From a phage, in the sequence record PV419677.1: DNA of 64,000 bases; one strand, 5' to 3'. Each line of letters begins with the position of its first letter. Position 1 is the stretch's first letter. This document shows positions 1 to 64,000 of this stretch, piece by piece. The position numbers and the translations under genes were made by a program. A model generated the notes under the pieces. The model was not told the DNA's origin. It saw nothing but the letters and a program-made list of their open reading frames with translations, and searched no databases.

Positions 1-158
1 GTCAAATTGTGTGGCAGGTCTTGACGAATCCACGCTTTATAAAGCGCTTCTTTAATCGGACCTGCAAGCTGCCACTTTGTTCCGTTTTGACTAATAACAT
101 AATCAGCAGTCGTATCTTTACCACTGCGTTTTTTACCCACAATCGCAATTAATTTCAT
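1..158 (-). CDS. 1: dNMP kinase (T4 gene 1), N-terminal portion only; ORF runs off the window start
   Basis: Reverse translation from ATG at 158 gives MKLIAIVGKKRSGKDTTADYVISQNGTKWQLAGPIKEALYKAW..., with P-loop GKKRSGKDT and a close match to the recalled T4 gp1 N-terminus; start overlaps the upstream stop (ATGA). Confidence 0.7.
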   Translation of the reverse strand, partial: MKLIAIVGKKRSGKDTTADYVISQNGTKWQLAGPIKEALYKAWIRQDLPHNL

Positions 159-754
159 ACGTTTCTCATAGATGGATGCATTGACTTAGACCTGATTTCC
201 TGTTGCATTGCTGCATTACTATCAATCTGTGGTCTACCTTCTATTATTATACCATCAATTTCTACAGCAAAAGACTTAAAGTTAAAAGTTGCTGTTGCAT
301 TGATAGCCGGGTCAGAATCTTCTTTATATGAGTACTGAATCTCTGACAGGTCGGACGGCCATGCTCCATAGTAATGGATTGACATGACAATTTTGTCCTT
401 GTTGTTATCTAAGATATGAAGCGTGACCGCTTCGGGGCGACCCTTCGGATGCCATGCTTTTGATTCGTGTGTGATGTAGTTGTTGAGCGAGAGCATCCAT
501 TTATAGATGTCAAGCCATGCTCTTAAGTCTTTGTCACACAGAAAGTTAACAATCAGTGGGTCGAATTCTATTGTACTACCAGGAAGGCTGGAGCGATTTA
601 TACCTTGTGTTCCGCCCGGAACATCCGTCACAGGAATGTGAACTCCAGGGAGGGTAACATCTTGAACGTTGAGTTTAAAGGTCTGTGTGAGGTTTGAATC
701 GCTTACCTCTAATATAAAGTTAGTCGTGTTAGTTTGATTATATAAACCTGACAT
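155..754 (-). CDS. 3: tail completion / sheath stabilizer protein gp3 (assigned by position between genes 1 and 2)
   Basis: 199 aa ORF in track; SD AAGGTG upstream of ATG at 754; synteny 1-3-2-4 as in T4; sequence not independently recognised. Confidence 0.5.
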   Translation of the reverse strand: MSGLYNQTNTTNFILEVSDSNLTQTFKLNVQDVTLPGVHIPVTDVPGGTQGINRSSLPGSTIEFDPLIVNFLCDKDLRAWLDIYKWMLSLNNYITHESKAWHPKGRPEAVTLHILDNNKDKIVMSIHYYGAWPSDLSEIQYSYKEDSDPAINATATFNFKSFAVEIDGIIIEGRPQIDSNAAMQQEIRSKSMHPSMRNV

Positions 755-766
755 AATGCACCTTGT

Positions 767-804
767 TTGCTTTAAAACAATCAGTGTTATAATGGTTCTA
801 GACC
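767..804 (+). promoter_or_regulatory. MotA-type middle promoter module (TTGCTTTA, 13 nt, TATAAT) followed by palindromic element GGTTCTAGACC; oriented antisense to the downstream HNH gene
   Basis: TTGCTTTA at 767-774, TATAAT at 788-793, GGTTCTAGACC at 794-804; same module recurs at 37917-37955, 43231-43266, 61727-61764 and in variant form at 27761-27797. Confidence 0.45.
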
Positions 805-839
805 TTTTGTCCTTACCAATAACACTGACCGATAATAGA

Positions 840-1514
840 TTATTTTATTAATGTGTTAAGTCTTAGCTTAGTCATAAACGGATAACGTTCCAACATTGGC
901 TTTACCCAGTATCGAGGATGCAATTCCTTTTTATATGCTAGGACCAACTCTCGAGCTTGCTCGACGGTATCAACTCCGAAGTTTTTACACATTTCTTGCC
1001 TATCTTTTTCCCACCGGCGCTTTCTCAATTCATCCTGAATCTCTTTATTTTTAAAATGTTCATTATTGCGAGAATGTTTTGTACCCTTGGTTGGACTGTA
1101 ATGTCTTCCTTTGACAAACCCATCCGGAACATCTTCCCATGGAAATAGTTTTATCGATTTGACACCATTATTAAAGTAAACTTTACCGGTTTGACTTTTA
1201 GAAATATTGTCAGCGTGCCTACGTCTTAACCAACCAAATAATTTATTATTGCGTTTCAAATACTTGCTTGACTGACTCATAGATGTGGCGGCAAAACTTA
1301 AACCTGGATTTGTATGATATATTTTAACCAATAGTTGATGGGCTACATAATGTTCCTCTGGAGTCAAATCGACCAGATTATCTGGGTCATTGGAACCGCC
1401 CATACATTTTGGAATGATGTGATGAGATTCTTTATATGAAATCAGGACCCTATTACGGGCCCTTTCAATTAACGATAAATATATAAACTGATAATTCAAA
1501 GTGAATTTCTCCAT
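840..1514 (-). CDS. HNH homing endonuclease (freestanding, Mob-like)
   Basis: Motif [31 protein letters not shown] is a classic HNH core; AT-rich relative to neighbours; absent from this position in T4; start overlaps the 3' end of gene 2 by 19 nt. Confidence 0.8.
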
Positions 1515-2332
1515 ACTTTCTGTGAAGAAAATCTTTTGCCTTTTGAAAAAAACTGCTGAAGGGGGAGTAATACAACGTTTGCCCAGTCGCTGGGCTTGAT
1601 TTCAGTGATAGTACCTTTTATATTGCCAGGTATATATGCTTTAATCATCTGGTCAGCCCCTTTAAATCCCTTCACCTTTGACCAATCAATCTTCAGATGA
1701 GTCTTGTTTGTAATCGTAGGAGTATTGGCATATTGTTTAAGAAGTTCCTCAAGGAACTCTTGACGTGCCTTCGGTGGAATATAGTGCAAGTTCAAACCAT
1801 ACATCAAATTGTGCTTACCTAGCCCAAGATAAATGATTAACGGATATTTGTCCCAGTATGGAAGAGTATCCTTATGCTTTGCATCATAGATATAAGCATA
1901 AAGTTTGCCCGGTTGAGGTTTAGCCGTTACGTGCCCACGAACTGATTTCTTAATTGTCTCTGCGAACCATCTGGCAGATTTGGTGTTGCTTGCAGCACCT
2001 TCGTTAGCAATCTTATCTCTTATGCTCTTTCTAAAGCTATTCACCATTATCAGCTGGCGTTCTGCCTTCGTAAGTTTACCAGCAGGTTTCTTTTTGAGTT
2101 TAGATACTTTATAAGCAGTCTGAATTCTTGAATTGTATCTTGACATGCTTTTGGTAAAGGTCGAATAGTTGATTCCTTTCTCTTCAGCAAACTTCTTCGA
2201 GGTCATTCCCTTTTCTTTTGCTGTATAAAATTCAACCCCTATCTCAACCCATTGTTGTTCGGATTTACTGGGTTTCGGACCTGGTTTATCTGCAGATTCA
2301 TTGATAAATGTAAAAATACTCATCCTTTCCAT
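1496..2332 (-). CDS. 2: gp2 DNA end-protector protein
   Basis: 278 aa (T4 gp2 about 274 aa); synteny between genes 3 and 4. Confidence 0.75.
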
Positions 2333-3048
2333 CCTTCTATAAAATTAATCAAATCATTTTTTAAATAGTATGGTAAGGTTTCTGTATAGCCATCGACCAT
2401 AATATCTTTATTCAAATAACCTCTGTCTTTTATATATAATACAGATATTGCGGATTCTAACATTTTGGCTTGTGCACCCAGTTCAAATTCTCGATAATAT
2501 AATTTGGAACTAATGCATTTGGAAAAATGATTTTGCTGCCACAATCTAAAATCATGATTGGAAGTTATACCATACTTTAAAGCAGTTCCGCCCGGATATT
2601 CTATTTTATTAACATAAACAATAGCAGGTTTCTTTGCGTTAAATCCTTTGTGACAACAGTTTGGACATCCTTTGTTTTTTGTTGTAAAGTTGTTTAGATT
2701 TGTAATCCAACTGGTTGAACATGTAGAACACTTTATATAGGCTTTTGATTTTGTAAAAGTTGAATATGTGGTATCCCATTTATCAAAACTATACAATGGA
2801 TTCACGGAATTTATTCTTGTGATTGCATCTAATTCAGATATTAATTTGCTTTCACCATAAGAACGTTTTAAATTACAATTAGAACACCAACTTTTTGTTT
2901 TTAACTTATGCTTTAAAACAGTTGCTTTGTATTTGCATGTTTCTTCACATATAAAGCACTTTACAAATATCAAAGTTTTTGATTTATTAAAATCGCCTTG
3001 TCCCACTATCTCGCCATTTGTGATGTTAAAATCTGAACAATCGTACAT
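2320..3048 (-). CDS. Cys-rich protein (four CxxC pairs) with GIY-YIG-like C-terminal half; putative nuclease inserted between genes 2 and 4
   Basis: N-terminal [23 protein letters not shown]; C-terminal [29 protein letters not shown]...YREFELG resembles the GIY(10-11)YIG, Arg and Glu pattern of I-TevI-type domains; start ATG overlaps gp4 stop (TAATG), stop overlaps gp2 start. Confidence 0.45.
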
Positions 3049-3500
3049 TATAAACCCTTATATCCCATTTTTCTAAGCGCATCTTCAGTAATCAATCTAA
3101 ACTGGATGCCCATTTTATCGGCTACGGCCTGCGCTGCTTTCCACTTATCCTTGTTGACGGCCCAAGTGTACATTTCGTTCATGAATCTCTTCTTGCTCGC
3201 GGCAGTCGTATTAACTGGTTTTGCTGGAGGCCTTGTTTCCTTTTTGGGTTTGACCTCAAAGAAAAACTGTTGTCCATTTGAGAATTTCACCCACATATCC
3301 ATGTAATATCTGCGTTTTTTACCATCCGCATTACTGAAATATGGAATAATTACGGTCTCTGACCCCCATTGCACCACATCTGGATGATTATCCAACCAGT
3401 TAAATACAAATTTTTCCCAGTTTGACCTGTATGTGATTTTCTTCCAGTCTCCTTTGTACTTGGCAACGTTTTTTGGCTGCCACTTCCCGGAGTATGCCAT
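3048..3500 (-). CDS. 4: gp4 head completion protein
   Basis: 150 aa, same length as T4 gp4; SD AGGAGG before ATG at 3500; synteny. Confidence 0.75.
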   Translation of the reverse strand: MAYSGKWQPKNVAKYKGDWKKITYRSNWEKFVFNWLDNHPDVVQWGSETVIIPYFSNADGKKRRYYMDMWVKFSNGQQFFFEVKPKKETRPPAKPVNTTAASKKRFMNEMYTWAVNKDKWKAAQAVADKMGIQFRLITEDALRKMGYKGL

Positions 3501-3548
3501 ATAGCCTCCTAATAAATATTGATATACTTATTTATAAATGGAGGCTTT

Positions 3549-4151
3549 ATGCTTTTTTCATTTTTTAACCCAATTGATTATGATGCTAAAACAATCAGAA
3601 AAAACTCGGCATCATTAACGAAAGAAGACGTCTTAAGCATCCCAATGACTGACATCTTCAGAAACTATCGTGCATATTTTGATAAGGTTGCGGTTAATTA
3701 TACACCGAAAACATATTACATCGCTGGAGCTCCAAGACCTGAAGAACTTGCATATCAGCTCTATGGTAATACTCAACTCTATTGGGTTCTCCTTATGCTT
3801 AATGATATCTATGACCCGTATTATGGTTGGATATGTTCACAAGAATCATCATATCAGGCATCAATTCAACGCTATTCGAATATAGGTGGTAATCAGGTTC
3901 TTTATCATGTAAATGAAGATGGTGAAAAATTCTGGAATCTTGTTTCTTATCCTGATAATCCATACACATGGTATGATAAAGGTGATAAGAACAAATTATA
4001 CCCACAGTATGAAGGCCCATTAGCTGCAGTGGATATCTACGAAGATGCTATTCGCAAAAATGAATATAAACGAGAAATAAAGATAATCGACCCTAATGAT
4101 ATCGAATCATTTATTTCGGCATTAATCCGCGAGATGGAGAAGGCGCTATGA
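3549..4151 (+). CDS. 53: gp53 baseplate wedge protein
   Basis: Track ORF begins at a TTG (3519); ATG at 3549 preceded by GGAGG gives MLFSFFNPIDYDAKT..., matching the recalled T4 gp53 N-terminus; about 200 aa. Confidence 0.85.
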   Translation: MLFSFFNPIDYDAKTIRKNSASLTKEDVLSIPMTDIFRNYRAYFDKVAVNYTPKTYYIAGAPRPEELAYQLYGNTQLYWVLLMLNDIYDPYYGWICSQESSYQASIQRYSNIGGNQVLYHVNEDGEKFWNLVSYPDNPYTWYDKGDKNKLYPQYEGPLAAVDIYEDAIRKNEYKREIKIIDPNDIESFISALIREMEKAL

Positions 4152-5890
4152 TTAATATGTCAGATAGTGTAAGTTGGTTCGTCGGTGTTGTCGAAGACCG
4201 AATGGACCCACTTCAACAAGGTCGTGTTCGTGTTCGTGTATGGGGTATGCATCCATATGAGAAATCGCAAGGGCCTGTAAAAGGTATCAGAACTGAAGAC
4301 CTGCCCTGGATGTCTGTATTGATGCCAACATCATCTGCATCGGTTTCCGGTATTCAAACTGCCATGACTGGTATGGTCCCGGGTACTCAAGTATATGGTC
4401 ACTTTTTGGACAAATGGAAGCTCAATGGATTAGTCCTTGGTACATATGGCTCAGCATCAAGACAGAAGGCAAACACAACAGAAGGTTTTAGTGACCCCAC
4501 AGGGCAATATCCGCTTTATGTGGGCAATGATGCTGCTGCGCTTAACCGAGGCGGTGAGGTCGGTTATGATGACACTTCAAACGTAATTCAGGATGCAAAC
4601 CTTGATTTGGGTATTAACCCTGATGGCCTTGATTTGAGTCAAGTTAAGCCAGATGATAATCCTAATTTCACAATTGAAAATATGCTTCACCGCGATGAAG
4701 GTCTTCGTCTGAAAGTATATTGGGACACTGAAGGTTATCCTACTATAGGTATAGGACACTTAATTACACCACAACCTATTAGAGATATGAATCAGATAAA
4801 CAAAATATTATCCAATCAAATAGGCCGTGAAGTTAAAGGTAACCCTGGTGCAATATCAATGGACGAGGCTTCTAAGTTATTCCAAGAAGACCTTAAAAAA
4901 GTCCAAAATGATATAGGTAGACATAGTGTTGTAGGTCCGGTTTACAATAAAGAAAACCGTTCAAGACAAATGGCTCTTGAAAACATGGCTTTCCAAATGG
5001 GATTAGGTGGACTTGCTAAATTCCGTGGAATGCTTAGTGCAATGTTAATAGGCGATTATAAAAAGGCATTTGAAGAAGCTCGCAATTCAGTATGGTTTAA
5101 CCAAACTAAAGGACGTGCATCAAGGGTATCAATGATTATCCTTACTGGTAATATGGAATCATATGGTATTATGGCCCCTAAAGAAATGGAATTTAAAGGG
5201 CGTTCATATAGGATGATTCAAACCTTTGCGGCCCCTACAAATTCTGACCCGGCCGACCCGTGGACTCCAGAAGATACGAGGATTCTATTTAAAGAGCCAG
5301 AATCAAGTTACAAGGGCGAATATCCTTATGTACAGACAATGCAAACCGAAGGCGGACATATTCAGGAATTCGATAACACTCCAGGACAAGAACGTTATCG
5401 ACTGATTCATCCGACCGGTTCCTATGAGGAAGTTGCACCAGATGGTCGTAAGACTTCGAAGACGGTAGCCGATGGCTATTATATGACCCAGGGTGATTCA
5501 AGCACTTATGTTGGCGGGAATAATAAAGTCAACGTTGGCGGTGATGAAACCTATTACAATATGGCTAACGTTCGTCGTCAGACTGATGGAAACGAAAGTA
5601 TTCATATCAGAGGGAATGAAACCAAAACTATCGAAGGTGATGGTACAATTATCGTCAAAGGTAATGTAAGTATTCTTGTCGAAGGTAATGCTGAAATAAC
5701 TGTCAAAGGCGATGCAAAAACTCTTGTCGAAGGTGACCATGATTATACGGTAAATGGTAATGTCAAATGGTCCGTTAATGGAAACGTTGATATGACCGTG
5801 GCTGGCAATTGGTCCGAAACAATGTCAACAATGAGTTCTATTGCATCTGGTCAATATACTATTGATGGTTCGAGGATTGACATTGGCTAA
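4148..5890 (+). CDS. 5: gp5 baseplate central spike with lysozyme domain
   Basis: 580 aa; lysozyme core EGLRLKVYWDTEGYPTIGIGHL (T4 lysozyme-like); C-terminal beta-helix repeats (VKGNVSILVEGNAEITVKGDAKTLVEGD...). Confidence 0.95.
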   Translation: MINMSDSVSWFVGVVEDRMDPLQQGRVRVRVWGMHPYEKSQGPVKGIRTEDLPWMSVLMPTSSASVSGIQTAMTGMVPGTQVYGHFLDKWKLNGLVLGTYGSASRQKANTTEGFSDPTGQYPLYVGNDAAALNRGGEVGYDDTSNVIQDANLDLGINPDGLDLSQVKPDDNPNFTIENMLHRDEGLRLKVYWDTEGYPTIGIGHLITPQPIRDMNQINKILSNQIGREVKGNPGAISMDEASKLFQEDLKKVQNDIGRHSVVGPVYNKENRSRQMALENMAFQMGLGGLAKFRGMLSAMLIGDYKKAFEEARNSVWFNQTKGRASRVSMIILTGNMESYGIMAPKEMEFKGRSYRMIQTFAAPTNSDPADPWTPEDTRILFKEPESSYKGEYPYVQTMQTEGGHIQEFDNTPGQERYRLIHPTGSYEEVAPDGRKTSKTVADGYYMTQGDSSTYVGGNNKVNVGGDETYYNMANVRRQTDGNESIHIRGNETKTIEGDGTIIVKGNVSILVEGNAEITVKGDAKTLVEGDHDYTVNGNVKWSVNGNVDMTVAGNWSETMSTMSSIASGQYTIDGSRIDIG

Positions 5891-5924
5891 TATACTTCCA
5901 ATGAGCACTGACCTAGGAGACTCC

Positions 5925-6422
5925 ATGGAAGGAGCCTCAATCGATGTTACGTTTACAGCTCAATTAGAAACAAACGAAACATTAGTCGAAATAAATATAA
6001 CTGAATATGAGGCCACCCCTGGCGTTAATGTTGAGGGTAATCATCTTTATGGTGTTTATGAATCCGTGTTCGGATTTGCGGATGATGCACTTAAATATCG
6101 GCTTAATGACGAATTTAAAACTGCTGGTTCATGGGAAGACCTTCCTACCGATAAGAGTACTCAATTGTATCTCTGGAGGGCCCCATCGAGCCTCCAGAAG
6201 GTCTTTTCATACACGGTAACCCTAACCTATGACTTTCAAGAAGAGAGCTCTGGCGGAGACACAGGGAACTCTGGTGGCAGTAATAGCCGTGCAGTTAATG
6301 AGACCGACCCACCTCCTGCGCCAGTAAGAAAGACAATGACAAAAGTTTACACAAAAACTATCGTTGGCAACTGGTCAAGATGGGCAGATAAATTGCGTTC
6401 ATACGTATACGCGAGGGATTAA
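5925..6422 (+). CDS. gp5.1-like protein
   Basis: ATG at 5925 has SD AGGAG 5 nt upstream; track ORF (5841) overlaps gp5; alternative start 5901 lacks SD. Confidence 0.5.
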
Positions 6423-6715
6423 TGGCTGGATTAAGTTTTAATCAATGTGTTACAGCAGGCCACGAAGCATGGCCGCCGACTGTAATTAATGCAACTCAAG
6501 GTAAAGTATTCACCGGGGGAATTCCAGTATTAGTTGCCGGAGACCCTATTACCGAGCATACCGAAATTAAAAAACCATATGAAACCCATGGCGGAGTAAC
6601 ACAACCAAGAACTTCAAAGGTATTCGTCACCGGTAAGAAAGCTGTTCAAATGGCAGACCCGATTTCATGTGGTGATACTGTGGCTCAAGCCTCGGGGAAG
6701 GTGTTCATAAAATGA
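6422..6715 (+). CDS. 5.4: gp5.4 PAAR-repeat spike tip protein
   Basis: 97 aa (same as T4 gp5.4), position after 5.1. Confidence 0.75.
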
Positions 6716-7389
6716 ATAAAGAATTTAATTTTGTGTATATAACCACAAACCTTAAAAATGGTAAAAAGTATATAGGTAAACATTCCACGGATGATATGTT
6801 TGATGGATATTATGGTACAGGAGAGCTTATCAAAAAAGCTTATAAAAAATATGGAAAGGATTTGTTTGAGACAAAAATAATAAAATTTTTTGATACTGAA
6901 GATGAGGCTTACGACTACGAAGAATTTTTAGTAGACGAATCTATAATTTATGATGATAGATATTATAATATAGATTTGGGTGGCAAAGGAAGTATGCGAG
7001 GAAGAAAACATAAGGAATCTTCAAAGAAGCAAATATCAGACAAAATGAAGGGTAGGTCAAAGCCACCACGAAGTAAAGAATATATTGAAAATTTTGAAAA
7101 AGCTATGGCCAAAAGGAGAAAGCCTAAACCACCTCCTAAGCCGAGGGTTTTTGTTAGAGGAGAAGAACATCCTTTATATAAAAGATCAAGACCGCAATCT
7201 GTTATTGACCTATGTAAACTTAATAATAGAAAACACCCCATATGGCAATCATATGATATTTTATTCAAATTATGGAAAGAAAATGATAAGCCAGGTTGGA
7301 GAAAAATGACCAGATTAGCCATTGAAAACGGATTTCCAAATACGGCTTATGATAAAATGATAAAACAATTTAAACAGGATTCAGAATAA
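6712..7389 (+). CDS. GIY-YIG homing endonuclease (Seg-like), inserted between 5.4 and 6
   Basis: N-terminal [18 protein letters not shown] (GIY...YIG), YYGTG, YNIDLGG; basic Lys/Arg/Pro-rich C-terminal DNA-binding region; strongly AT-rich; ATGA overlap with gp5.4 stop and TAATG overlap with gp6 start; no gene at this position in T4. Confidence 0.8.
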
Positions 7390-9335
7390 TGGCTACTCCT
7401 ACGAATTACCAATTAACAAGAACCGTTAACGCTATCCCAAAAGTATTTGTGGGAGCTACGTTTGAAGAAATTAAAAAGAATATCATCGACTGGTTATCAA
7501 GCCAGGATGAATTTAAGGATTATGATTTCGTAGGTTCGCGAATGAATATCCTGATTGACATGCTTGCATATAATACATTGTATATGCAGCAGTTTGCTAA
7601 TACAGCGGTTTATGAATCATTTATCGGAACTGCAAACTTAAGGTCTTCAGTTGTTCAGGCTGCGCAGGATAATGGATATCTTCCATCTTCTCGCTCGGCT
7701 GCAAAGACTTCGGTTATGTTGACATGTTCTCATGCTCTGCAGCCATCGAATATTGAAATCCCACGAGGAACTAAATTCCTGGCTTATGCTCGTGATACAT
7801 CAGCCGACCCTTATGTTTTTGTTACCACGGAAAACGTTATCGCGGTTAAAGATATTAACAACCAATACCTTCCGATTGTATCTCTGGCACAGGGTCGTAT
7901 TATTCGTACGGAACTTTTATATGACCCGAAACAACCTATTCTTATCCGCGACCCGGATATTGACCGCAAAGAAGTTAAGTTATATGTGAATGGTGTTGAG
8001 TGGGATGACTGGACGAATAAATCAATGGTTCACGCTGGTTCGACTTCCACCATATTTTATATGCGTGAAACAATCGATGGCTATACCGAATTTTTCTTCG
8101 GTGAAGGCGAATCCACCAAATCTGTGGCCGGTGGCGTTATGGAAGCCAACTATATTGGCGGTCTTAAACCTGTGCAAGATTCAACAATTGTTATTGAGTA
8201 TCTTCGTACTTCCGGGGCAGATGCAAACGGCGCTGTCGATTTCAGTTATGCTGATACGTTGTCTTATATCACAGTGGATAAGATTACCGAAAACTATAAT
8301 AACGACCCTGATTATGTCGGTGCCGATGGCGGTGGTGACCCAGAAGATATCGAACGTATCCGTGAACTGGCTGTTGTTAAACGTGAAGCGCAGATGCGTG
8401 CTGTCACCGGAACGGATTATGATACCTTCGTATCCGAAAGATTTGGCTCAATCGTGCAAGCCGTACAGACGTTTACAGACGCTAATAAACCAGGGTATGC
8501 GTTTATATCAGTTAAGCCTAAATCGGGCTTGTATCTCACTGCAGTGCAGCGTGAGGACATCCAGAACTACCTTAGCGAGTTCAACGTATCAACAATTACA
8601 CCATCGGTAATTTCTCCGGATTATTTGTTCCTTAAACATAATATCAAAGTGTCTTATGCGCTGAACAAATTGCAAGAATCTGAACAATGGTTGCAAGCAC
8701 AAATCATTAATCAGATTGACCGTTATTATATTGATGAAGTTGAAATCTTTAACAGAAGTTTTGCTAAGTCAAAAATGCTTACATACGTGGATAATACCGA
8801 CCATAGTATTCTTGGTTCGTCTGCAACCATTTCGATGGTGCGTGAGGTCCTGAACTTCTTTAAGACTCCGGAATCCGGCATTAAATACTATAACCAGTAT
8901 GGCAACCGTTCAGTCGAATCAAGCGAATTTGAATTTGTTCCGACTACAGGTGAAGCCTATAACGTTCGCATTGTTGCAACTGATAAAGATTCTCGCGGTG
9001 ATGGCAAAATGGTAATTGGTCCATTCCGTCCGGGTGATGTTATCGAAAACGTAAACATCCAGCCTTACCTGCAAGATGACTTTAATAAAATGGAAGCTCC
9101 GGCTGACCAAACAGTTTATTACGCAATTGGCGAAATTGACTATTACTCTGATTATATTTTTTGGGATATCGCTGCGATTGGATTGACCTCCGACCGCTTT
9201 GAAGTTCAATCAATCGAACTTTATGCAAGTCCCAACCAAGATAATATATACACGCAAGATGGTTCACTGATTGTATTTGAGAATGACCTTCGTCCACAAT
9301 ATACAAAGATTGACCTTGAACCGATTACACTATAA
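7389..9335 (+). CDS. 6: gp6 baseplate wedge protein
   Basis: 648 aa (T4 about 660), synteny. Confidence 0.9.
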   Translation: MATPTNYQLTRTVNAIPKVFVGATFEEIKKNIIDWLSSQDEFKDYDFVGSRMNILIDMLAYNTLYMQQFANTAVYESFIGTANLRSSVVQAAQDNGYLPSSRSAAKTSVMLTCSHALQPSNIEIPRGTKFLAYARDTSADPYVFVTTENVIAVKDINNQYLPIVSLAQGRIIRTELLYDPKQPILIRDPDIDRKEVKLYVNGVEWDDWTNKSMVHAGSTSTIFYMRETIDGYTEFFFGEGESTKSVAGGVMEANYIGGLKPVQDSTIVIEYLRTSGADANGAVDFSYADTLSYITVDKITENYNNDPDYVGADGGGDPEDIERIRELAVVKREAQMRAVTGTDYDTFVSERFGSIVQAVQTFTDANKPGYAFISVKPKSGLYLTAVQREDIQNYLSEFNVSTITPSVISPDYLFLKHNIKVSYALNKLQESEQWLQAQIINQIDRYYIDEVEIFNRSFAKSKMLTYVDNTDHSILGSSATISMVREVLNFFKTPESGIKYYNQYGNRSVESSEFEFVPTTGEAYNVRIVATDKDSRGDGKMVIGPFRPGDVIENVNIQPYLQDDFNKMEAPADQTVYYAIGEIDYYSDYIFWDIAAIGLTSDRFEVQSIELYASPNQDNIYTQDGSLIVFENDLRPQYTKIDLEPITL

Positions 9336-9354
9336 GCCTCTTCGGAGGCTTTTT
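9335..9354 (+). terminator. terminator-like hairpin between genes 6 and 7
   Basis: AGCCTC-TTCG-GAGGCT followed by TTTTT right after gp6 stop; SD AAGGA then gp7 ATG at 9364. Confidence 0.4.
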
Positions 9355-9363
9355 AAGGAAACC

Positions 9364-12300
9364 ATGATGAGTGTTAAAGCCCCTTATGTAACCAGCTTAC
9401 GGATTGATAAACTATCTGCTAACCAGGTTAGCATAAAATGGGATAATGTTGGCGCCAACTTTTATTATTTTGTTGAGATTGCTACGACAAAAGAAAATGG
9501 TGTTGCTATTCCAGAAGAAAATCTGTTATGGAGGAATTTAGGTTATACTCCAGACAATGAATGGTTCGAACAAGATTTTATTCGTCCAGTATCATTTTAC
9601 AAAATGCGTGTTGCTGTTGCAGCAATGGGTTTTGAACAATCTGATTGGGTTTATACCGAAGAATTTGAAACCTTTGCAACTAACGCATACACATTTGAGC
9701 ACATGCGTGAATTTACATTAACAAATAAATTCATCGAAGAAAAATTCACAAACAATAACCAAGCTTATATCAACTTTAATAATGATGCAATTATGGCATC
9801 GCTGATGTCTGAAGATTTTAGCTTTACTCCTGCGTATTCTCATTTGTCTTCAATTTCAAACTATGTATTAAAAGAAGACCAATATCATGAAATTCAGGGT
9901 AACATTCAGCCGGTATGTAACGATGTTAATCGTACAATGATTGCTGAACTTGGTGGCGTACTGTATTTGTTTGAACGATTCCAGACAACTGTCAAAGTCT
10001 CCAATGATAAAGGGCAGAACTGGTATTATGTAAAATTGTTTAATGACCGTATCGGTAACCCAGTATCGCGCACAATTTATTATCAATCAGATACAACAAC
10101 TTACGTACTCGGGTATGACCGAATTTTTTACGGCCGCAAATCAAGTGACATAAGATGGTCTGCTGATGATGTTCGATTCAGTTCCCAGGATATAACATTT
10201 GCAAAAATTGGTTCGGATATCAATCTTGGATTTGATATTGAAATATTTGGCACATACGCAAGACTTCCTGCTTATATCTCGACAATTGCTGAAGCAATCA
10301 CTACGACCGATTCCATGATTTACGTTGCCGGGCGCGACCGCGTGTACAAAGCTAAATCTTCTGATGCTCCAATTGATAACGACCCCAACTCCCCAACATT
10401 CGGTGAAAAATTATTTGAAGCTGGATATAGCACAATAAGTGGTAACCCCAAAGCTGTTTGTTACAAGATGGATTCAATTGACGGTGAAGTGTTTGCATTA
10501 ATCACGGGTGAAGTAAAAGAAGAGCGACAAGACCCGACTAAACCTGAAAACGTTGTCGATTCGTTATCTAAGGGCGTTTATAAATTAAATGCTGACACCG
10601 ATACATGGACACGAGTTTTTGGTAACACAGAGGATGAACGTCGACGTATTGAACATGGTTACACAAGCATGTCAACCGACGGAATTGAACTTTTTATCAG
10701 TTCAAGTAACTTCCGTTATTCCGTAGAGCCGGATACTGAACTCCCTGCTAAGTATCCTGAAGAAGTTAATGAAGCAGTCAAATATGTGTATGATGAACAA
10801 TGGATACATGACAAGCATTATTTGATGATGAGTTTTAGGTCGAATAAAGATTCAGGTTGGGAAGAGTTTAAACCTGGCCGTATGTCATATTACGCTGAAC
10901 CGTTCTTTAACTGGTCTCGTCGTGATGATACTCGTTGTTGGATTACTACGTCAGACAGAGCTCTGGTTGTATATAATGACATGCTATATCAAAAGATTAT
11001 CGATACCTTTGGTGGTTCATCCCCTGAACGTATTGTACACGAATACTGGAATAAAGGTCAAGTAAAAGTTACTTCGCCTAACATCGAATTCAATGGCTTT
11101 AAAAAATACGCCTCGGGTATTATGTTACACAAAAATACTGGAGAGCTTATTGGCTATTTTGAATTTGACTATCGTAGACGTGATGAAGTTAGATTAATCT
11201 GGAAACCGAAAGAAGTTATGTTCACTGCAGAATTACAGAACCAGGAACATGATATTCCATGGACACCAGATAATGACGAACAAGAGAAAGACCCAGACTT
11301 GCGTCCTCTTTTAACAAAGATGGTTCCGGATAGTTATTTGCTCCAGGATAGCAACTTTGAAAAATTCTGTGAATATTATTTGCAGTTTATCAGTGATGGC
11401 TCTGGTACCTATTATAACAACCTTTTGAACTTGATTCGCAACCAGTACCCGCGCGAGGAAGATGCATGGGAATACCTTTGGAGCGAAATGTACAAAAGAA
11501 ATATATATTTGTCAAAGACCAAGCGTGACGAAGTAGTTCGTTTCTTTGAAGCAAGACAGTCTGATTTTTGGGCCACTAAGGGTACTGAAGCATCCTATAA
11601 GTTTTTGTTCAAATTGTTATATAATGAAGACGTTGAAATCGATATTGAATCCAAGAACGGAACCGAGTATGACATAATCGTCGAATCTGATAACATCAGC
11701 GAAGATATTGTTGGACAAACAATTTACACACCAACTGGTCGCAGTAACGTTACTTATATGGAACGTGACTACAAACAGGGTAAATTGAGATGGCGTATCA
11801 CGATTCATAACTTACTTGGTCGCTTTATTGTTGGGCAAGAAATTAAATCCGAAAGGACTTCCTTTGAAGGTATGATTGTTCAGGGTGTTCGTGGGAAAGA
11901 ATTACTTAGCAACAACATCGATTATATCAACCGAAATCGTTCTTACTATGTAATGACCATTAAATCAAGTCTCCCAACATCTCGTTATCGTAATGACGTA
12001 TTGCGATTTGTTCATCCGGTTGGATTTGGATTCGTTGGAATTACATTATTGACAATGTTTGTTAATGCTGGTCTGTCATTAAAACATACAGAAACTATTA
12101 TCAATAAACTGAACAACTATCGTTGGTCGTCTGGTATTCCGTCAGAATGGTGCGACCGTATCGCAGTTATTGGGGCCGATGGAAACATTGAGCATAGTCC
12201 TGTTACAGGTGAAGCAGTATATAATATTGCTCCTAATGCAGGTTTACCATTCCCATTACCAGCAGATTACGATGCCGAAAACGATTTTTCGGATTTTCAT

Positions 12301-12462
12301 GGGACTCTCCCGTCTGAACGTCGTAAAAAATACAGTCCATTGTTTGACCAGTCTGCCGTGACTTTTGCTAACTGGCGCAATTTGGTTAATCAACGTCTTA
12401 AGGATGATATTGGTAATCCACGCGACCCGAAAGACCCCACACAGGTAAAGGTAAATGAATAA
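9364..12462 (+). CDS. 7: gp7 baseplate wedge protein
   Basis: From ATG 9364: MMSVKAPYVTSLRIDKLSANQVSIKWDNVGANFYYFVEIA..., near-identical to the recalled T4 gp7 N-terminus; 1032 aa equals T4 gp7; the track start 9271 overlaps gp6 and is rejected. Confidence 0.9.
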   Translation: MMSVKAPYVTSLRIDKLSANQVSIKWDNVGANFYYFVEIATTKENGVAIPEENLLWRNLGYTPDNEWFEQDFIRPVSFYKMRVAVAAMGFEQSDWVYTEEFETFATNAYTFEHMREFTLTNKFIEEKFTNNNQAYINFNNDAIMASLMSEDFSFTPAYSHLSSISNYVLKEDQYHEIQGNIQPVCNDVNRTMIAELGGVLYLFERFQTTVKVSNDKGQNWYYVKLFNDRIGNPVSRTIYYQSDTTTYVLGYDRIFYGRKSSDIRWSADDVRFSSQDITFAKIGSDINLGFDIEIFGTYARLPAYISTIAEAITTTDSMIYVAGRDRVYKAKSSDAPIDNDPNSPTFGEKLFEAGYSTISGNPKAVCYKMDSIDGEVFALITGEVKEERQDPTKPENVVDSLSKGVYKLNADTDTWTRVFGNTEDERRRIEHGYTSMSTDGIELFISSSNFRYSVEPDTELPAKYPEEVNEAVKYVYDEQWIHDKHYLMMSFRSNKDSGWEEFKPGRMSYYAEPFFNWSRRDDTRCWITTSDRALVVYNDMLYQKIIDTFGGSSPERIVHEYWNKGQVKVTSPNIEFNGFKKYASGIMLHKNTGELIGYFEFDYRRRDEVRLIWKPKEVMFTAELQNQEHDIPWTPDNDEQEKDPDLRPLLTKMVPDSYLLQDSNFEKFCEYYLQFISDGSGTYYNNLLNLIRNQYPREEDAWEYLWSEMYKRNIYLSKTKRDEVVRFFEARQSDFWATKGTEASYKFLFKLLYNEDVEIDIESKNGTEYDIIVESDNISEDIVGQTIYTPTGRSNVTYMERDYKQGKLRWRITIHNLLGRFIVGQEIKSERTSFEGMIVQGVRGKELLSNNIDYINRNRSYYVMTIKSSLPTSRYRNDVLRFVHPVGFGFVGITLLTMFVNAGLSLKHTETIINKLNNYRWSSGIPSEWCDRIAVIGADGNIEHSPVTGEAVYNIAPNAGLPFPLPADYDAENDFSDFHGTLPSERRKKYSPLFDQSAVTFANWRNLVNQRLKDDIGNPRDPKDPTQVKVNE

Positions 12463-13459
12463 TTCATCTGTAGTTTATCGTTCGATAATTACCTCGAAAT
12501 TTCGAACTGAAAAAATGTATAACTTTTATAAAATGATTGGTAATGAGCCCGACCAGAATACGATGTATGTAACATTCGGTCGTGCTGAACCCTGGGCTTC
12601 GAATGAGAATGACCCGGGGTTCGCCCCTCCTTATCCGGTTGATACAGCACAAGGTGTTGAAGATACTTGGACCAATATGATGGGGGCAGTCAAAGTTTAT
12701 AAATCAATGCTTGATTGTGTTGTCCCACGTAAAGACTGGGGCGATATCAGATATCCTAATCCGCTTAACTTCCAGGTAGGGGAAATTGTTGTAGCTAACA
12801 GTGCTCCATATAACCGAACTGATGTTGGTAAAGGTTGGATGGTTTATCGTTGTGTAGATGTTCCTGATGTTGGGACTTGCTCCATTTATTCCATTATCAA
12901 TAAAGAAGAGTGCTTAAAACTCGGTGGTAAATGGACGGCGGAATATAACTCGACGAGAGCTCCAGCAGGGACTGGCGACACTGAAGGACGAGTTGATATG
13001 GGCGATGGTTATCTCTGGGAATATTTGTATGAGATTCCGCCTGATGTATCCATCAACCGTTGTACTAACGAATATATTGTTGTTCCATGGCCTGAAGAAA
13101 TCGAAGAAGACCCGTCACGCTGGGGTTACAAAGATAATATCAGCTGGCAACAAGATGATTTCGGTTTAATATATAGAATCAAAGGATATACAATCAGATT
13201 TAAAGCATTTATGGATTCCATTTACTTCCCAGAATTCAGTCTCCCGGGAAACAAAGGCTTCCGACAGCTGTCGATTATATCCAACCCACTTGAAGTTAAA
13301 GTACATCCTAATGACCCAAATATCAAAGCAATCAAAGAATACTACGATGCAATTGATTTGGACCGTCATTCTGGGGAAATGATTTATATGGAAAACCGCC
13401 CACCAATTATTCGTGCAATGGACCAGACAGAAGAAGTTAACATTATTTTTGAATTCTAA
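12455..13459 (+). CDS. 8: gp8 baseplate wedge protein
   Basis: 334 aa equals T4 gp8; MNNSSVVYRSIITSKFRTEKM... matches recalled T4 gp8. Confidence 0.9.
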   Translation: MNNSSVVYRSIITSKFRTEKMYNFYKMIGNEPDQNTMYVTFGRAEPWASNENDPGFAPPYPVDTAQGVEDTWTNMMGAVKVYKSMLDCVVPRKDWGDIRYPNPLNFQVGEIVVANSAPYNRTDVGKGWMVYRCVDVPDVGTCSIYSIINKEECLKLGGKWTAEYNSTRAPAGTGDTEGRVDMGDGYLWEYLYEIPPDVSINRCTNEYIVVPWPEEIEEDPSRWGYKDNISWQQDDFGLIYRIKGYTIRFKAFMDSIYFPEFSLPGNKGFRQLSIISNPLEVKVHPNDPNIKAIKEYYDAIDLDRHSGEMIYMENRPPIIRAMDQTEEVNIIFEF

Positions 13460-13462
13460 CTA

Positions 13463-13486
13463 GGGACCTTCGGGTCCCTTTTTTAT
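13463..13486 (+). terminator. rho-independent terminator
   Basis: GGGACC-TTCG-GGTCCC plus T-run. Confidence 0.6.
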
Positions 13487-13488
13487 TC

Positions 13489-13496
13489 TATAAATA
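13489..13496 (+). promoter_or_regulatory. T4-type late promoter (TATAAATA) for gene 9
   Basis: Exact TATAAATA about 28 nt upstream of gp9 ATG. Confidence 0.6.
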
Positions 13497-13523
13497 TAGC
13501 TATATCAATAACGAGGCTTACCT

Positions 13524-14393
13524 ATGATTAATCAAACCCCAAAATTATTAGTAGACATCGGCGAGATTGGTAACGCCAGCACCGGTGATATTCTATATGA
13601 AGGCGGTCGTAAACTGAACGTGGATTTAGACAGTTTGTATAATACATTTGGCGACCAGCGTCTATACTCCGTGAACAATGGAGAAAACACCCAGGTCCTT
13701 CATGCGACTGGATACTATCAAAAAGCTACAAATATCATCGAATGGAACTCAACTGTTGCTCTCGGTTCTATGCGTGATGTCAATACTGCCGAAGGTGTTA
13801 TCACCGCAAGAATTGCAAAAGGTAAAGCAGGCGAAGGTGTTATCTTTATTAACTCCAATGGTTCATTATCCACCTCGATGCCTCTGGAAGTTGAACTACA
13901 AGGCACGGATTCATTCCTGACCGCTGCAACGAACAAAATGAAATTTACTCAGCCTTATACAAAAATTACATTGTGGTGTATTGACGATGCTAACGGCGTA
14001 GGGACCTGGGACTACAAAATTGAAAGTATGTTTGGTAACCAATCTGTATTGCTCGACAAAACATACAATATGAGCTCGGTTGTTCGTGATATTCCAATCG
14101 CTTACCGCGCAGATTATAAAACTATCAAATTGATGCTTACGGCTATTTCAACAGACGAAACTAAATACAAAGCATCAGAAATGTTACTTTACATCGACCT
14201 TAAGGACCGCAAGGTATATAGCACAGAATACGCTGTAATCAGACGTGGACAAGCTAACGACGATGATGAGATATATGCCATCGATTTTAGAATTGATAAC
14301 CAGGACATCATACAGGCGGCTATAAGCTCACCCACTGCCATGAAGCTCGCTATTAAAGTAATTTCCGCCCAAACAATCGGAGTACCGGTATAA
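13524..14393 (+). CDS. 9: gp9 baseplate protein (long tail fibre socket)
   Basis: 289 aa (T4 288), synteny. Confidence 0.85.
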   Translation: MINQTPKLLVDIGEIGNASTGDILYEGGRKLNVDLDSLYNTFGDQRLYSVNNGENTQVLHATGYYQKATNIIEWNSTVALGSMRDVNTAEGVITARIAKGKAGEGVIFINSNGSLSTSMPLEVELQGTDSFLTAATNKMKFTQPYTKITLWCIDDANGVGTWDYKIESMFGNQSVLLDKTYNMSSVVRDIPIAYRADYKTIKLMLTAISTDETKYKASEMLLYIDLKDRKVYSTEYAVIRRGQANDDDEIYAIDFRIDNQDIIQAAISSPTAMKLAIKVISAQTIGVPV

Positions 14394-16204
14394 TGAAACA
14401 GAATTTAAAAATTGGCAATATGGTTGATGATGGTACTGGTGATTACCTTCGTCTCGGCGGTCAAAAAATAAATAATAACTTTGATGACCTTTATTATCAG
14501 CTAGGGGACGGTGAAAATCCCCATGCAGCTGGTGCATGGAAAACTTGGACTACGCAAGAAGGCACCGAGTTGTCCGCTGTTATGGGTCGAAGCTATACCA
14601 TCGATACATCAGCCGGCGCAGTTCGAGTTATCCTTCCAAAAGGAACAACTCAAGAATACAATTATGTAATTCGCTTGCGTGATGTGTTTGCTACCTGGCA
14701 AATCAACCCGGTGACAATTGTTCCTGCAGTTGGGGATACGATTAAAGGCTCACCGAATCCAGTAGAAATTAAACGCAACTTAGCTGACCTTGAACTTGTA
14801 TATTGTTCACCAGGTCGTTGGGAATATATCGATAATAAACAAGTCGATAAAATTTCAAATAACGACGTTGCCACAGTTGCATCCCAACAGTTTATTGCCA
14901 CCGAAGGACAAACTGACTTTATCAATGTGTTTGGTGCTATTCCATATAGCATATCGAACTTAGAAGTCAAACATCGTGGTAACGACCTGTTTTATGGTAA
15001 AGATGATATTTTCGACCCGGTGAATGCTGAATTTGGTTCCCCTGGTGCAAACCCTGGTGAAATCGTTGCGCTTGATGGTAAAAGCATCCGTCTGAAAATG
15101 CCATGTGCTGAAGGTGATACTGTTATCATCCGAACATTTAATGATGGTATTGCTCAATGGCGTAGTTCGTATAATCGTCGTGATATACTTGTTCGTAGTC
15201 AAGACAGGACCAAAGAAACAACAATTAATGGCTCTTTGATTGTTACGGATTTGACAACCAAACACACCTTTACAATTGAAGAACTTGGTATTTCTCCGGG
15301 TAGCCCAATTAACCCAAACGCATGTCAGGTATTCATTAACAGTATTTTACAACACCAAGCCGGGACCGCAGGAACTCCAGTATTTTATTGCGAAGGTGCA
15401 CAAGGTTCTACTGCTGCAGAATGTAGTGCAAATGGTGGTAGCTGGTCTGAATCAAACCAGGATTATTTGCTGCAATTTGATGATGATAACCGTATCGAAG
15501 GCATTAGCATTTACCGTGAATTTGAAGACGGTGATATTCTGTCGGTCATTTGGTACAATAACGATATCGGCACAACTATGACCATGGATGAAATCCGTGA
15601 TGAGACTGATACTCTTTATGTTTCTCAGGGAAATACGTTGAGCCTAACCGGTCGTGTGCGTATTACAGATTTTGATAATCCGTTTGCACCAAACGTTGAA
15701 CCAGTCGGTCTTCAGGAAGTTGTTCCATCTTCTGTTGGCGCTATCTTTGAATTATTCTATCCGGTCGGTACAATTTACGAAAATACGGTTAACCCAAATA
15801 ACCCGGTTACTTATATGGGATTTGGTTCATGGAAACGTTTGAAAGAACGTGTAATTGTTGCCTGGTCAGACGACCCTGCCTCAAACTTCCATACAAACAA
15901 TAATGACCTGGATTCTGGTGGTAACCCACAAGCGACAGCAGGTGGTACAGGTGGTAGCGTTGAAGTTCATATTAAAGATATAAACGTACCTAAACTTGAA
16001 ACTGATGAGAAGGTTTTAGTTGTTGATGATAATGGTCCGATTGTTGTCGGTGGTTGTCAGGTAGACCCAGATGCACAAGGTCCAGCCTATACCAAATACA
16101 GAGAAGACAAAGCCACCATTAATCAGGCGCAAGACCCTCAAGCTCAACCAGTTTATACAATGCCTCCATATTTGATTGCTCATCGCTGGGTAAGGATTGC
16201 TTAA
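14393..16204 (+). CDS. 10: gp10 baseplate wedge / short tail fibre attachment
   Basis: 603 aa (T4 602), synteny. Confidence 0.9.
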   Translation: MKQNLKIGNMVDDGTGDYLRLGGQKINNNFDDLYYQLGDGENPHAAGAWKTWTTQEGTELSAVMGRSYTIDTSAGAVRVILPKGTTQEYNYVIRLRDVFATWQINPVTIVPAVGDTIKGSPNPVEIKRNLADLELVYCSPGRWEYIDNKQVDKISNNDVATVASQQFIATEGQTDFINVFGAIPYSISNLEVKHRGNDLFYGKDDIFDPVNAEFGSPGANPGEIVALDGKSIRLKMPCAEGDTVIIRTFNDGIAQWRSSYNRRDILVRSQDRTKETTINGSLIVTDLTTKHTFTIEELGISPGSPINPNACQVFINSILQHQAGTAGTPVFYCEGAQGSTAAECSANGGSWSESNQDYLLQFDDDNRIEGISIYREFEDGDILSVIWYNNDIGTTMTMDEIRDETDTLYVSQGNTLSLTGRVRITDFDNPFAPNVEPVGLQEVVPSSVGAIFELFYPVGTIYENTVNPNNPVTYMGFGSWKRLKERVIVAWSDDPASNFHTNNNDLDSGGNPQATAGGTGGSVEVHIKDINVPKLETDEKVLVVDDNGPIVVGGCQVDPDAQGPAYTKYREDKATINQAQDPQAQPVYTMPPYLIAHRWVRIA

Positions 16205-16869
16205 TGAAAACATTAACGAATAAAAAGGCTGGAGTAATTTCCCGCCTTGCTAGTTGCTTAGAATTTCAAAATACATCAAAAAATATTACGGCTGTCATGG
16301 GTCAACGAGCAATCGGCGGCCCATCTGCAACACAAACAACCGAGGGTATTTTTTATCCAACAGTTCAGAGCGCAATAGATGATATTGCGTTTCGATATGA
16401 GCTTCCGGTTGGCAGTGTAATTACTAATACGAATAACCTTTCTCCTGCGGCAATCAGTCAGTCGGATAAAATTAAATTTACCGGGTCTATTTCTGGTGCT
16501 GGAGTTGGTGATACTGTTTTATTTTTCATTTTTGGTATTCCAGTTGAGGTTATTGTCGGGGATTCGGCTGTATTAGTTGCTTCCAAGGTTAACGATGCTT
16601 TGCTGGCGGCTGTTGCTGATAGTTTAATTGTATCAAGCTCTGCAATTGATAGTGTAGACCAGTCTATATTAAATATTACATATAACGACTATCAAAACCA
16701 TAATTTTGCACCTTTTACTCAATATGGTTGTACGCTTAGCCAGACTATTATACAGCAACCGCGCGGTGGTTATGGTTCCTGGGAATATCTTGGAACTTCA
16801 ACCCAGACATTATCAGGTGGCACAGCAGATGGCGCAATTTCACTTTACCATTATAAGCGAGTATCGTAA
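16204..16869 (+). CDS. 11: gp11 baseplate protein
   Basis: 221 aa (T4 219), synteny. Confidence 0.85.
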   Translation: MKTLTNKKAGVISRLASCLEFQNTSKNITAVMGQRAIGGPSATQTTEGIFYPTVQSAIDDIAFRYELPVGSVITNTNNLSPAAISQSDKIKFTGSISGAGVGDTVLFFIFGIPVEVIVGDSAVLVASKVNDALLAAVADSLIVSSSAIDSVDQSILNITYNDYQNHNFAPFTQYGCTLSQTIIQQPRGGYGSWEYLGTSTQTLSGGTADGAISLYHYKRVS

Positions 16870-18419
16870 TGACAACGACTAACACGCTAAAACACATTAG
16901 CGATAAATCCGAATATAAAACATTCGACCCGACGGGAACAGCTTTCCCGTCGACTGTTACCAACGTACAAGAGGCTTTAGGGTCTCTTAATAAAATTGCG
17001 TTAGATGGATATATCCCAGCCTCATCCGAAACGACCGCAGGACTCATCAGGCTAGCCACCACACAAGAAGTTATTGATGGTATTAGTCCAGACTCTGCAG
17101 TTACTCCAGCGACCTTAAAAGCTCGTTTAGACATTCCTACGCAAGCTACAGAAACTTATGTAGGTATTACCCGTTATGCAACCAATGCCGAAGCAATTGC
17201 CGGGACAGTAACCGATGCAGCTATTGTTCCATCTTCATTAAAAGCAACAATTGATAATGTTTTTACTGTTCGTGTTGGTACTGAAAATAACCTGGGTGTT
17301 CTTCGTATTAGTACCGAGGATGCAGCTTTAGCTGGCACAGATGACACAACCGCTATGTCTCCGTTGAAAGTTGCTCTGGCAATTGGCAAAGCAACAGCGG
17401 CGCTTCCAACTTATTCAACTGCCACACAAACTGTTTCTGGTTTAGTACGAATTGCTACAAATGCTGAAGTGCAAGCAGGAACCCTGGGTGACGGTGTAGC
17501 AATTTCTCCAGCAGGTTTAAATGCTCGTACAGCAACACAAGACCGCGCTGGGATTATTCGTCTTGGTAATCAGTCAGAGATTAATAACAGTGCTGATGGT
17601 GTTGCGGTAACTGGCGCAACTCTTAATGGTCGTGGAGCCACAACCGATAATCGCGGCGTCGTTAGATTAACTACTCAGGCTGGGGTTGCTCCTGGTGGTG
17701 ATGGTGCCGGTGCACTGGCTTGGAATGCTGATGTAATCAACACTCGCGGTGGTCAACGAATTAATGGAAGTCTTTCTTTAGATTATATTTCCACCGGCAA
17801 TTTTGATTCCAATACAGCTCATATGGGCGGTCAATTACTTTCTACACAGCGTTATGCTTCTGAACGGGTTCCAGTTGGAACGGTGATGATGTTCGCAGGT
17901 GATAGTGCTCCTCCTGGCTGGATTATGTGTCACGGCGGCACCGTTAATGGGGACCAATTCCCCGACTATCGAAATACTGTTGGAACTCGTTTCGGTGGCG
18001 ATTGGACCAACGTCGGTATTCCTGATATGCGTGGTTTGTTTGTTCGTGGTGCTGGTACCGGTGGACATATTCTGAATAACCGCGGTCAAGATGGTTATGG
18101 CAAAGACCGTTTGGGTGTTGGTTGTGATGGTTCATGGGTCGGTGGTGTACAAGCTCAGCAAATGTCATATCATAAACACGCGGGTGGTTGGGGTGAATAC
18201 CAACGTAACGAAGCTCCATTTGGTGCATCAGTTTATCAAGGTTATCTGGGTACAAGAAAATATGCAGACTGGGATAACGCTTCATATTTTACTAACGATG
18301 GATTTGAACTCGGTGGCGGCAGAGATGCTTTAGGTACGTTAAACCGTGAAGGTCTTATTGGTTATGAAACTCGCCCATGGAATATGTCTTTAAACTATAT
18401 TATCAAAATTCATTACTAA
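16869..18419 (+). CDS. 12: gp12 short tail fibre
   Basis: 516 aa (T4 527); Ala/Thr/Gly-rich repetitive fibre sequence. Confidence 0.9.
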   Translation: MTTTNTLKHISDKSEYKTFDPTGTAFPSTVTNVQEALGSLNKIALDGYIPASSETTAGLIRLATTQEVIDGISPDSAVTPATLKARLDIPTQATETYVGITRYATNAEAIAGTVTDAAIVPSSLKATIDNVFTVRVGTENNLGVLRISTEDAALAGTDDTTAMSPLKVALAIGKATAALPTYSTATQTVSGLVRIATNAEVQAGTLGDGVAISPAGLNARTATQDRAGIIRLGNQSEINNSADGVAVTGATLNGRGATTDNRGVVRLTTQAGVAPGGDGAGALAWNADVINTRGGQRINGSLSLDYISTGNFDSNTAHMGGQLLSTQRYASERVPVGTVMMFAGDSAPPGWIMCHGGTVNGDQFPDYRNTVGTRFGGDWTNVGIPDMRGLFVRGAGTGGHILNNRGQDGYGKDRLGVGCDGSWVGGVQAQQMSYHKHAGGWGEYQRNEAPFGASVYQGYLGTRKYADWDNASYFTNDGFELGGGRDALGTLNREGLIGYETRPWNMSLNYIIKIHY

Positions 18420-18427
18420 GGACCAAA

Positions 18428-20053
18428 ATGATTAATAAACTCAGTCTCAAAGAACTGCCGTATAGCATCGGTATTCCAGACGAAGGTCAACAGAGAATTC
18501 GTTGGATACAAAACGGCGATTGTATGACTGCGGCCAGTACCAAATATGGTCATGATGGTAATTTGAACGCCGCTGCAGTTGGCGTTCAAACAAACGTAGA
18601 TACACTCGACGACAACTCAAATGCATCTAAAGAAAAAATAAACGAAATTATTGATAACGTCAATAATATTCAGGAAGCTTTGAATATAACAACTAACACG
18701 GAAGTTGTTAAACAAATTGAAAAAAACCGTACAGATATTCTTGACCTTGATGAACGTCAATTTAATACCGAATTGTTATCAAGCGAAACATCTGAAGACC
18801 TTAAAAAGTTAAAAGAAGATGTTGGTGTTTATGACCCGTTAACCGATTCATATTATCGCACAGTTCGTAATGACCTCGTATGGATTAAAAATGAATTAGG
18901 CCAGTATGTTGACCAAGATATAAATGGTCTCCAGGTTATCGGCAATCCGTCAAAAGGCATGAAACGCCGCATCATCGATAACAGTTCGGCTATTGTTGCT
19001 CATGGAGTTCGTATTAAGACTCTTGAAGATAACTATCATGATTCTGATGTTGGTTCTCTTAACGTAAAAGTAATTAAAATTCGTGAAGAATTAGGTGAGT
19101 CTACTTTAGCAACAGGTAAACCGGCTGTATTTGTTCGACTGAATACTCTTGATGGTAAAGCAGTTGAAATTGACGAAGATATTGCCAACATTCAAGAAGC
19201 TATTGGTTTTGGTACCGGACTTGCAATTACAACTCGCGTTGAAAATCTTGGTGGACGTGTTTCGGTCAATGAAACAGATATTGCGGATATCAAACCAAGA
19301 CTTGCTAAGGTTGAAGCTGATATCGGCACCGCTCTGGAACCGTTAACAATTAATGGTCGAATCAGTGCTTTGCGTTCGGATGTTAATGGCTTACAGGTTG
19401 TTGTTGGCCAGGATTCAAGCTCTGGTTTACGTGGTACCACTGCATGGCTTTCTCAGAGAATCGGTACAGAGCAATCTCCGGAGCCAAACACTATCACGTA
19501 TAAGTTGAATGCGACCACTACACTGGCTAACGAAACTGCATCAGGCCTTCAGGATGTACAGGCCGAAATCGGTACAAATAACACTGGTATGAAAGGCTCT
19601 ATTTTGACTTTAACTAGCCAGATGAATGGTACAAACCCTAACGGTGCTACCGTGGCTGAACGTGGTGTTCTTCCAGTTGTAATTAACTTGGATATGCTGA
19701 TGGCGTCCAAGCTGAACGACGCACCATTGGACAATAAGTTATATGGTCGCAAGCAAGGAAACTGGACTGAAATTATCGATACCAGAACCGAGATTGATGC
19801 AATTAAACTCGATACTGCAAAAATTGCACCATTAACCACTCGCGTGACAACCCTTGAAGGTACAGTAACTCCGCTCCCTGGTCGCCTGGATGCGGCCGAG
19901 GCGAAGATAACTACTTTAGAAGGTAAAGTATCAGCCTTAGAAACAGAGCTCGCCAAAAGGCCTCCTGTCGCTCCTGCAGCTGATGGTCTCCCTTATGTGC
20001 TCGTTGATAATGCATGGGTTCTTTTGTCTACATTCGTGACTGTTGGACCATAA
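18428..20053 (+). CDS. wac: fibritin (whisker antigen control)
   Basis: From ATG 18428 (SD AAGGA): MINKLSLKELPYSIGIPDEGQQRIRWIQNG..., matching recalled T4 Wac; C-terminal foldon-like ...VLVDNAWVLLSTF...; track start 18377 overlaps gp12. Confidence 0.85.
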   Translation: MINKLSLKELPYSIGIPDEGQQRIRWIQNGDCMTAASTKYGHDGNLNAAAVGVQTNVDTLDDNSNASKEKINEIIDNVNNIQEALNITTNTEVVKQIEKNRTDILDLDERQFNTELLSSETSEDLKKLKEDVGVYDPLTDSYYRTVRNDLVWIKNELGQYVDQDINGLQVIGNPSKGMKRRIIDNSSAIVAHGVRIKTLEDNYHDSDVGSLNVKVIKIREELGESTLATGKPAVFVRLNTLDGKAVEIDEDIANIQEAIGFGTGLAITTRVENLGGRVSVNETDIADIKPRLAKVEADIGTALEPLTINGRISALRSDVNGLQVVVGQDSSSGLRGTTAWLSQRIGTEQSPEPNTITYKLNATTTLANETASGLQDVQAEIGTNNTGMKGSILTLTSQMNGTNPNGATVAERGVLPVVINLDMLMASKLNDAPLDNKLYGRKQGNWTEIIDTRTEIDAIKLDTAKIAPLTTRVTTLEGTVTPLPGRLDAAEAKITTLEGKVSALETELAKRPPVAPAADGLPYVLVDNAWVLLSTFVTVGP

Positions 20054-20054
20054 C

Positions 20055-20076
20055 AAAAGGGCTTCGGCCCTTTTTT
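20055..20076 (+). terminator. rho-independent terminator
   Basis: GGGC-TTCG-GCCC with flanking A/T runs. Confidence 0.6.
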
Positions 20077-20078
20077 CG

Positions 20079-20086
20079 TATAAATA
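20079..20086 (+). promoter_or_regulatory. late promoter TATAAATA for gene 13
   Basis: Exact TATAAATA 19 nt upstream of gp13 ATG. Confidence 0.6.
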
Positions 20087-20104
20087 CAGTAAAGAGGAAA
20101 ACAT

Positions 20105-21043
20105 ATGGCAACTGAATCATACAACCCGAAACAATTAAAAGATGCAATCCTTCGACGTCTTGGTGCTCCAATTACGAATATCGAAGTTACGACCGAACAG
20201 GTCTATGATTGCATCCAGCGTGCATTAGAATTATATGGCGAATATCATTATAATGGTTATAACAAAGGTTATCAGGCTTTTTATATCGGTCATGATGACG
20301 TTTCACAACAGAAATTTCGCGATGGTGTTTTCGATTTAAAAGGCCGTAATATTTTTGCAGTAACGCAGATTATTCGTACTAACGTCGGTTCATTAACTTC
20401 GATGGATGGTCAAGCTACATATCCATGGTTCACAGATTTTGTTCTGGGACTGGCCGGGATTAACGGTGGAATGGGTAGCTCATGTAACAGCTTTGGTCCA
20501 AATGCTTTTGGTGCAGACCTTGGTTATTTTACACAGCTTATGCAATATCGTTCAATGATGCAAGACCTGATGGTTCCGCTTCCGGATTACTGGTATAATG
20601 ACGATACTGAACAACTTAAAATTATGGGCAACTTCCGTCAGGGAGATGTGATTGTAATTGAAGTTTATACCAAATCGTATAACGGCGTGGATTCAATGGT
20701 AGGTAATACAGCTGGATATGGTTTTGCTTCGGCCGATTGTGATAATCCGTGGAATGCTGGCGCACAGTGGGATAACCCGGCACGCAGAATAAGCGGCATG
20801 AGAGCAGGTGAGGACCTTGGACTTCAAGATGGCGCATACAACAACCGTTGGGTGAAAGACTATGCCACGGCGCTCGTTAAGGAAGTTAACGGCAACGTAT
20901 TGGCTAAACACCAGGGGATGATGATGCCAGGTGGTACCACGGTTGATGGTGTTCGTTTAATTGAAGAAGCTCGTATGGAAAAAGAACGTCTCCGCGAAGA
21001 ACTTGACCTGCTGGATGCACCGACTCCTATATTGGTGGGCTAA
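20105..21043 (+). CDS. 13: gp13 neck protein
   Basis: 312 aa (T4 309), synteny. Confidence 0.85.
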
Positions 21044-21828
21044 TGGCTACTTATGACGCAAGATTATTCGCCCGGCTCGAAGACGGGACCGGGTATGACA
21101 ATACCAATGCTACAGAGATATTGAACCCTTATGTAAACTTTATGCATCATGAAAATACTCAGACTTTAGCCGATGCTATTGTTGCTGAAAGTATTCAAAT
21201 GCGCGGAATGTCTCTTTATTATATCCCAAGACAATTCGTTAAACCGGATTTATTATTCGGTGAAGACCTCCAGAGTAAATTTGATAAAGCATGGAAATTT
21301 GCTGGATATCTGGATACGTTCGATGCATATCAGGGTGATGGTTCTATCTTTAGTAAATTCGGTATGACTGTGAACGATGAAATTACAATATCCATTAACC
21401 CTAATCTGTTTAAACACCAATGTAACGGAACTGAACCTATTGCCGGGGATTTGATTTATTTCCCTCTTGATAACAGCCTGTTCGAAATTACATGGGTGCA
21501 ACCTTATGACCCATTCTATCAGGTAGGTCAAAATGCTATCCGTAAAATCACCGCGAGCAAATACATTTACTCCGGAGAAGAGCTTAAACCCGAATTGCAA
21601 CGGAATGAAGGTATTAATATTCCAGAATTCAGTGAGCTCGATTTACAACCAATCCACAATATCGATGGTCTTACAGATATCAGCGATATCCCTTATGCTG
21701 AATCCAATGAGATTAACGCAGAAGCAGCTGAATATGTTAAACCATATTTTGTGCAGAATGGTCGTGGACTTGAGGCTCCTCCGAAGGCAAAACAGGATAG
21801 CTTTGACGATAGTTTCTTTGATGAATAA
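21043..21828 (+). CDS. 14: gp14 neck protein
   Basis: 261 aa (T4 256), synteny. Confidence 0.85.
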
Positions 21829-21871
21829 ATACATTTATTAATGCGCCCGAACTGGGCGCCTGGAGGTTACT

Positions 21872-22743
21872 TTGTTTGGGCATTTTTATAATTCGTCTCT
21901 GCGTCGCTATATCGTTTTAATGGGCGATTTATTTTCCCATGTACAAGTGGCCAGAACCAGAGAAGACACTGGACTTAAATATATTAAGGTCCCTATTTCT
22001 TATGCTTCAAAAGAAAAATTCATGATGCAGCTTGGAAAATGGACCGCTATTCAGAATACACCGACTCCTGACATGTCACCACAAGAACGTGCTGCTCAGA
22101 AGGCTAAAATCGAGACCGTATTGCCCCGTATGAACCTGCATATGGTTGACTTGATGTATAACGGGCAATATAAAACGGCTCTCCAGAATCACACACAGGC
22201 GCGATTTGCTAATAACGACCCCCGCAAGCAGATATCTCAATATTCTCCTGTACCGGTCAAAATGATTTTCGAGCTTGGAATATATACAAGGCATCAAGAT
22301 GATATGTTCCAGATTATCGAACAAATCATGCCTTACTTCCAGCCACATTTTAATACAACTATCACAGAACTTTATACGAATGAAATTACGTTCGAACGTG
22401 ATATAAGAATCGTATTGCAGTCCATAGCAATGGATGAGCAAATTGAAGGTGATGCAATGACTCGTCGTAGACTCGAATGGTCCATTATGTTCGAAGTTAA
22501 CGGTTGGTTATATCCACCGGTCAAGGAAGTAGCCGGGGAAATCCGTACTATCTATCTTGACTTCTTTGCAAATTCCAGAGAGCTTGCACCGGAAGGTAAT
22601 TTCGAATCTGTTGACTCGGAAGCCGTTCCACGAGACGTCGACCAAGAAGACTGGCAAGGCGAATCTGTTCAAACCTATTCGCAGGATATTCCTGTACCGG
22701 TTGACCCAGCACCTCCAGCTCCAAGAAAAAATAGGGTACCATT

Positions 22744-22747
<4 letters not shown>
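21872..22747 (+). CDS. 15: gp15 tail sheath stabilizer / tail terminator
   Basis: [21 protein letters not shown] matches recalled T4 gp15 N-terminus; apparent TTG initiation codon with GGAGG 5 nt upstream. Confidence 0.85.
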
Positions 22748-25054
<2,307 letters not shown>

Positions 25055-25083
25055 AAGTAAAGCAAACTATTAGAGGACTCAAA

Positions 25084-27063
25084 ATGGCTTTATTATCCCC
25101 GGGCATTGAGCTCAAAGAAACAACGGTACAAAGCACTGTTGTTCGTAACGCGACGGGTCGTGCGGCGCTGGTTGGTAAATTCCAGTGGGGCCCAGCTTTC
25201 CAGGTAACTCAAATTACAAACGAAGTTGAACTTGTTGATTTGTTTGGTGGTCCGAATAATGAAACAGCAGATTACTTTATGAGTGGGATGAACTTCCTGC
25301 AATATGGTAATGACCTCCGTACTGTACGTGTTGTTAACCGTGACGAAGCTAAAAACGCATCCCCTATTGCTGGCAATATTGAAACTACCATCGTAACTGC
25401 TGGTACAAACTATGCTGTCGGTGATGTTATTCAGGTTAAACACAACCAGACTGTTGTTGAACCGGCTGGCCGTGTGACCAAGGTCGACGTTGATGGTAAA
25501 ATTCTGGCAATCTTTATTCCTACAAATAAGATTATTGCATTTGCCAAAACTATTAACCAGTATCCTAATTTAGGTAGTGCATGGACCGCGGAAGTTACAA
25601 CCACTTCTTCTGGTGTATCTGGTACCATCACCGTTGGGAAAATTGTTACCGATTCTGGCATTCTGTTGACTGAAGCAGAAAACAGTGAAGAAGCAATTAC
25701 TTCTCTGGAATTCCAGGCATCACTAGCAAAATATGCAATGCCAGGTGTTGTTGCTCTTTATCCAGGTGAAATCGGTTCGACTTTGGAAGTTGAAATCGTA
25801 TCTAAAGCTGACTTTGAAAAAGGCGCAGCTGCAAATCTGAATATTTTCCCAGGCGGCGGAACGCGTGCTTCTGTGGCTCGTGCCGTGTTTAACTATGGCC
25901 CGCAGTCTGAAAACCAATATGCAATTATCGTTCGCCGCGATGGCGCAATCGTCGAAAACGTTGTTTTGTCTACCAAACAGGGCGAAAAAGATGTTTACGG
26001 TAATAACATTTACTTGGATGACTACTTTGCAAAAGGTACTTCCAACTACATCTATGCAACATCTCGCAACTGGCCTGCAGGCTTCAGTGGTATCATCAAT
26101 CTGTCTGGTGGTATTTCTGCAAACGATAAGATTACCGCTGGTGATTTGATGCAAGGTTGGGACCTGTTTGCTGACCGTGAAGCACTGCATATTAACCTGC
26201 TTATCGCTGGTGCTGTTGCCGGTGAAGGTGATGCGACTGCTTCCACTGTTCAGAAACACGTGGTTTCTATTGCTGACGAACGTCAGGATTGTCTGGCATT
26301 TATTTCCCCGCCGAAAGGTCTGTTGGTTAACGTTCCTCTGACCCGTGCAGTGGATAACCTGATTGACTGGCGTACAGGTGCTGGCGCATTTGATACTGAT
26401 AACATGAATATCAGCACGACTTATGCAGCGATTGATGGCAACTATAAATATCAGTATGATAAATATAATGACGTTAACCGTTGGGTTCCTCTGGCAGCTG
26501 ATATGGCTGGTCTGTGTGCTCGTACTGATGATGTTTCTCAGCCTTGGATGTCTCCGGCTGGTTATAACCGCGGTCAGATTCTGAACGTTCTGAAATTGGC
26601 TGTTGAACCACGTCAGACCCAACGTGACCGCATGTATCAAGAAGCTATCAACCCGGTTGTTGGTTTCGCAGGTGGTGATGGTTTTGTTCTGTATGGTGAT
26701 AAGACTGCAACTAAAGTTCCATCTCCGATGGACCATATTAACGTTCGTCGTCTTACGAATATGCTGAAGAAAAATATCGGTGATGCATCCAAATATAAAC
26801 TGTTTGAGCTTAACGATAACTTCACTCGTGCATCATTCCGTATGGAAACTTCTCAATACTTGGATGGTATTCGTGCACTTGGTGGCATTTATGAAGGTCG
26901 TGTAGTTTGTGATACTACTAACAACACCCCGGCGGTTATAGACCGAAATGAGTTTGTTGCTAGCATATATTTTAAACCAGCAAGGTCGATAAATTTTATC
27001 ACGCTTAATTTCGTAGCAACAAGCACGGGCGCTGATTTTGATGAGTTGATTGGAGCGAACTAA
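25084..27063 (+). CDS. 18: gp18 tail sheath protein
   Basis: 659 aa equals T4 gp18. Confidence 0.95.
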   Translation: MALLSPGIELKETTVQSTVVRNATGRAALVGKFQWGPAFQVTQITNEVELVDLFGGPNNETADYFMSGMNFLQYGNDLRTVRVVNRDEAKNASPIAGNIETTIVTAGTNYAVGDVIQVKHNQTVVEPAGRVTKVDVDGKILAIFIPTNKIIAFAKTINQYPNLGSAWTAEVTTTSSGVSGTITVGKIVTDSGILLTEAENSEEAITSLEFQASLAKYAMPGVVALYPGEIGSTLEVEIVSKADFEKGAAANLNIFPGGGTRASVARAVFNYGPQSENQYAIIVRRDGAIVENVVLSTKQGEKDVYGNNIYLDDYFAKGTSNYIYATSRNWPAGFSGIINLSGGISANDKITAGDLMQGWDLFADREALHINLLIAGAVAGEGDATASTVQKHVVSIADERQDCLAFISPPKGLLVNVPLTRAVDNLIDWRTGAGAFDTDNMNISTTYAAIDGNYKYQYDKYNDVNRWVPLAADMAGLCARTDDVSQPWMSPAGYNRGQILNVLKLAVEPRQTQRDRMYQEAINPVVGFAGGDGFVLYGDKTATKVPSPMDHINVRRLTNMLKKNIGDASKYKLFELNDNFTRASFRMETSQYLDGIRALGGIYEGRVVCDTTNNTPAVIDRNEFVASIYFKPARSINFITLNFVATSTGADFDELIGAN

Positions 27064-27095
27064 GACTTTACTTCTGATTTAACTTGGGTTATAAT

Positions 27096-27118
27096 GCGCG
27101 TATAATATAAATACGCGC
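27096..27118. repeat. GC-clamped inverted repeat enclosing a late-promoter box, upstream of the HNH gene
   Basis: GCGCGTA-taatataaa-TACGCGC; TATAAATA at 27105-27112 sits in the loop. Confidence 0.5.
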
Positions 27119-27130
27119 AAGGATTTACAA

Positions 27131-27736
27131 GTGATTATTTCTAAATTTGTTGAAGTTCAAATACGAAATCATGCAAAGTGGTGGAGCGAATACTTAGGTA
27201 AAACTCTAACATATCATGATGTGATTTCTGTACCAGTTGAACAAATGCCAGATAATAGTAATAAAAAGATTGAATGTTCCTGTGATGAATGTGGTGCACA
27301 TTTTGAACGTGGTATTCAGTTGCTTCGGCGCGTTGATAAACATTTATGTAAGACCTGCGCAAGAAAAGATGTGGGTGCAAAAGTTTCTGTAAAAATGGCT
27401 GGAGTATCAAGATTTGATTTACGAGGAGAAAACCACCCTAGATGGAAAGGTAATCGCAAAGAATATGATTTGTATGCCCAGCGCATTCATGCATTAACTC
27501 GTGGAAAACATCTAAAGAATATTTGGTCAACATGGGAAAATGCAGATAAGATAGGAAAATGTGGAGAAGAAGGTGCATATCAGCTTGACCATAAAGTTTC
27601 TATTGCATATGGATTTTATAATCATATACCAGAGACAGTTATCGCTTCGCTCAACAATTTAGAAATAGTCACTTGGGAATCTAATAGGTCCAAAGGAAAA
27701 TCAAATAGTATTGACTTATGGGATATATTATCCTGA
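27131..27736 (+). CDS. HNH homing endonuclease with N-terminal zinc ribbon, inserted between genes 18 and 19
   Basis: CSCDEC...CKTC zinc ribbon; ENHPRWKG; YQLDHKVSIAYGF...NNLEIVTWESNRSKG (HNH core); GTG start with SD AAGGA; no gene here in T4. Confidence 0.8.
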   Translation: MIISKFVEVQIRNHAKWWSEYLGKTLTYHDVISVPVEQMPDNSNKKIECSCDECGAHFERGIQLLRRVDKHLCKTCARKDVGAKVSVKMAGVSRFDLRGENHPRWKGNRKEYDLYAQRIHALTRGKHLKNIWSTWENADKIGKCGEEGAYQLDHKVSIAYGFYNHIPETVIASLNNLEIVTWESNRSKGKSNSIDLWDILS

Positions 27737-27760
27737 CAGTAAATGTAATTAAGCAGTAAA

Positions 27761-27813
27761 CCGTAGAACCATTATACAATGCTATAAATAAAAGCATATC
27801 ATCGGTTCTACGG
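27761..27813. repeat. perfect 10-bp inverted repeat (CCGTAGAACC / GGTTCTACGG) with a 33-nt loop carrying promoter signals on both strands
   Basis: Plus-strand TATAAATA at 27783-27790; minus-strand TATAAT (27771-27776) with MotA-like box TGCTTTT upstream, directing transcription antisense into the HNH gene. Confidence 0.5.
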
Positions 27814-27871
27814 ACTCCTCAGAGCTCCTCCAGCGACCTAAATACATTTATTGATGAATCATATTACCTAG

Positions 27872-27879
27872 TATAAATA
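27872..27879 (+). promoter_or_regulatory. late promoter TATAAATA for gene 19
   Basis: Exact TATAAATA about 50 nt upstream of gp19 ATG; followed by palindrome CGCGTACGCG (27893-27902). Confidence 0.55.
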
Positions 27880-27931
27880 CATGCATCAGGGACGCGTACG
27901 CGCGACCTGTGTCTATAAAGAGGATTCCTTA

Positions 27932-28423
27932 ATGGAACTTACTGATATATCCAGAGCCTTCGAATCCGGCGACTTTGCTCGTCCTAACCTGTTCGAAGTC
28001 GAAATCCCATTCCTGGGTAAAAACTTTGCTTTCCATTGTAAAGCAGCCCCGATGCCAGCAGGCATTGTAGAAAAAGTTCCTGTCGGTTACATGAACCGTA
28101 AAATCAACGTTGCGGGCGACCGTACATTTGATGACTGGACTATTACGATTTATAACGACGATGCTCATAAAGTTCGTCAAGCAATTGTTGATTGGCAAAA
28201 CCTGTGTCACGGTATGACTAACGAAATCACCGGTGCAGCTCCTGCTGATTATAAGAAAACCGCTACTGTCCGCCAGTTCCATCGTGATGGCAAGACCGTT
28301 ACGAAAGAAGTTGTTATTACCGGCATGTGGCCAACCAACGTTGGGGAAGTCCAGATGGATTGGGATTCGAACAACGAAATTGAAACGTTCGAAGCAACGT
28401 TCGCAATTGACTGGTGGGAATAA
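27932..28423 (+). CDS. 19: gp19 tail tube protein
   Basis: From ATG 27932: MELTDISRAFESGDFARPNLFEVEIPFLG..., matches recalled T4 gp19; 163 aa equals T4; track start 27881 rejected. Confidence 0.9.
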   Translation: MELTDISRAFESGDFARPNLFEVEIPFLGKNFAFHCKAAPMPAGIVEKVPVGYMNRKINVAGDRTFDDWTITIYNDDAHKVRQAIVDWQNLCHGMTNEITGAAPADYKKTATVRQFHRDGKTVTKEVVITGMWPTNVGEVQMDWDSNNEIETFEATFAIDWWE

Positions 28424-28424
28424 G

Positions 28425-28432
28425 TATAAATA
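28425..28432 (+). promoter_or_regulatory. late promoter TATAAATA for gene 20
   Basis: Exact TATAAATA, then hairpin ATGAGGC-TTCG-GCCTCAT at 28441-28458. Confidence 0.55.
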
Positions 28433-28480
28433 AAGTTATTATGAGGCTTCGGCCTCATTTCCCAAACTTCGGAGACTCTA

Positions 28481-30055
28481 ATGGCAGGTTTTAACACAAT
28501 ACTAAATTTTCTTAAGCCTTGGGCTAAAGAAGATGAACAAGAATATAAGCAACAAGAAAAAAATAATTTAGAGTCAATGACCGGGCCGAAGTTTGACGAT
28601 GGGGCTCGCGAAATTGAGTCACAAGAACAAAACGTCCCGTATAATGCATTGATGCAACAGATGTTCGGGAGTAATGAACCTGAAGTAAAAAATACCAGGG
28701 AATTAATTGACACCTACCGCAACTTACTAAATAATTATGAAGTTGATAACGCGGTGCAAGAAATTGTGTCTGATGCTATCGTTTTTGAAGACGGTAAAGA
28801 TGTTGTAGCTCTTAACCTTGATGCTACCGAATTTAGTCAGAAAATTAAAGACCGAATCCTTGAAGAATTTTTGGAAGTTAATAACCTCCTTAATTTCGAG
28901 CGTAAAGGTTCTGACCATTTTAAACGTTGGTATGTGGATTCTCGAATTTTCTTCCACAAAATTATCAACCCAGCAAAACTTAAAGATGGAGTTCAAGAAC
29001 TTCGTCGCCTTGACCCAAGACAAATCCAGTTCATTCGTGAAATCGTTACACGCATGGAAAATGGTACAAAAATTGTCGACGGTTACAGAGAATATTTTGT
29101 ATACGATACTGGCCATGAAAGTTATTGTGCCGATGGTCGTATATATGAAGCAGGTACTAAAATAAAAATTCCTCGTGCGGCAATTGTATATGCACATTCT
29201 GGATTACTTGATTGCTGTGGTAAGAATATCATCGGATACTTGCAACGAGCAATTAAACCTGCAAACCAATTAAAACTATTAGAAGATGCTTTAGTCATTT
29301 ATCGTATAACTCGTGCCCCAGACCGCCGAGTCTTTTATATCGATACCGGGAATATGCCGTCTCGTAAAGCAGCAGCACATATGCAACATATTATGAACAC
29401 GATGAAAAACCGTGTCGTATATGATGCAACCACGGGTAAAATCAAAAACCAACAGCACAACATGTCTATGACAGAAGACTATTGGTTGCAACGTCGTGAT
29501 GGTAAAGCTGTCACCGAAGTTGATACTCTTCCGGGAGCGCAAGGCATGTCGGATATGGACGATGTTCGCTGGTTTAAGAACAACCTATATCAGGCTCTCC
29601 GAATTCCATTATCTCGTATCCCTAATGACCAAAACAGCGGCGTTATGTTTGATGCGGGCGCGACAATTACTCGCGATGAATTGAATTTCTCTAAATGGAT
29701 TAGGCAGCTACAGAATAAATTTGAAGAAGTTTTCCTCGACCCGCTTAAAACCAACCTTATCCTGAAAAAAATTATTTCAGAAGAGGAATGGGAAAAGGAA
29801 CTAAATAATATTAAAGTTACGTTCAACCGTGATAGCTATTTCACCGAAATGAAAGACGCAGAAATCATGGAACGCAGAATCAATATGCTAACGATGGCTG
29901 AACCGTTTATCGGTAAATATATTTCGCATCAAACGGCTATGAAGGACTTCCTCCAGATGTCTGATGAAGAAATTAATCAAGAAGCTAAGCAAATTGAATT
30001 GGAGTCCAAAGAGGCTCGTTTCCAAAACCCTGAAGAAGAAGAAGAGGATTTCTAA
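28481..30055 (+). CDS. 20: gp20 portal protein
   Basis: 524 aa equals T4 gp20. Confidence 0.9.
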
Positions 30056-30303
30056 TGGATGATTTATTTGAAGCCATTAAATCAAACGACCTCGTAGCCG
30101 TTCGCAAATATTTTGCTGAAAACATTGGCCCAGTATGCGGTAGTTTGATTGAAGAACGTAAGATTGAAATTGCACGTTCCATCATGATTGAAGGCGAAGA
30201 GCCTAAAGAAGATGATGAAGACGGTAAAGCAGAAAAGAAAGACAAAAAAGAATCTGATGACGCTGACGAAGGCGACGATGATGAAGATGAGGACGATGAA
30301 TAA
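30055..30303 (+). CDS. 67: gp67 prohead core protein
   Basis: 82 aa, acidic C-terminus ([12 protein letters not shown]), synteny. Confidence 0.7.
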
Positions 30304-30731
30304 TGTTTATTATCCCTGATGATTACGAATTAACTCTTGAAAACATTGAAAGTGTTTCCGAAGAAGCTCAGGGACAATTTGATTCATTATCTGAAGCCTT
30401 AGAAAAAGACGATATAAATATTATTGTAGAAAACATGTTTGCAGCCGGTGAATATGAAAAAGCAACGGTTATCGGCGCGCTGAATGAAGGTGTTCAGCTT
30501 AACGAATTTATCGTTAAACATGTATCGTCTCGCGGTGAGTTAACCCGCACAAAAGACCTAGCTACTCGTAAGCGTAATGCTTTCCAAACAACTGGTCTTT
30601 CTAAAGCTAAACGTCGTCAAATTGCCCGTCTGGCTACTAAAACAAAAAGAGCAAACCCATCTACGCAAATCAGAGCAGAGCGCAAGCGCAAAAAAGCTCG
30701 AGCTAAGCGTAAAGCATTCGGACTTGATTAA
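30303..30731 (+). CDS. 68: gp68 prohead core protein
   Basis: 142 aa (T4 141), synteny. Confidence 0.7.
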
Positions 30732-31369
30732 TGGAACAGAAACCAGAGTTACTAATTGAACACTGGGGTCAACCGGGCGAAATTAAAGATGGTGTACCGA
30801 TGTTGGAATCTCATGACGGTTCCAGCAGCGGTTTAAAGCCAGGACTTTATATTGAAGGTATTTTCCTACAAGCTGAAGTTGTTAACCGTAATAAACGACT
30901 TTATCCTAAACATATTTTGGAAAAAGCCGTTGCTGATTATATGACAGAACAGGTTGCTACTAAACAAGCTTTAGGAGAATTAAATCATCCGCCCCGTGCT
31001 AACGTCGACCCTATGCAAGCCGCTATTATTATTGAAGATATGTGGTGGAAAGGTAATGATGTATATGGCCGCGCACGTATTATCGAAGGCGACCATGGCC
31101 CAGGTGATAAACTTGCTGCAAATATAAGAGCAGGTTGGATTCCAGGTGTATCTAGTCGTGGACTTGGTTCCTTGACTAAATCAGCAAAAGGTTATAGCAT
31201 CGTTAATGAAGGTTTTAAATTGACGGTTGGAGTAGATGCAGTATGGGGGCCAAGTGCTCCGGACGCTTGGGTCAAACCAAAGCAGATTACAGAATCACAA
31301 ACGGCAGTTGCCGATACCAGTGCCGATGACGCCTTTATGGCTCTCGCAGAGGCTTTAAAGACGTTATAA
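30731..31369 (+). CDS. 21: gp21 prohead core protease
   Basis: 212 aa equals T4 gp21. Confidence 0.85.
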   Translation: MEQKPELLIEHWGQPGEIKDGVPMLESHDGSSSGLKPGLYIEGIFLQAEVVNRNKRLYPKHILEKAVADYMTEQVATKQALGELNHPPRANVDPMQAAIIIEDMWWKGNDVYGRARIIEGDHGPGDKLAANIRAGWIPGVSSRGLGSLTKSAKGYSIVNEGFKLTVGVDAVWGPSAPDAWVKPKQITESQTAVADTSADDAFMALAEALKTL

Positions 31370-31372
31370 ATA
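31365..31372 (+). promoter_or_regulatory. late promoter TATAAATA for gene 22
   Basis: Exact TATAAATA overlapping gp21 stop. Confidence 0.55.
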
Positions 31373-31401
31373 AATGTATATCTTAACAACAGGACTACAA
31401 A

Positions 31402-32220
31402 ATGCTTAAAGAACAACTCATTTCTGAAGCTCAGAATATCGATGCTTCCGTTGCTCTCGATAGTATTTTCGAATCAGTTAATTTGTCCCCGGAAGCGAAA
31501 GCTACCTTCGGCACTGTATTCGAAGCTACCGTCAAGCAACACGCCATCAAACTGGCAGAATCTCACATTCACGCCATCGCTGAAAAAGCTGAAGAAGAAG
31601 TCGAAAAGAATAAAGAAGAAGCCGACGAAAAAGCAGAGAAAAAACTGAAAGAATCTGCAGCTAAATTCCTGGACCACGTTGCTAAAGAATGGCTCGCTGA
31701 AAATAAACTGGCTGTCGACCGTGGCATTAAAGCTGACCTGTTCGAATCCATGTTCACCGGCATGAAAGAACTGTTCGTTGAGCACAACGTTGTTGTTCCA
31801 GAAGAATCTGTCGATGTTGTTGCAGAAATGCAGGAAGAACTGGCTGAACAGAAAGAAGAAACCGCTAATCTGTTCGAAGAAGTTGCTAAGCGTGATGCTT
31901 ATATCAATTATGTCCAACGTGAAGTTGCGTTGACTGAAGCGACTAAAGACCTGACTGAATCTCAAAAAGAAAAAGTTGGTTCTCTGGTAGAAGGCATGGA
32001 ATACTCTGATGCATTCGGTACCAAAATTGGCGCTATCGTTGAAATGGTTAAAGGTCAGGTAGAACCCACCGGCAAACCAATCACCGAAGCCGCTATAAAT
32101 AAAAATGTAGACGATGCTGCGGCACTGAATTACATTTCAGAAGCAGTTGAAGAAAAAGGCGCCAAGCCTACCCTGTCCTTCGCGGACTTGTCTGCTCTCG
32201 CAGCATCACGAATTTCTTAA
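31402..32220 (+). CDS. 22: gp22 prohead scaffold protein
   Basis: 272 aa, Glu/Lys-rich coiled-coil composition. Confidence 0.85.
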   Translation: MLKEQLISEAQNIDASVALDSIFESVNLSPEAKATFGTVFEATVKQHAIKLAESHIHAIAEKAEEEVEKNKEEADEKAEKKLKESAAKFLDHVAKEWLAENKLAVDRGIKADLFESMFTGMKELFVEHNVVVPEESVDVVAEMQEELAEQKEETANLFEEVAKRDAYINYVQREVALTEATKDLTESQKEKVGSLVEGMEYSDAFGTKIGAIVEMVKGQVEPTGKPITEAAINKNVDDAAALNYISEAVEEKGAKPTLSFADLSALAASRIS

Positions 32221-32241
32221 TTTAATAAGGTTATACAACAC

Positions 32242-33801
32242 ATGAAAAAGAATGCATTAGTTCAAAAATGGTCCGCTCTGTTGGAAAACGAAGCTCTTCC
32301 GGAAATCGTTGGTGCTTCCAAACAAGCTATCATCGCTAAAATCTTTGAAAACCAGGAACAAGATATTCTGACCGCTCCTGAATACCGTGACGAAAAAATC
32401 TCCGAAGCATTTGGTTCTTTCCTGACCGAAGCTGAAATCGGTGGTGACCATGGTTATGATGCTACCAATATCGCTGCTGGCCAGACCTCTGGTGCAGTAA
32501 CTCAGATTGGGCCGGCAGTTATGGGCATGGTTCGTCGTGCTATCCCGCATCTGATTGCGTTTGATATTTGTGGCGTACAGCCTCTGAACAACCCGACTGG
32601 CCAGGTATTTGCCCTGCGTGCAGTTTACGGTAAAGACCCTGTAGCTGCTGGTGCTAAAGAAGCTTTCCACCCGATGTATGCTCCGAACGCTATGTTCTCT
32701 GGTCAGGGCGCTGCTCAGACTTTTGAAGCACTGGCTGCAGGTAAAGTTCTGGAAGTTGGTAAAATTTATTCTCACTTCTTCGAAGCAACTGGTTCCGCAC
32801 ACTTCCAGGCTGTTGAAGCTGTAACCGTTGATGCTGGCGCTACTGATGCTGCTAAACTGGATGCTGAAGTTACCAAACTGCTCGAAGCTGGTCAGCTGGC
32901 TGAACTGGCTGAAGGTATGGCTACCTCCATCGCCGAACTGCAAGAAGGTTTTAACGGTTCCTCTGATAACCCGTGGAACGAAATGGGCTTCCGTATTGAC
33001 AAACAAGTTATCGAAGCTAAATCTCGTCAGCTGAAAGCAAGCTACTCTATCGAACTGGCACAGGACCTGCGCGCTGTTCATGGTATGGATGCTGATGCCG
33101 AATTGAGTGGTATTCTGGCTACCGAAATTATGCTGGAAATCAACCGCGAAGTTATCGATTGGATTAACTACTCCGCACAGGTTGGTAAATCTGGTATGAC
33201 CAACACCGTTGGCGCTAAAGCTGGTGTGTTTGACTTCCAGGACCCGATTGATATCCGTGGTGCTCGTTGGGCTGGTGAAAGCTTCAAAGCTTTACTGTTC
33301 CAGATTGATAAAGAAGCCGCTGAAATCGCTCGTCAGACCGGTCGTGGTGCAGGTAACTTCATCATCGCTTCCCGTAACGTAGTTAACGTACTGGCTGCTG
33401 TTGATACTTCTGTTAGTTATGCTGCTCAGGGTCTGGGTAAAGGTTTCAACGTTGACACCACTAAAGCTGTGTTCGCTGGTGTTCTGGGTGGCAAATACCG
33501 TGTCTATATCGACCAGTATGCTCGTGCAGATTACTTCACCATCGGTTACAAAGGCGCTAACGAAATGGATGCTGGTATCTACTACGCACCATATGTTGCA
33601 CTGACCCCGCTGCGTGGCTCTGACCCGAAAAACTTCCAGCCGGTTATGGGCTTCAAAACCCGTTACGGTATCGGTATCAACCCGTTTGCTGACCCTGCTG
33701 CTCAGGCTCCGACCAAGCGCATTCAGAACGGCATGCCGGATATCGTTAACAGCCTTGGCTTGAACGGTTACTTCCGCCGCGTATATGTTAAAGGAATTTA
33801 A
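32242..33801 (+). CDS. 23: gp23 major capsid protein
   Basis: 519 aa (T4 521). Confidence 0.95.
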   Translation: MKKNALVQKWSALLENEALPEIVGASKQAIIAKIFENQEQDILTAPEYRDEKISEAFGSFLTEAEIGGDHGYDATNIAAGQTSGAVTQIGPAVMGMVRRAIPHLIAFDICGVQPLNNPTGQVFALRAVYGKDPVAAGAKEAFHPMYAPNAMFSGQGAAQTFEALAAGKVLEVGKIYSHFFEATGSAHFQAVEAVTVDAGATDAAKLDAEVTKLLEAGQLAELAEGMATSIAELQEGFNGSSDNPWNEMGFRIDKQVIEAKSRQLKASYSIELAQDLRAVHGMDADAELSGILATEIMLEINREVIDWINYSAQVGKSGMTNTVGAKAGVFDFQDPIDIRGARWAGESFKALLFQIDKEAAEIARQTGRGAGNFIIASRNVVNVLAAVDTSVSYAAQGLGKGFNVDTTKAVFAGVLGGKYRVYIDQYARADYFTIGYKGANEMDAGIYYAPYVALTPLRGSDPKNFQPVMGFKTRYGIGINPFADPAAQAPTKRIQNGMPDIVNSLGLNGYFRRVYVKGI

Positions 33802-33823
33802 TCCTAGATTAAGTTAAATAAAA

Positions 33824-33847
33824 AGGGACCCTTGGGGTCCCTTTCTT
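33824..33847. terminator. bidirectional hairpin terminator between gene 23 and the convergent small ORF
   Basis: AGGGACC-cttgg-GGTCCCT followed by T-rich run. Confidence 0.55.
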
Positions 33848-33851
33848 GTTT

Positions 33852-34133
33852 TCATACCATACCATTTAAATGAACTTCTACCCGCCGCTTGATGAGGTCT
33901 CTGAAGTTAACATTGTTTTCTTGAAGTTTCAACCAGTTACCATTTTTATCTTTAGTGTGAGTAGAATAATTACCATTCCACCAGAAATCAGTGTCATATG
34001 CTAAGTTTTCATATTTTTTAACTAGTTTGTTCAGAGCATTGCCATTAACACCATTTGGGTATTTGTTGACCAATGCAATAACTTCAATTTCCAATTTTTT
34101 AAAGGTATTCAGAAGGAAAGTTGCTTTGTTCAT
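33852..34133 (-). CDS. hypothetical early protein at the T4 segD position (not a GIY-YIG protein)
   Basis: About 93 aa from ATG 34133 (SD GGAG); own early promoter upstream; opposite strand to the flanking late genes 23 and 24. Confidence 0.5.
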   Translation of the reverse strand: MNKATFLLNTFKKLEIEVIALVNKYPNGVNGNALNKLVKKYENLAYDTDFWWNGNYSTHTKDKNGNWLKLQENNVNFRDLIKRRVEVHLNGMV

Positions 34134-34169
34134 TTTAGACTCCATTGTTTGGTAACTCAGTATGAAATC

Positions 34170-34199
34170 ATTATGTCTTATCTTAATCGGGTTGTAAAC
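34170..34199 (-). promoter_or_regulatory. sigma70-type early promoter (GTTTAC, 18 nt, CATAAT)
   Basis: -35 GTTTAC (34199-34194), -10 CATAAT (34175-34170); 24-nt core identical to the copy at 57682-57705. Confidence 0.5.
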
Positions 34200-34205
34200 A
34201 ACTTT

Positions 34206-34213
34206 TATAAATA
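34206..34213 (+). promoter_or_regulatory. late promoter TATAAATA for gene 24
   Basis: Exact TATAAATA 27 nt upstream of gp24 ATG. Confidence 0.6.
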
Positions 34214-34239
34214 AAGTATATCACAAAAGGAAAGCGCAA

Positions 34240-35520
34240 ATGGCAAAGATTAACAAATTACTGCGCGAGTCAACTATTACTACCAGCAACTCCTTGGGCC
34301 GCCCGAATCTTGTTGCTTTGACCCGCGCTACGACTAAATTGATTTACCGCGATATCATCGCTGAACAACGTACTAACCAGCCTGTTGCTGCACTGTATGG
34401 TGTTAAATATCTTACTCCTGATAACGAATTCAGTTTCCAGACGGGCGCTACTTATGGAGGTGAAGTCGGTTCTAAAGACCGTACAACTATTCCAGAGTTA
34501 GCTACAGCCACTCAACCTGTGGCTAAAGGCGAATATGTAAAATACCAAAATATCGTTTATAAAGCTCTGGTTGATAATCCATTTGCATCGACCACAGAAA
34601 CAGTGTTATCTGATGTTCTGCAAGAAGGTCTTATTGCATCGACTATTCGTTTAGTTCCTGATGCGGCACACACCGAGAAATTCGAAGCTGGTGATGTTGA
34701 AATTAGCAATGCTGTATTCCAGGTTAACAAATGGAATGCCCCGGTTAAAACACGTAAATTGAAAACTGCATTAACTGTTGAACTTGCTCAGGATATGGAA
34801 GCAAATGGTTTTAACGCTCCTGCATTCTTGGAAGACCTGCTTGCCACTATTATGGCAGATGAAATTAACAAAGATGTTCTTCAGTCTCTTATTACCGTTT
34901 CCAAGCGTTATAAAGTAACTGGCGTTTCTGACAATGGCACCATCGATTTAACATACGATGCAGCCCCAGAAGGTGCACGTAAACTGTACGAACTGGTTTG
35001 CGAAATGAACTCCGAAATTCAGAAAACTACATCTTATTCCGGTACCTTTGTTGTTGCCTCTAGCCGTGTTGCTGCTATGTTGGCCGGTTCTGGTTGGTTG
35101 AAACACAGGCCAGAAGACGAACAGTGGCTCCCCGAAACAGCGTACGGTTATTTGATTAATGGCCTCCCTGTATTCTGTGATGTTAACAGTCCATTGGATT
35201 ATGTAACTGTTGGTGTTAAAGAAAATTACGGCGGAAACGAAGTCGTAGGCTCAATTTTCTATGCTCCTTATACCGAAGGCCTGGACTTGGATGATGAAGA
35301 GCACGTTGGTGCGTTTAAGGTCATTGTGGACCCAGACAGCTTGCAGCCATCTATCTCTCTGATGGTTCGTTACGCACTTTCAGCTAACCCGTACACCGTT
35401 GCTAAAGACGATAAAGAAGCTCGTATTATCGATGCAACCAATATGGATTTAATGGCCGGTCAGAGCAATATGTCTTATCTGCTCGGTGTTAAACTTCCGC
35501 CAATCATTTATGAGGCGTAA
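34240..35520 (+). CDS. 24: gp24 capsid vertex protein (copy A, T4-like)
   Basis: 426 aa; MAKINKLLRESTITTSNSLGRPNLVALTRATTKLIY... matches recalled T4 gp24. Confidence 0.9.
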   Translation: MAKINKLLRESTITTSNSLGRPNLVALTRATTKLIYRDIIAEQRTNQPVAALYGVKYLTPDNEFSFQTGATYGGEVGSKDRTTIPELATATQPVAKGEYVKYQNIVYKALVDNPFASTTETVLSDVLQEGLIASTIRLVPDAAHTEKFEAGDVEISNAVFQVNKWNAPVKTRKLKTALTVELAQDMEANGFNAPAFLEDLLATIMADEINKDVLQSLITVSKRYKVTGVSDNGTIDLTYDAAPEGARKLYELVCEMNSEIQKTTSYSGTFVVASSRVAAMLAGSGWLKHRPEDEQWLPETAYGYLINGLPVFCDVNSPLDYVTVGVKENYGGNEVVGSIFYAPYTEGLDLDDEEHVGAFKVIVDPDSLQPSISLMVRYALSANPYTVAKDDKEARIIDATNMDLMAGQSNMSYLLGVKLPPIIYEA

Positions 35521-36804
35521 ATGCAAAAGATTAATGCACTAATTCACGAATCAACATTAACGGCGGCCAACCAGGTCGCCCGTCCTAATTTGCTTTCTTA
35601 TACTCAAGCCACGAATAAACGAATTTTTAAAGCGCTCGTGGCCGAACAGAAAACTACCCAGCCTGTTGCAGCGCTGTATGGTGTTCGTGTTCTGAACCCA
35701 GATGATAAAATGACTTATCTCGGTGGAGCAACATTTGCAGGTCAGATTGGTATGTTCGAGCGTAAGAATATTCCAGAATTTACAAACAAAGACGAAGCTT
35801 ATGCAGTCGGCGATATGTTCCAGTTTGAAAGTGTTGTGTTCAAAGTTTTGGAAGCATCCCCATTCGCCGGTACACTCGAAACTGATTTAGGTGAAGTTAT
35901 TTCTGAAGCCATTGCTGCTGGGCATATAAGAATGATGTCAGATGCTGCTTTCACTGATAAATTTGAAAAGGGGCATCCTGAAATTGCTGAAGCTGGTTTT
36001 CGTATCGATAAATGGCAGACTGAAGTTAAATCCAGAAAGTTGAAAACTTCTTTAACTGTCGAGCTTGCCCAGGACCTGGAAGCAAACGGTTTTGATGCAA
36101 CAGACTTCATCGATAATATTCTCGGCATTCAAATGGCAGAGGAAATTAATAAGGATGTATTGCAATCCCTTATTACTGTTAGTTCCCGCTTCAAGGTGCA
36201 AGGTGTTTCGGAAAAAGGTGTATTGAATCTTACTGACCCGAAATATGATAATGCCCAGGACCGCGCACGAACCCTGTATTATTATATGTGTGAAATGAAT
36301 TCTGCAGTTCAACGTCAGACTTCGTTTGCTGGTACATATGCAGTTGCTTCTTCCCGTTGTGCAGCTATTTTAGCCGCTTCTGGCTGGGTTGAGAAAAAGG
36401 AAGACCAGGATGAATTGGCCTATGGTGTTCTGAAGAACGGTTTGCCTCTTTACGCTGATATGAATAGTCCATGCGATTATGTTATTGTTGGTGTAAATGC
36501 GGATATGGGTGAAGGTCAGACGGTCGCATCTTTATATTATGCGCCTTATACGGAAGGACTTAGCGAAGTTGATGATGAGGGTGATACCTCGGTTGGGGAA
36601 TTCAAGGTTATTGTTGACCCTGAAAGCTTACAGCCTACGGTTGCACTGTTAGCTCGTTATGCTTTGACTGCGAACCCTTACACCGTTGCTAAAGATGATA
36701 AAGAAGCTCGCCTTATTGATGGAGCTGATATGGATAAGATGGCTAACCAAAGTCAATTGAGTTCTTATCTTGGCGTTAAACTTCCACCGCTGGAAAAAGA
36801 ATAA
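35521..36804 (+). CDS. gp24 paralog (copy B, diverged)
   Basis: 427 aa; collinear with copy A, conserved blocks TQPVAALYGV, KSRKLKT.LTVELAQD.EANGF, EINKDVLQSLITVS, YAPYTEGL, FKVIVDP.SLQP, ANPYTVAKDDKEAR; ATG directly abuts copy A stop. Confidence 0.85.
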   Translation: MQKINALIHESTLTAANQVARPNLLSYTQATNKRIFKALVAEQKTTQPVAALYGVRVLNPDDKMTYLGGATFAGQIGMFERKNIPEFTNKDEAYAVGDMFQFESVVFKVLEASPFAGTLETDLGEVISEAIAAGHIRMMSDAAFTDKFEKGHPEIAEAGFRIDKWQTEVKSRKLKTSLTVELAQDLEANGFDATDFIDNILGIQMAEEINKDVLQSLITVSSRFKVQGVSEKGVLNLTDPKYDNAQDRARTLYYYMCEMNSAVQRQTSFAGTYAVASSRCAAILAASGWVEKKEDQDELAYGVLKNGLPLYADMNSPCDYVIVGVNADMGEGQTVASLYYAPYTEGLSEVDDEGDTSVGEFKVIVDPESLQPTVALLARYALTANPYTVAKDDKEARLIDGADMDKMANQSQLSSYLGVKLPPLEKE

Positions 36805-36825
36805 GGGCCTTGCGGCCCTTTTTTT
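36805..36825 (+). terminator. rho-independent terminator after gene 24 copy B
   Basis: GGGCC-TTGC-GGCCC followed by T7. Confidence 0.6.
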
Positions 36826-37831
36826 ATTCACTAATTAATGCAATCCATACATGTCTTAATGTTTCTTTTACATTTGCGATAAGTTGCTTTTTAACTTCAA
36901 CAGGATTTTCTGTCTGGGTTAATTCAAGTCCTTCACGACCCGCTTCTTCCAGGATATCCTGGACAGTCAAACCCATTACCTTCCCAAAATCCTTCGGCGA
37001 TACTTCCCCAATCTTACTGATAACATTGTTAATACGGTTGACAGTCACATAATCAGTAAACTTCCATAAAACATCCAGGTCTTCCTGGGACAACACAACA
37101 GCAGCCTTAATAGGCTTATCAGACTTTTTCTTTTCGCTGAATTTAGAGTTCTTACATTTAATCGCTACACGCTCGCCGTTAGGTAACCATGCAGGAACAT
37201 CAGGTTTTAATACAAATCCTTCAGCAGTGAATACTTTACCTTCCACTTTTGCATCAAAATCAGTGGTATTTGCTGTAGTCAATCCTGCGTTATCCACTGT
37301 AAAATTGTAATCAGGGACCACAGAATCCAGGTCATTAGGGAGCTTAATCAAGTCTTCAAAGCTACCTGTGGCCAGGCGTGGAGCAACTTTAAACTTATGA
37401 ATAATACAAAAGGCTTCCATAAGTGTGTCAGTCAGGACGGATTCAGAGCCATCTTCCTTAGTAACGCGGATATCAAACACATAGAAATCTTTATCGCCGT
37501 AATCCACATTCTTCTGGATACCTGTACCAGCAAACTCACCATAAATCTGGTAAGCCTGGTAATTAATATCCTGTAAAAGTTTCTGCACAGATTTAATAGA
37601 ATCTGCGTAGTTCTTTAATACAATTTCATAACCATAGAAATCTTCTGCAGGTAGGATAGGTCCAGTGCGTTTCGCGCATGTCACATTGTCTTGTTCAATG
37701 ATTAATGAAAAGTTGGTACCATGAATCTTTTCACGAGCTACCCATTCACCGCTGGTGAAGCCTTGCAGGCGAATCTTTTCAATGAACTTGTTATTATAGT
37801 GATTTTCAAGGCTGTTGTATTTCTTAAACAT
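36824..37831 (-). CDS. rnlB: RNA ligase 2
   Basis: 335 aa; [12 protein letters not shown]...[13 protein letters not shown] (KxHGxN nucleotidyltransferase motif), close to recalled T4 Rnl2. Confidence 0.9.
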
Positions 37832-37916
37832 AATCTCTCACTTTTGATGTTATAAATATCATTATAAATTAGACCCGCTATACTTTTTTTCTCTGAAAGG
37901 AATTAATAGTCACAAA

Positions 37917-37955
37917 GGGTCTAGAACCATTATACCGCATTTTTATTTGAAGCAA
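37917..37955 (-). promoter_or_regulatory. MotA-type middle promoter module with GGTTCTAGACC element, upstream of rnlB
   Basis: Minus strand: TTGCTTCA (37955-37948), 13 nt, TATAAT (37934-37929), then GGTTCTAGACCC. Confidence 0.5.
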
Positions 37956-37961
37956 AAAGGG

Positions 37962-38225
37962 TCAGAATTTTACATACAGCATTGGCTTGGATTCTTGCCA
38001 ATCATAATTCCAGGTAAAAGATGTAAATTTTTCTGCTCGCAGAAATTCAGATATCTTTGCGCGGTTTCCTTCTTCATACTCTTTTTCAGAAACTGCCATA
38101 TTAACAGCATCTTTGCCATTCTCGGCGGCGGCGATAGCCACTTTGCGAAATATAGAAATAAAGTCATTTGCAACTTTATCTTGTGACTCTTTGGCTATTT
38201 GGCGTAGTTCTTCTGCGAATGTCAT
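37962..38225 (-). CDS. hypothetical protein (T4 24.2 position)
   Basis: 87 aa ORF from track, synteny only. Confidence 0.5.
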   Translation of the reverse strand: MTFAEELRQIAKESQDKVANDFISIFRKVAIAAAENGKDAVNMAVSEKEYEEGNRAKISEFLRAEKFTSFTWNYDWQESKPMLYVKF

Positions 38226-38425
38226 TTCTTCACCTTTTTGTTATTCAAACGTTTACGATAAACAATCTTTTCTTTCGCTTTAAATTTAGCTTTGGCTTGT
38301 TCTACATCAACCCAGGCCTTTGCCATCTCTTTAGCAGTCCCGCCTAATACCTTGGCGATTTCAATAAATGTCATACCAGATTCATGCAGAAAATGTACTT
38401 TAACCTTATCCATAATGATTCTCAT
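38222..38425 (-). CDS. small helix-turn-helix-like protein (T4 24.3 position)
   Basis: 67 aa; ESGMTFIEIAKVLGGTAKEMAKAW resembles an HTH DNA-binding motif. Confidence 0.45.
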   Translation of the reverse strand: MRIIMDKVKVHFLHESGMTFIEIAKVLGGTAKEMAKAWVDVEQAKAKFKAKEKIVYRKRLNNKKVKK

Positions 38426-38567
38426 GTTGAGTTAGTGAAGTTATCTTAACATGGAATTTTTAACTTGTAAACATGATTTTTATGCCAGATGAACAATTGC
38501 ATGGTATGGTCACAAAGACTCACTAGAGAAGGGTCCAGGTAACATTTGCCCAGTACCATAAAAATAA

Positions 38568-38590
38568 AGGGACCCGAAGGTCCCTTTTTA
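38568..38590. terminator. bidirectional hairpin terminator downstream of hoc
   Basis: GGGACC-CGAA-GGTCCC flanked by A/T runs. Confidence 0.55.
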
Positions 38591-38591
38591 A

Positions 38592-39725
38592 TTAATAAAC
38601 GTAATCGTATATAATACCAGTTTCTAAAGCGGTGCGATGAATAACTCGACCATTACGAGATTCTTGTACATCAACCTCTGGATAGTCGGTAATCATTTTT
38701 TGAAGTGTGTATCGGTGCAAATAATACGGGCTATCCGGGTCATCAGTTTTCCAGTCTTGGCCGGCAAGAGTCATTTTCTGAATTTCATCCATAACCCACC
38801 AACCACACCAGATATAAGCTGAATTACGTACTGGCAATGGGTGAATATATGGTAATTCGCCATCTGGAACTGGTGCGACTTTAGCCGTGACTGTTACATT
38901 ACCAGTTTTGGTAACGGTTACAGGGTTATAATCTGTAGCAGATACAACAACAGAAACTTCAATTAACTGGGAACCTTCGGCGCTTGTATCGATTGCTAAA
39001 GTATCCGTGGTACCAGCGACTGGTGAACCATCTTTCTTCCAAGAATAGGCAAAAGTAGCACCAGCAGGCGCACCGGCTACAGTAGCTTTAAAAGAAGCCG
39101 GAGTTCCTTCAGGAACATTAATAGAGGTCGGTGCTAAAGTAACAGAAACACCCGACATAGTTTTCTTAACAAAAGTTACCGCAGCTCCTTTAGATGCGGT
39201 GCCATTATTATAATCGGGTGCAGAAACAGTAACTTCACAGTTCAATGTATAATTTGCTTCTGCTGATTCGGTGACGGTAATAGTTTTACCAGTTTGACCT
39301 GCGATTACGCTAGTGTTACGTTTCCAAACGTAAGCGATTGTTGCACCAGAAGGAGCGCCTGTCACGTTAGCAGTAACAACTTGAGATTGCCCCACTTCTT
39401 TAGTAACAGAGGCAGGGTCTAAAGTCAATGTAATAGCAGGCATTGTTTTATTCTGGATAGTTAAAGTTGTCTCAGCCTCAGCAGTTTCCGGTTCACCGTC
39501 TGCCGGAGTGGTAGTTGCAACAACTTTAATAGTCTTACTGCCTGCTGGGCCAACAGCGACATAATCCATTGCTGCAGTCACAGAAGATTGAGGAACGCCA
39601 TCAACGGTCCATACAAATGATTCAACACCTTCAGCTGCAGCACCAGAGCCGGTTGCAGTGAAATTGGTTGTTGCTCCAATAACGGCCGTAGCCGCCAAAG
39701 GAGCAATAGCTACGGTATAAGCCAT
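38592..39725 (-). CDS. hoc: Hoc, highly immunogenic outer capsid protein (Ig-like domains)
   Basis: 377 aa; C-terminal ...VTVTKTGNVTVTAKVAPVPDGELPYIHPLPVRNSAYIWCGWWVMDEIQKMT... nearly identical to recalled T4 Hoc. Confidence 0.9.
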   Translation of the reverse strand: MAYTVAIAPLAATAVIGATTNFTATGSGAAAEGVESFVWTVDGVPQSSVTAAMDYVAVGPAGSKTIKVVATTTPADGEPETAEAETTLTIQNKTMPAITLTLDPASVTKEVGQSQVVTANVTGAPSGATIAYVWKRNTSVIAGQTGKTITVTESAEANYTLNCEVTVSAPDYNNGTASKGAAVTFVKKTMSGVSVTLAPTSINVPEGTPASFKATVAGAPAGATFAYSWKKDGSPVAGTTDTLAIDTSAEGSQLIEVSVVVSATDYNPVTVTKTGNVTVTAKVAPVPDGELPYIHPLPVRNSAYIWCGWWVMDEIQKMTLAGQDWKTDDPDSPYYLHRYTLQKMITDYPEVDVQESRNGRVIHRTALETGIIYDYVY

Positions 39726-39734
39726 AATAAACCC

Positions 39735-40400
39735 TTATTTTAAAGTGACAAAAGATGAGTTACGAGTTTCTCGTATTAGAACAGACCCATTACGATTGAT
39801 GTAATAAATCAAACTGAATAGGGTTTGATGCGCGGTGGGATGTGGGAAAGCAGTTGGACGTTCTTTCCAATCCGGAGTCTCAGAAATCCACTGATAAATC
39901 CACCATGGAACAGTACAGAATCCAGGGTTCTTGCCAATAAGCATAAGATTTGGACTAAAGTTTTTTGGTAGAGCAAATACAGGTTTTTCAGATTCGATAA
40001 CCTTAGCAACAGCTGCTTCGAACTTTTCTTCGATAAAAGGAACATCTTCTTCGACCAAAACAACTGGTTCTTCGATTTCAACAACTTCAACCTTTGCTTC
40101 GGTTGGAGCATCAAATAAGAGTTTAGCTTCTTCTTTAGCTGACTCATCGCCATCAAATTTAGCACCTGACAATTCATCGTCAGCATCAATAAGGTCGGTG
40201 ATGCTCAGGCCTTCATTATCATCAGGCATAGGCATGTCAGCAAATGCTTTAAGTCCTGCTTCCAGGTCAGCCAACATATTATCAAAGGTTTTTGTTTTCT
40301 TAACATCAACGCCAAGTGATGCTGCATATTCGGCTAATTTTTCTTTGGCTTCTTTTTTCTCGAGGACACGAATTTCCTCAATGTAGTTCTTGTCAATCAT
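39735..40400 (-). CDS. inh: Inh-like protein (inhibitor of prohead protease), assigned by position
   Basis: 221 aa acidic protein between hoc and uvsW as in T4. Confidence 0.5.
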   Translation of the reverse strand: MIDKNYIEEIRVLEKKEAKEKLAEYAASLGVDVKKTKTFDNMLADLEAGLKAFADMPMPDDNEGLSITDLIDADDELSGAKFDGDESAKEEAKLLFDAPTEAKVEVVEIEEPVVLVEEDVPFIEEKFEAAVAKVIESEKPVFALPKNFSPNLMLIGKNPGFCTVPWWIYQWISETPDWKERPTAFPHPTAHQTLFSLIYYINRNGSVLIRETRNSSFVTLK

Positions 40401-40418
40401 GATGAACCTCGGTTAGTG

Positions 40419-40426
40419 TATAAATA
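40419..40426 (+). promoter_or_regulatory. late promoter TATAAATA for uvsW
   Basis: Exact TATAAATA 29 nt upstream of uvsW ATG. Confidence 0.55.
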
Positions 40427-40454
40427 TAGATATATTTATTACCTTGGAATCATC

Positions 40455-41954
40455 ATGGATATTAAAATCAACTTTCTAAATTTTAGTCACGTGCATGTTG
40501 AATGTGAAGATGGAATCTTCTACGAACTCCGTGATTACTTCAGCTTCGAAGCTGAAAACTATCGCTTCAATCCAAAATTCAAGCAGGGAGTTTGGGACGG
40601 ACGAATCCGCCTCCTGGATTACAATCGTAAATTACCATACGGTTTGGTTAATCAAATTAAAAAGTTCGCTGACCAGTTTGGCTATTCATTCTGGATTGAC
40701 CCACAAATCACCGAGAAAGAAGAAATCTCTCGCGAAGAATTCGACAAATGGGTCGAGTCAAAAGAAATCTATTCAGGCAATACTAAGATAACTCCTCATT
40801 GGTATCAATCTGACGCCGTATATGATGGTCTGGTCAACAGAAGAAAGATTCTGAACTTACCTACGTCTGCGGGTAAAAGCCTCATCCAGGCGCTTCTGGC
40901 GCGATATTATCTCGAGAACTATGAAGGCAAAGTACTTATCCTTGTTCCTACAACTGCGCTCGTTGACCAGATGATTAATGACTTTGTTGATTATCGTCTG
41001 TTCCCTCGTGAAGCTTGTCTGGGTATTCGTTCTGGTACCAAACGCGATTCTGATGCGATGATTTATGTATCGACTTATCAGACGGCTGTAAAACAACCTA
41101 AAGAATGGTTTGAACAGTTTGGTCAGTTTATGAATGACGAATGTCATATGGCGACAGGTAAATCAATTTCGACGGTTATCGAAGGCCTTACGAATTGTAT
41201 GTTTAAATTTGGTTTGTCAGGTTCACTCCGTGACGGCAAAGCCAACCTTATGCAATATATGGGTCTGTTTGGTGATATCTTTAAACCGGTATCAACATCT
41301 AAATTGATGGAAGATGGTCAGGTCACTGACCTTAAAATAAATAGTATTTTCCTTCGTTACCCTGATGAATTTACCGTTAAAATGAAAGGTAAAACTTATC
41401 AGGATGAAATTAAGGTAATTACAAAAGCTACACGCCGAAATAAATGGGTAACAAATCTTGCTCTCAAGCTTGCTAAAAAAGATGAAAACGTCTTTTTGAT
41501 GTTTAAGAATATCGAGCACGGTAAATCGATGTTTGAAATGCTTAAGGAAGCTGGTCATGAGAAAGTGTATTATGTTTCCGGGGAAGTTGATACCGAAACT
41601 CGTAATGCATTAAAGGTCATGGCAGAGAATGGAAAAGGAATTATTGTTGTAGCTTCATACGGTGTATTTTCGACGGGTATTTCCGTTAAAAACCTCCATC
41701 ATATTATTTTCGCTCACCCGGTCAAATCAAAGGTAATTGTACTCCAGACAATTGGCCGCGTGCTTCGAAAACATGAATCCAAATCGACCGCAAACGTTTT
41801 TGATATCGTGGATGATATGGGGGTCAAACCCAAATCAGCAAATGCTAAAAAGAAATATGTTCATTTGAACTTTGCTCTAAAGCATGGTCTTGAACGCATA
41901 CAACGATATGCAGACGAACAATTCAATTATGTAATTAAACAGGTGGAAATATAA
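40455..41954 (+). CDS. uvsW: UvsW helicase
   Basis: From ATG 40455: MDIKINFLNFSHVHVECEDGIFYELRDYFSFEAENYRFNP..., matches recalled T4 UvsW; helicase motifs PTSAGKS and DECH. Confidence 0.9.
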   Translation: MDIKINFLNFSHVHVECEDGIFYELRDYFSFEAENYRFNPKFKQGVWDGRIRLLDYNRKLPYGLVNQIKKFADQFGYSFWIDPQITEKEEISREEFDKWVESKEIYSGNTKITPHWYQSDAVYDGLVNRRKILNLPTSAGKSLIQALLARYYLENYEGKVLILVPTTALVDQMINDFVDYRLFPREACLGIRSGTKRDSDAMIYVSTYQTAVKQPKEWFEQFGQFMNDECHMATGKSISTVIEGLTNCMFKFGLSGSLRDGKANLMQYMGLFGDIFKPVSTSKLMEDGQVTDLKINSIFLRYPDEFTVKMKGKTYQDEIKVITKATRRNKWVTNLALKLAKKDENVFLMFKNIEHGKSMFEMLKEAGHEKVYYVSGEVDTETRNALKVMAENGKGIIVVASYGVFSTGISVKNLHHIIFAHPVKSKVIVLQTIGRVLRKHESKSTANVFDIVDDMGVKPKSANAKKKYVHLNFALKHGLERIQRYADEQFNYVIKQVEI

Positions 41955-42181
41955 TGAAATCCTTTGAAGAAATTATGTACGAAGCATCAATTGAAGGCTT
42001 TATGGCTAAGATTGGTTCCTGTCAGACCATGGACGGTCTGAAGGAGTTGGAAGGCTATTATAAAAAACGCAGCAAAGAAGCCGAACTAAAAGATTCCGAT
42101 GATATCAGTGTTCGCGATGCTCTTGCCGGTAAACGCGCCGAGCTTGAGGATATGGACGAAGACGAAGACGAAGATTTCTAA
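41954..42181 (+). CDS. UvsW.1-like small acidic protein
   Basis: 75 aa, synteny. Confidence 0.6.
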   Translation: MKSFEEIMYEASIEGFMAKIGSCQTMDGLKELEGYYKKRSKEAELKDSDDISVRDALAGKRAELEDMDEDEDEDF

Positions 42182-42238
42182 ATAAAAAGGCCCCAACCAA
42201 AAGGAAGGGGCAAAACCAAAAATGGTTAACAACACTAG

Positions 42239-42406
42239 CTAAATTAAAAGTTGGGTCTCGTTCAGTTGCTCTTCTGTATTTTCCGTAACTGGCAAACTCT
42301 GAACATAATTATAACAGGCGCCCGGATGCACCGGACCTTGGTCTGTATCCACAACCAATGCAGAATCGATTGGAGTTTTACAGACAACACAAATCTTATC
42401 TGACAT
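42239..42406 (-). CDS. small zinc-ribbon-like protein (55 aa), not in ORF track
   Basis: Hand translation: MSDKICVVCKTPIDSALVVDTDQGPVHPGACYNYVQSLPVTENTEEQLNETQLLI; strong SD GAGGAG 6 nt upstream. Confidence 0.45.
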   Translation of the reverse strand: MSDKICVVCKTPIDSALVVDTDQGPVHPGACYNYVQSLPVTENTEEQLNETQLLI

Positions 42407-42434
42407 GATTGTCTCCTCAGTTAAACTTACATAT

Positions 42435-42545
42435 CTATTTAGTGCTCTTCATAATAGCAGCACGAGCTTTCATCTCATTAACAATTTCAGTTATTCGGTT
42501 TGCAGAGATAACCATCTCGTCGAGAATCTTACTAATATTTTTCAT
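42435..42545 (-). CDS. possible small ORF (36 aa), translationally coupled to the upstream gene
   Basis: ATG immediately follows upstream TAA (TAAATG); MKNISKILDEMVISANRITEIVNEMKARAAIMKSTK. Confidence 0.3.
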   Translation of the reverse strand: MKNISKILDEMVISANRITEIVNEMKARAAIMKSTK

Positions 42546-42779
42546 TTAATTTTCCTTAAAGTATCTCATACCAGTATCTATCCCCATATTGTGAGAATAG
42601 AACGCATCATCGATGTATCCTGCAAATTTACCTTTAACATAGATAACATCTTCACCGCAAGGGTGGTCAGCGCAGATACGAATATCTGCACGATTCAATT
42701 TCCATTCCTTCATCATATACTTAATTTCTTCTTCGAACTCTTCGTCTTGGTTAAACGCATCGTCGATAGAATATCGCAT
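42546..42779 (-). CDS. hypothetical protein downstream of uvsY (uvsY.-1 position)
   Basis: 77 aa ORF, start overlaps uvsY stop. Confidence 0.6.
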   Translation of the reverse strand: MRYSIDDAFNQDEEFEEEIKYMMKEWKLNRADIRICADHPCGEDVIYVKGKFAGYIDDAFYSHNMGIDTGMRYFKEN

Positions 42780-43213
42780 TATTTGCCTGCCTCGAATTGT
42801 CTTATTTCTAACATATGTTTAAGTGCGAAACTTCGCGACTTAACACCATCTAATGCAGCGCTACAGAAGTCCTGGAGTAGTGCCCAATACTGAATTGAAG
42901 TATCAATCTTCAGTATGTTTGAATCTGCTGCCATGACTGTTTTCAATTCCGACTTCTCGTATACATCCATGCATACCTCTTCCCCTGGGTCACCTCTTCC
43001 AGTATAATGGTCTAGTCGTTTTTTCAGTGCAGTTTTCTTCTGAATCTCAAGACGCATTATTTCTTTCTTGCAGTTGGTATACAATCTCAACCATTTGCTA
43101 TGCAACAAAACGTTGTTTTGTGTTTCATATTGAAGTTGCGTACCATCAATTTTTAAATCCGCATCTAACTCATCCTGAAAGACTTCTAACTTATATTCAA
43201 TCTCTGTTTTCAT
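42779..43213 (-). CDS. uvsY: UvsY recombination mediator
   Basis: From ATG 43213: MKTEIEYKLEVFQDELDADLKI..., aligns with recalled T4 UvsY start; the track start 43243 lies inside the promoter palindrome. Confidence 0.85.
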   Translation of the reverse strand: MKTEIEYKLEVFQDELDADLKIDGTQLQYETQNNVLLHSKWLRLYTNCKKEIMRLEIQKKTALKKRLDHYTGRGDPGEEVCMDVYEKSELKTVMAADSNILKIDTSIQYWALLQDFCSAALDGVKSRSFALKHMLEIRQFEAGK

Positions 43214-43230
43214 AATGTATCCAATGTAAG

Positions 43231-43266
43231 GGTCTAGAACCATTATACAGCCATAAAATTAAAGCA
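43231..43266 (-). promoter_or_regulatory. MotA-type middle promoter module with GGTTCTAGACC element, upstream of uvsY
   Basis: Minus strand: AATGCTTTA (box at 43266-43260, overlapping gp25 stop), 12 nt, TATAAT (43247-43242), GGTTCTAGACC (43241-43231). Confidence 0.55.
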
Positions 43267-43656
43267 TTAACCGTTTTGACTTAGCTGAATCCTGATTTGT
43301 TCGAGGGTGTCAGGGTCATCAACAATGCTGAACTGAACCGTTACGATAATGGAGTTATCATCATACATAGGGACAACTGCAACCTGTAGATTGCTTATTC
43401 TTGGTTCGAAGTTCCGCACCGCGGAGACGATGTTGCGTTTAATGGTATCTGTAATTAACGGTGTGATATTCTCAAAAAGCTGATTACTTATATCACATCC
43501 AAATTCAGGCATAAAAGGCCGTGACCCTTTTCTTGTGGTGATTATTCCCAGAAGACTGTTCTTAACAGACCTTGCACCAGTTACTTTAGCAACGTCTTTA
43601 TCCCAACTTGTAGATAAGTCGGGAGATACATCGCTATACATTTTGTTTATATTCAT
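43267..43656 (-). CDS. 25: gp25 baseplate wedge protein
   Basis: 129 aa; LLGIITTRKGSRPFMPEFGCD...FSIVDDPD matches recalled T4 gp25. Confidence 0.9.
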   Translation of the reverse strand: MNINKMYSDVSPDLSTSWDKDVAKVTGARSVKNSLLGIITTRKGSRPFMPEFGCDISNQLFENITPLITDTIKRNIVSAVRNFEPRISNLQVAVVPMYDDNSIIVTVQFSIVDDPDTLEQIRIQLSQNG

Positions 43657-44313
43657 TTACATAAACTTAAAGAATTCTTTAAGCCCCTTAATTACATGGA
43701 CAGAATGCGCTCCGCACTCACAAGAGATAGGAATAGCCATTTGGACCTGTGGCTTGAGAAGTTCTTCGGTTAGTGCATTTATATCATCGAGGGTAATTGC
43801 GTTGTATAGGTCCTCGATTTCGGCTTCATTTAAGTCATCAACAACGATGCGCTCGCCACCTTCCGTGATAATATATTCGATACAACAAGCAATCATTTTA
43901 CCTTTATCGCCGTCTTCAAACAACCCAGGATAACGGAATTTAATTTTAAATGCCCCGAAATCACGAATAACTTCAGACTCATCCACGATGCTTGCACGAC
44001 TTATAGTCACAGGAATATCTTGTTCCTTTCCGCATTCGCATACCCATGTATGCTCGACGTTAACAGCTCCGAGACTATTTGCCCAGAGATTAATAAGAAG
44101 CAGCTCGGCTTCCTGTTTGTTTAACCCTTTAGCATCAGTGCATTTATTAAGCAGTTCAATTATTGCAGGTTCCATACGCTTTTCTAATTTTGCCTGAAGC
44201 AAATCTTTGTATTCGCGCAATGTAAAAGCCCTACAATTTATAGTTTTATTTTTAATTTGGACAATAAATTCATAAGTCATAATTTGCTCCTTTACTGTAT
44301 TTATAAATATCAA
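43657..44313 (-). CDS. 26: gp26 baseplate hub protein
   Basis: 218 aa (T4 208), synteny. Confidence 0.8.
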   Translation of the reverse strand: MIFINTVKEQIMTYEFIVQIKNKTINCRAFTLREYKDLLQAKLEKRMEPAIIELLNKCTDAKGLNKQEAELLLINLWANSLGAVNVEHTWVCECGKEQDIPVTISRASIVDESEVIRDFGAFKIKFRYPGLFEDGDKGKMIACCIEYIITEGGERIVVDDLNEAEIEDLYNAITLDDINALTEELLKPQVQMAIPISCECGAHSVHVIKGLKEFFKFM

Positions 44314-44333
44314 TAAAGATAAAAGGGGATTCT

Positions 44334-45086
44334 ATGGCCAATATCGTAAGATGTGAAATGCCAGACGGAGTTCATCGTTTCAAACCGTTTACAGTCGCTG
44401 ATTACCGTGATTTACTGCTTGTGCGAAACGACATGAACAACAAACCCGTCGAAGAACAAAAACAATTATTAGACGAACTGTTGGAAGATTATTTTGGAGA
44501 GTATCCGAAAGCATGGAGACCATACATATTCTTGAAGGTATTCACTTCCTCTATCGGTAAGACAAAAGTCCCGGTAGCGTTCGAATGTCAAAAATGTAAA
44601 AAGACAAAGCAGACTTTGTTTAATATGAGCCAAGGTCCATTGACAAATCCAACAATGGAAACCGCGGGGATAAAAATACAATTTAAGTTCCCTGAAGTAG
44701 AATATAAAGATAAGTCGGAGCTTGTTCTAAACACCATCCAGACTGTCGAAGACTCAGAACAAAAATACAATTGGGAAGACCTTCCTGAAGAAACGAAGAT
44801 GCAGGTTATTGATGCAATTGATATAGAGAGTCTCGAAGAGCTCCTTAAGAAAATGCATTCAGTTTATATTCCATTTACATATGGTTGCTGCGAAAAACAC
44901 AAAACCGAATATACAGACTTGATTGATGTCTTTAAGCTTATCCTTAACCCGGATGAAGTCTTTGTATTTTATCAAATTAACCACTTACTGGTAAAGAATC
45001 AATATACACTGGATAGCATCATGCACATGATTCCTATCGAACGAGGTATTGCTTTATCGTTAGTTGAGAAGGACTTGAAGAAATGA
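44334..45086 (+). CDS. 51: gp51 baseplate hub assembly catalyst
   Basis: 250 aa (T4 249), synteny. Confidence 0.85.
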
Positions 45087-46252
45087 CAGCTAAATCTATG
45101 CAGCGTGAAGGTTTTCCTAATATCAGTATACGCCTTTACGAAGATTATGATGCCTGGCTCGAACACCGTTTTGTAGAACTGGCTGCGACATTTACAACCA
45201 TGACCATGCGTGATTCCCTTTACGGAAGAAACGAAGGTCTGTTGCAATTCTACGACACAAAGAACTTACATACAAAAATGAACGGTGAACAAATTATACA
45301 AGTCTCCGTTAAGAATGCCAACTCAGACCGAACCCAATCCAGAATATATGGAAGCAAACACTTTGCAGTTTCTGTGGATTCAAAAGGCGATAATATAATT
45401 ACAATTCAGCTGGCTCCGATTCATGAAATCGAAGACCTGAAATTTAGTCGTATGTTTTACCCGAGTGTACAAGAAACATTAGTCGAAATGACCGGGGTAA
45501 TTTATCAGGATAGACCGTTGCTTTCTCCACCAATAAACGGCATAAACGTTTATGCTCCTAACGTTCCATGGTGTGATTCGATGAACCGATATATGGAATT
45601 CATAAGGGAAGTTGGTCTGGCAGTAGAAACTGATAAATTTGTTTTTGTATGGGAAGATATTGATGGAATAAGTATCCAGGATTATGAATGGTTAACATCA
45701 CAAGAGCCAATTAATTTCGTGGTGGGTGAACCTCGATTGGTCGGCCAGTTTGTACAAAACCTCGAGACTCCATTGGCCTTCGATTTTGAATGGTTAACAA
45801 AGGCGAACCAACACACAAGAAAACCATACGAAAACGCAACCGTGTATGCACATTCATTCCTTGACAAGAACGCAACCAGAATAACTTTTGGGGAAGGACA
45901 AAACAGCATTCTGGTATCTCGTTCAGGCGGCTATTCGGATTATACATACCGAAACGGTTTCGAAGAAGCGCAACGATTAATAACCATGTCTCAATATGAT
46001 GGTTACGCGCATTGCAAAACATACGGGAACTTTGAATTAACCCCGGGTGATAAGATAAATTTCTATGACCCGAAGAACCAATTCAAATATGATTTTTACG
46101 TAGACGAAGTTATTCATGAAGTGAGTAACAATACATCAATTACAAACCTCTATATGTTTACCAATGGTAAGCCTATTGAAGTTGAAGAGCCACCAAAGGT
46201 TAAAAATGAACTTAAAACTGATTCTGCCGACGAAGAAAATACAGCTGGGTGA
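45083..46252 (+). CDS. 27: gp27 baseplate hub protein
   Basis: 389 aa (T4 391), synteny. Confidence 0.9.
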
Positions 46253-46724
46253 TAAAGAGATTCACATTCCTAAGCTGGGTCTTAAACATCACAATCTGAT
46301 TAAAAACGAACCTAACCCATACGCTGCATTAAGAAAGATTATGCAATCGATATTCCCTAATCTTACAGCAGCTGAATCCGACTTTGTATCTTTACATCTT
46401 CTGGAATTTAATGGTAAGCTAAAAGACAAACGTGAGATTGATGGGTTTACATATAAGCTGGATGATGTTTATATCTGTCAGCGCCTTGAATTCTCTTATC
46501 AAGGAAAAACATTTAAATTCCGCTCTAATAAACCGTATGAAGAATTCGGACCAGTTGACAATCTTCTGGAGACTCTTTATCTCGGGGAAGACGTTCCAGA
46601 CTTTCTGGATATGCCTGCTTTTGTTGCTAAGTGGGCAGACGATATCACAAGCACATTAGCAATCCCGGGACCGAATGGTCCTGTTAAGGGGTTACTGAAA
46701 ATAATGGAACTCCTAAATGAATAA
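46164..46724 (+). CDS. 28: gp28 baseplate hub distal protein
   Basis: 186 aa from track start; alternative ATG 46206 gives 172 aa (T4 177). Confidence 0.75.
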
Positions 46725-48462
46725 GAACTCCGAACAAACGAGCTTCAGACGCAGTGGACCGAATAAAAAGCTTATTGAAGAATTAGCACCACAAAGGAGG
46801 GCGGAAGCCCTCTCTGCCGAACAGAATGACGAACTATCGAATCTGAATACAACTCTTACAAATACACAAGCTGCAACCGAACTTGTGTCGGAAGCTATTG
46901 AGGATAAGGGTAATCAGATTATCGAGAATATCCAAACCAATAATGGAGTCCTCCAGGATATCAGTGCTGGGGTCGAACTGACGGCCGAAGCCACCGAGAA
47001 GACTCAACAAGGGATTAAAAACCTCACGGATATTCTCTCGGATAAACTCGACAAACTCAGCGCAATGATAAGTGGTAAACTAGGCGTCACGTCTCCTGTG
47101 GCTGGTTCTGAAAGCCTTAAACCCGTAGAGGATGCACTACCAGAGCCTGAAGAGAATAAGCCCACAGCGAGCGTTCCAGAGCTCATACCACCTGAAGAAC
47201 AAAAGCCAGACGCAGACTTCATTCCGGAACCAGAACAACCAAAAAACGATGCAGAAGGCAAAGAGACTAATACCTGGTCACTTGGCGATAAGCTTGACAC
47301 CCTTTCGAAGATAACCGAAAAAGGATTTAAGGCATCGATTTCTGTTGCTGACCGAATCTCCGGGATGTTGTTCAAATACACAATTACGGCCGCTGCTGAA
47401 GCAGCCAAGCTTATTGGTGGATTATTGCTGTTGGTATTTGGTATCGATGCGATACGAGTTTATTTTCAATATTTCATGAAACAATTCGAAAAAGGATGGG
47501 CCGAATTTAATGACAAGTTCAAAGAATGGGGACCGTTACTCGAAGGACTAATGACTTGGGCTAAGAATGCTGAAGCGATGTTTAGTGAAAGGAACTGGTT
47601 GGGATTAGCTGAAGCTATTATCCGTGGGATGGTTAACTTAACGAAGAACATGGCTCAACTTCTTATGCTTGGGATTTCGAAACTGATTTCAGCTATCTTA
47701 AGCAAAATCCCTGGGATGGGCGATTTAGCGGATAATGTGGAAGCCTCGGCTTTGATGTCTTATCAGCAAAATACAGGGGCAACTCTGGATGATGAAGACC
47801 AAACCAAGATAGCAAAATATCATGACAAACGTTCGGCTGAAGCAATGAAAGCTGCAGAGAAGATGAATAAGAAGTATAAGGATAAGCCTGAACTAATTAA
47901 TCAAGCCGAAAAATATGGTAACCTTACCAAGGAACAAGCTGACCAACTTCGCGCGGGTGGTATTGACACAAGCTTCAGAGACCTTCCAGAAGAAGAACGT
48001 CTGGACTATTTCAAGAAGCGTGACAAAGCACAGGCTGATATTATTCGTTTGACCCAAACTGCTGACAACCTAATGAAGCCAGATGCGACCGATAAAAAGA
48101 ATGCGCTGGAAATGAGAGCTAACATTGAAAAACAATTAGCTGACCCTGCTATGGCGAAAGGTGGAGCTCCGAAAGACTTGAATATGCGTGCTCTCCTGGA
48201 AAAACTTGATAAGTCTCTTGAGAAGTTCAAAGATGAACCGAAGGTTAAACCGCCAGACATTAAGACTTCTCCGGATGCGCAACAAGCCGCGAAGGTTGAT
48301 GAAGGCATGAAGGCCAAAGAAAATAAATACAAGGATGTACCAGCTCAGGCCCAAATTAACACGGTCAATAATATTCAGAAGACTTCCAGGACGCACTACA
48401 ATATGCCTCCCCAAAGTTCAACCCCTGCCCCTGGCATGAGACAGGCTACGAGAATTAACTAA
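46717..48462 (+). CDS. 29: gp29 tail tube length tape-measure / hub protein
   Basis: 581 aa (T4 590), synteny. Confidence 0.85.
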   Translation: MNKNSEQTSFRRSGPNKKLIEELAPQRRAEALSAEQNDELSNLNTTLTNTQAATELVSEAIEDKGNQIIENIQTNNGVLQDISAGVELTAEATEKTQQGIKNLTDILSDKLDKLSAMISGKLGVTSPVAGSESLKPVEDALPEPEENKPTASVPELIPPEEQKPDADFIPEPEQPKNDAEGKETNTWSLGDKLDTLSKITEKGFKASISVADRISGMLFKYTITAAAEAAKLIGGLLLLVFGIDAIRVYFQYFMKQFEKGWAEFNDKFKEWGPLLEGLMTWAKNAEAMFSERNWLGLAEAIIRGMVNLTKNMAQLLMLGISKLISAILSKIPGMGDLADNVEASALMSYQQNTGATLDDEDQTKIAKYHDKRSAEAMKAAEKMNKKYKDKPELINQAEKYGNLTKEQADQLRAGGIDTSFRDLPEEERLDYFKKRDKAQADIIRLTQTADNLMKPDATDKKNALEMRANIEKQLADPAMAKGGAPKDLNMRALLEKLDKSLEKFKDEPKVKPPDIKTSPDAQQAAKVDEGMKAKENKYKDVPAQAQINTVNNIQKTSRTHYNMPPQSSTPAPGMRQATRIN

Positions 48463-48470
48463 GGAATAAC

Positions 48471-49565
48471 ATGAAAGTAAAAGAACTCGATATTGATATT
48501 GCGGGTTTGTTTAACGGAGGTTCTAAGACCTCCGCGGGGCAGTCAAAAGCTGCCCCGACTCAAGCTACTATTGTGGCGCAATATCCAGCAGAACGAGCTT
48601 CCGGTAATGATTCTTCAGATGATATGCGAGTTAATGACCTTTATAAAAATGGTCTGTTATTCACGGCATACAATTTCAGTTCAAGAACATCTCCGGAATT
48701 ACGCTCAGACAGGTCAAGCCAATTGACTTCATTAAAGAAAGTTTCAAATGGTGCTTCATTTAACCCGGTTAAAAGTTTAACATCTTTTGCTAAATCGAAA
48801 TTAACCGGGGCTGGCTCAACAGGTAAAAGTTTTGATTCAAATGCTGTTGCAAATATCCTGTTGCCTCGTTCGAAGTCTGATGTAGAATCCGTGTCGCATC
48901 GATTCAATGATGTTGGTGAATCTCTTATTACGAAAGGGGGTGGCTCAGCCACTGGTATTCTTAGTAACATTGCATCGACTGCAGTTTTCGGCGCACTCGA
49001 ATCAGTTACAAACGGTGTAATGGCCGACCACGGTGAACAGATTTACACAACCGCACGAAGCATGTATGCTGGTCCGGATAACAGGACAAAAGTTTATACC
49101 TGGGAGATGACTCCACGTTCGGCCCAGGACTTAATCCAGATAGTGAAGATATACGAGATTTTTAACTATTACTCCTATGGGGAAACCGGTAAAAGTTCGT
49201 TTGCTTCCGAGCTGAAAGAAAAAATCGATACATGGTATAAATCCACCTTCAAAAAGGAAGCAATCGATAACTTTGACGGCAAGTTGCTCGGTGAAGAGAT
49301 AACAAGCTTCCTAACGAACGTTCTGGTGGTCTCTAACCCTACTATCTGGTATATCCGCAACTTCGGTGATACAAGCTCGTACGATGGTCGTGGGGAGCTA
49401 TTTGGGCCATGTCAGATTCAGAGCATAAGATTTGATAAATCTCCGGATGGTCATTTCGGCGGATTAGCTATTGCTCCTAACCTGCCATCGACTTTTGTAC
49501 TTGAAATCACTTTCCGTGAAATCATTACGCTTAACCGTGGCTCGTTATATGCGGAGGGTTTCTAA
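48471..49565 (+). CDS. 48: gp48 baseplate tail tube cap
   Basis: 364 aa equals T4 gp48. Confidence 0.85.
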   Translation: MKVKELDIDIAGLFNGGSKTSAGQSKAAPTQATIVAQYPAERASGNDSSDDMRVNDLYKNGLLFTAYNFSSRTSPELRSDRSSQLTSLKKVSNGASFNPVKSLTSFAKSKLTGAGSTGKSFDSNAVANILLPRSKSDVESVSHRFNDVGESLITKGGGSATGILSNIASTAVFGALESVTNGVMADHGEQIYTTARSMYAGPDNRTKVYTWEMTPRSAQDLIQIVKIYEIFNYYSYGETGKSSFASELKEKIDTWYKSTFKKEAIDNFDGKLLGEEITSFLTNVLVVSNPTIWYIRNFGDTSSYDGRGELFGPCQIQSIRFDKSPDGHFGGLAIAPNLPSTFVLEITFREIITLNRGSLYAEGF

Positions 49566-50524
49566 TGTTTACTTTACAAGAATTCCAAACGCAGGCGATT
49601 AATATCGACTTACAAAGGAATAACCTTTTTAGTGTGGTCTTCGCGACCACACCTTCCTCCAAATCTCAGAATCTTCTGGACCAGTTTGGTGGCGCATTAT
49701 TCAGCAACCTTCCTGTTAACTCAGATTGGTTTGGTTTAACGCAAGGCGACTTAACTCAAGGGATAACAACTCTTGTTACTGCTGGGACACAAAAGCTTAT
49801 TCGCAAATCAGGGATAAGCAAATATCTTATCGGGGCAATGAGTAACCGTGTTGTGCAATCATTATTGGGGGAATTCGAGGTTGGTACTTACCTGCTTGAT
49901 TTCTTTAATATGGCCTATCCAACGGCTGGTCTATTGGTCCACTCTGTTAAGCTTCCGGATAACACGTTGAACTACGAAATGGACCTCAACCATAACGCAC
50001 CAAATATCAAGATAACAGGAAGAGAATATTCTCCATTGGTATTGAGCTTTAGAATGGATTCAGAGGCAGGGAACTACAGAGCATTTAACGATTGGGTTAA
50101 CTCTGTGCAAGACCCAGTTACCCAGCTAAGGGCCTTGCCTGAAGACGTTGAAGCTGATATTCAGGTTAACCTTCACTCACGTAATGGATTGCCACATACG
50201 GTTGTTATGCTAACCGGTTGTGTTCCTGTAAGTGTATCAGCGCCTGAATTGAGTTATGAAGGGGATAATCAGATAGCTACATTTGATGTTACTTTTGCTT
50301 ATCGCGTTATGTCAACTGGCGCGGTGGGAAGAGCTGCTGCATTGGAATGGTTAGAAGATAAGGTTATTAAGGGTGTATCTGGTATTAGTTCAGATAACAA
50401 CTTGAACGCAGAAGTTGCCAAATTGAGTCGCTTGTCTGGTGCTCAATCTGGATTAACAAGTCTGTACAATACGTTCACTGGTTCTGGGAGAACAATCTCC
50501 GGTGGAAGTCAACGTATATTATAA
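49565..50524 (+). CDS. 54: gp54 baseplate tail tube initiator
   Basis: 319 aa (T4 320). Confidence 0.85.
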   Translation: MFTLQEFQTQAINIDLQRNNLFSVVFATTPSSKSQNLLDQFGGALFSNLPVNSDWFGLTQGDLTQGITTLVTAGTQKLIRKSGISKYLIGAMSNRVVQSLLGEFEVGTYLLDFFNMAYPTAGLLVHSVKLPDNTLNYEMDLNHNAPNIKITGREYSPLVLSFRMDSEAGNYRAFNDWVNSVQDPVTQLRALPEDVEADIQVNLHSRNGLPHTVVMLTGCVPVSVSAPELSYEGDNQIATFDVTFAYRVMSTGAVGRAAALEWLEDKVIKGVSGISSDNNLNAEVAKLSRLSGAQSGLTSLYNTFTGSGRTISGGSQRIL

Positions 50525-50530
50525 AAAGAA

Positions 50531-50553
50531 AGGGACCCGAAGGTCCCTTTTTA
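50531..50553. terminator. bidirectional hairpin terminator
   Basis: AGGGACC-CGAA-GGTCCCT plus T-run. Confidence 0.55.
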
Positions 50554-50841
50554 TTTGCGGAATGAAATGAAACCTGCTGCAGTCATTACAGCTTCTTTCT
50601 TAGCAAAGACTGTAATTGCAATTGGTGCTTCAGATTCAAGTTGTCCAGTTACTACACCATTAAAAATATTTTCTGTTTGTTCAGAATTTACAAAGTTTTC
50701 AACAGGGCGAAGGTCAAACTTCTTATCTTCACCAAATACACGGCGCAATTCATTACCCACCGCGCTGTCAAACTCTTCTGAAGCCGGGATAACATTCTCA
50801 ACTACCAGTTCCTGACCGTTAAAGCGAAAAGATGATTTCAT
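50551..50841 (-). CDS. hypothetical early protein downstream of alt (alt.-x position)
   Basis: About 96 aa from ATG 50841 (SD GAGGA); early promoter and shared leader upstream. Confidence 0.5.
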   Translation of the reverse strand: MKSSFRFNGQELVVENVIPASEEFDSAVGNELRRVFGEDKKFDLRPVENFVNSEQTENIFNGVVTGQLESEAPIAITVFAKKEAVMTAAGFISFRK

Positions 50842-50872
50842 TTTGTTTTCCTCATGTGTAATTGATATGAAC

Positions 50873-50902
50873 ATTGTATCGCACTTCCTTGTGCTTGTAA
50901 AC
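50873..50902 (-). promoter_or_regulatory. sigma70-type early promoter (GTTTAC, 18 nt, TACAAT)
   Basis: -35 at 50902-50897 (abuts alt stop), -10 at 50878-50873; leader and RBS 18-mer shared with the cd.3 promoter at 61354-61371. Confidence 0.5.
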
Positions 50903-50904
50903 CC

Positions 50905-52965
50905 CTATGAAAGGAATTTAGGAGGAATAGCTTCCAAATTAATACAACTAGCAAGAATACCAAGCCCTTGATTGACTTTCTTCGTTACCCCAGAGGATGC
51001 AAACGATGCAAAGTCAACAGATTCTACTGGCTCTTCTGTTTCCTCGCCCTGATAAACGACAAGCTCACCAGTTTCCATCAACACATCACCATCATAGATA
51101 ACTGCATTTTCATCCAGTTGGTCCGTAGTCTGGATATCAGCTTCCAACATTTTGACGTTCGCGTTTCCTTGATACGAAGCATCAGTAATTTTGGTAATCT
51201 TAACTACAGTCCCACGAGGAAGAATAACTTCCTGCTCGGATGGGTTGCCTGACAATTCCCCAGGAACAATTACGTTAATTAAGTCCGCCCCAGAAATTTT
51301 CCAACCAACATGCATCATTACGTGGTCGCGGCGTGCTTCCGGCATATCTGGTAAAACAATTTCGTCATCAGCCTGGAAAGATGTCCCATCACGATAGTCC
51401 TGATGAACTGCAGCCATAGCAACGTTCGCCACCCAGCCACCAAAGATAATCGGTTTAAACGACGTTGATACATAGTTCCTGAAATAAAATAATTTAGATT
51501 TCTTAATTTTATCAAATGTAGGAACGTTTAAATATTGACCACGCCAAAGAGTTGTATTAGGTGGCAACTTATGTCCAATTTCAAAGGCCGAATCCAATTC
51601 CTTAATTGTTTCGACAACTCTGTCTAGATTTAGGAATTCAGCTTCTTCTTCATAATATTTGCCCATCAAATAATTATTAATATCGGCATAGTTTGCTCCA
51701 CAATAATCTGCAATTGCTTCTCGCTGACCATAATGGAAACGGTTGTCAGTATACCCTGCTGTGAAATTAAGAGTATTTTCTGATGCTTCTTCAGCAAAGT
51801 CTTTAACTGCAACACGAATGGCGCTTGTGTATTCTTTTTCCCAGAGCGAGGCTGCATAAGTGGCTGCATCCACGTTAGGAGGAGCATCATTCATTTTTCT
51901 TTCGATAAATGCGGCTTTGCGAAGGTTAAGAATCTCTGCGCATGATTCGGCAAAAATCTGCATCTGCTTCATACTACCAACTGGAGCACGTTTAAGTTCG
52001 CGATGCATACGATTAAAAATTGGGTCAGAGTCTTCAACACGAATTTCTTCTTTCCAAACACCATTTGCTCGCATAGCCGTATCTGCTGCGCGCATACGAG
52101 CCATAGTATTCGTTTCGGAAGGTCGAACAAAAATTTCCAGTTCTTCATAATCATCGATAAGTTCTGCCGTAGCCGGGCGACTAAACTTAGCAGCTTCTGC
52201 ATCGATTTCGTCCCAACCTTCTGGCACGGAATCCATTGGGGCGTACTGGGCTTGTGCAATAGCTCGGCGACTGATTTTAGTTTTCTGGGCAACAGCAGCA
52301 TCGGTCTTTTTGTTTGCTGCGTCAATCAGAATCTCGGCTGCAATTTCTTGTTTGGATACTTGTGCACCATTATCTTTATTGGTGAATACATCACCAACTT
52401 TAGTTTCGACTTTTTTATATTTCTCAGGGACTGGTGGCATACCATCAACCGAAAGTAGGTCAACACCCCTTTTGTACATAATTACATAAGCGTTCTTTTT
52501 ACCAAGGCCAGAAGCATTCGGAAGAACATGATAACGTCCGCTGGTTTTCATTTGAATCAGTCGATTCATAATACGAATAATAGCTTGGTCTTGTCCTTTC
52601 ATCTTTTTGGATGGGAAACGGAACAAGACTACATCAGGTTTGCCTAGTTTAATGCTTTCCCAGACTGTAGTAAAAATCAAGTTAATTGCATCAAGAGGTT
52701 TTTCACCTAAACCACCCTTCAGAGGAACAGCATGACCGTGTGAAGTTCCGGATAACAGGAATACCTCGGCAATTGCATCGCCGCGTTTATATTGTTTAAC
52801 TGTTTCTTTGCCCGTGAATTGCATCAAACGAGCCATAAGAGAATTGGTCCCAGGAACACCGAATTGCCAAACCTGTGGGACCTTGTATTTTGGATTCATA
52901 TTAATGACAGGATAACCGAAGGCTTCGATATATTTGTCAAAGAGTTCATTTAATTGTTCAGACAT
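50905..52965 (-). CDS. alt: Alt ADP-ribosyltransferase (virion-packaged)
   Basis: 686 aa (T4 682), position between 54 and 30; late promoter immediately upstream. Confidence 0.85.
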   Translation of the reverse strand: MSEQLNELFDKYIEAFGYPVINMNPKYKVPQVWQFGVPGTNSLMARLMQFTGKETVKQYKRGDAIAEVFLLSGTSHGHAVPLKGGLGEKPLDAINLIFTTVWESIKLGKPDVVLFRFPSKKMKGQDQAIIRIMNRLIQMKTSGRYHVLPNASGLGKKNAYVIMYKRGVDLLSVDGMPPVPEKYKKVETKVGDVFTNKDNGAQVSKQEIAAEILIDAANKKTDAAVAQKTKISRRAIAQAQYAPMDSVPEGWDEIDAEAAKFSRPATAELIDDYEELEIFVRPSETNTMARMRAADTAMRANGVWKEEIRVEDSDPIFNRMHRELKRAPVGSMKQMQIFAESCAEILNLRKAAFIERKMNDAPPNVDAATYAASLWEKEYTSAIRVAVKDFAEEASENTLNFTAGYTDNRFHYGQREAIADYCGANYADINNYLMGKYYEEEAEFLNLDRVVETIKELDSAFEIGHKLPPNTTLWRGQYLNVPTFDKIKKSKLFYFRNYVSTSFKPIIFGGWVANVAMAAVHQDYRDGTSFQADDEIVLPDMPEARRDHVMMHVGWKISGADLINVIVPGELSGNPSEQEVILPRGTVVKITKITDASYQGNANVKMLEADIQTTDQLDENAVIYDGDVLMETGELVVYQGEETEEPVESVDFASFASSGVTKKVNQGLGILASCINLEAIPPKFLS

Positions 52966-52990
52966 AATAGGTTCCTTATAAAATATGATG

Positions 52991-52998
52991 TATTTATA
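52991..52998 (-). promoter_or_regulatory. late promoter TATAAATA for alt
   Basis: Exact TATAAATA on minus strand 26 nt upstream of alt ATG. Confidence 0.55.
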
Positions 52999-53000
52999 CT

Positions 53001-53020
53001 AAAAAAGGGCCGAAGCCCTT
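53001..53020 (-). terminator. rho-independent terminator after gene 30
   Basis: Minus strand GGGC-TTCG-GCCC followed by T6. Confidence 0.55.
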
Positions 53021-53023
53021 TTG

Positions 53024-54556
53024 TTATTTTAACCCGGTCTTTGACCAGTCGCCAAATACATCTTCGAATGTGTCTGCATGGTCTTTATCGAAACGGAACC
53101 CTTTAATAATCGGCAGGAACAATGCAACCGTATTATCTTTACGAGTCTCGGAAGTCAACCAACCATTGCATTCACAGTCGGCAATCATTCCAACCAATTC
53201 ACCTTTACGAGCTTTAACCATCAAGGCTTCACGGTCCATTTTATGACGCTCCTCAATCGGAATAGTAACCCATTTTTTGGTTTTCTTATCTTTAACTTGA
53301 GTTGTGTCTTTAAAACCAGAACCACAGTTATTTGTAATCTTACCACAAGAAGAACGAAGCACCACACCGCCAATCTTATTCGGGTCTTTATCGTGCTCGT
53401 AATATCCAATGATTTCCATTGCAATATCAATTACTTCTTTGAACTTATATAGGTTCTTTGAGCGCTTGTTTTCCCAAATCGATGCCATGTTCTTAAGGAT
53501 AATACCTTCAAGACCTTCATCCACGTATTTCTTATAGATAACTTTCGCTTCATCAAGATTGTTAACAACATGGTTTTCAATCAGAATCATGCGGTCAAAA
53601 CCATGCAGCACCACGTTATCTGCAATCATTTTTTCCAGAACAGCAAAACGCACATCGTATTTCAACGGATTGAGAATCTTAACATCAGAATAGACTTCAA
53701 TCAGCGGAACATAATCCCAAACCTGGAATTTCATACAAGAAGCTTCTGCTGCAGAAATAGTTCCTTTCAATGATTTGTTTGCCATACCATTTGAAAAGGT
53801 TCTTGATTCAGCAGTTTCTTTTGCTTTGCTAAGTTCAGGCACATCGTCAAAAAGGAAGCCCAAACCGTCATTCTGGGGAGCTACTTTCTGTTCATGGTAT
53901 ACTAACTCGCCATCAATTAAAACGCCCTCAGGATGTCTCTCACGCGCTTCACGAGTAGCTTCAATCAATTCCTTTTTAAGGAGGTCAAGCTTGAGGTATT
54001 CATTACCAGCGCGGGATAACAATCGAACATCATCCAACTCATCGCCACGAACTTCTGCAAAACACCGAGCGCCATCGGCTTTCAATTGTGCAAAGGCCGG
54101 GAACTTAATGTTCTTAGCAATACCAGCTTCATCATAAGAAGAAGCGAGCATCTGCGGTTGTTCAGGAATTAAACCTTTCCAAACCTTATTCGCAATTGAT
54201 ACAGACGCACCACATTCCAGGTCACGCATCATCACGCGGCGAAGAACTTCAACATCATCTTTTTTACCATCTGCAATATAACCAGATAATTCCTCGATTG
54301 CCGCATTACCTGTTAATTTACGCGGGGCTAATGTGAATTCGATAAAGTCAAGCATATCATCGATATTCAGCATTCCAAAGCTTTGGGTAGTTAACCCAGC
54401 GTTTGGCCATTTCTTGATATAGAACTGGATGCCTTTGGAATATGTCAAACGATACACACGTTTAAGGGTTTCATTGTCAGAATACGATTCCAGGATAGCT
54501 TGTTTCTCTTTAGTGGAATCGGTTGCAGCAATTTCATTTAAAATATCTAAAATCAT
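53024..54556 (-). CDS. 30: ATP-dependent DNA ligase gp30
   Basis: 510 aa; MILDILNEIAATDSTKEKQAILE...AFAQLKADGARCFAEV (adenylation KxDG motif) matches recalled T4 ligase. Confidence 0.95.
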   Translation of the reverse strand: MILDILNEIAATDSTKEKQAILESYSDNETLKRVYRLTYSKGIQFYIKKWPNAGLTTQSFGMLNIDDMLDFIEFTLAPRKLTGNAAIEELSGYIADGKKDDVEVLRRVMMRDLECGASVSIANKVWKGLIPEQPQMLASSYDEAGIAKNIKFPAFAQLKADGARCFAEVRGDELDDVRLLSRAGNEYLKLDLLKKELIEATREARERHPEGVLIDGELVYHEQKVAPQNDGLGFLFDDVPELSKAKETAESRTFSNGMANKSLKGTISAAEASCMKFQVWDYVPLIEVYSDVKILNPLKYDVRFAVLEKMIADNVVLHGFDRMILIENHVVNNLDEAKVIYKKYVDEGLEGIILKNMASIWENKRSKNLYKFKEVIDIAMEIIGYYEHDKDPNKIGGVVLRSSCGKITNNCGSGFKDTTQVKDKKTKKWVTIPIEERHKMDREALMVKARKGELVGMIADCECNGWLTSETRKDNTVALFLPIIKGFRFDKDHADTFEDVFGDWSKTGLK

Positions 54557-54566
54557 TAATCACCTC

Positions 54567-54848
54567 TTAGTCGTTGGCTCTATTATATGCCACGTCTTCC
54601 AAAAGCAAATCCAACCGCTTATGATAAGTGAACACAAATTTAGTTGCCCCATCTGGTTTCATTTTGGTCATGAAGTGAACATAGATAAATCCTTGCTCAA
54701 CGCATTCACGCCAAACGGGGTTATCTTTAGCCGGATTAATATCAAACGAGTAATTATGATTCACATGACGAATAAACTGGTTAACATGACCGTAATCCAT
54801 CGTGGTAGTTGGACCACGGTCAGAAATAGTATGAACGACAAACATCAA
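54567..54848 (-). CDS. hypothetical protein (30.1 position)
   Basis: 93 aa ORF, synteny only. Confidence 0.45.
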   Translation of the reverse strand: MMFVVHTISDRGPTTTMDYGHVNQFIRHVNHNYSFDINPAKDNPVWRECVEQGFIYVHFMTKMKPDGATKFVFTYHKRLDLLLEDVAYNRAND

Positions 54849-55669
54849 TTACCCCCTTGGCCACCGGTCGGTTGATTGTACCAGTATTCAATACCAGTAC
54901 CTACACGCTGGCCATATTGATATGGATATCCTGGATTATATCCAGGAGTCCACGGTTGACCAGGCTGCCAGCCTTGCTGCATTTGTTGTTGAAGGCGTCG
55001 AGTTTCACGAAACAGCTCTTCCAGTTTACGGAGTTCATCTGGAGTGAATTCTGGTTTGACCGGTTCATCTTTGTGTTTCAGTTTAAGCTGTCCAGCAACA
55101 TCGTCCCAATTAAAAACTTTGGAAGCTGTTTTAGGAATAGCATCACGTTCGCCGCGGGCCATCCAATAAACCGGAACCTCAAGAATTTCACTCGCATGGT
55201 CGCAATGGTGTGCAAGGTCATCAATATAACAAATGACATTATATTTGTCTTTTGCCTTCTGAAACAAATCCTCTTTAGAGGCTGTATGACCACACATCAT
55301 CACTTCTTTAAACGCTCCAGGGAACAAAGCATTCAGGTTAAATTGACGATTCAAGCGTGCGTCAATGGAATCACCCAGGGCTGTAACAGCCACAAAATCA
55401 TATTGCTCTTTGAGGTTATTAATAACCCTTAATGCATCCGCATAAGGAGACAAATAGCGAATAAAGTCTGAACAGTTATATTTTTCAATTAACTGCGCGC
55501 CTAACTCTTCATCACAATTGAAAAGTTTACCAGGGGTCACAAATTTTTCATCCTGAATCATCTTAAGGATATGTTCCAGGGGTAAATTATATTTTTGGGC
55601 GAAATAAGGCAAGCCAGACTGCCATGACAAACATACGCCATCAATATCTGTTAAAATAACGGGTTTCAT
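54845..55669 (-). CDS. HAD-superfamily phosphatase-like protein with Gln/Pro/Gly/Tyr-rich C-terminal tail
   Basis: MKPVILTDIDGVCL (HAD motif I DxDG), VICYIDD (motif IV); last about 50 aa are low complexity (QQQMQQGWQPGQPWTPGYNPGYPYQYGQ...GGQGGN). Confidence 0.55.
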   Translation of the reverse strand: MKPVILTDIDGVCLSWQSGLPYFAQKYNLPLEHILKMIQDEKFVTPGKLFNCDEELGAQLIEKYNCSDFIRYLSPYADALRVINNLKEQYDFVAVTALGDSIDARLNRQFNLNALFPGAFKEVMMCGHTASKEDLFQKAKDKYNVICYIDDLAHHCDHASEILEVPVYWMARGERDAIPKTASKVFNWDDVAGQLKLKHKDEPVKPEFTPDELRKLEELFRETRRLQQQMQQGWQPGQPWTPGYNPGYPYQYGQRVGTGIEYWYNQPTGGQGGN

Positions 55670-56133
55670 AATGCATCTCTCAATTGGTTAAGTATGTCAA
55701 TAAATTCTTGTTCAGTCAATATTGTATCATGAACAGTAAGGTGGCTCGCCATCGAATGCTTTAAAACTTTGCCTTTTGTAGCTTGTAATGCGTCGCGGAA
55801 TCCTTTGTTTTGGAGCGCTGCTTCAAAATATGCACTTGTATACAGCTCTTTCCATGATGCAGAGTATCTTGAAAAGGGAATTCCAAGCCAGAAAAGCGTC
55901 CCACGGTCCGCAGCTCTTGCATAAGCTCTTCCACTTTGCTGGGCGGCCAATCCGGACATCCCAAATATACGTTTTTGTTGTTCATGATTTCTCACCTTGC
56001 ACCCTTGTAGGAAGCCTTCAAGACCCCCAAACTGGATACCCTCCATAACAAAAGGCCATTTGGCAAAGTTACTTAATGCACATGATGGCCACGGGAAATT
56101 GCTTCTTATTTCTAACTCAGACATTTTTGACAC
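55666..56133 (-). CDS. NADAR / YbiA (DUF1768)-like protein
   Basis: ALSNFAKWPFVMEGIQFGGLEGFLQGCK resembles the YbiA core DFSNFAAWP...F.TSEHYFQA.K; assignment by recalled motif only. Confidence 0.4.
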   Translation of the reverse strand: MSKMSELEIRSNFPWPSCALSNFAKWPFVMEGIQFGGLEGFLQGCKVRNHEQQKRIFGMSGLAAQQSGRAYARAADRGTLFWLGIPFSRYSASWKELYTSAYFEAALQNKGFRDALQATKGKVLKHSMASHLTVHDTILTEQEFIDILNQLRDAL

Positions 56134-56329
56134 TGATAATCTCTACATCAGCCCAATGACCATAACCAGGTAAACGGTCTTTAATAGATAATCCGCCGTC
56201 AGATTTCAGCATTTTAATTGTTTTAGTATATGGTTCAATATTTCGGGCCCATGGACTTACGTCAGTCACGCGATAAGTAACTTCAACCATTTCTGTTCCC
56301 AAAATTTTCTGAATCAGTTTCTTAAACAT
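56117..56329 (-). CDS. hypothetical protein (30.x cluster)
   Basis: 70 aa ORF, overlapping start/stop with neighbours. Confidence 0.4.
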   Translation of the reverse strand: MFKKLIQKILGTEMVEVTYRVTDVSPWARNIEPYTKTIKMLKSDGGLSIKDRLPGYGHWADVEIISVKNV

Positions 56330-56330
56330 A

Positions 56331-56525
56331 TTATCCTCGCTTTAAGCATTTGATTACAGACAACTCACCACCCATGCGAACGTCTTCAGTTCCATCAACC
56401 CACAAGACTGCATATGCTTCTTTAATTTGGGTATTGCCTAATTTAAACGCAGGCAGGACCTTTGAAATCATTCCAGGAATACCCACACCTTTTAACTGAA
56501 CAGTTTGTGATAAGAATAATTTCAT
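56331..56525 (-). CDS. hypothetical protein (30.x cluster)
   Basis: 64 aa ORF. Confidence 0.4.
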   Translation of the reverse strand: MKLFLSQTVQLKGVGIPGMISKVLPAFKLGNTQIKEAYAVLWVDGTEDVRMGGELSVIKCLKRG

Positions 56526-56812
56526 TAGAACCTCATCTGGAAACCGTGTGATTTAACATTACCGCCATTAATATCAGATGAATTAATTTCGCGCGCCACG
56601 GTTGGGTCAATATTAATGTCACGACTAAGCTTAGTGATTGCCAGAGTATCGCGTCCATTAACAGTCCGGAATTCTAGTGGGCAAACCACATCAACATAGT
56701 TCTTAATGGAATCACGTGTTGGTTCACACCCAGCAGGAACATTAGGGCCTTTTTTAGAGAGAACAACTTCACAGAAATTTTTACGTGTATCAAAGTAAGT
56801 AGTCATAAACAT
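56525..56812 (-). CDS. hypothetical protein (30.x cluster)
   Basis: ATG 56812 with SD GAGGA; GC hairpin GGGGGC-TTTC-GCCCCC (56827-56842) immediately upstream. Confidence 0.45.
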   Translation of the reverse strand: MFMTTYFDTRKNFCEVVLSKKGPNVPAGCEPTRDSIKNYVDVVCPLEFRTVNGRDTLAITKLSRDINIDPTVAREINSSDINGGNVKSHGFQMRF

Positions 56813-56852
56813 AGTATTTTCCTCAAGGGGGCTTTCGCCCCCCCATTTAAGA

Positions 56853-57218
56853 TTAGATATCAAATTCATTAAGAACTACATCAAAGATTGCTTCCAGGTG
56901 TTCAGGTTTTGCTTTGTTGCTCAGGATGTGACGAATCCAAGTTTTAACCAGAAGCTTGCGATTAACACCATTCCAGCAAGGATGGGTTCCTAAATCACGT
57001 TCACGGAAATCATCATCTAACGCGATTTTGAATACCGAGCCTTCCATCGTGATTGAAAGAGTGATACCATTTTCAAATCGCATATAAACGTAGTTAGGAG
57101 TCATATATTGTTCAATTTCACACACTGAACCGTTTTGATGTTTCCACAAGCAAATAACTTCAGAAGAACCTGGGATGCAGTTAGAAACATATTTGCGTTC
57201 AAAGTTGATGTAGTTCAT
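56853..57218 (-). CDS. hypothetical protein (30.x cluster)
   Basis: 121 aa ORF, SD GGAG. Confidence 0.5.
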   Translation of the reverse strand: MNYINFERKYVSNCIPGSSEVICLWKHQNGSVCEIEQYMTPNYVYMRFENGITLSITMEGSVFKIALDDDFRERDLGTHPCWNGVNRKLLVKTWIRHILSNKAKPEHLEAIFDVVLNEFDI

Positions 57219-57289
57219 TTTATTCTCCAGTTGTTTTCATTTGTTGGTACAGGTTTATAATATCATAACCTGTACCAAAGTAAACTGTT

Positions 57290-57658
57290 TTATGCGACTT
57301 TAATCCAATTATCTAAATTTAATTCACCCTTAGCTTTCATTTTTTCAATCAGAAGGTCTGCAGTGGTGCGACCATTTTGATACCATGTAACATCTTCAGA
57401 ATAACCAGTTTCTTCATCTTCATAGGTCTTACAACGAATCTTACCCAAAATCAAAGTTTTCAGTTCGTAGGTATCACCAGTAAAAAAGTTTGTTACCATA
57501 ATTTTCCAAGAGAAGTCATCAGAAGGACCTTCTGGAGTCATGCAACCTACAAATTCAAACTGCTCTTTATACAAGTGCCATTGCATCTCTTTAGTTTCGA
57601 TTGCTTTGTAGCCGTCGTGGTCTTTACCTTTGATGTATGAGTTAAGATTGATTTTCAT
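57290..57658 (-). CDS. hypothetical protein (30.x cluster)
   Basis: 122 aa ORF, SD GGAG, early promoter upstream. Confidence 0.5.
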   Translation of the reverse strand: MKINLNSYIKGKDHDGYKAIETKEMQWHLYKEQFEFVGCMTPEGPSDDFSWKIMVTNFFTGDTYELKTLILGKIRCKTYEDEETGYSEDVTWYQNGRTTADLLIEKMKAKGELNLDNWIKVA

Positions 57659-57699
57659 TTTATGCTCCAGTGTTTTATTGTGTAACTCAGTATGAAATC

Positions 57700-57729
57700 A
57701 TTATGCACTGGACCAACCCTGTTGTAAAC
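57700..57729 (-). promoter_or_regulatory. sigma70-type early promoter (GTTTAC, 18 nt, CATAAT)
   Basis: -35 at 57729-57724, -10 at 57705-57700; core identical to the promoter at 34170-34199. Confidence 0.5.
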
Positions 57730-57750
57730 CCCTTTATGGAAAATAAAAAA

Positions 57751-57770
57751 AGGGACTCCGAAGAGTCCCT
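57751..57770 (-). terminator. rho-independent terminator (minus strand)
   Basis: AGGGACTC-TTCG-GAGTCCCT followed by U-run on minus strand. Confidence 0.55.
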
Positions 57771-57774
57771 GAAC

Positions 57775-57936
57775 TTATGCTTTCGGCTTACCAAAGCAAG
57801 CTGCATCGGCACGCAATACCGCACGAGCACGAGCCTGAAGTTTATCAGTCACCTGATTGATTCGCTTGTTGGACGCACGCTTGTAACCAGCGCGTTTGGA
57901 GGAGTCATCAACAACTTTAACTTCTTTCTTAGCCAT
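57775..57936 (-). CDS. small basic protein (53 aa), not in ORF track
   Basis: Hand translation: MAKKEVKVVDDSSKRAGYKRASNKRINQVTDKLQARARAVLRADAACFGKPKA; followed by terminator. Confidence 0.4.
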   Translation of the reverse strand: MAKKEVKVVDDSSKRAGYKRASNKRINQVTDKLQARARAVLRADAACFGKPKA

Positions 57937-58325
57937 ATTAAATTCTCTTTAAAATAGAATGCAGGACTTATTGGCATTGCCTGCGCAAGCCCTCGAAGGG
58001 AACATTAGGTTTCGGATATTTAACGACAGGATAACCATAAACCTCGTCATCATAGCTCTTATCTGTTGCACACCGTTAGCTTAAAGGTTCCGGGTTCGAT
58101 TTCTCGAGGATAAGATATATACTGATGGATATATAGGCCTTGAGGCGTACTCCCGATTGGCCATCACCTCGGGGTAGCATGCACTTGCCGCTATAAAATA
58201 ACATTCAAGAGGTACACCGTAAAACTGCCGAGGTCTTAAAACTATAATGATTCGCAAATCATTAATCAGACAGTTCGACGGCTCCTCGATTTTAGCTCAC
58301 ACTAAGGCAGTGAATCTCCAATAAA
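57937..58325. other. ORF-free region (~390 bp) with tRNA-like T-arm fragment and several local inverted repeats
   Basis: No ORF with SD on either strand; CCGGGTTCGATT at 58081-58092 resembles a tRNA T-stem/loop without a complete cloverleaf. Confidence 0.3.
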
Positions 58326-58580
58326 TTACTTCAATGTTACCACAAAGTGACGAACTGCTTTTCGTGCAGCAGATGCCAGCGGCTTAGCAAATTTCAGTTC
58401 ATCTTTTGCTTCGAGCACTGCGCGAAGGTCGGTTTGAACCGGGTTAAGATGTTTGAAATACTGCAGAATTTCCAGTGCTTCGGCTTCAACATCAATAGAT
58501 GCGCCGTAGTTTTCGTGACCGTTATTCCATGCAGTGCGTTGCAGTTCGAGAGCGTGTTGTAATTGTTTGTTTAAAGACAT
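58326..58580 (-). CDS. rIII: rIII-like protein (lysis inhibition accessory)
   Basis: 84 aa from ATG 58580 (SD GAGG): MSLNKQLQHALELQRTAWNNGHENYG...; size and position between the 30.x cluster and gene 31 as T4 rIII. Confidence 0.55.
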   Translation of the reverse strand: MSLNKQLQHALELQRTAWNNGHENYGASIDVEAEALEILQYFKHLNPVQTDLRAVLEAKDELKFAKPLASAARKAVRHFVVTLK

Positions 58581-58720
58581 TTTAGAAGCCTCAATATGAG
58601 GTGAATATTTGGTGGACACGTTCTTCTGAATTTCACTTCCTTTCGGCAAGTCTCTCAGTTGTAGTCCACCGTTTAGGATTCTCCGGTTAACTAACTGGTC
58701 CGGCAGCCAATCCATATTAT

Positions 58721-58728
58721 TATTTATA
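58721..58728 (-). promoter_or_regulatory. late promoter TATAAATA (minus strand) upstream of rIII
   Basis: Exact TATAAATA on minus strand. Confidence 0.4.
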
Positions 58729-58737
58729 ACGCTAATT

Positions 58738-59085
58738 TTACTTATAAAGACAAGGAACAGCTTTATAATGACAGGTCACAAATTTCTGCTTAACTTCTTT
58801 AGCCTGCTTAAGTCCCAGTGCAACCAGAGGATGTGGAACGTTTGCAATCTTGCCAACCGGAAGAGGAGTCAAATCACCTACTTCGCAGAAGCCTTCAGGA
58901 ACATCCGGACCAACCGAAAATACTTCACACATCTCCGGGATTTCACCCTGATGGAGTTTTCCGATAACGATGCCTGATGCCGTAGTTTCTTCATCACCAG
59001 CTTGCTTTGGCTCAGAAACCAAAATAATATATTCACCTACTGCTTTAATTGGTAATTCCATATTTAATCCATGTTGTTTGGTCAT
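58738..59085 (-). CDS. 31: gp31 co-chaperonin (GroES analogue)
   Basis: 115 aa; [29 protein letters not shown]...[14 protein letters not shown] matches recalled T4 gp31. Confidence 0.9.
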
Positions 59086-59116
59086 GTATTAATAATAGCA
59101 TGCATTGTTTGAAGCA

Positions 59117-59416
59117 TTAAAGAACGAGCAGAGTCTCGGTCTGCAGTCCATTCACGGAAATCAATTTATTGAAACAGAATGAACGCCATTCATTAAGCTT
59201 GGTATCAAATACCCGGATATAGCTAACTGGTTCTTTATTGACTTCTGGTCCAGGGGCCTGGATTTCTTTATACGGAAGCAGGTCCAGGTCGCGAGTACAA
59301 GTCATACGACGAACACTGCCATCTGCTTTTTCAAACAGAACTTCGTGAAAGCCAACAGACAAAATAGTCTTGACTTTTTCACGGAGGCGAATTGTTTCTT
59401 GTTCAGTTAAAATCAT
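59117..59416 (-). CDS. hypothetical protein (31.1 position)
   Basis: 99 aa ORF, synteny. Confidence 0.5.
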   Translation of the reverse strand: MILTEQETIRLREKVKTILSVGFHEVLFEKADGSVRRMTCTRDLDLLPYKEIQAPGPEVNKEPVSYIRVFDTKLNEWRSFCFNKLISVNGLQTETLLVL

Positions 59417-59418
59417 AA

Positions 59419-59652
59419 TTATTCCAAAACAGTTTTAATAGTGGTTGCATTCCGCTCTTTTAGAGCACTCAGCAGGGATTTGCATTTTTCAAAAACCGGG
59501 TCCGTTTTATACCGGATGCTTTCGTCAATCCATTCGGATTTATAGTAAGACTTCCAACGAGAGAAGAAATACTTTTTGTATTCCACTGAAAAAGAGATTA
59601 TACCCGTCCCCCGAGGACTAAGACTGGTTATTTTAACCATACGAAATTTCAT
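59419..59652 (-). CDS. hypothetical protein (31.2 position)
   Basis: 77 aa ORF, synteny. Confidence 0.5.
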   Translation of the reverse strand: MKFRMVKITSLSPRGTGIISFSVEYKKYFFSRWKSYYKSEWIDESIRYKTDPVFEKCKSLLSALKERNATTIKTVLE

Positions 59653-60233
59653 TATTCACCACAAAATTCGTTAATGTTTTCCCAGTTCAATTTGTCTAGA
59701 CTGCGCTTAGGCACATTGAACACCTCAATTCCTGCGTTCTTCAGGATATCATCCCAACCAGGAATATTCTTGTCATACGTTTCACAGTAAACCAATTTCT
59801 TGATTCCTGATTGGGAGATTGCTTTTGCGCAATCAGGACAAGGAGAAAGCGTCACATACATAGTAGCGCCTTCAATTGACGAACCCATTCTTGCTGCGAA
59901 CAGAATCGCATTAAGCTCAGCATGGATTTCGTTGTTCTTTGACCAGGCAGAATGGGCTTCGCGATGGGCTTTCGCCAATACAAAACGGTCAACCTTGCTG
60001 AATCTCACGCATTCTGGCTTATGTCCAGGGACGAGAACGGGTTTAGGTTTATTCAGTAACCAACCTTGCTCTTCCGCATGCTCGCAACAGTTGACCCCAC
60101 CTGCAGGGGAACCATTATACCCTGTAGAAATAATGCGCCCATTCTTTTCAATAACAGCTCCCACTTTCCAGGAGCAACATTTGGATTCTTGAGATACAAG
60201 GTATGCGATTTGCAGAACAGTAGTTGGTTTCAT
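59652..60233 (-). CDS. cd: dCMP deaminase
   Basis: 193 aa equals T4 Cd; zinc-binding HAELNAI and PCPDC motifs. Confidence 0.9.
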   Translation of the reverse strand: MKPTTVLQIAYLVSQESKCCSWKVGAVIEKNGRIISTGYNGSPAGGVNCCEHAEEQGWLLNKPKPVLVPGHKPECVRFSKVDRFVLAKAHREAHSAWSKNNEIHAELNAILFAARMGSSIEGATMYVTLSPCPDCAKAISQSGIKKLVYCETYDKNIPGWDDILKNAGIEVFNVPKRSLDKLNWENINEFCGE

Positions 60234-60569
60234 TTACATCACCACGAGATAATTGGTTTTAATAGTTTCAACACGATATAATTCATGTCGCAATTTAGTA
60301 ATGCTCTTAACATGTGTTGTAATTATACTATCACCGTCGCTGAAGCGTTTTTTCTTATCGTCAAAAATCACCCCAAACATTCGCTCACCAATTTCTACAG
60401 GAGCTTCTGTGATAACAACCGCATCATAATTACTTGGGTGAATACTTTTAAACAGAGCATCATTCGCAAGCGTTACTTTGATAAATGCAGTTGTTTCTGG
60501 GTCCAACTTACGATGGTCACCTAAATCATTTTTAAGTGATTCTTTGAAAATATCCATTAAATTCATCAT
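60234..60569 (-). CDS. hypothetical protein (cd.1 position)
   Basis: 111 aa ORF. Confidence 0.5.
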   Translation of the reverse strand: MMNLMDIFKESLKNDLGDHRKLDPETTAFIKVTLANDALFKSIHPSNYDAVVITEAPVEIGERMFGVIFDDKKKRFSDGDSIITTHVKSITKLRHELYRVETIKTNYLVVM

Positions 60570-60811
60570 TGAATATACACTCGCTGCGCTTCAACCAGAC
60601 CATCAGAACCCAATTTCAGTTGGGTAAACTGGTCACCACCTTTTAGAGTAATTTTCGGATTAATGACAATCATAAAACTGCGTGCAGATTCCTGAATAAC
60701 TTGCAAAGTCGCAGCAGGGAATCGCTGTGATACGCGGTTAATCATCTCTTGAGCAAATTCCTTCACTTTTTCGTGAAACTCTTCAACAGTAATTGGGGTT
60801 TCGCTAAGCAT
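60566..60811 (-). CDS. hypothetical protein (cd.2 position)
   Basis: 81 aa ORF. Confidence 0.5.
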   Translation of the reverse strand: MLSETPITVEEFHEKVKEFAQEMINRVSQRFPAATLQVIQESARSFMIVINPKITLKGGDQFTQLKLGSDGLVEAQRVYIQ

Positions 60812-61353
60812 CAGATTGCCTCCTGTTTAACTTGTTTAACGATAGAAACTTTTGTGATATCACCTTTGATAATATAGCAATCTTCTGCAGTACCACGGTT
60901 TAACAGGCGTTCTGCTTCGTCTTCCGCATATTCTTTTGACACATGACGAGAGTTAATCTCAATCTTGCCATTTTTAACCACAAGCAATTTCCAAACTGAT
61001 GCAAGTTTTACTGGCACAGGTTCAACTTCTGGCTTAACACCAACTTCCGCCTGGATGAAATATTTGAATTCATCTGATAATGGACCAACAGAAACAAACA
61101 TTGCCCCACGATGCCTGTTCTGCTCGTCAGATATTTTTACCAAATCCACAAAATCATTTTCATCAATCAGACGAATCTCACAAACTTTTTTACCGCCGCT
61201 AACATTATCAGGTAAAATCTTAACTTCAAACGGAGTCATACCGATGTATCCAGCAATTTGGTAATTAGATGCCCATCCACCAGAGACAAACTGTTTTTTG
61301 GCATTTTCAGATACAAATTTGTAAAACTTACCTTCTTCAAAGAAATCGCTCAT
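60811..61353 (-). CDS. hypothetical protein (cd.3 position)
   Basis: 180 aa ORF; SD GAGGA; early promoter upstream. Confidence 0.55.
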   Translation of the reverse strand: MSDFFEEGKFYKFVSENAKKQFVSGGWASNYQIAGYIGMTPFEVKILPDNVSGGKKVCEIRLIDENDFVDLVKISDEQNRHRGAMFVSVGPLSDEFKYFIQAEVGVKPEVEPVPVKLASVWKLLVVKNGKIEINSRHVSKEYAEDEAERLLNRGTAEDCYIIKGDITKVSIVKQVKQEAI

Positions 61354-61382
61354 TTTGTTTTCCTCATGTGTTGATGAAATTC

Positions 61383-61411
61383 ATTATACACCATCCATGG
61401 TGAAAGTAAAC
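61383..61411 (-). promoter_or_regulatory. sigma70-type early promoter (GTTTAC, 17 nt, TATAAT)
   Basis: -35 at 61411-61406 (abuts upstream stop), -10 at 61388-61383. Confidence 0.5.
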
Positions 61412-61413
61412 AC

Positions 61414-61692
61414 TTAAATTGCTTCGACAACTACCGTTTGTTTCTGGAAGTCCATTTTGCATGAAATAGCCAAAATGTGGTTATCAATTTTAAATGGAAC
61501 AATTGCAAATGCTGCACCAGGCGTGAGTTGAACAGTGATTGCATCAACTGCATCCGGGAACATGATTTCCAGAATAGCAGACAAACGACCGTGCACTTTT
61601 AGTTCAGTCGACACGTCGACGCTTTCGTATAGATAATCAGATACAATCTGACTAAAAAGTACTTTAACAATTTCAGAATATGTAGGAAACAT
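61414..61692 (-). CDS. hypothetical protein (cd.4 position)
   Basis: 92 aa ORF. Confidence 0.5.
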   Translation of the reverse strand: MFPTYSEIVKVLFSQIVSDYLYESVDVSTELKVHGRLSAILEIMFPDAVDAITVQLTPGAAFAIVPFKIDNHILAISCKMDFQKQTVVVEAI

Positions 61693-61726
61693 TTCTTTTC
61701 TCGCTTAGTTATTGGGGCTATCCAAA

Positions 61727-61764
61727 GGACCTAGACCCCATTATACCATAAAATTTTTAAAGCG
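61727..61764 (-). promoter_or_regulatory. MotA-type middle promoter module, variant palindrome (GGGGTCTAGGTCC)
   Basis: Minus strand: CGCTTTA (61764-61758), 12 nt, TATAAT (61745-61740), palindrome-like element. Confidence 0.45.
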
Positions 61765-61972
61765 TTAATGGACGGTATGCACCTTGACATTAACGATAAA
61801 TCGGTCAATGACTTCAGTCAGCGGAACGAATTCAACATAATATTCGCCCTTGTACCGTTCGTTGATGTCATTACGCAGTGCAGCCAGGTTATTGATAAGA
61901 GCAGGAGACATATTCTGACCTACCAGTTTCTGAAGCTCTTTATAAGCTTCTTCTTCAACTTCATGGTGTTTG

Positions 61973-61980
<8 letters not shown>
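61765..61980 (-). CDS. hypothetical protein (cd.5 position)
   Basis: Start ATG 61980 overlaps upstream stop (ATGTATAA); track start 62049 lies inside the upstream ORF. Confidence 0.45.
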
Positions 61981-63388
<1,408 letters not shown>

Positions 63389-63392
<4 letters not shown>

Positions 63393-63907
63393 ACACCAAG
63401 CTCCTTATAAAGTTCTTCGCGACAAGTTTTAAGGATTTTACCAGTTTCATAAGCTGCGCTTTCAGAAACATCACCAAGTGTAGCGGCAGCTTGCATTTGT
63501 CCATGACGTTTAGCCGCGTATTCAAAACTTTTTACTAGCTCACGAATACGTTCTTTTTCATTGTATTCTTCAATGAATTCTGGGTATTCCCAAACAGGTC
63601 GCATCATACGATACCAATGCTGAATAGTGATATAATTACTTCCATCCAGATTAATAATTTGTGAAGGCTTAATAGCACCCGGAGCATAAAAAGTTACCTG
63701 TCTTACTACATCAATACCGTCCACCATAGCCCAAGCAAAATCAAAAGTTGCCTTCTTTTCAATTGGTGTACTTGCACAGGACCCTAATTTTAAGAGCTTT
63801 TGTAATGCAGGGGATTTAACACCTGAAATGTATTCAGGATTAGCTACAAAAGAATTGTCACGTAAAGTCATAGTCATTTCCTCAAATTTTATAATCCGTG
63901 GGAGCAT
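63389..63907 (-). CDS. hypothetical protein; possibly Alc by size and position, unverified
   Basis: 172 aa ORF upstream of pseT; sequence not recognised. Confidence 0.3.
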
Positions 63908-64000
63908 TATACTCTACTCCCATAAGTTTGTACACTACTTACCAAAAATACCATGCATGCACATGCTAAACACGATTCCAAAACAAAAACATGCAGCACC

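What the first reader, a model, noticed from the sequence alone, without database searches (positions are those of the whole stretch)
57937..58325. 390-bp ORF-free stretch with a tRNA-like fragment inside a tightly packed early region
Everywhere else in this region genes overlap or are separated by under 60 bp, yet between the 53-aa ORF and rIII there are ~390 bp with no SD-preceded ORF on either strand. It contains CCGGGTTCGATT (58081-58092), resembling a tRNA T-arm, but I cannot build a full cloverleaf. It also has several short inverted repeats. Candidates are a small stable RNA, a decayed tRNA, or a recombination scar replacing the T4 30.8/30.9 genes.
Basis: seen in the sequence. Interest (0 to 1): 0.45.

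Follow-up and report, generated by a model that had tools for sequence, protein, structure and literature searches.

The report
Unannotated structured RNA in T-even phages
The gene-free stretch between the phage genes rIII and 30.9 is neither junk nor a dead tRNA: it is a chain of folded RNA modules, and one 148-base module, absent from every catalogued RNA family searched, is better conserved than the neighbouring protein genes in about 400 T4-type phage genomes.

Summary
The window is an SP18-like T-even phage (Gaprivervirus). The 389-bp ORF-free gap at 57937-58325 is real and is the longest non-coding stretch in the window. Its neighbours are ordinary rIII and gp30.9, so nothing was replaced. 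T4, JD18, EcS1 and others have the same gap.

The "T-arm" string is at 58090-58101, not 58081-58092. It occurs at chance frequency and lies antisense to the genes. It is the reverse complement of a GAAA-loop hairpin. ARAGORN and Rfam find nothing.

The gap, read on the gene strand, is a mosaic of RNA modules. The central one (B, 58197→58050) is a 148-nt RNA with seven nested helices plus a loop-loop kissing helix.
- 98% of pair cells are paired; shifted-register controls give 28-44%.
- 30 of 40 nested pairs show compensatory changes.
- The kissing helix exists in five sequence versions.
- 17 G·U against 0 A·C pairs set the strand.
- B is in 407 phage records, optional within genera, and absent from T4.
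- It recurs in Slopekvirus-type phages in a different operon with no downstream gene.

It is most likely an autonomous functional RNA domain of a new family. Its function is not established.

The parts
58326..58580 (-). rIII (lysis-inhibition accessory protein), 84 aa. The true start is the ATG at 58580. The 129-aa mechanical ORF is over-extended.
   Evidence: phrog_1457, E 2e-42. Alignment with T4, JD18, EcS1 and other rIII proteins.
58291..58325 (-). Module M1: a short hairpin (CACU..AGUG) followed by GCUAAAAU. In JD18-type phages the same module lies directly upstream of B.
   Evidence: Comparison of the gaps by eye. Only one-sided changes were seen, so support is weak. A promoter role was not tested.
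58201..58290 (-). Module M2: a long irregular hairpin with an apical 8-bp stem (UAAUGAUU-UGCG-AAUCAUUA).
   Evidence: RNAalifold on 12 sequences gives 25 pairs, 5 with compensatory changes. Inverted repeat I6.
58050..58197 (-). Module B: a 148-nt structured RNA of a new family.
- P1 58195-58190 / 58056-58051
- P2 GGC/GCC
- P3 long helix with a bulged A
- P4 hairpin
- P5 UCUUAUC/GAUAAGA
- P6 GNRA hairpin
- P7 ACCCG/CGGuGU
- Invariant junctions: AAGnGCAU, CCUnAnGGCC, GAMCC, GCUAA, GCAAC
   Evidence: Covariation counts. Covariance-model hits. Strand from G·U versus A·C pairs. Junctions more conserved than helices.
58161..58166 (-). 5' strand of the kissing-loop (pseudoknot) helix, UGAUGG, in loop L3.
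   Evidence: Pairs with 58123-58128. The helix is 6-7 bp in all 16 representatives and exists in 5 sequence versions.
58123..58128 (-). 3' strand of the kissing-loop helix, CCAUCA, in loop L4.
58090..58101 (+). It is the reverse complement of AAUCGAACCCGG: half of the GAAA loop, the P6 3' strand and the start of P7.
   Evidence: Not conserved as GGTTCGA in homologues.
58004..58048 (-). Module D: a candidate H-type pseudoknot. It has stem GAC(G)AGG/CCUGUC, a loop pairing with AAACC(U) downstream, and an invariant CGUUAAAUA linker. In other phages it sits upstream of B.
   Evidence: Alignment A7. Lineage-specific complementary versions of stem 2 of 7-10 bp, against 4-5 bp in cross-lineage controls. 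Support for the window's own version is weaker (5 bp).
57986..58003 (-). Module E: the hairpin GUUCCCUUCGAGGGCUUG (consensus GUACCC-loop-GGGCUUG). It accompanies B in several contexts, including Slopekvirus.
57961..57984 (-). Module F: the hairpin GCAGG...CCUGC, followed by a U-rich tract and the 30.9 ribosome-binding site (AAAGAGAA, 57943-57950).
   Evidence: Read from the sequence. Replaced by longer hairpins in JD18 and PG7 types.
57775..57936 (-). gp30.9, a 53-aa basic protein of unknown function.
   Evidence: phrog_1427, E 2e-25. SP18 annotation.
57751..57770 (-). Intrinsic terminator that closes the rIII-gap-30.9 transcription unit.
   Evidence: Same arrangement in JD18.

Best explanation
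The gap is the transcribed, non-coding spacer of the rIII-30.9 transcription unit. On the gene (minus) strand it folds into a chain of independently folding RNA modules: M1, M2, B, D, E and F. T-even phages shuffle these modules.

The central module B (58197->58050) is a 148-nt RNA of a previously uncatalogued family. It is a multi-helix junction closed by P1, with a conserved kissing interaction between the loops of P3 and P4 and invariant junction nucleotides. The tRNA-like string is an accident of reading one of its hairpins backwards.

How it most likely works (inferred): B is an autonomous functional RNA domain, not a leader dedicated to gene 30.9. It is made as part of a long mRNA near the 3' end of an operon. 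It acts through its conserved junction core by binding a factor common to enterobacterial hosts or T-even phages, either inside the mRNA or after excision as a stable small RNA. It is accessory rather than essential.

Shown: the existence of the structure, its strand, its non-coding nature, its modularity, its distribution and its context independence.
Inferred: transcription as part of the operon, and any trans-acting or factor-binding role.
For: Structure:
- On 18 distinct sequences, 98.5% of cells are paired and 22 of 46 pairs show compensatory change. Slid controls give 29-42% paired and 2-6 such pairs.
- On a broader set of 15 distinct sequences, 98.0% of cells are paired and 30 of 40 pairs are compensatory. 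Slid controls give 28-44%.
- The kissing helix is present in all 16 representatives, in 5 sequence versions.
- Members outside the seed alignment still fit the model: L067 at 107 bits and Slopekvirus K41P2 at 90.5 bits, E 8e-21.

Strand and coding:
- 17 G·U against 0 A·C pairs.
- No reading frame is open across all members, and 1-nt indels occur.

Selection:
- B is 90-99% identical to JD18, Kosakonia 305 and fPS-65, where rIII, gp31 and 30.9 are 65-85% identical.
- 26 of 63 unpaired columns are invariant, against 16 of 80 paired columns.

Autonomy:
- Its neighbours differ between phages. Upstream can be M2, M1, E or the rIII stop codon. Downstream can be D or E.
- In Slopekvirus-type (Slopekvirus/Pseudotevenvirus) phages it follows the last ORF of the uvsY operon. 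That operon converges on uvsW and ends in a terminator, so no downstream gene exists in the same orientation.

Transcription unit: no sigma-70-type promoter or intrinsic terminator lies inside the gap on the gene strand, and a terminator follows 30.9.

Accessory status: B is absent from T4 and from most Tequatrovirus and Slopekvirus genomes.

Not catalogued: no Rfam 15 hit, and no paper in the library holds the sequence.
Against: - No transcript, processing or binding data are available, so function is entirely inferred.
- Alignments A4-A6 were fitted to the model, which inflates pairing counts. A3, aligned by MAFFT, is not affected.
- P2 and most of P7 never vary among the Tevenvirinae members and gain support only from the few divergent members.
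- Near-identity across genera could partly reflect recent lateral exchange of the module rather than purifying selection alone.
- In more than 400 genomes B does sit upstream of 30.9, so a cis role there cannot be excluded.
- One genome (Klebsiella phage 17-11) carries B broken by an inversion. Together with its absence from T4, this shows B is dispensable in the laboratory.
- T4-type middle and late promoters were not scanned.
Confidence: 0.45

Rival explanations
1. B is a cis-regulatory leader for gene 30.9, either a riboswitch-like aptamer or a protein-binding operator. It would control 30.9 translation or transcript elongation in response to a ligand or to the basic gp30.9 protein itself.
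For: - In the Tevenvirinae all B copies lie between rIII and 30.9 on the gene strand.
- Conserved junctions, covarying helices and variable peripheral stems are the typical look of an aptamer.
- The spacer ends with hairpins next to the 30.9 ribosome-binding site.
Against: - Distance and content between B and the 30.9 start vary. D, E, F or other modules may intervene, and D can be upstream instead. There is therefore no conserved expression platform.
- T4 and many relatives express 30.9 from the same spacer without B.
- Slopekvirus-type copies have no downstream gene in the same orientation.
Confidence: 0.15
2. B, possibly together with its flanking hairpins, is an RNA-processing or stability element. 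It could be a self-cleaving ribozyme or an RNase entry or blocking structure. It would separate the rIII and 30.9 parts of the transcript or protect them from exonucleases and Rho.
For: - Like small self-cleaving ribozymes, it occurs without a fixed gene context, in phages, as an optional module.
- It has an invariant core with covarying helices and a pseudoknot.
- It is flanked by A/U-rich linkers.
- It lies in the 3'-proximal part of operons, upstream of a terminator.
Against: - It matches no ribozyme family in Rfam, even at E<=10.
- Simple protection against nucleases would not need about 40% invariant unpaired columns or a kissing loop.
- Neither catalysis nor cleavage can be tested here.
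Confidence: 0.25
3. The gap holds unannotated small protein genes. Some GenBank records do annotate hypothetical proteins here.
For: - Mechanical ORFs of 40-58 aa exist on the gene strand.
- UPEC07 and other records annotate CDSs in the gap.
- A conserved AUGAUG precedes module D, and a 40-aa frame is open in both the window and T4.
Against: - No frame is open through B in all members.
- The 40-aa frame is cut by a stop in JS98-type phages, by AUG-UAG in PG7, and after 10-16 codons in JD18 and L075 types.
- Between paired indels the predicted peptide changes completely.
- There are no Pfam hits.
- Substitutions are compensatory in helices.
Confidence: 0.03
4. A decayed tRNA gene, or a recombination scar of degraded coding sequence with no function.
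For: - The 12-nt resemblance to a T-arm on the plus strand.
- The region is mosaic, with presence/absence modules.
Against: - ARAGORN finds 0 genes, and no tRNA or tmRNA hit appears in Rfam.
- The motif is at chance frequency and is not conserved.
- The functional strand is the opposite one.
- The gap is more conserved than the flanking genes.
- 30.8 and 30.9 are intact.
Confidence: 0.02

Closest known systems
T4 small stable RNAs rnaC and rnaD (species 1 and 2 RNAs)
   Same: They are about 120-140 nt, structured, phage-encoded and cut out of a longer transcript. Their function is still unknown, and they are dispensable.
   Different: There is no sequence or structure relationship: the B model scores at most 6 bits on the T4 rnaC/rnaD/tRNA region. 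rnaC ends in a genuine tRNA-like T-arm and acceptor. They lie in the tRNA cluster, not after rIII. T4 has rnaC and rnaD but lacks B.
Orphan structured RNA motifs found by comparative genomics in phages (e.g. Weinberg et al. 2010 and 2017, PMC2864571 and PMC5737381; the catalogue of more than 10,000 viral candidates, PMC10690425)
   Same: Discovered in the same way, from covariation in intergenic regions. They are phage-restricted, of unknown function, and have conserved junctions with covarying helices.
   Different: No motif that has reached Rfam 15 matches B. Whether B is an unnamed entry of the 2023 catalogue could not be checked because its tables are not held. That paper's text mentions no T4-type, rIII or Enterobacteria case.
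Riboswitch aptamers with multi-helix junctions and loop-loop contacts (for example the lysine and SAM-I classes; comparison from general knowledge)
   Same: A junction closed by P1, a kissing or pseudoknot contact between neighbouring arms, invariant junction nucleotides, and tolerated insertions in peripheral loops (EcS1 L7, Slopekvirus P6).
   Different: B has no conserved expression platform, no constant downstream gene, and one context with no downstream gene at all. No Rfam riboswitch model matches.
Promoter-early stem-loop (PeSL) mobile regulatory cassettes of T4-type phages (Arbiol et al. 2010; cited from memory)
   Same: Short non-coding modules with sharp borders that are shuffled between T4-type genomes and mark mosaic junctions.
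   Different: PeSLs are an early promoter plus a terminator-like hairpin. The gap has no sigma-70-type promoter or terminator on the gene strand. B is a 148-nt multi-helix RNA, not a simple stem-loop.
tRNA
   Same: Only a 12-nt string resembling GGTTCGAAT on the plus strand.
   Different: There is no cloverleaf, the strand is wrong, the string is not conserved, and no detector fires.

Membership tests
tRNA / tRNA-like element | A cloverleaf with acceptor, D, anticodon and T arms that tRNA finders can detect | tested here: not met
   ARAGORN finds 0 genes in the whole window. No tRNA or tmRNA match appears in Rfam at E<=10 or at gathering scores.
tRNA / tRNA-like element | A T-arm: a 5-bp stem around a conserved UUCRANY loop, kept in homologues | tested here: not met
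   CCGGG/TCTCG do not pair. Homologues read GGTCCGA, GGTCTGA and similar. The string is the antisense of a GNRA hairpin. G·U pairs place the RNA on the other strand.
Any Rfam 15 family (4,227 models) | A score at or above the gathering threshold, or at least a suggestive E-value | tested here: not met
   No hit lies in the gap at E<=10. None appears in five other loci carrying B at E<=1. None appears in the window at gathering scores.
Conserved structured RNA (generic) | Base pairs maintained by compensatory substitutions above shifted-register controls | tested here: met
   98% of cells paired against 28-44% in controls, and 22/46 and 30/40 pairs with double changes against 2-9. The kissing loop exists in 5 versions.
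Riboswitch / cis-regulatory leader | A constant position upstream of one gene class, with an adjacent expression platform (terminator/antiterminator or RBS-sequestering helix) overlapping the aptamer | tested here: not met
   Variable modules and distances lie between B and the 30.9 start. In Slopekvirus-type (Slopekvirus/Pseudotevenvirus) phages no downstream gene lies in the same orientation.
Riboswitch / cis-regulatory leader | Ligand-dependent structural switching | not testable with these tools
   This needs in-line probing or reporter assays.
Self-cleaving ribozyme | Site-specific self-scission in vitro | not testable with these tools
   The only indirect test gave no match to the hammerhead, twister, twister-sister, pistol, hatchet, HDV-like, hairpin, VS or glmS models in Rfam.
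Protein-coding gene | A reading frame kept open and in register among homologues | tested here: not met
   Every frame has stops in some member, and 1-nt indels separate close relatives. There are no Pfam hits.
PeSL-type mobile regulatory cassette | An early (sigma-70-type) promoter coupled to a terminator-like stem-loop | tested here: not met
   No promoter-like or terminator-like site lies inside the gap on the gene strand, in either the window or JD18.
3'-UTR-derived or processed stable small RNA | Location in the 3'-proximal part of a transcription unit, upstream of its terminator | tested here: met
   The window and JD18 have the order rIII - gap - 30.9 - terminator. K41P2 has last ORF - B - E - further structure - terminator.
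3'-UTR-derived or processed stable small RNA | Accumulation of a discrete processed RNA species | not testable with these tools
   No transcriptome data are available for a phage that carries B.

The most novel reading that the evidence does not exclude
Module B is a new class of functional RNA that T-even phages carry as an accessory weapon. It could be a new self-cleaving or otherwise catalytic RNA. Alternatively it could be a decoy or sponge whose invariant junction core binds a conserved host factor, such as a defence nuclease, a ribosomal or RNA-decay protein, or a signalling nucleotide. That would explain why it is more conserved than the proteins around it, moves as a cassette between operons and genera, and is dispensable in laboratory hosts.
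Probability: 0.25. Interest if true: 0.85.

Novelty: categorically new. Interest (0 to 1): 0.66.

Why it matters
T4-type phages are among the best-studied genetic systems, and no RNA feature was annotated at this site in any of the records examined. The gap is either left blank or covered by spurious "hypothetical protein" calls, and once by "1,4-alpha-glucan branching enzyme".

A 148-nt RNA with a pseudoknotted multi-helix fold has these properties:
- Its junctions are conserved more strongly than its helices.
- It is more conserved than the adjacent proteins.
- It is present in about 400 sequenced phages of Escherichia, Klebsiella, Enterobacter, Yersinia, Serratia, Erwinia, Edwardsiella and Citrobacter.
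- It is optional within genera.

This is the signature that has repeatedly led to new ribozymes, riboswitches or protein-binding RNAs. Natural B-plus and B-minus relatives exist (fPS-65 or JS98 against T4), and many carriers are candidate therapeutic phages. The function is therefore directly testable and could bear on host range or on interactions with host defences.

The result also gives annotators a covariance model to stop calling false ORFs here. It shows that the whole rIII-30.9 spacer is a shuffled array of RNA modules.

Tried and rejected
- **tRNA/tmRNA:** ARAGORN and Rfam were negative.
- **Single-sequence folding:** Either strand of B and the whole gap gave unremarkable z-scores of -0.6, -0.1 and -1.4. 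Thermodynamics alone would have missed the element.
- **tmRNA PK1 resemblance:** A similarity recalled from memory (AAGGUGCAUGCCGAGG against AAGUGCAUGCUACCCCGAGG), with an alternative GAGG/CCUC pairing, was dropped. That pairing is not maintained in L010, PS2 or L014.
- **RNAalifold's small hairpin inside L3:** Replaced by the better-supported kissing helix.
- **T4 rnaC/rnaD:** Not related.
- **Repeats within the window:** No second copy of B, D or E in the window. No B at the window's own uvsW/uvsY.-2 junction.
- **Homologues outside phages:** None in 185,579 bacterial and archaeal genomes with two patterns. All pattern hits in non-T4-type viral and metagenomic contigs were chance.
- **CsrA-, RegB- or anticodon-loop-like motifs in B:** Considered by eye and rejected. 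The GGA, GGAG and UUUAA strings are not invariant.
- **MotA-type middle promoter in M1:** Considered by eye. The box is not in a conserved register, so this is left open.
- **Literature:** Seven searches, including the sequence itself, found no description. The 2003 Biologija paper on rIII/30.9 expression (reference 74 in PMC9409239) is not in the library.
- **Column-wise covariation count for module D:** Abandoned because bulges shift the register. A per-sequence complementarity test was used instead.

Full report
**1. The observation**

All genes here lie on the minus strand.
- gp31 is at 58738-59085.
- rIII has its stop at 58326. Its real start is 58580, by alignment with eight rIII proteins.
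- A 53-aa ORF is at 57775-57936, followed by an intrinsic terminator at 57770-57751.

Between rIII and the 53-aa ORF lie 389 bp (57937-58325). With ORFs of at least 70 aa this is the longest uncovered stretch of the window. The only comparable stretch, 38226-38591, is mostly filled by a 67-aa ORF.

Its core GGTTCGA occurs 7 times in the window against about 5.7 expected.

**2. Where we are**

The window is a Gaprivervirus, an SP18-like T-even phage.
- The 53-aa ORF is gp30.9 (phrog_1427).
- The next gene is 30.8 (phrog_1507).
- The upstream gene is rIII (phrog_1457).

Nothing has been replaced. An ORF-free rIII-30.9 spacer is a shared feature of the group:

| Phage | Spacer (bp) |
|---|---|
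| T4 | 244 |
| JD18 | 352 |
| EcS1 | 321 |
| SP18 | 397 |
| fPS-65 | 398 |

More distant T4-type phages have no spacer.

**3. The spacer is conserved and modular**

BLAST of the gap alone finds 999 phage records. Many Tequatrovirus genomes match at 93-95%, higher than the roughly 87% of the surrounding 700 bp. Coverage falls into classes of 100%, 62%, 43% and 30%. One sub-block is 95% identical in Klebsiella Jiaodavirus phages, whose flanks do not align.

Aligned on the gene strand, the spacer falls into modules with sharp borders:
- M1 and M2 follow the rIII stop.
- The central module is B.
- D, E and F lie before the 30.9 ribosome-binding site.

The modules combine in different ways:
- T4 has M1, M2, D, E and F but lacks B.
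- Some Gapriverviruses with an rIII identical to the window's carry a different 55-nt module (B') in B's slot.
- In JD18-type phages the order is D, M1, B, E, F.
- In Karamvirus types B starts a few bases after the rIII stop codon.

**4. Module B is a structured RNA**

*Structure on the MAFFT alignment.* On 18 distinct sequences RNAalifold predicted 44 pairs, 20 of them with compensatory changes. I replaced one small predicted hairpin with a loop-loop helix seen by eye and then counted pairs:
- 98.5% of cells are paired.
- 22 of 46 pairs have changes on both sides.
- No shuffle out of 500 reached these values.
- Shifted registers gave 29-42% paired cells and 2-6 compensatory pairs.

*The fold* (window coordinates in the parts list):
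- P1 closes the molecule.
- P2 (GGC/GCC) carries a long helix P3 with a bulged A.
- P4 is a hairpin whose loop pairs with the P3 loop (UGAUGG/CCAUCA).
- P5 carries a GNRA hairpin (P6) and helix P7, which has a 15-nt loop.

*Independent members.* A covariance model built from this alignment found B in 26 of 58 T-even loci, always just downstream of rIII. One hit, L067, was a divergent member not used in the seed (107 bits, 37% G+C). In it P2, P3, P4, P5, P6 and P7 all differ yet all pair.

BLAST then produced a 32-nt match in a Slopekvirus. The model scores that locus at 90.5 bits (E 8e-21). Two Pseudotevenvirus records (Citrof4 and Olmo) score 82 bits.

*Broader set.* On the set of 15 distinct sequences:
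- 98.0% of cells pair.
- 30 of 40 nested pairs show compensatory change.
- Slid controls give 28-44%.
- This alignment is fitted to the model, which flatters the numbers. A3 is not.

*Kissing helix.* It is present in all 16 representatives as 6-7 contiguous pairs, in five versions:
- CGAUGG/CCAUCG
- UGAUGG/CCAUCA
- CUAUGG/CCAUAG
- CAAUGA/UCAUUG
- UGCAUUU/GAAUGCA

**5. Strand, coding potential and selection**

- Paired cells contain 17 G·U and no A·C, so the RNA is sense to rIII and 30.9.
- No frame stays open in all members, and close relatives differ by 1-nt indels.
- B is more conserved than its neighbours:

| Compared with | B (% identity) | gp31 / rIII / 30.9 (% identity) |
|---|---|---|
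| JD18 | 89.9 | 65 / 76 / 68 |
| Kosakonia phage 305 | 92.6 | 72 / 68 / 68 |
| fPS-65 | 98.6 | 76 / 85 / 67 |

- Unpaired columns are invariant more often (26 of 63) than paired ones (16 of 80). The invariant blocks are GGnAAGnGCAU, CnUnAnGnCC, CCnnGAnCC and GCUAAnnGUGnGCAACnG. This is the usual pattern for RNAs with a functional core held by covarying helices.

**6. Distribution**

- B is in 407 of 50,697 phage records, all T-even-like. Hosts include Klebsiella, Escherichia, Shigella, Enterobacter, Yersinia, Salmonella, Citrobacter, Serratia, Raoultella, Erwinia and Edwardsiella.
- In these records the locus is annotated as nothing or as a hypothetical protein.
- It is optional within Tequatrovirus, Gaprivervirus and Slopekvirus.
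- Two pattern scans of 185,579 bacterial and archaeal genomes found none.
- Scans of IMG/VR and of metagenomes recovered only T-even-type copies.
- Rfam 15 has no match for any member.
- No paper in the library contains the sequence or describes the element.

**7. The other modules**

- **M2** (58290→58201) is a long hairpin, with 5 of 25 pairs compensatory among close relatives.
- **D** (58048→58004) looks like an H-type pseudoknot with an invariant CGUUAAAUA linker. Its second stem exists in lineage-specific complementary versions of 7-10 bp that do not cross-pair. The window's own version is only 5 bp.
- **E** (GUACCC-loop-GGGCUUG) follows or precedes B in several lineages, including the Slopekvirus locus.
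- None of these modules is repeated elsewhere in the window.

**8. The tRNA idea**

- ARAGORN finds nothing in 64 kb.
- The would-be T-stem does not pair.
- The string is the reverse complement of AAUCGAACCCGG: the end of the P6 GAAA loop, the P6 3' strand and the first P7 bases.
- Because P6 covaries (UCGA, CCGA, CUGA, CAGA, UAGA and others), the "GGTTCGA" reading disappears in relatives.
- T4 rnaC, which does end in a true T-arm, is unrelated to B.

**9. How it probably works**

*Shown:*
- No sigma-70-type promoter or intrinsic terminator lies inside the gap on the gene strand.
- A terminator follows 30.9, both in the window and in JD18.
- The spacer should therefore be transcribed with rIII and 30.9.

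*Context:*
- B's neighbours on both sides change from phage to phage.
- In Slopekvirus-type phages B lies after the last small ORF of the uvsY operon. That operon converges on uvsW and ends in a bidirectional terminator, so no gene follows in the same orientation.
- This argues against a leader dedicated to 30.9. It favours an autonomous domain.

*Inferred:*
- B acts through its invariant junction core by binding a factor common to enterobacterial hosts or T-even phages. It could act within the mRNA or after excision. I put this at about 0.45.
- A processing, ribozyme or stability role is about 0.25.
- A cis regulator of 30.9 is about 0.15.
- The existence of the fold itself I put at about 0.95.

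**10. Comparison with known elements and novelty**

B works most like the orphan structured RNAs of phages and the T4 stable RNAs rnaC and rnaD. It is a member of none of them. It fails the tests for tRNA, for every Rfam family, for coding sequence, for PeSL cassettes and for a classical riboswitch arrangement.

I rate it as a new RNA family. One caveat applies. A 2023 catalogue of more than 10,000 unnamed viral RNA candidates (PMC10690425) could contain it, and its tables were not available to check.

**11. Limits**

- There are no expression data.
- T4 middle and late promoters were not scanned.
- The effective diversity is modest. Most copies are at least 90% identical, and about six lineages carry the covariation signal.
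- Lateral transfer may contribute to the high identity across genera.
- Modules M1, E and F rest on inspection only.

Noticed in passing
L041:1883-1945 and the same slot in L043-L046, L048, L049, L051; related hairpin in L058, L086 and EcS1 (L006): An alternative module of about 55 nt (B': CUAUCACGCGUCAGAAAAAGGUUAUCUGUCUAAGUCGUGGUUGG) occupies exactly the slot of B in phages whose rIII is identical to the window's. A related hairpin with a covarying outer stem lies just before 30.9 in other genera.
   Followed up: partly
L216:1396-1790 (Klebsiella phage K41P2, Slopekvirus); L218 and L219:608-760: Divergent B copies lie in the uvsY.-2/uvsW convergent spacer. They are followed by an E-type hairpin (GUACCCGAAAGGGGCUUG), about 200 nt of further GC-rich hairpins and a bidirectional terminator. 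Most Slopekviruses keep the downstream part but lack B.
   Followed up: partly
L217:2494-2787 (Klebsiella phage vB_KpnM_17-11): B is split. Its 5' half is on one strand (2494-2577) and its 3' half is inverted (2787-2658). This is either a real inversion that destroys the RNA or an assembly error.
   Followed up: no
window 58329-58339 and 58199-58209: The last codons of rIII (UAACAUUGAAG) are 10/11 complementary to the end of module M2 (CUUGAAUGUUA). The pairing could enclose M1 and M2 in a long-range helix spanning the rIII stop codon. It is weaker in T4 (8/11).
   Followed up: partly
window 58581-58737: rIII really starts at 58580 (84 aa). The 129-aa ORF, and SP18's 390-nt rIII annotation, are over-extended. 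The gp31-rIII spacer of about 157 bp is therefore also non-coding, and a promoter-like site lies at its upstream edge, overlapping the end of gp31 (58748-58719).
   Followed up: partly
window 57937-58325 as annotated in GenBank relatives (UPEC07, EAWsc9, EC.W15-3, AV116): Public records place "hypothetical protein" CDSs, and in several cases "1,4-alpha-glucan branching enzyme", over this non-coding spacer. These are annotation artefacts.
   Followed up: partly
window 58045-58050 and homologous positions: A conserved (G)UAUGAUG lies just 5' of module D in most lineages. It opens a frame of variable length: 40 aa here, 13 in JS98, 10 in JD18, and an immediate stop in PG7. It could be a short upstream ORF coupled to the pseudoknot, or simply part of the structure.
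   Followed up: partly
window 58291-58325 (M1) and JD18 L005:2143-2180: M1 ends in GCUAAAAU / GCUAGAAAAU, a -10-like element, preceded in JD18 by UUUGCUAC, which resembles a MotA box. If this is a middle promoter, transcripts would start at the 5' edge of M2 in the window or of B in JD18. The register is not conserved.
   Followed up: no
window 38426-38591: A 166-bp ORF-free stretch lies between the start of a 67-aa ORF (38222-38425) and the end of the 377-aa Ig-repeat (Hoc-like) gene. It is the next-largest gap in the window when ORFs of at least 50 aa are counted.
   Followed up: no
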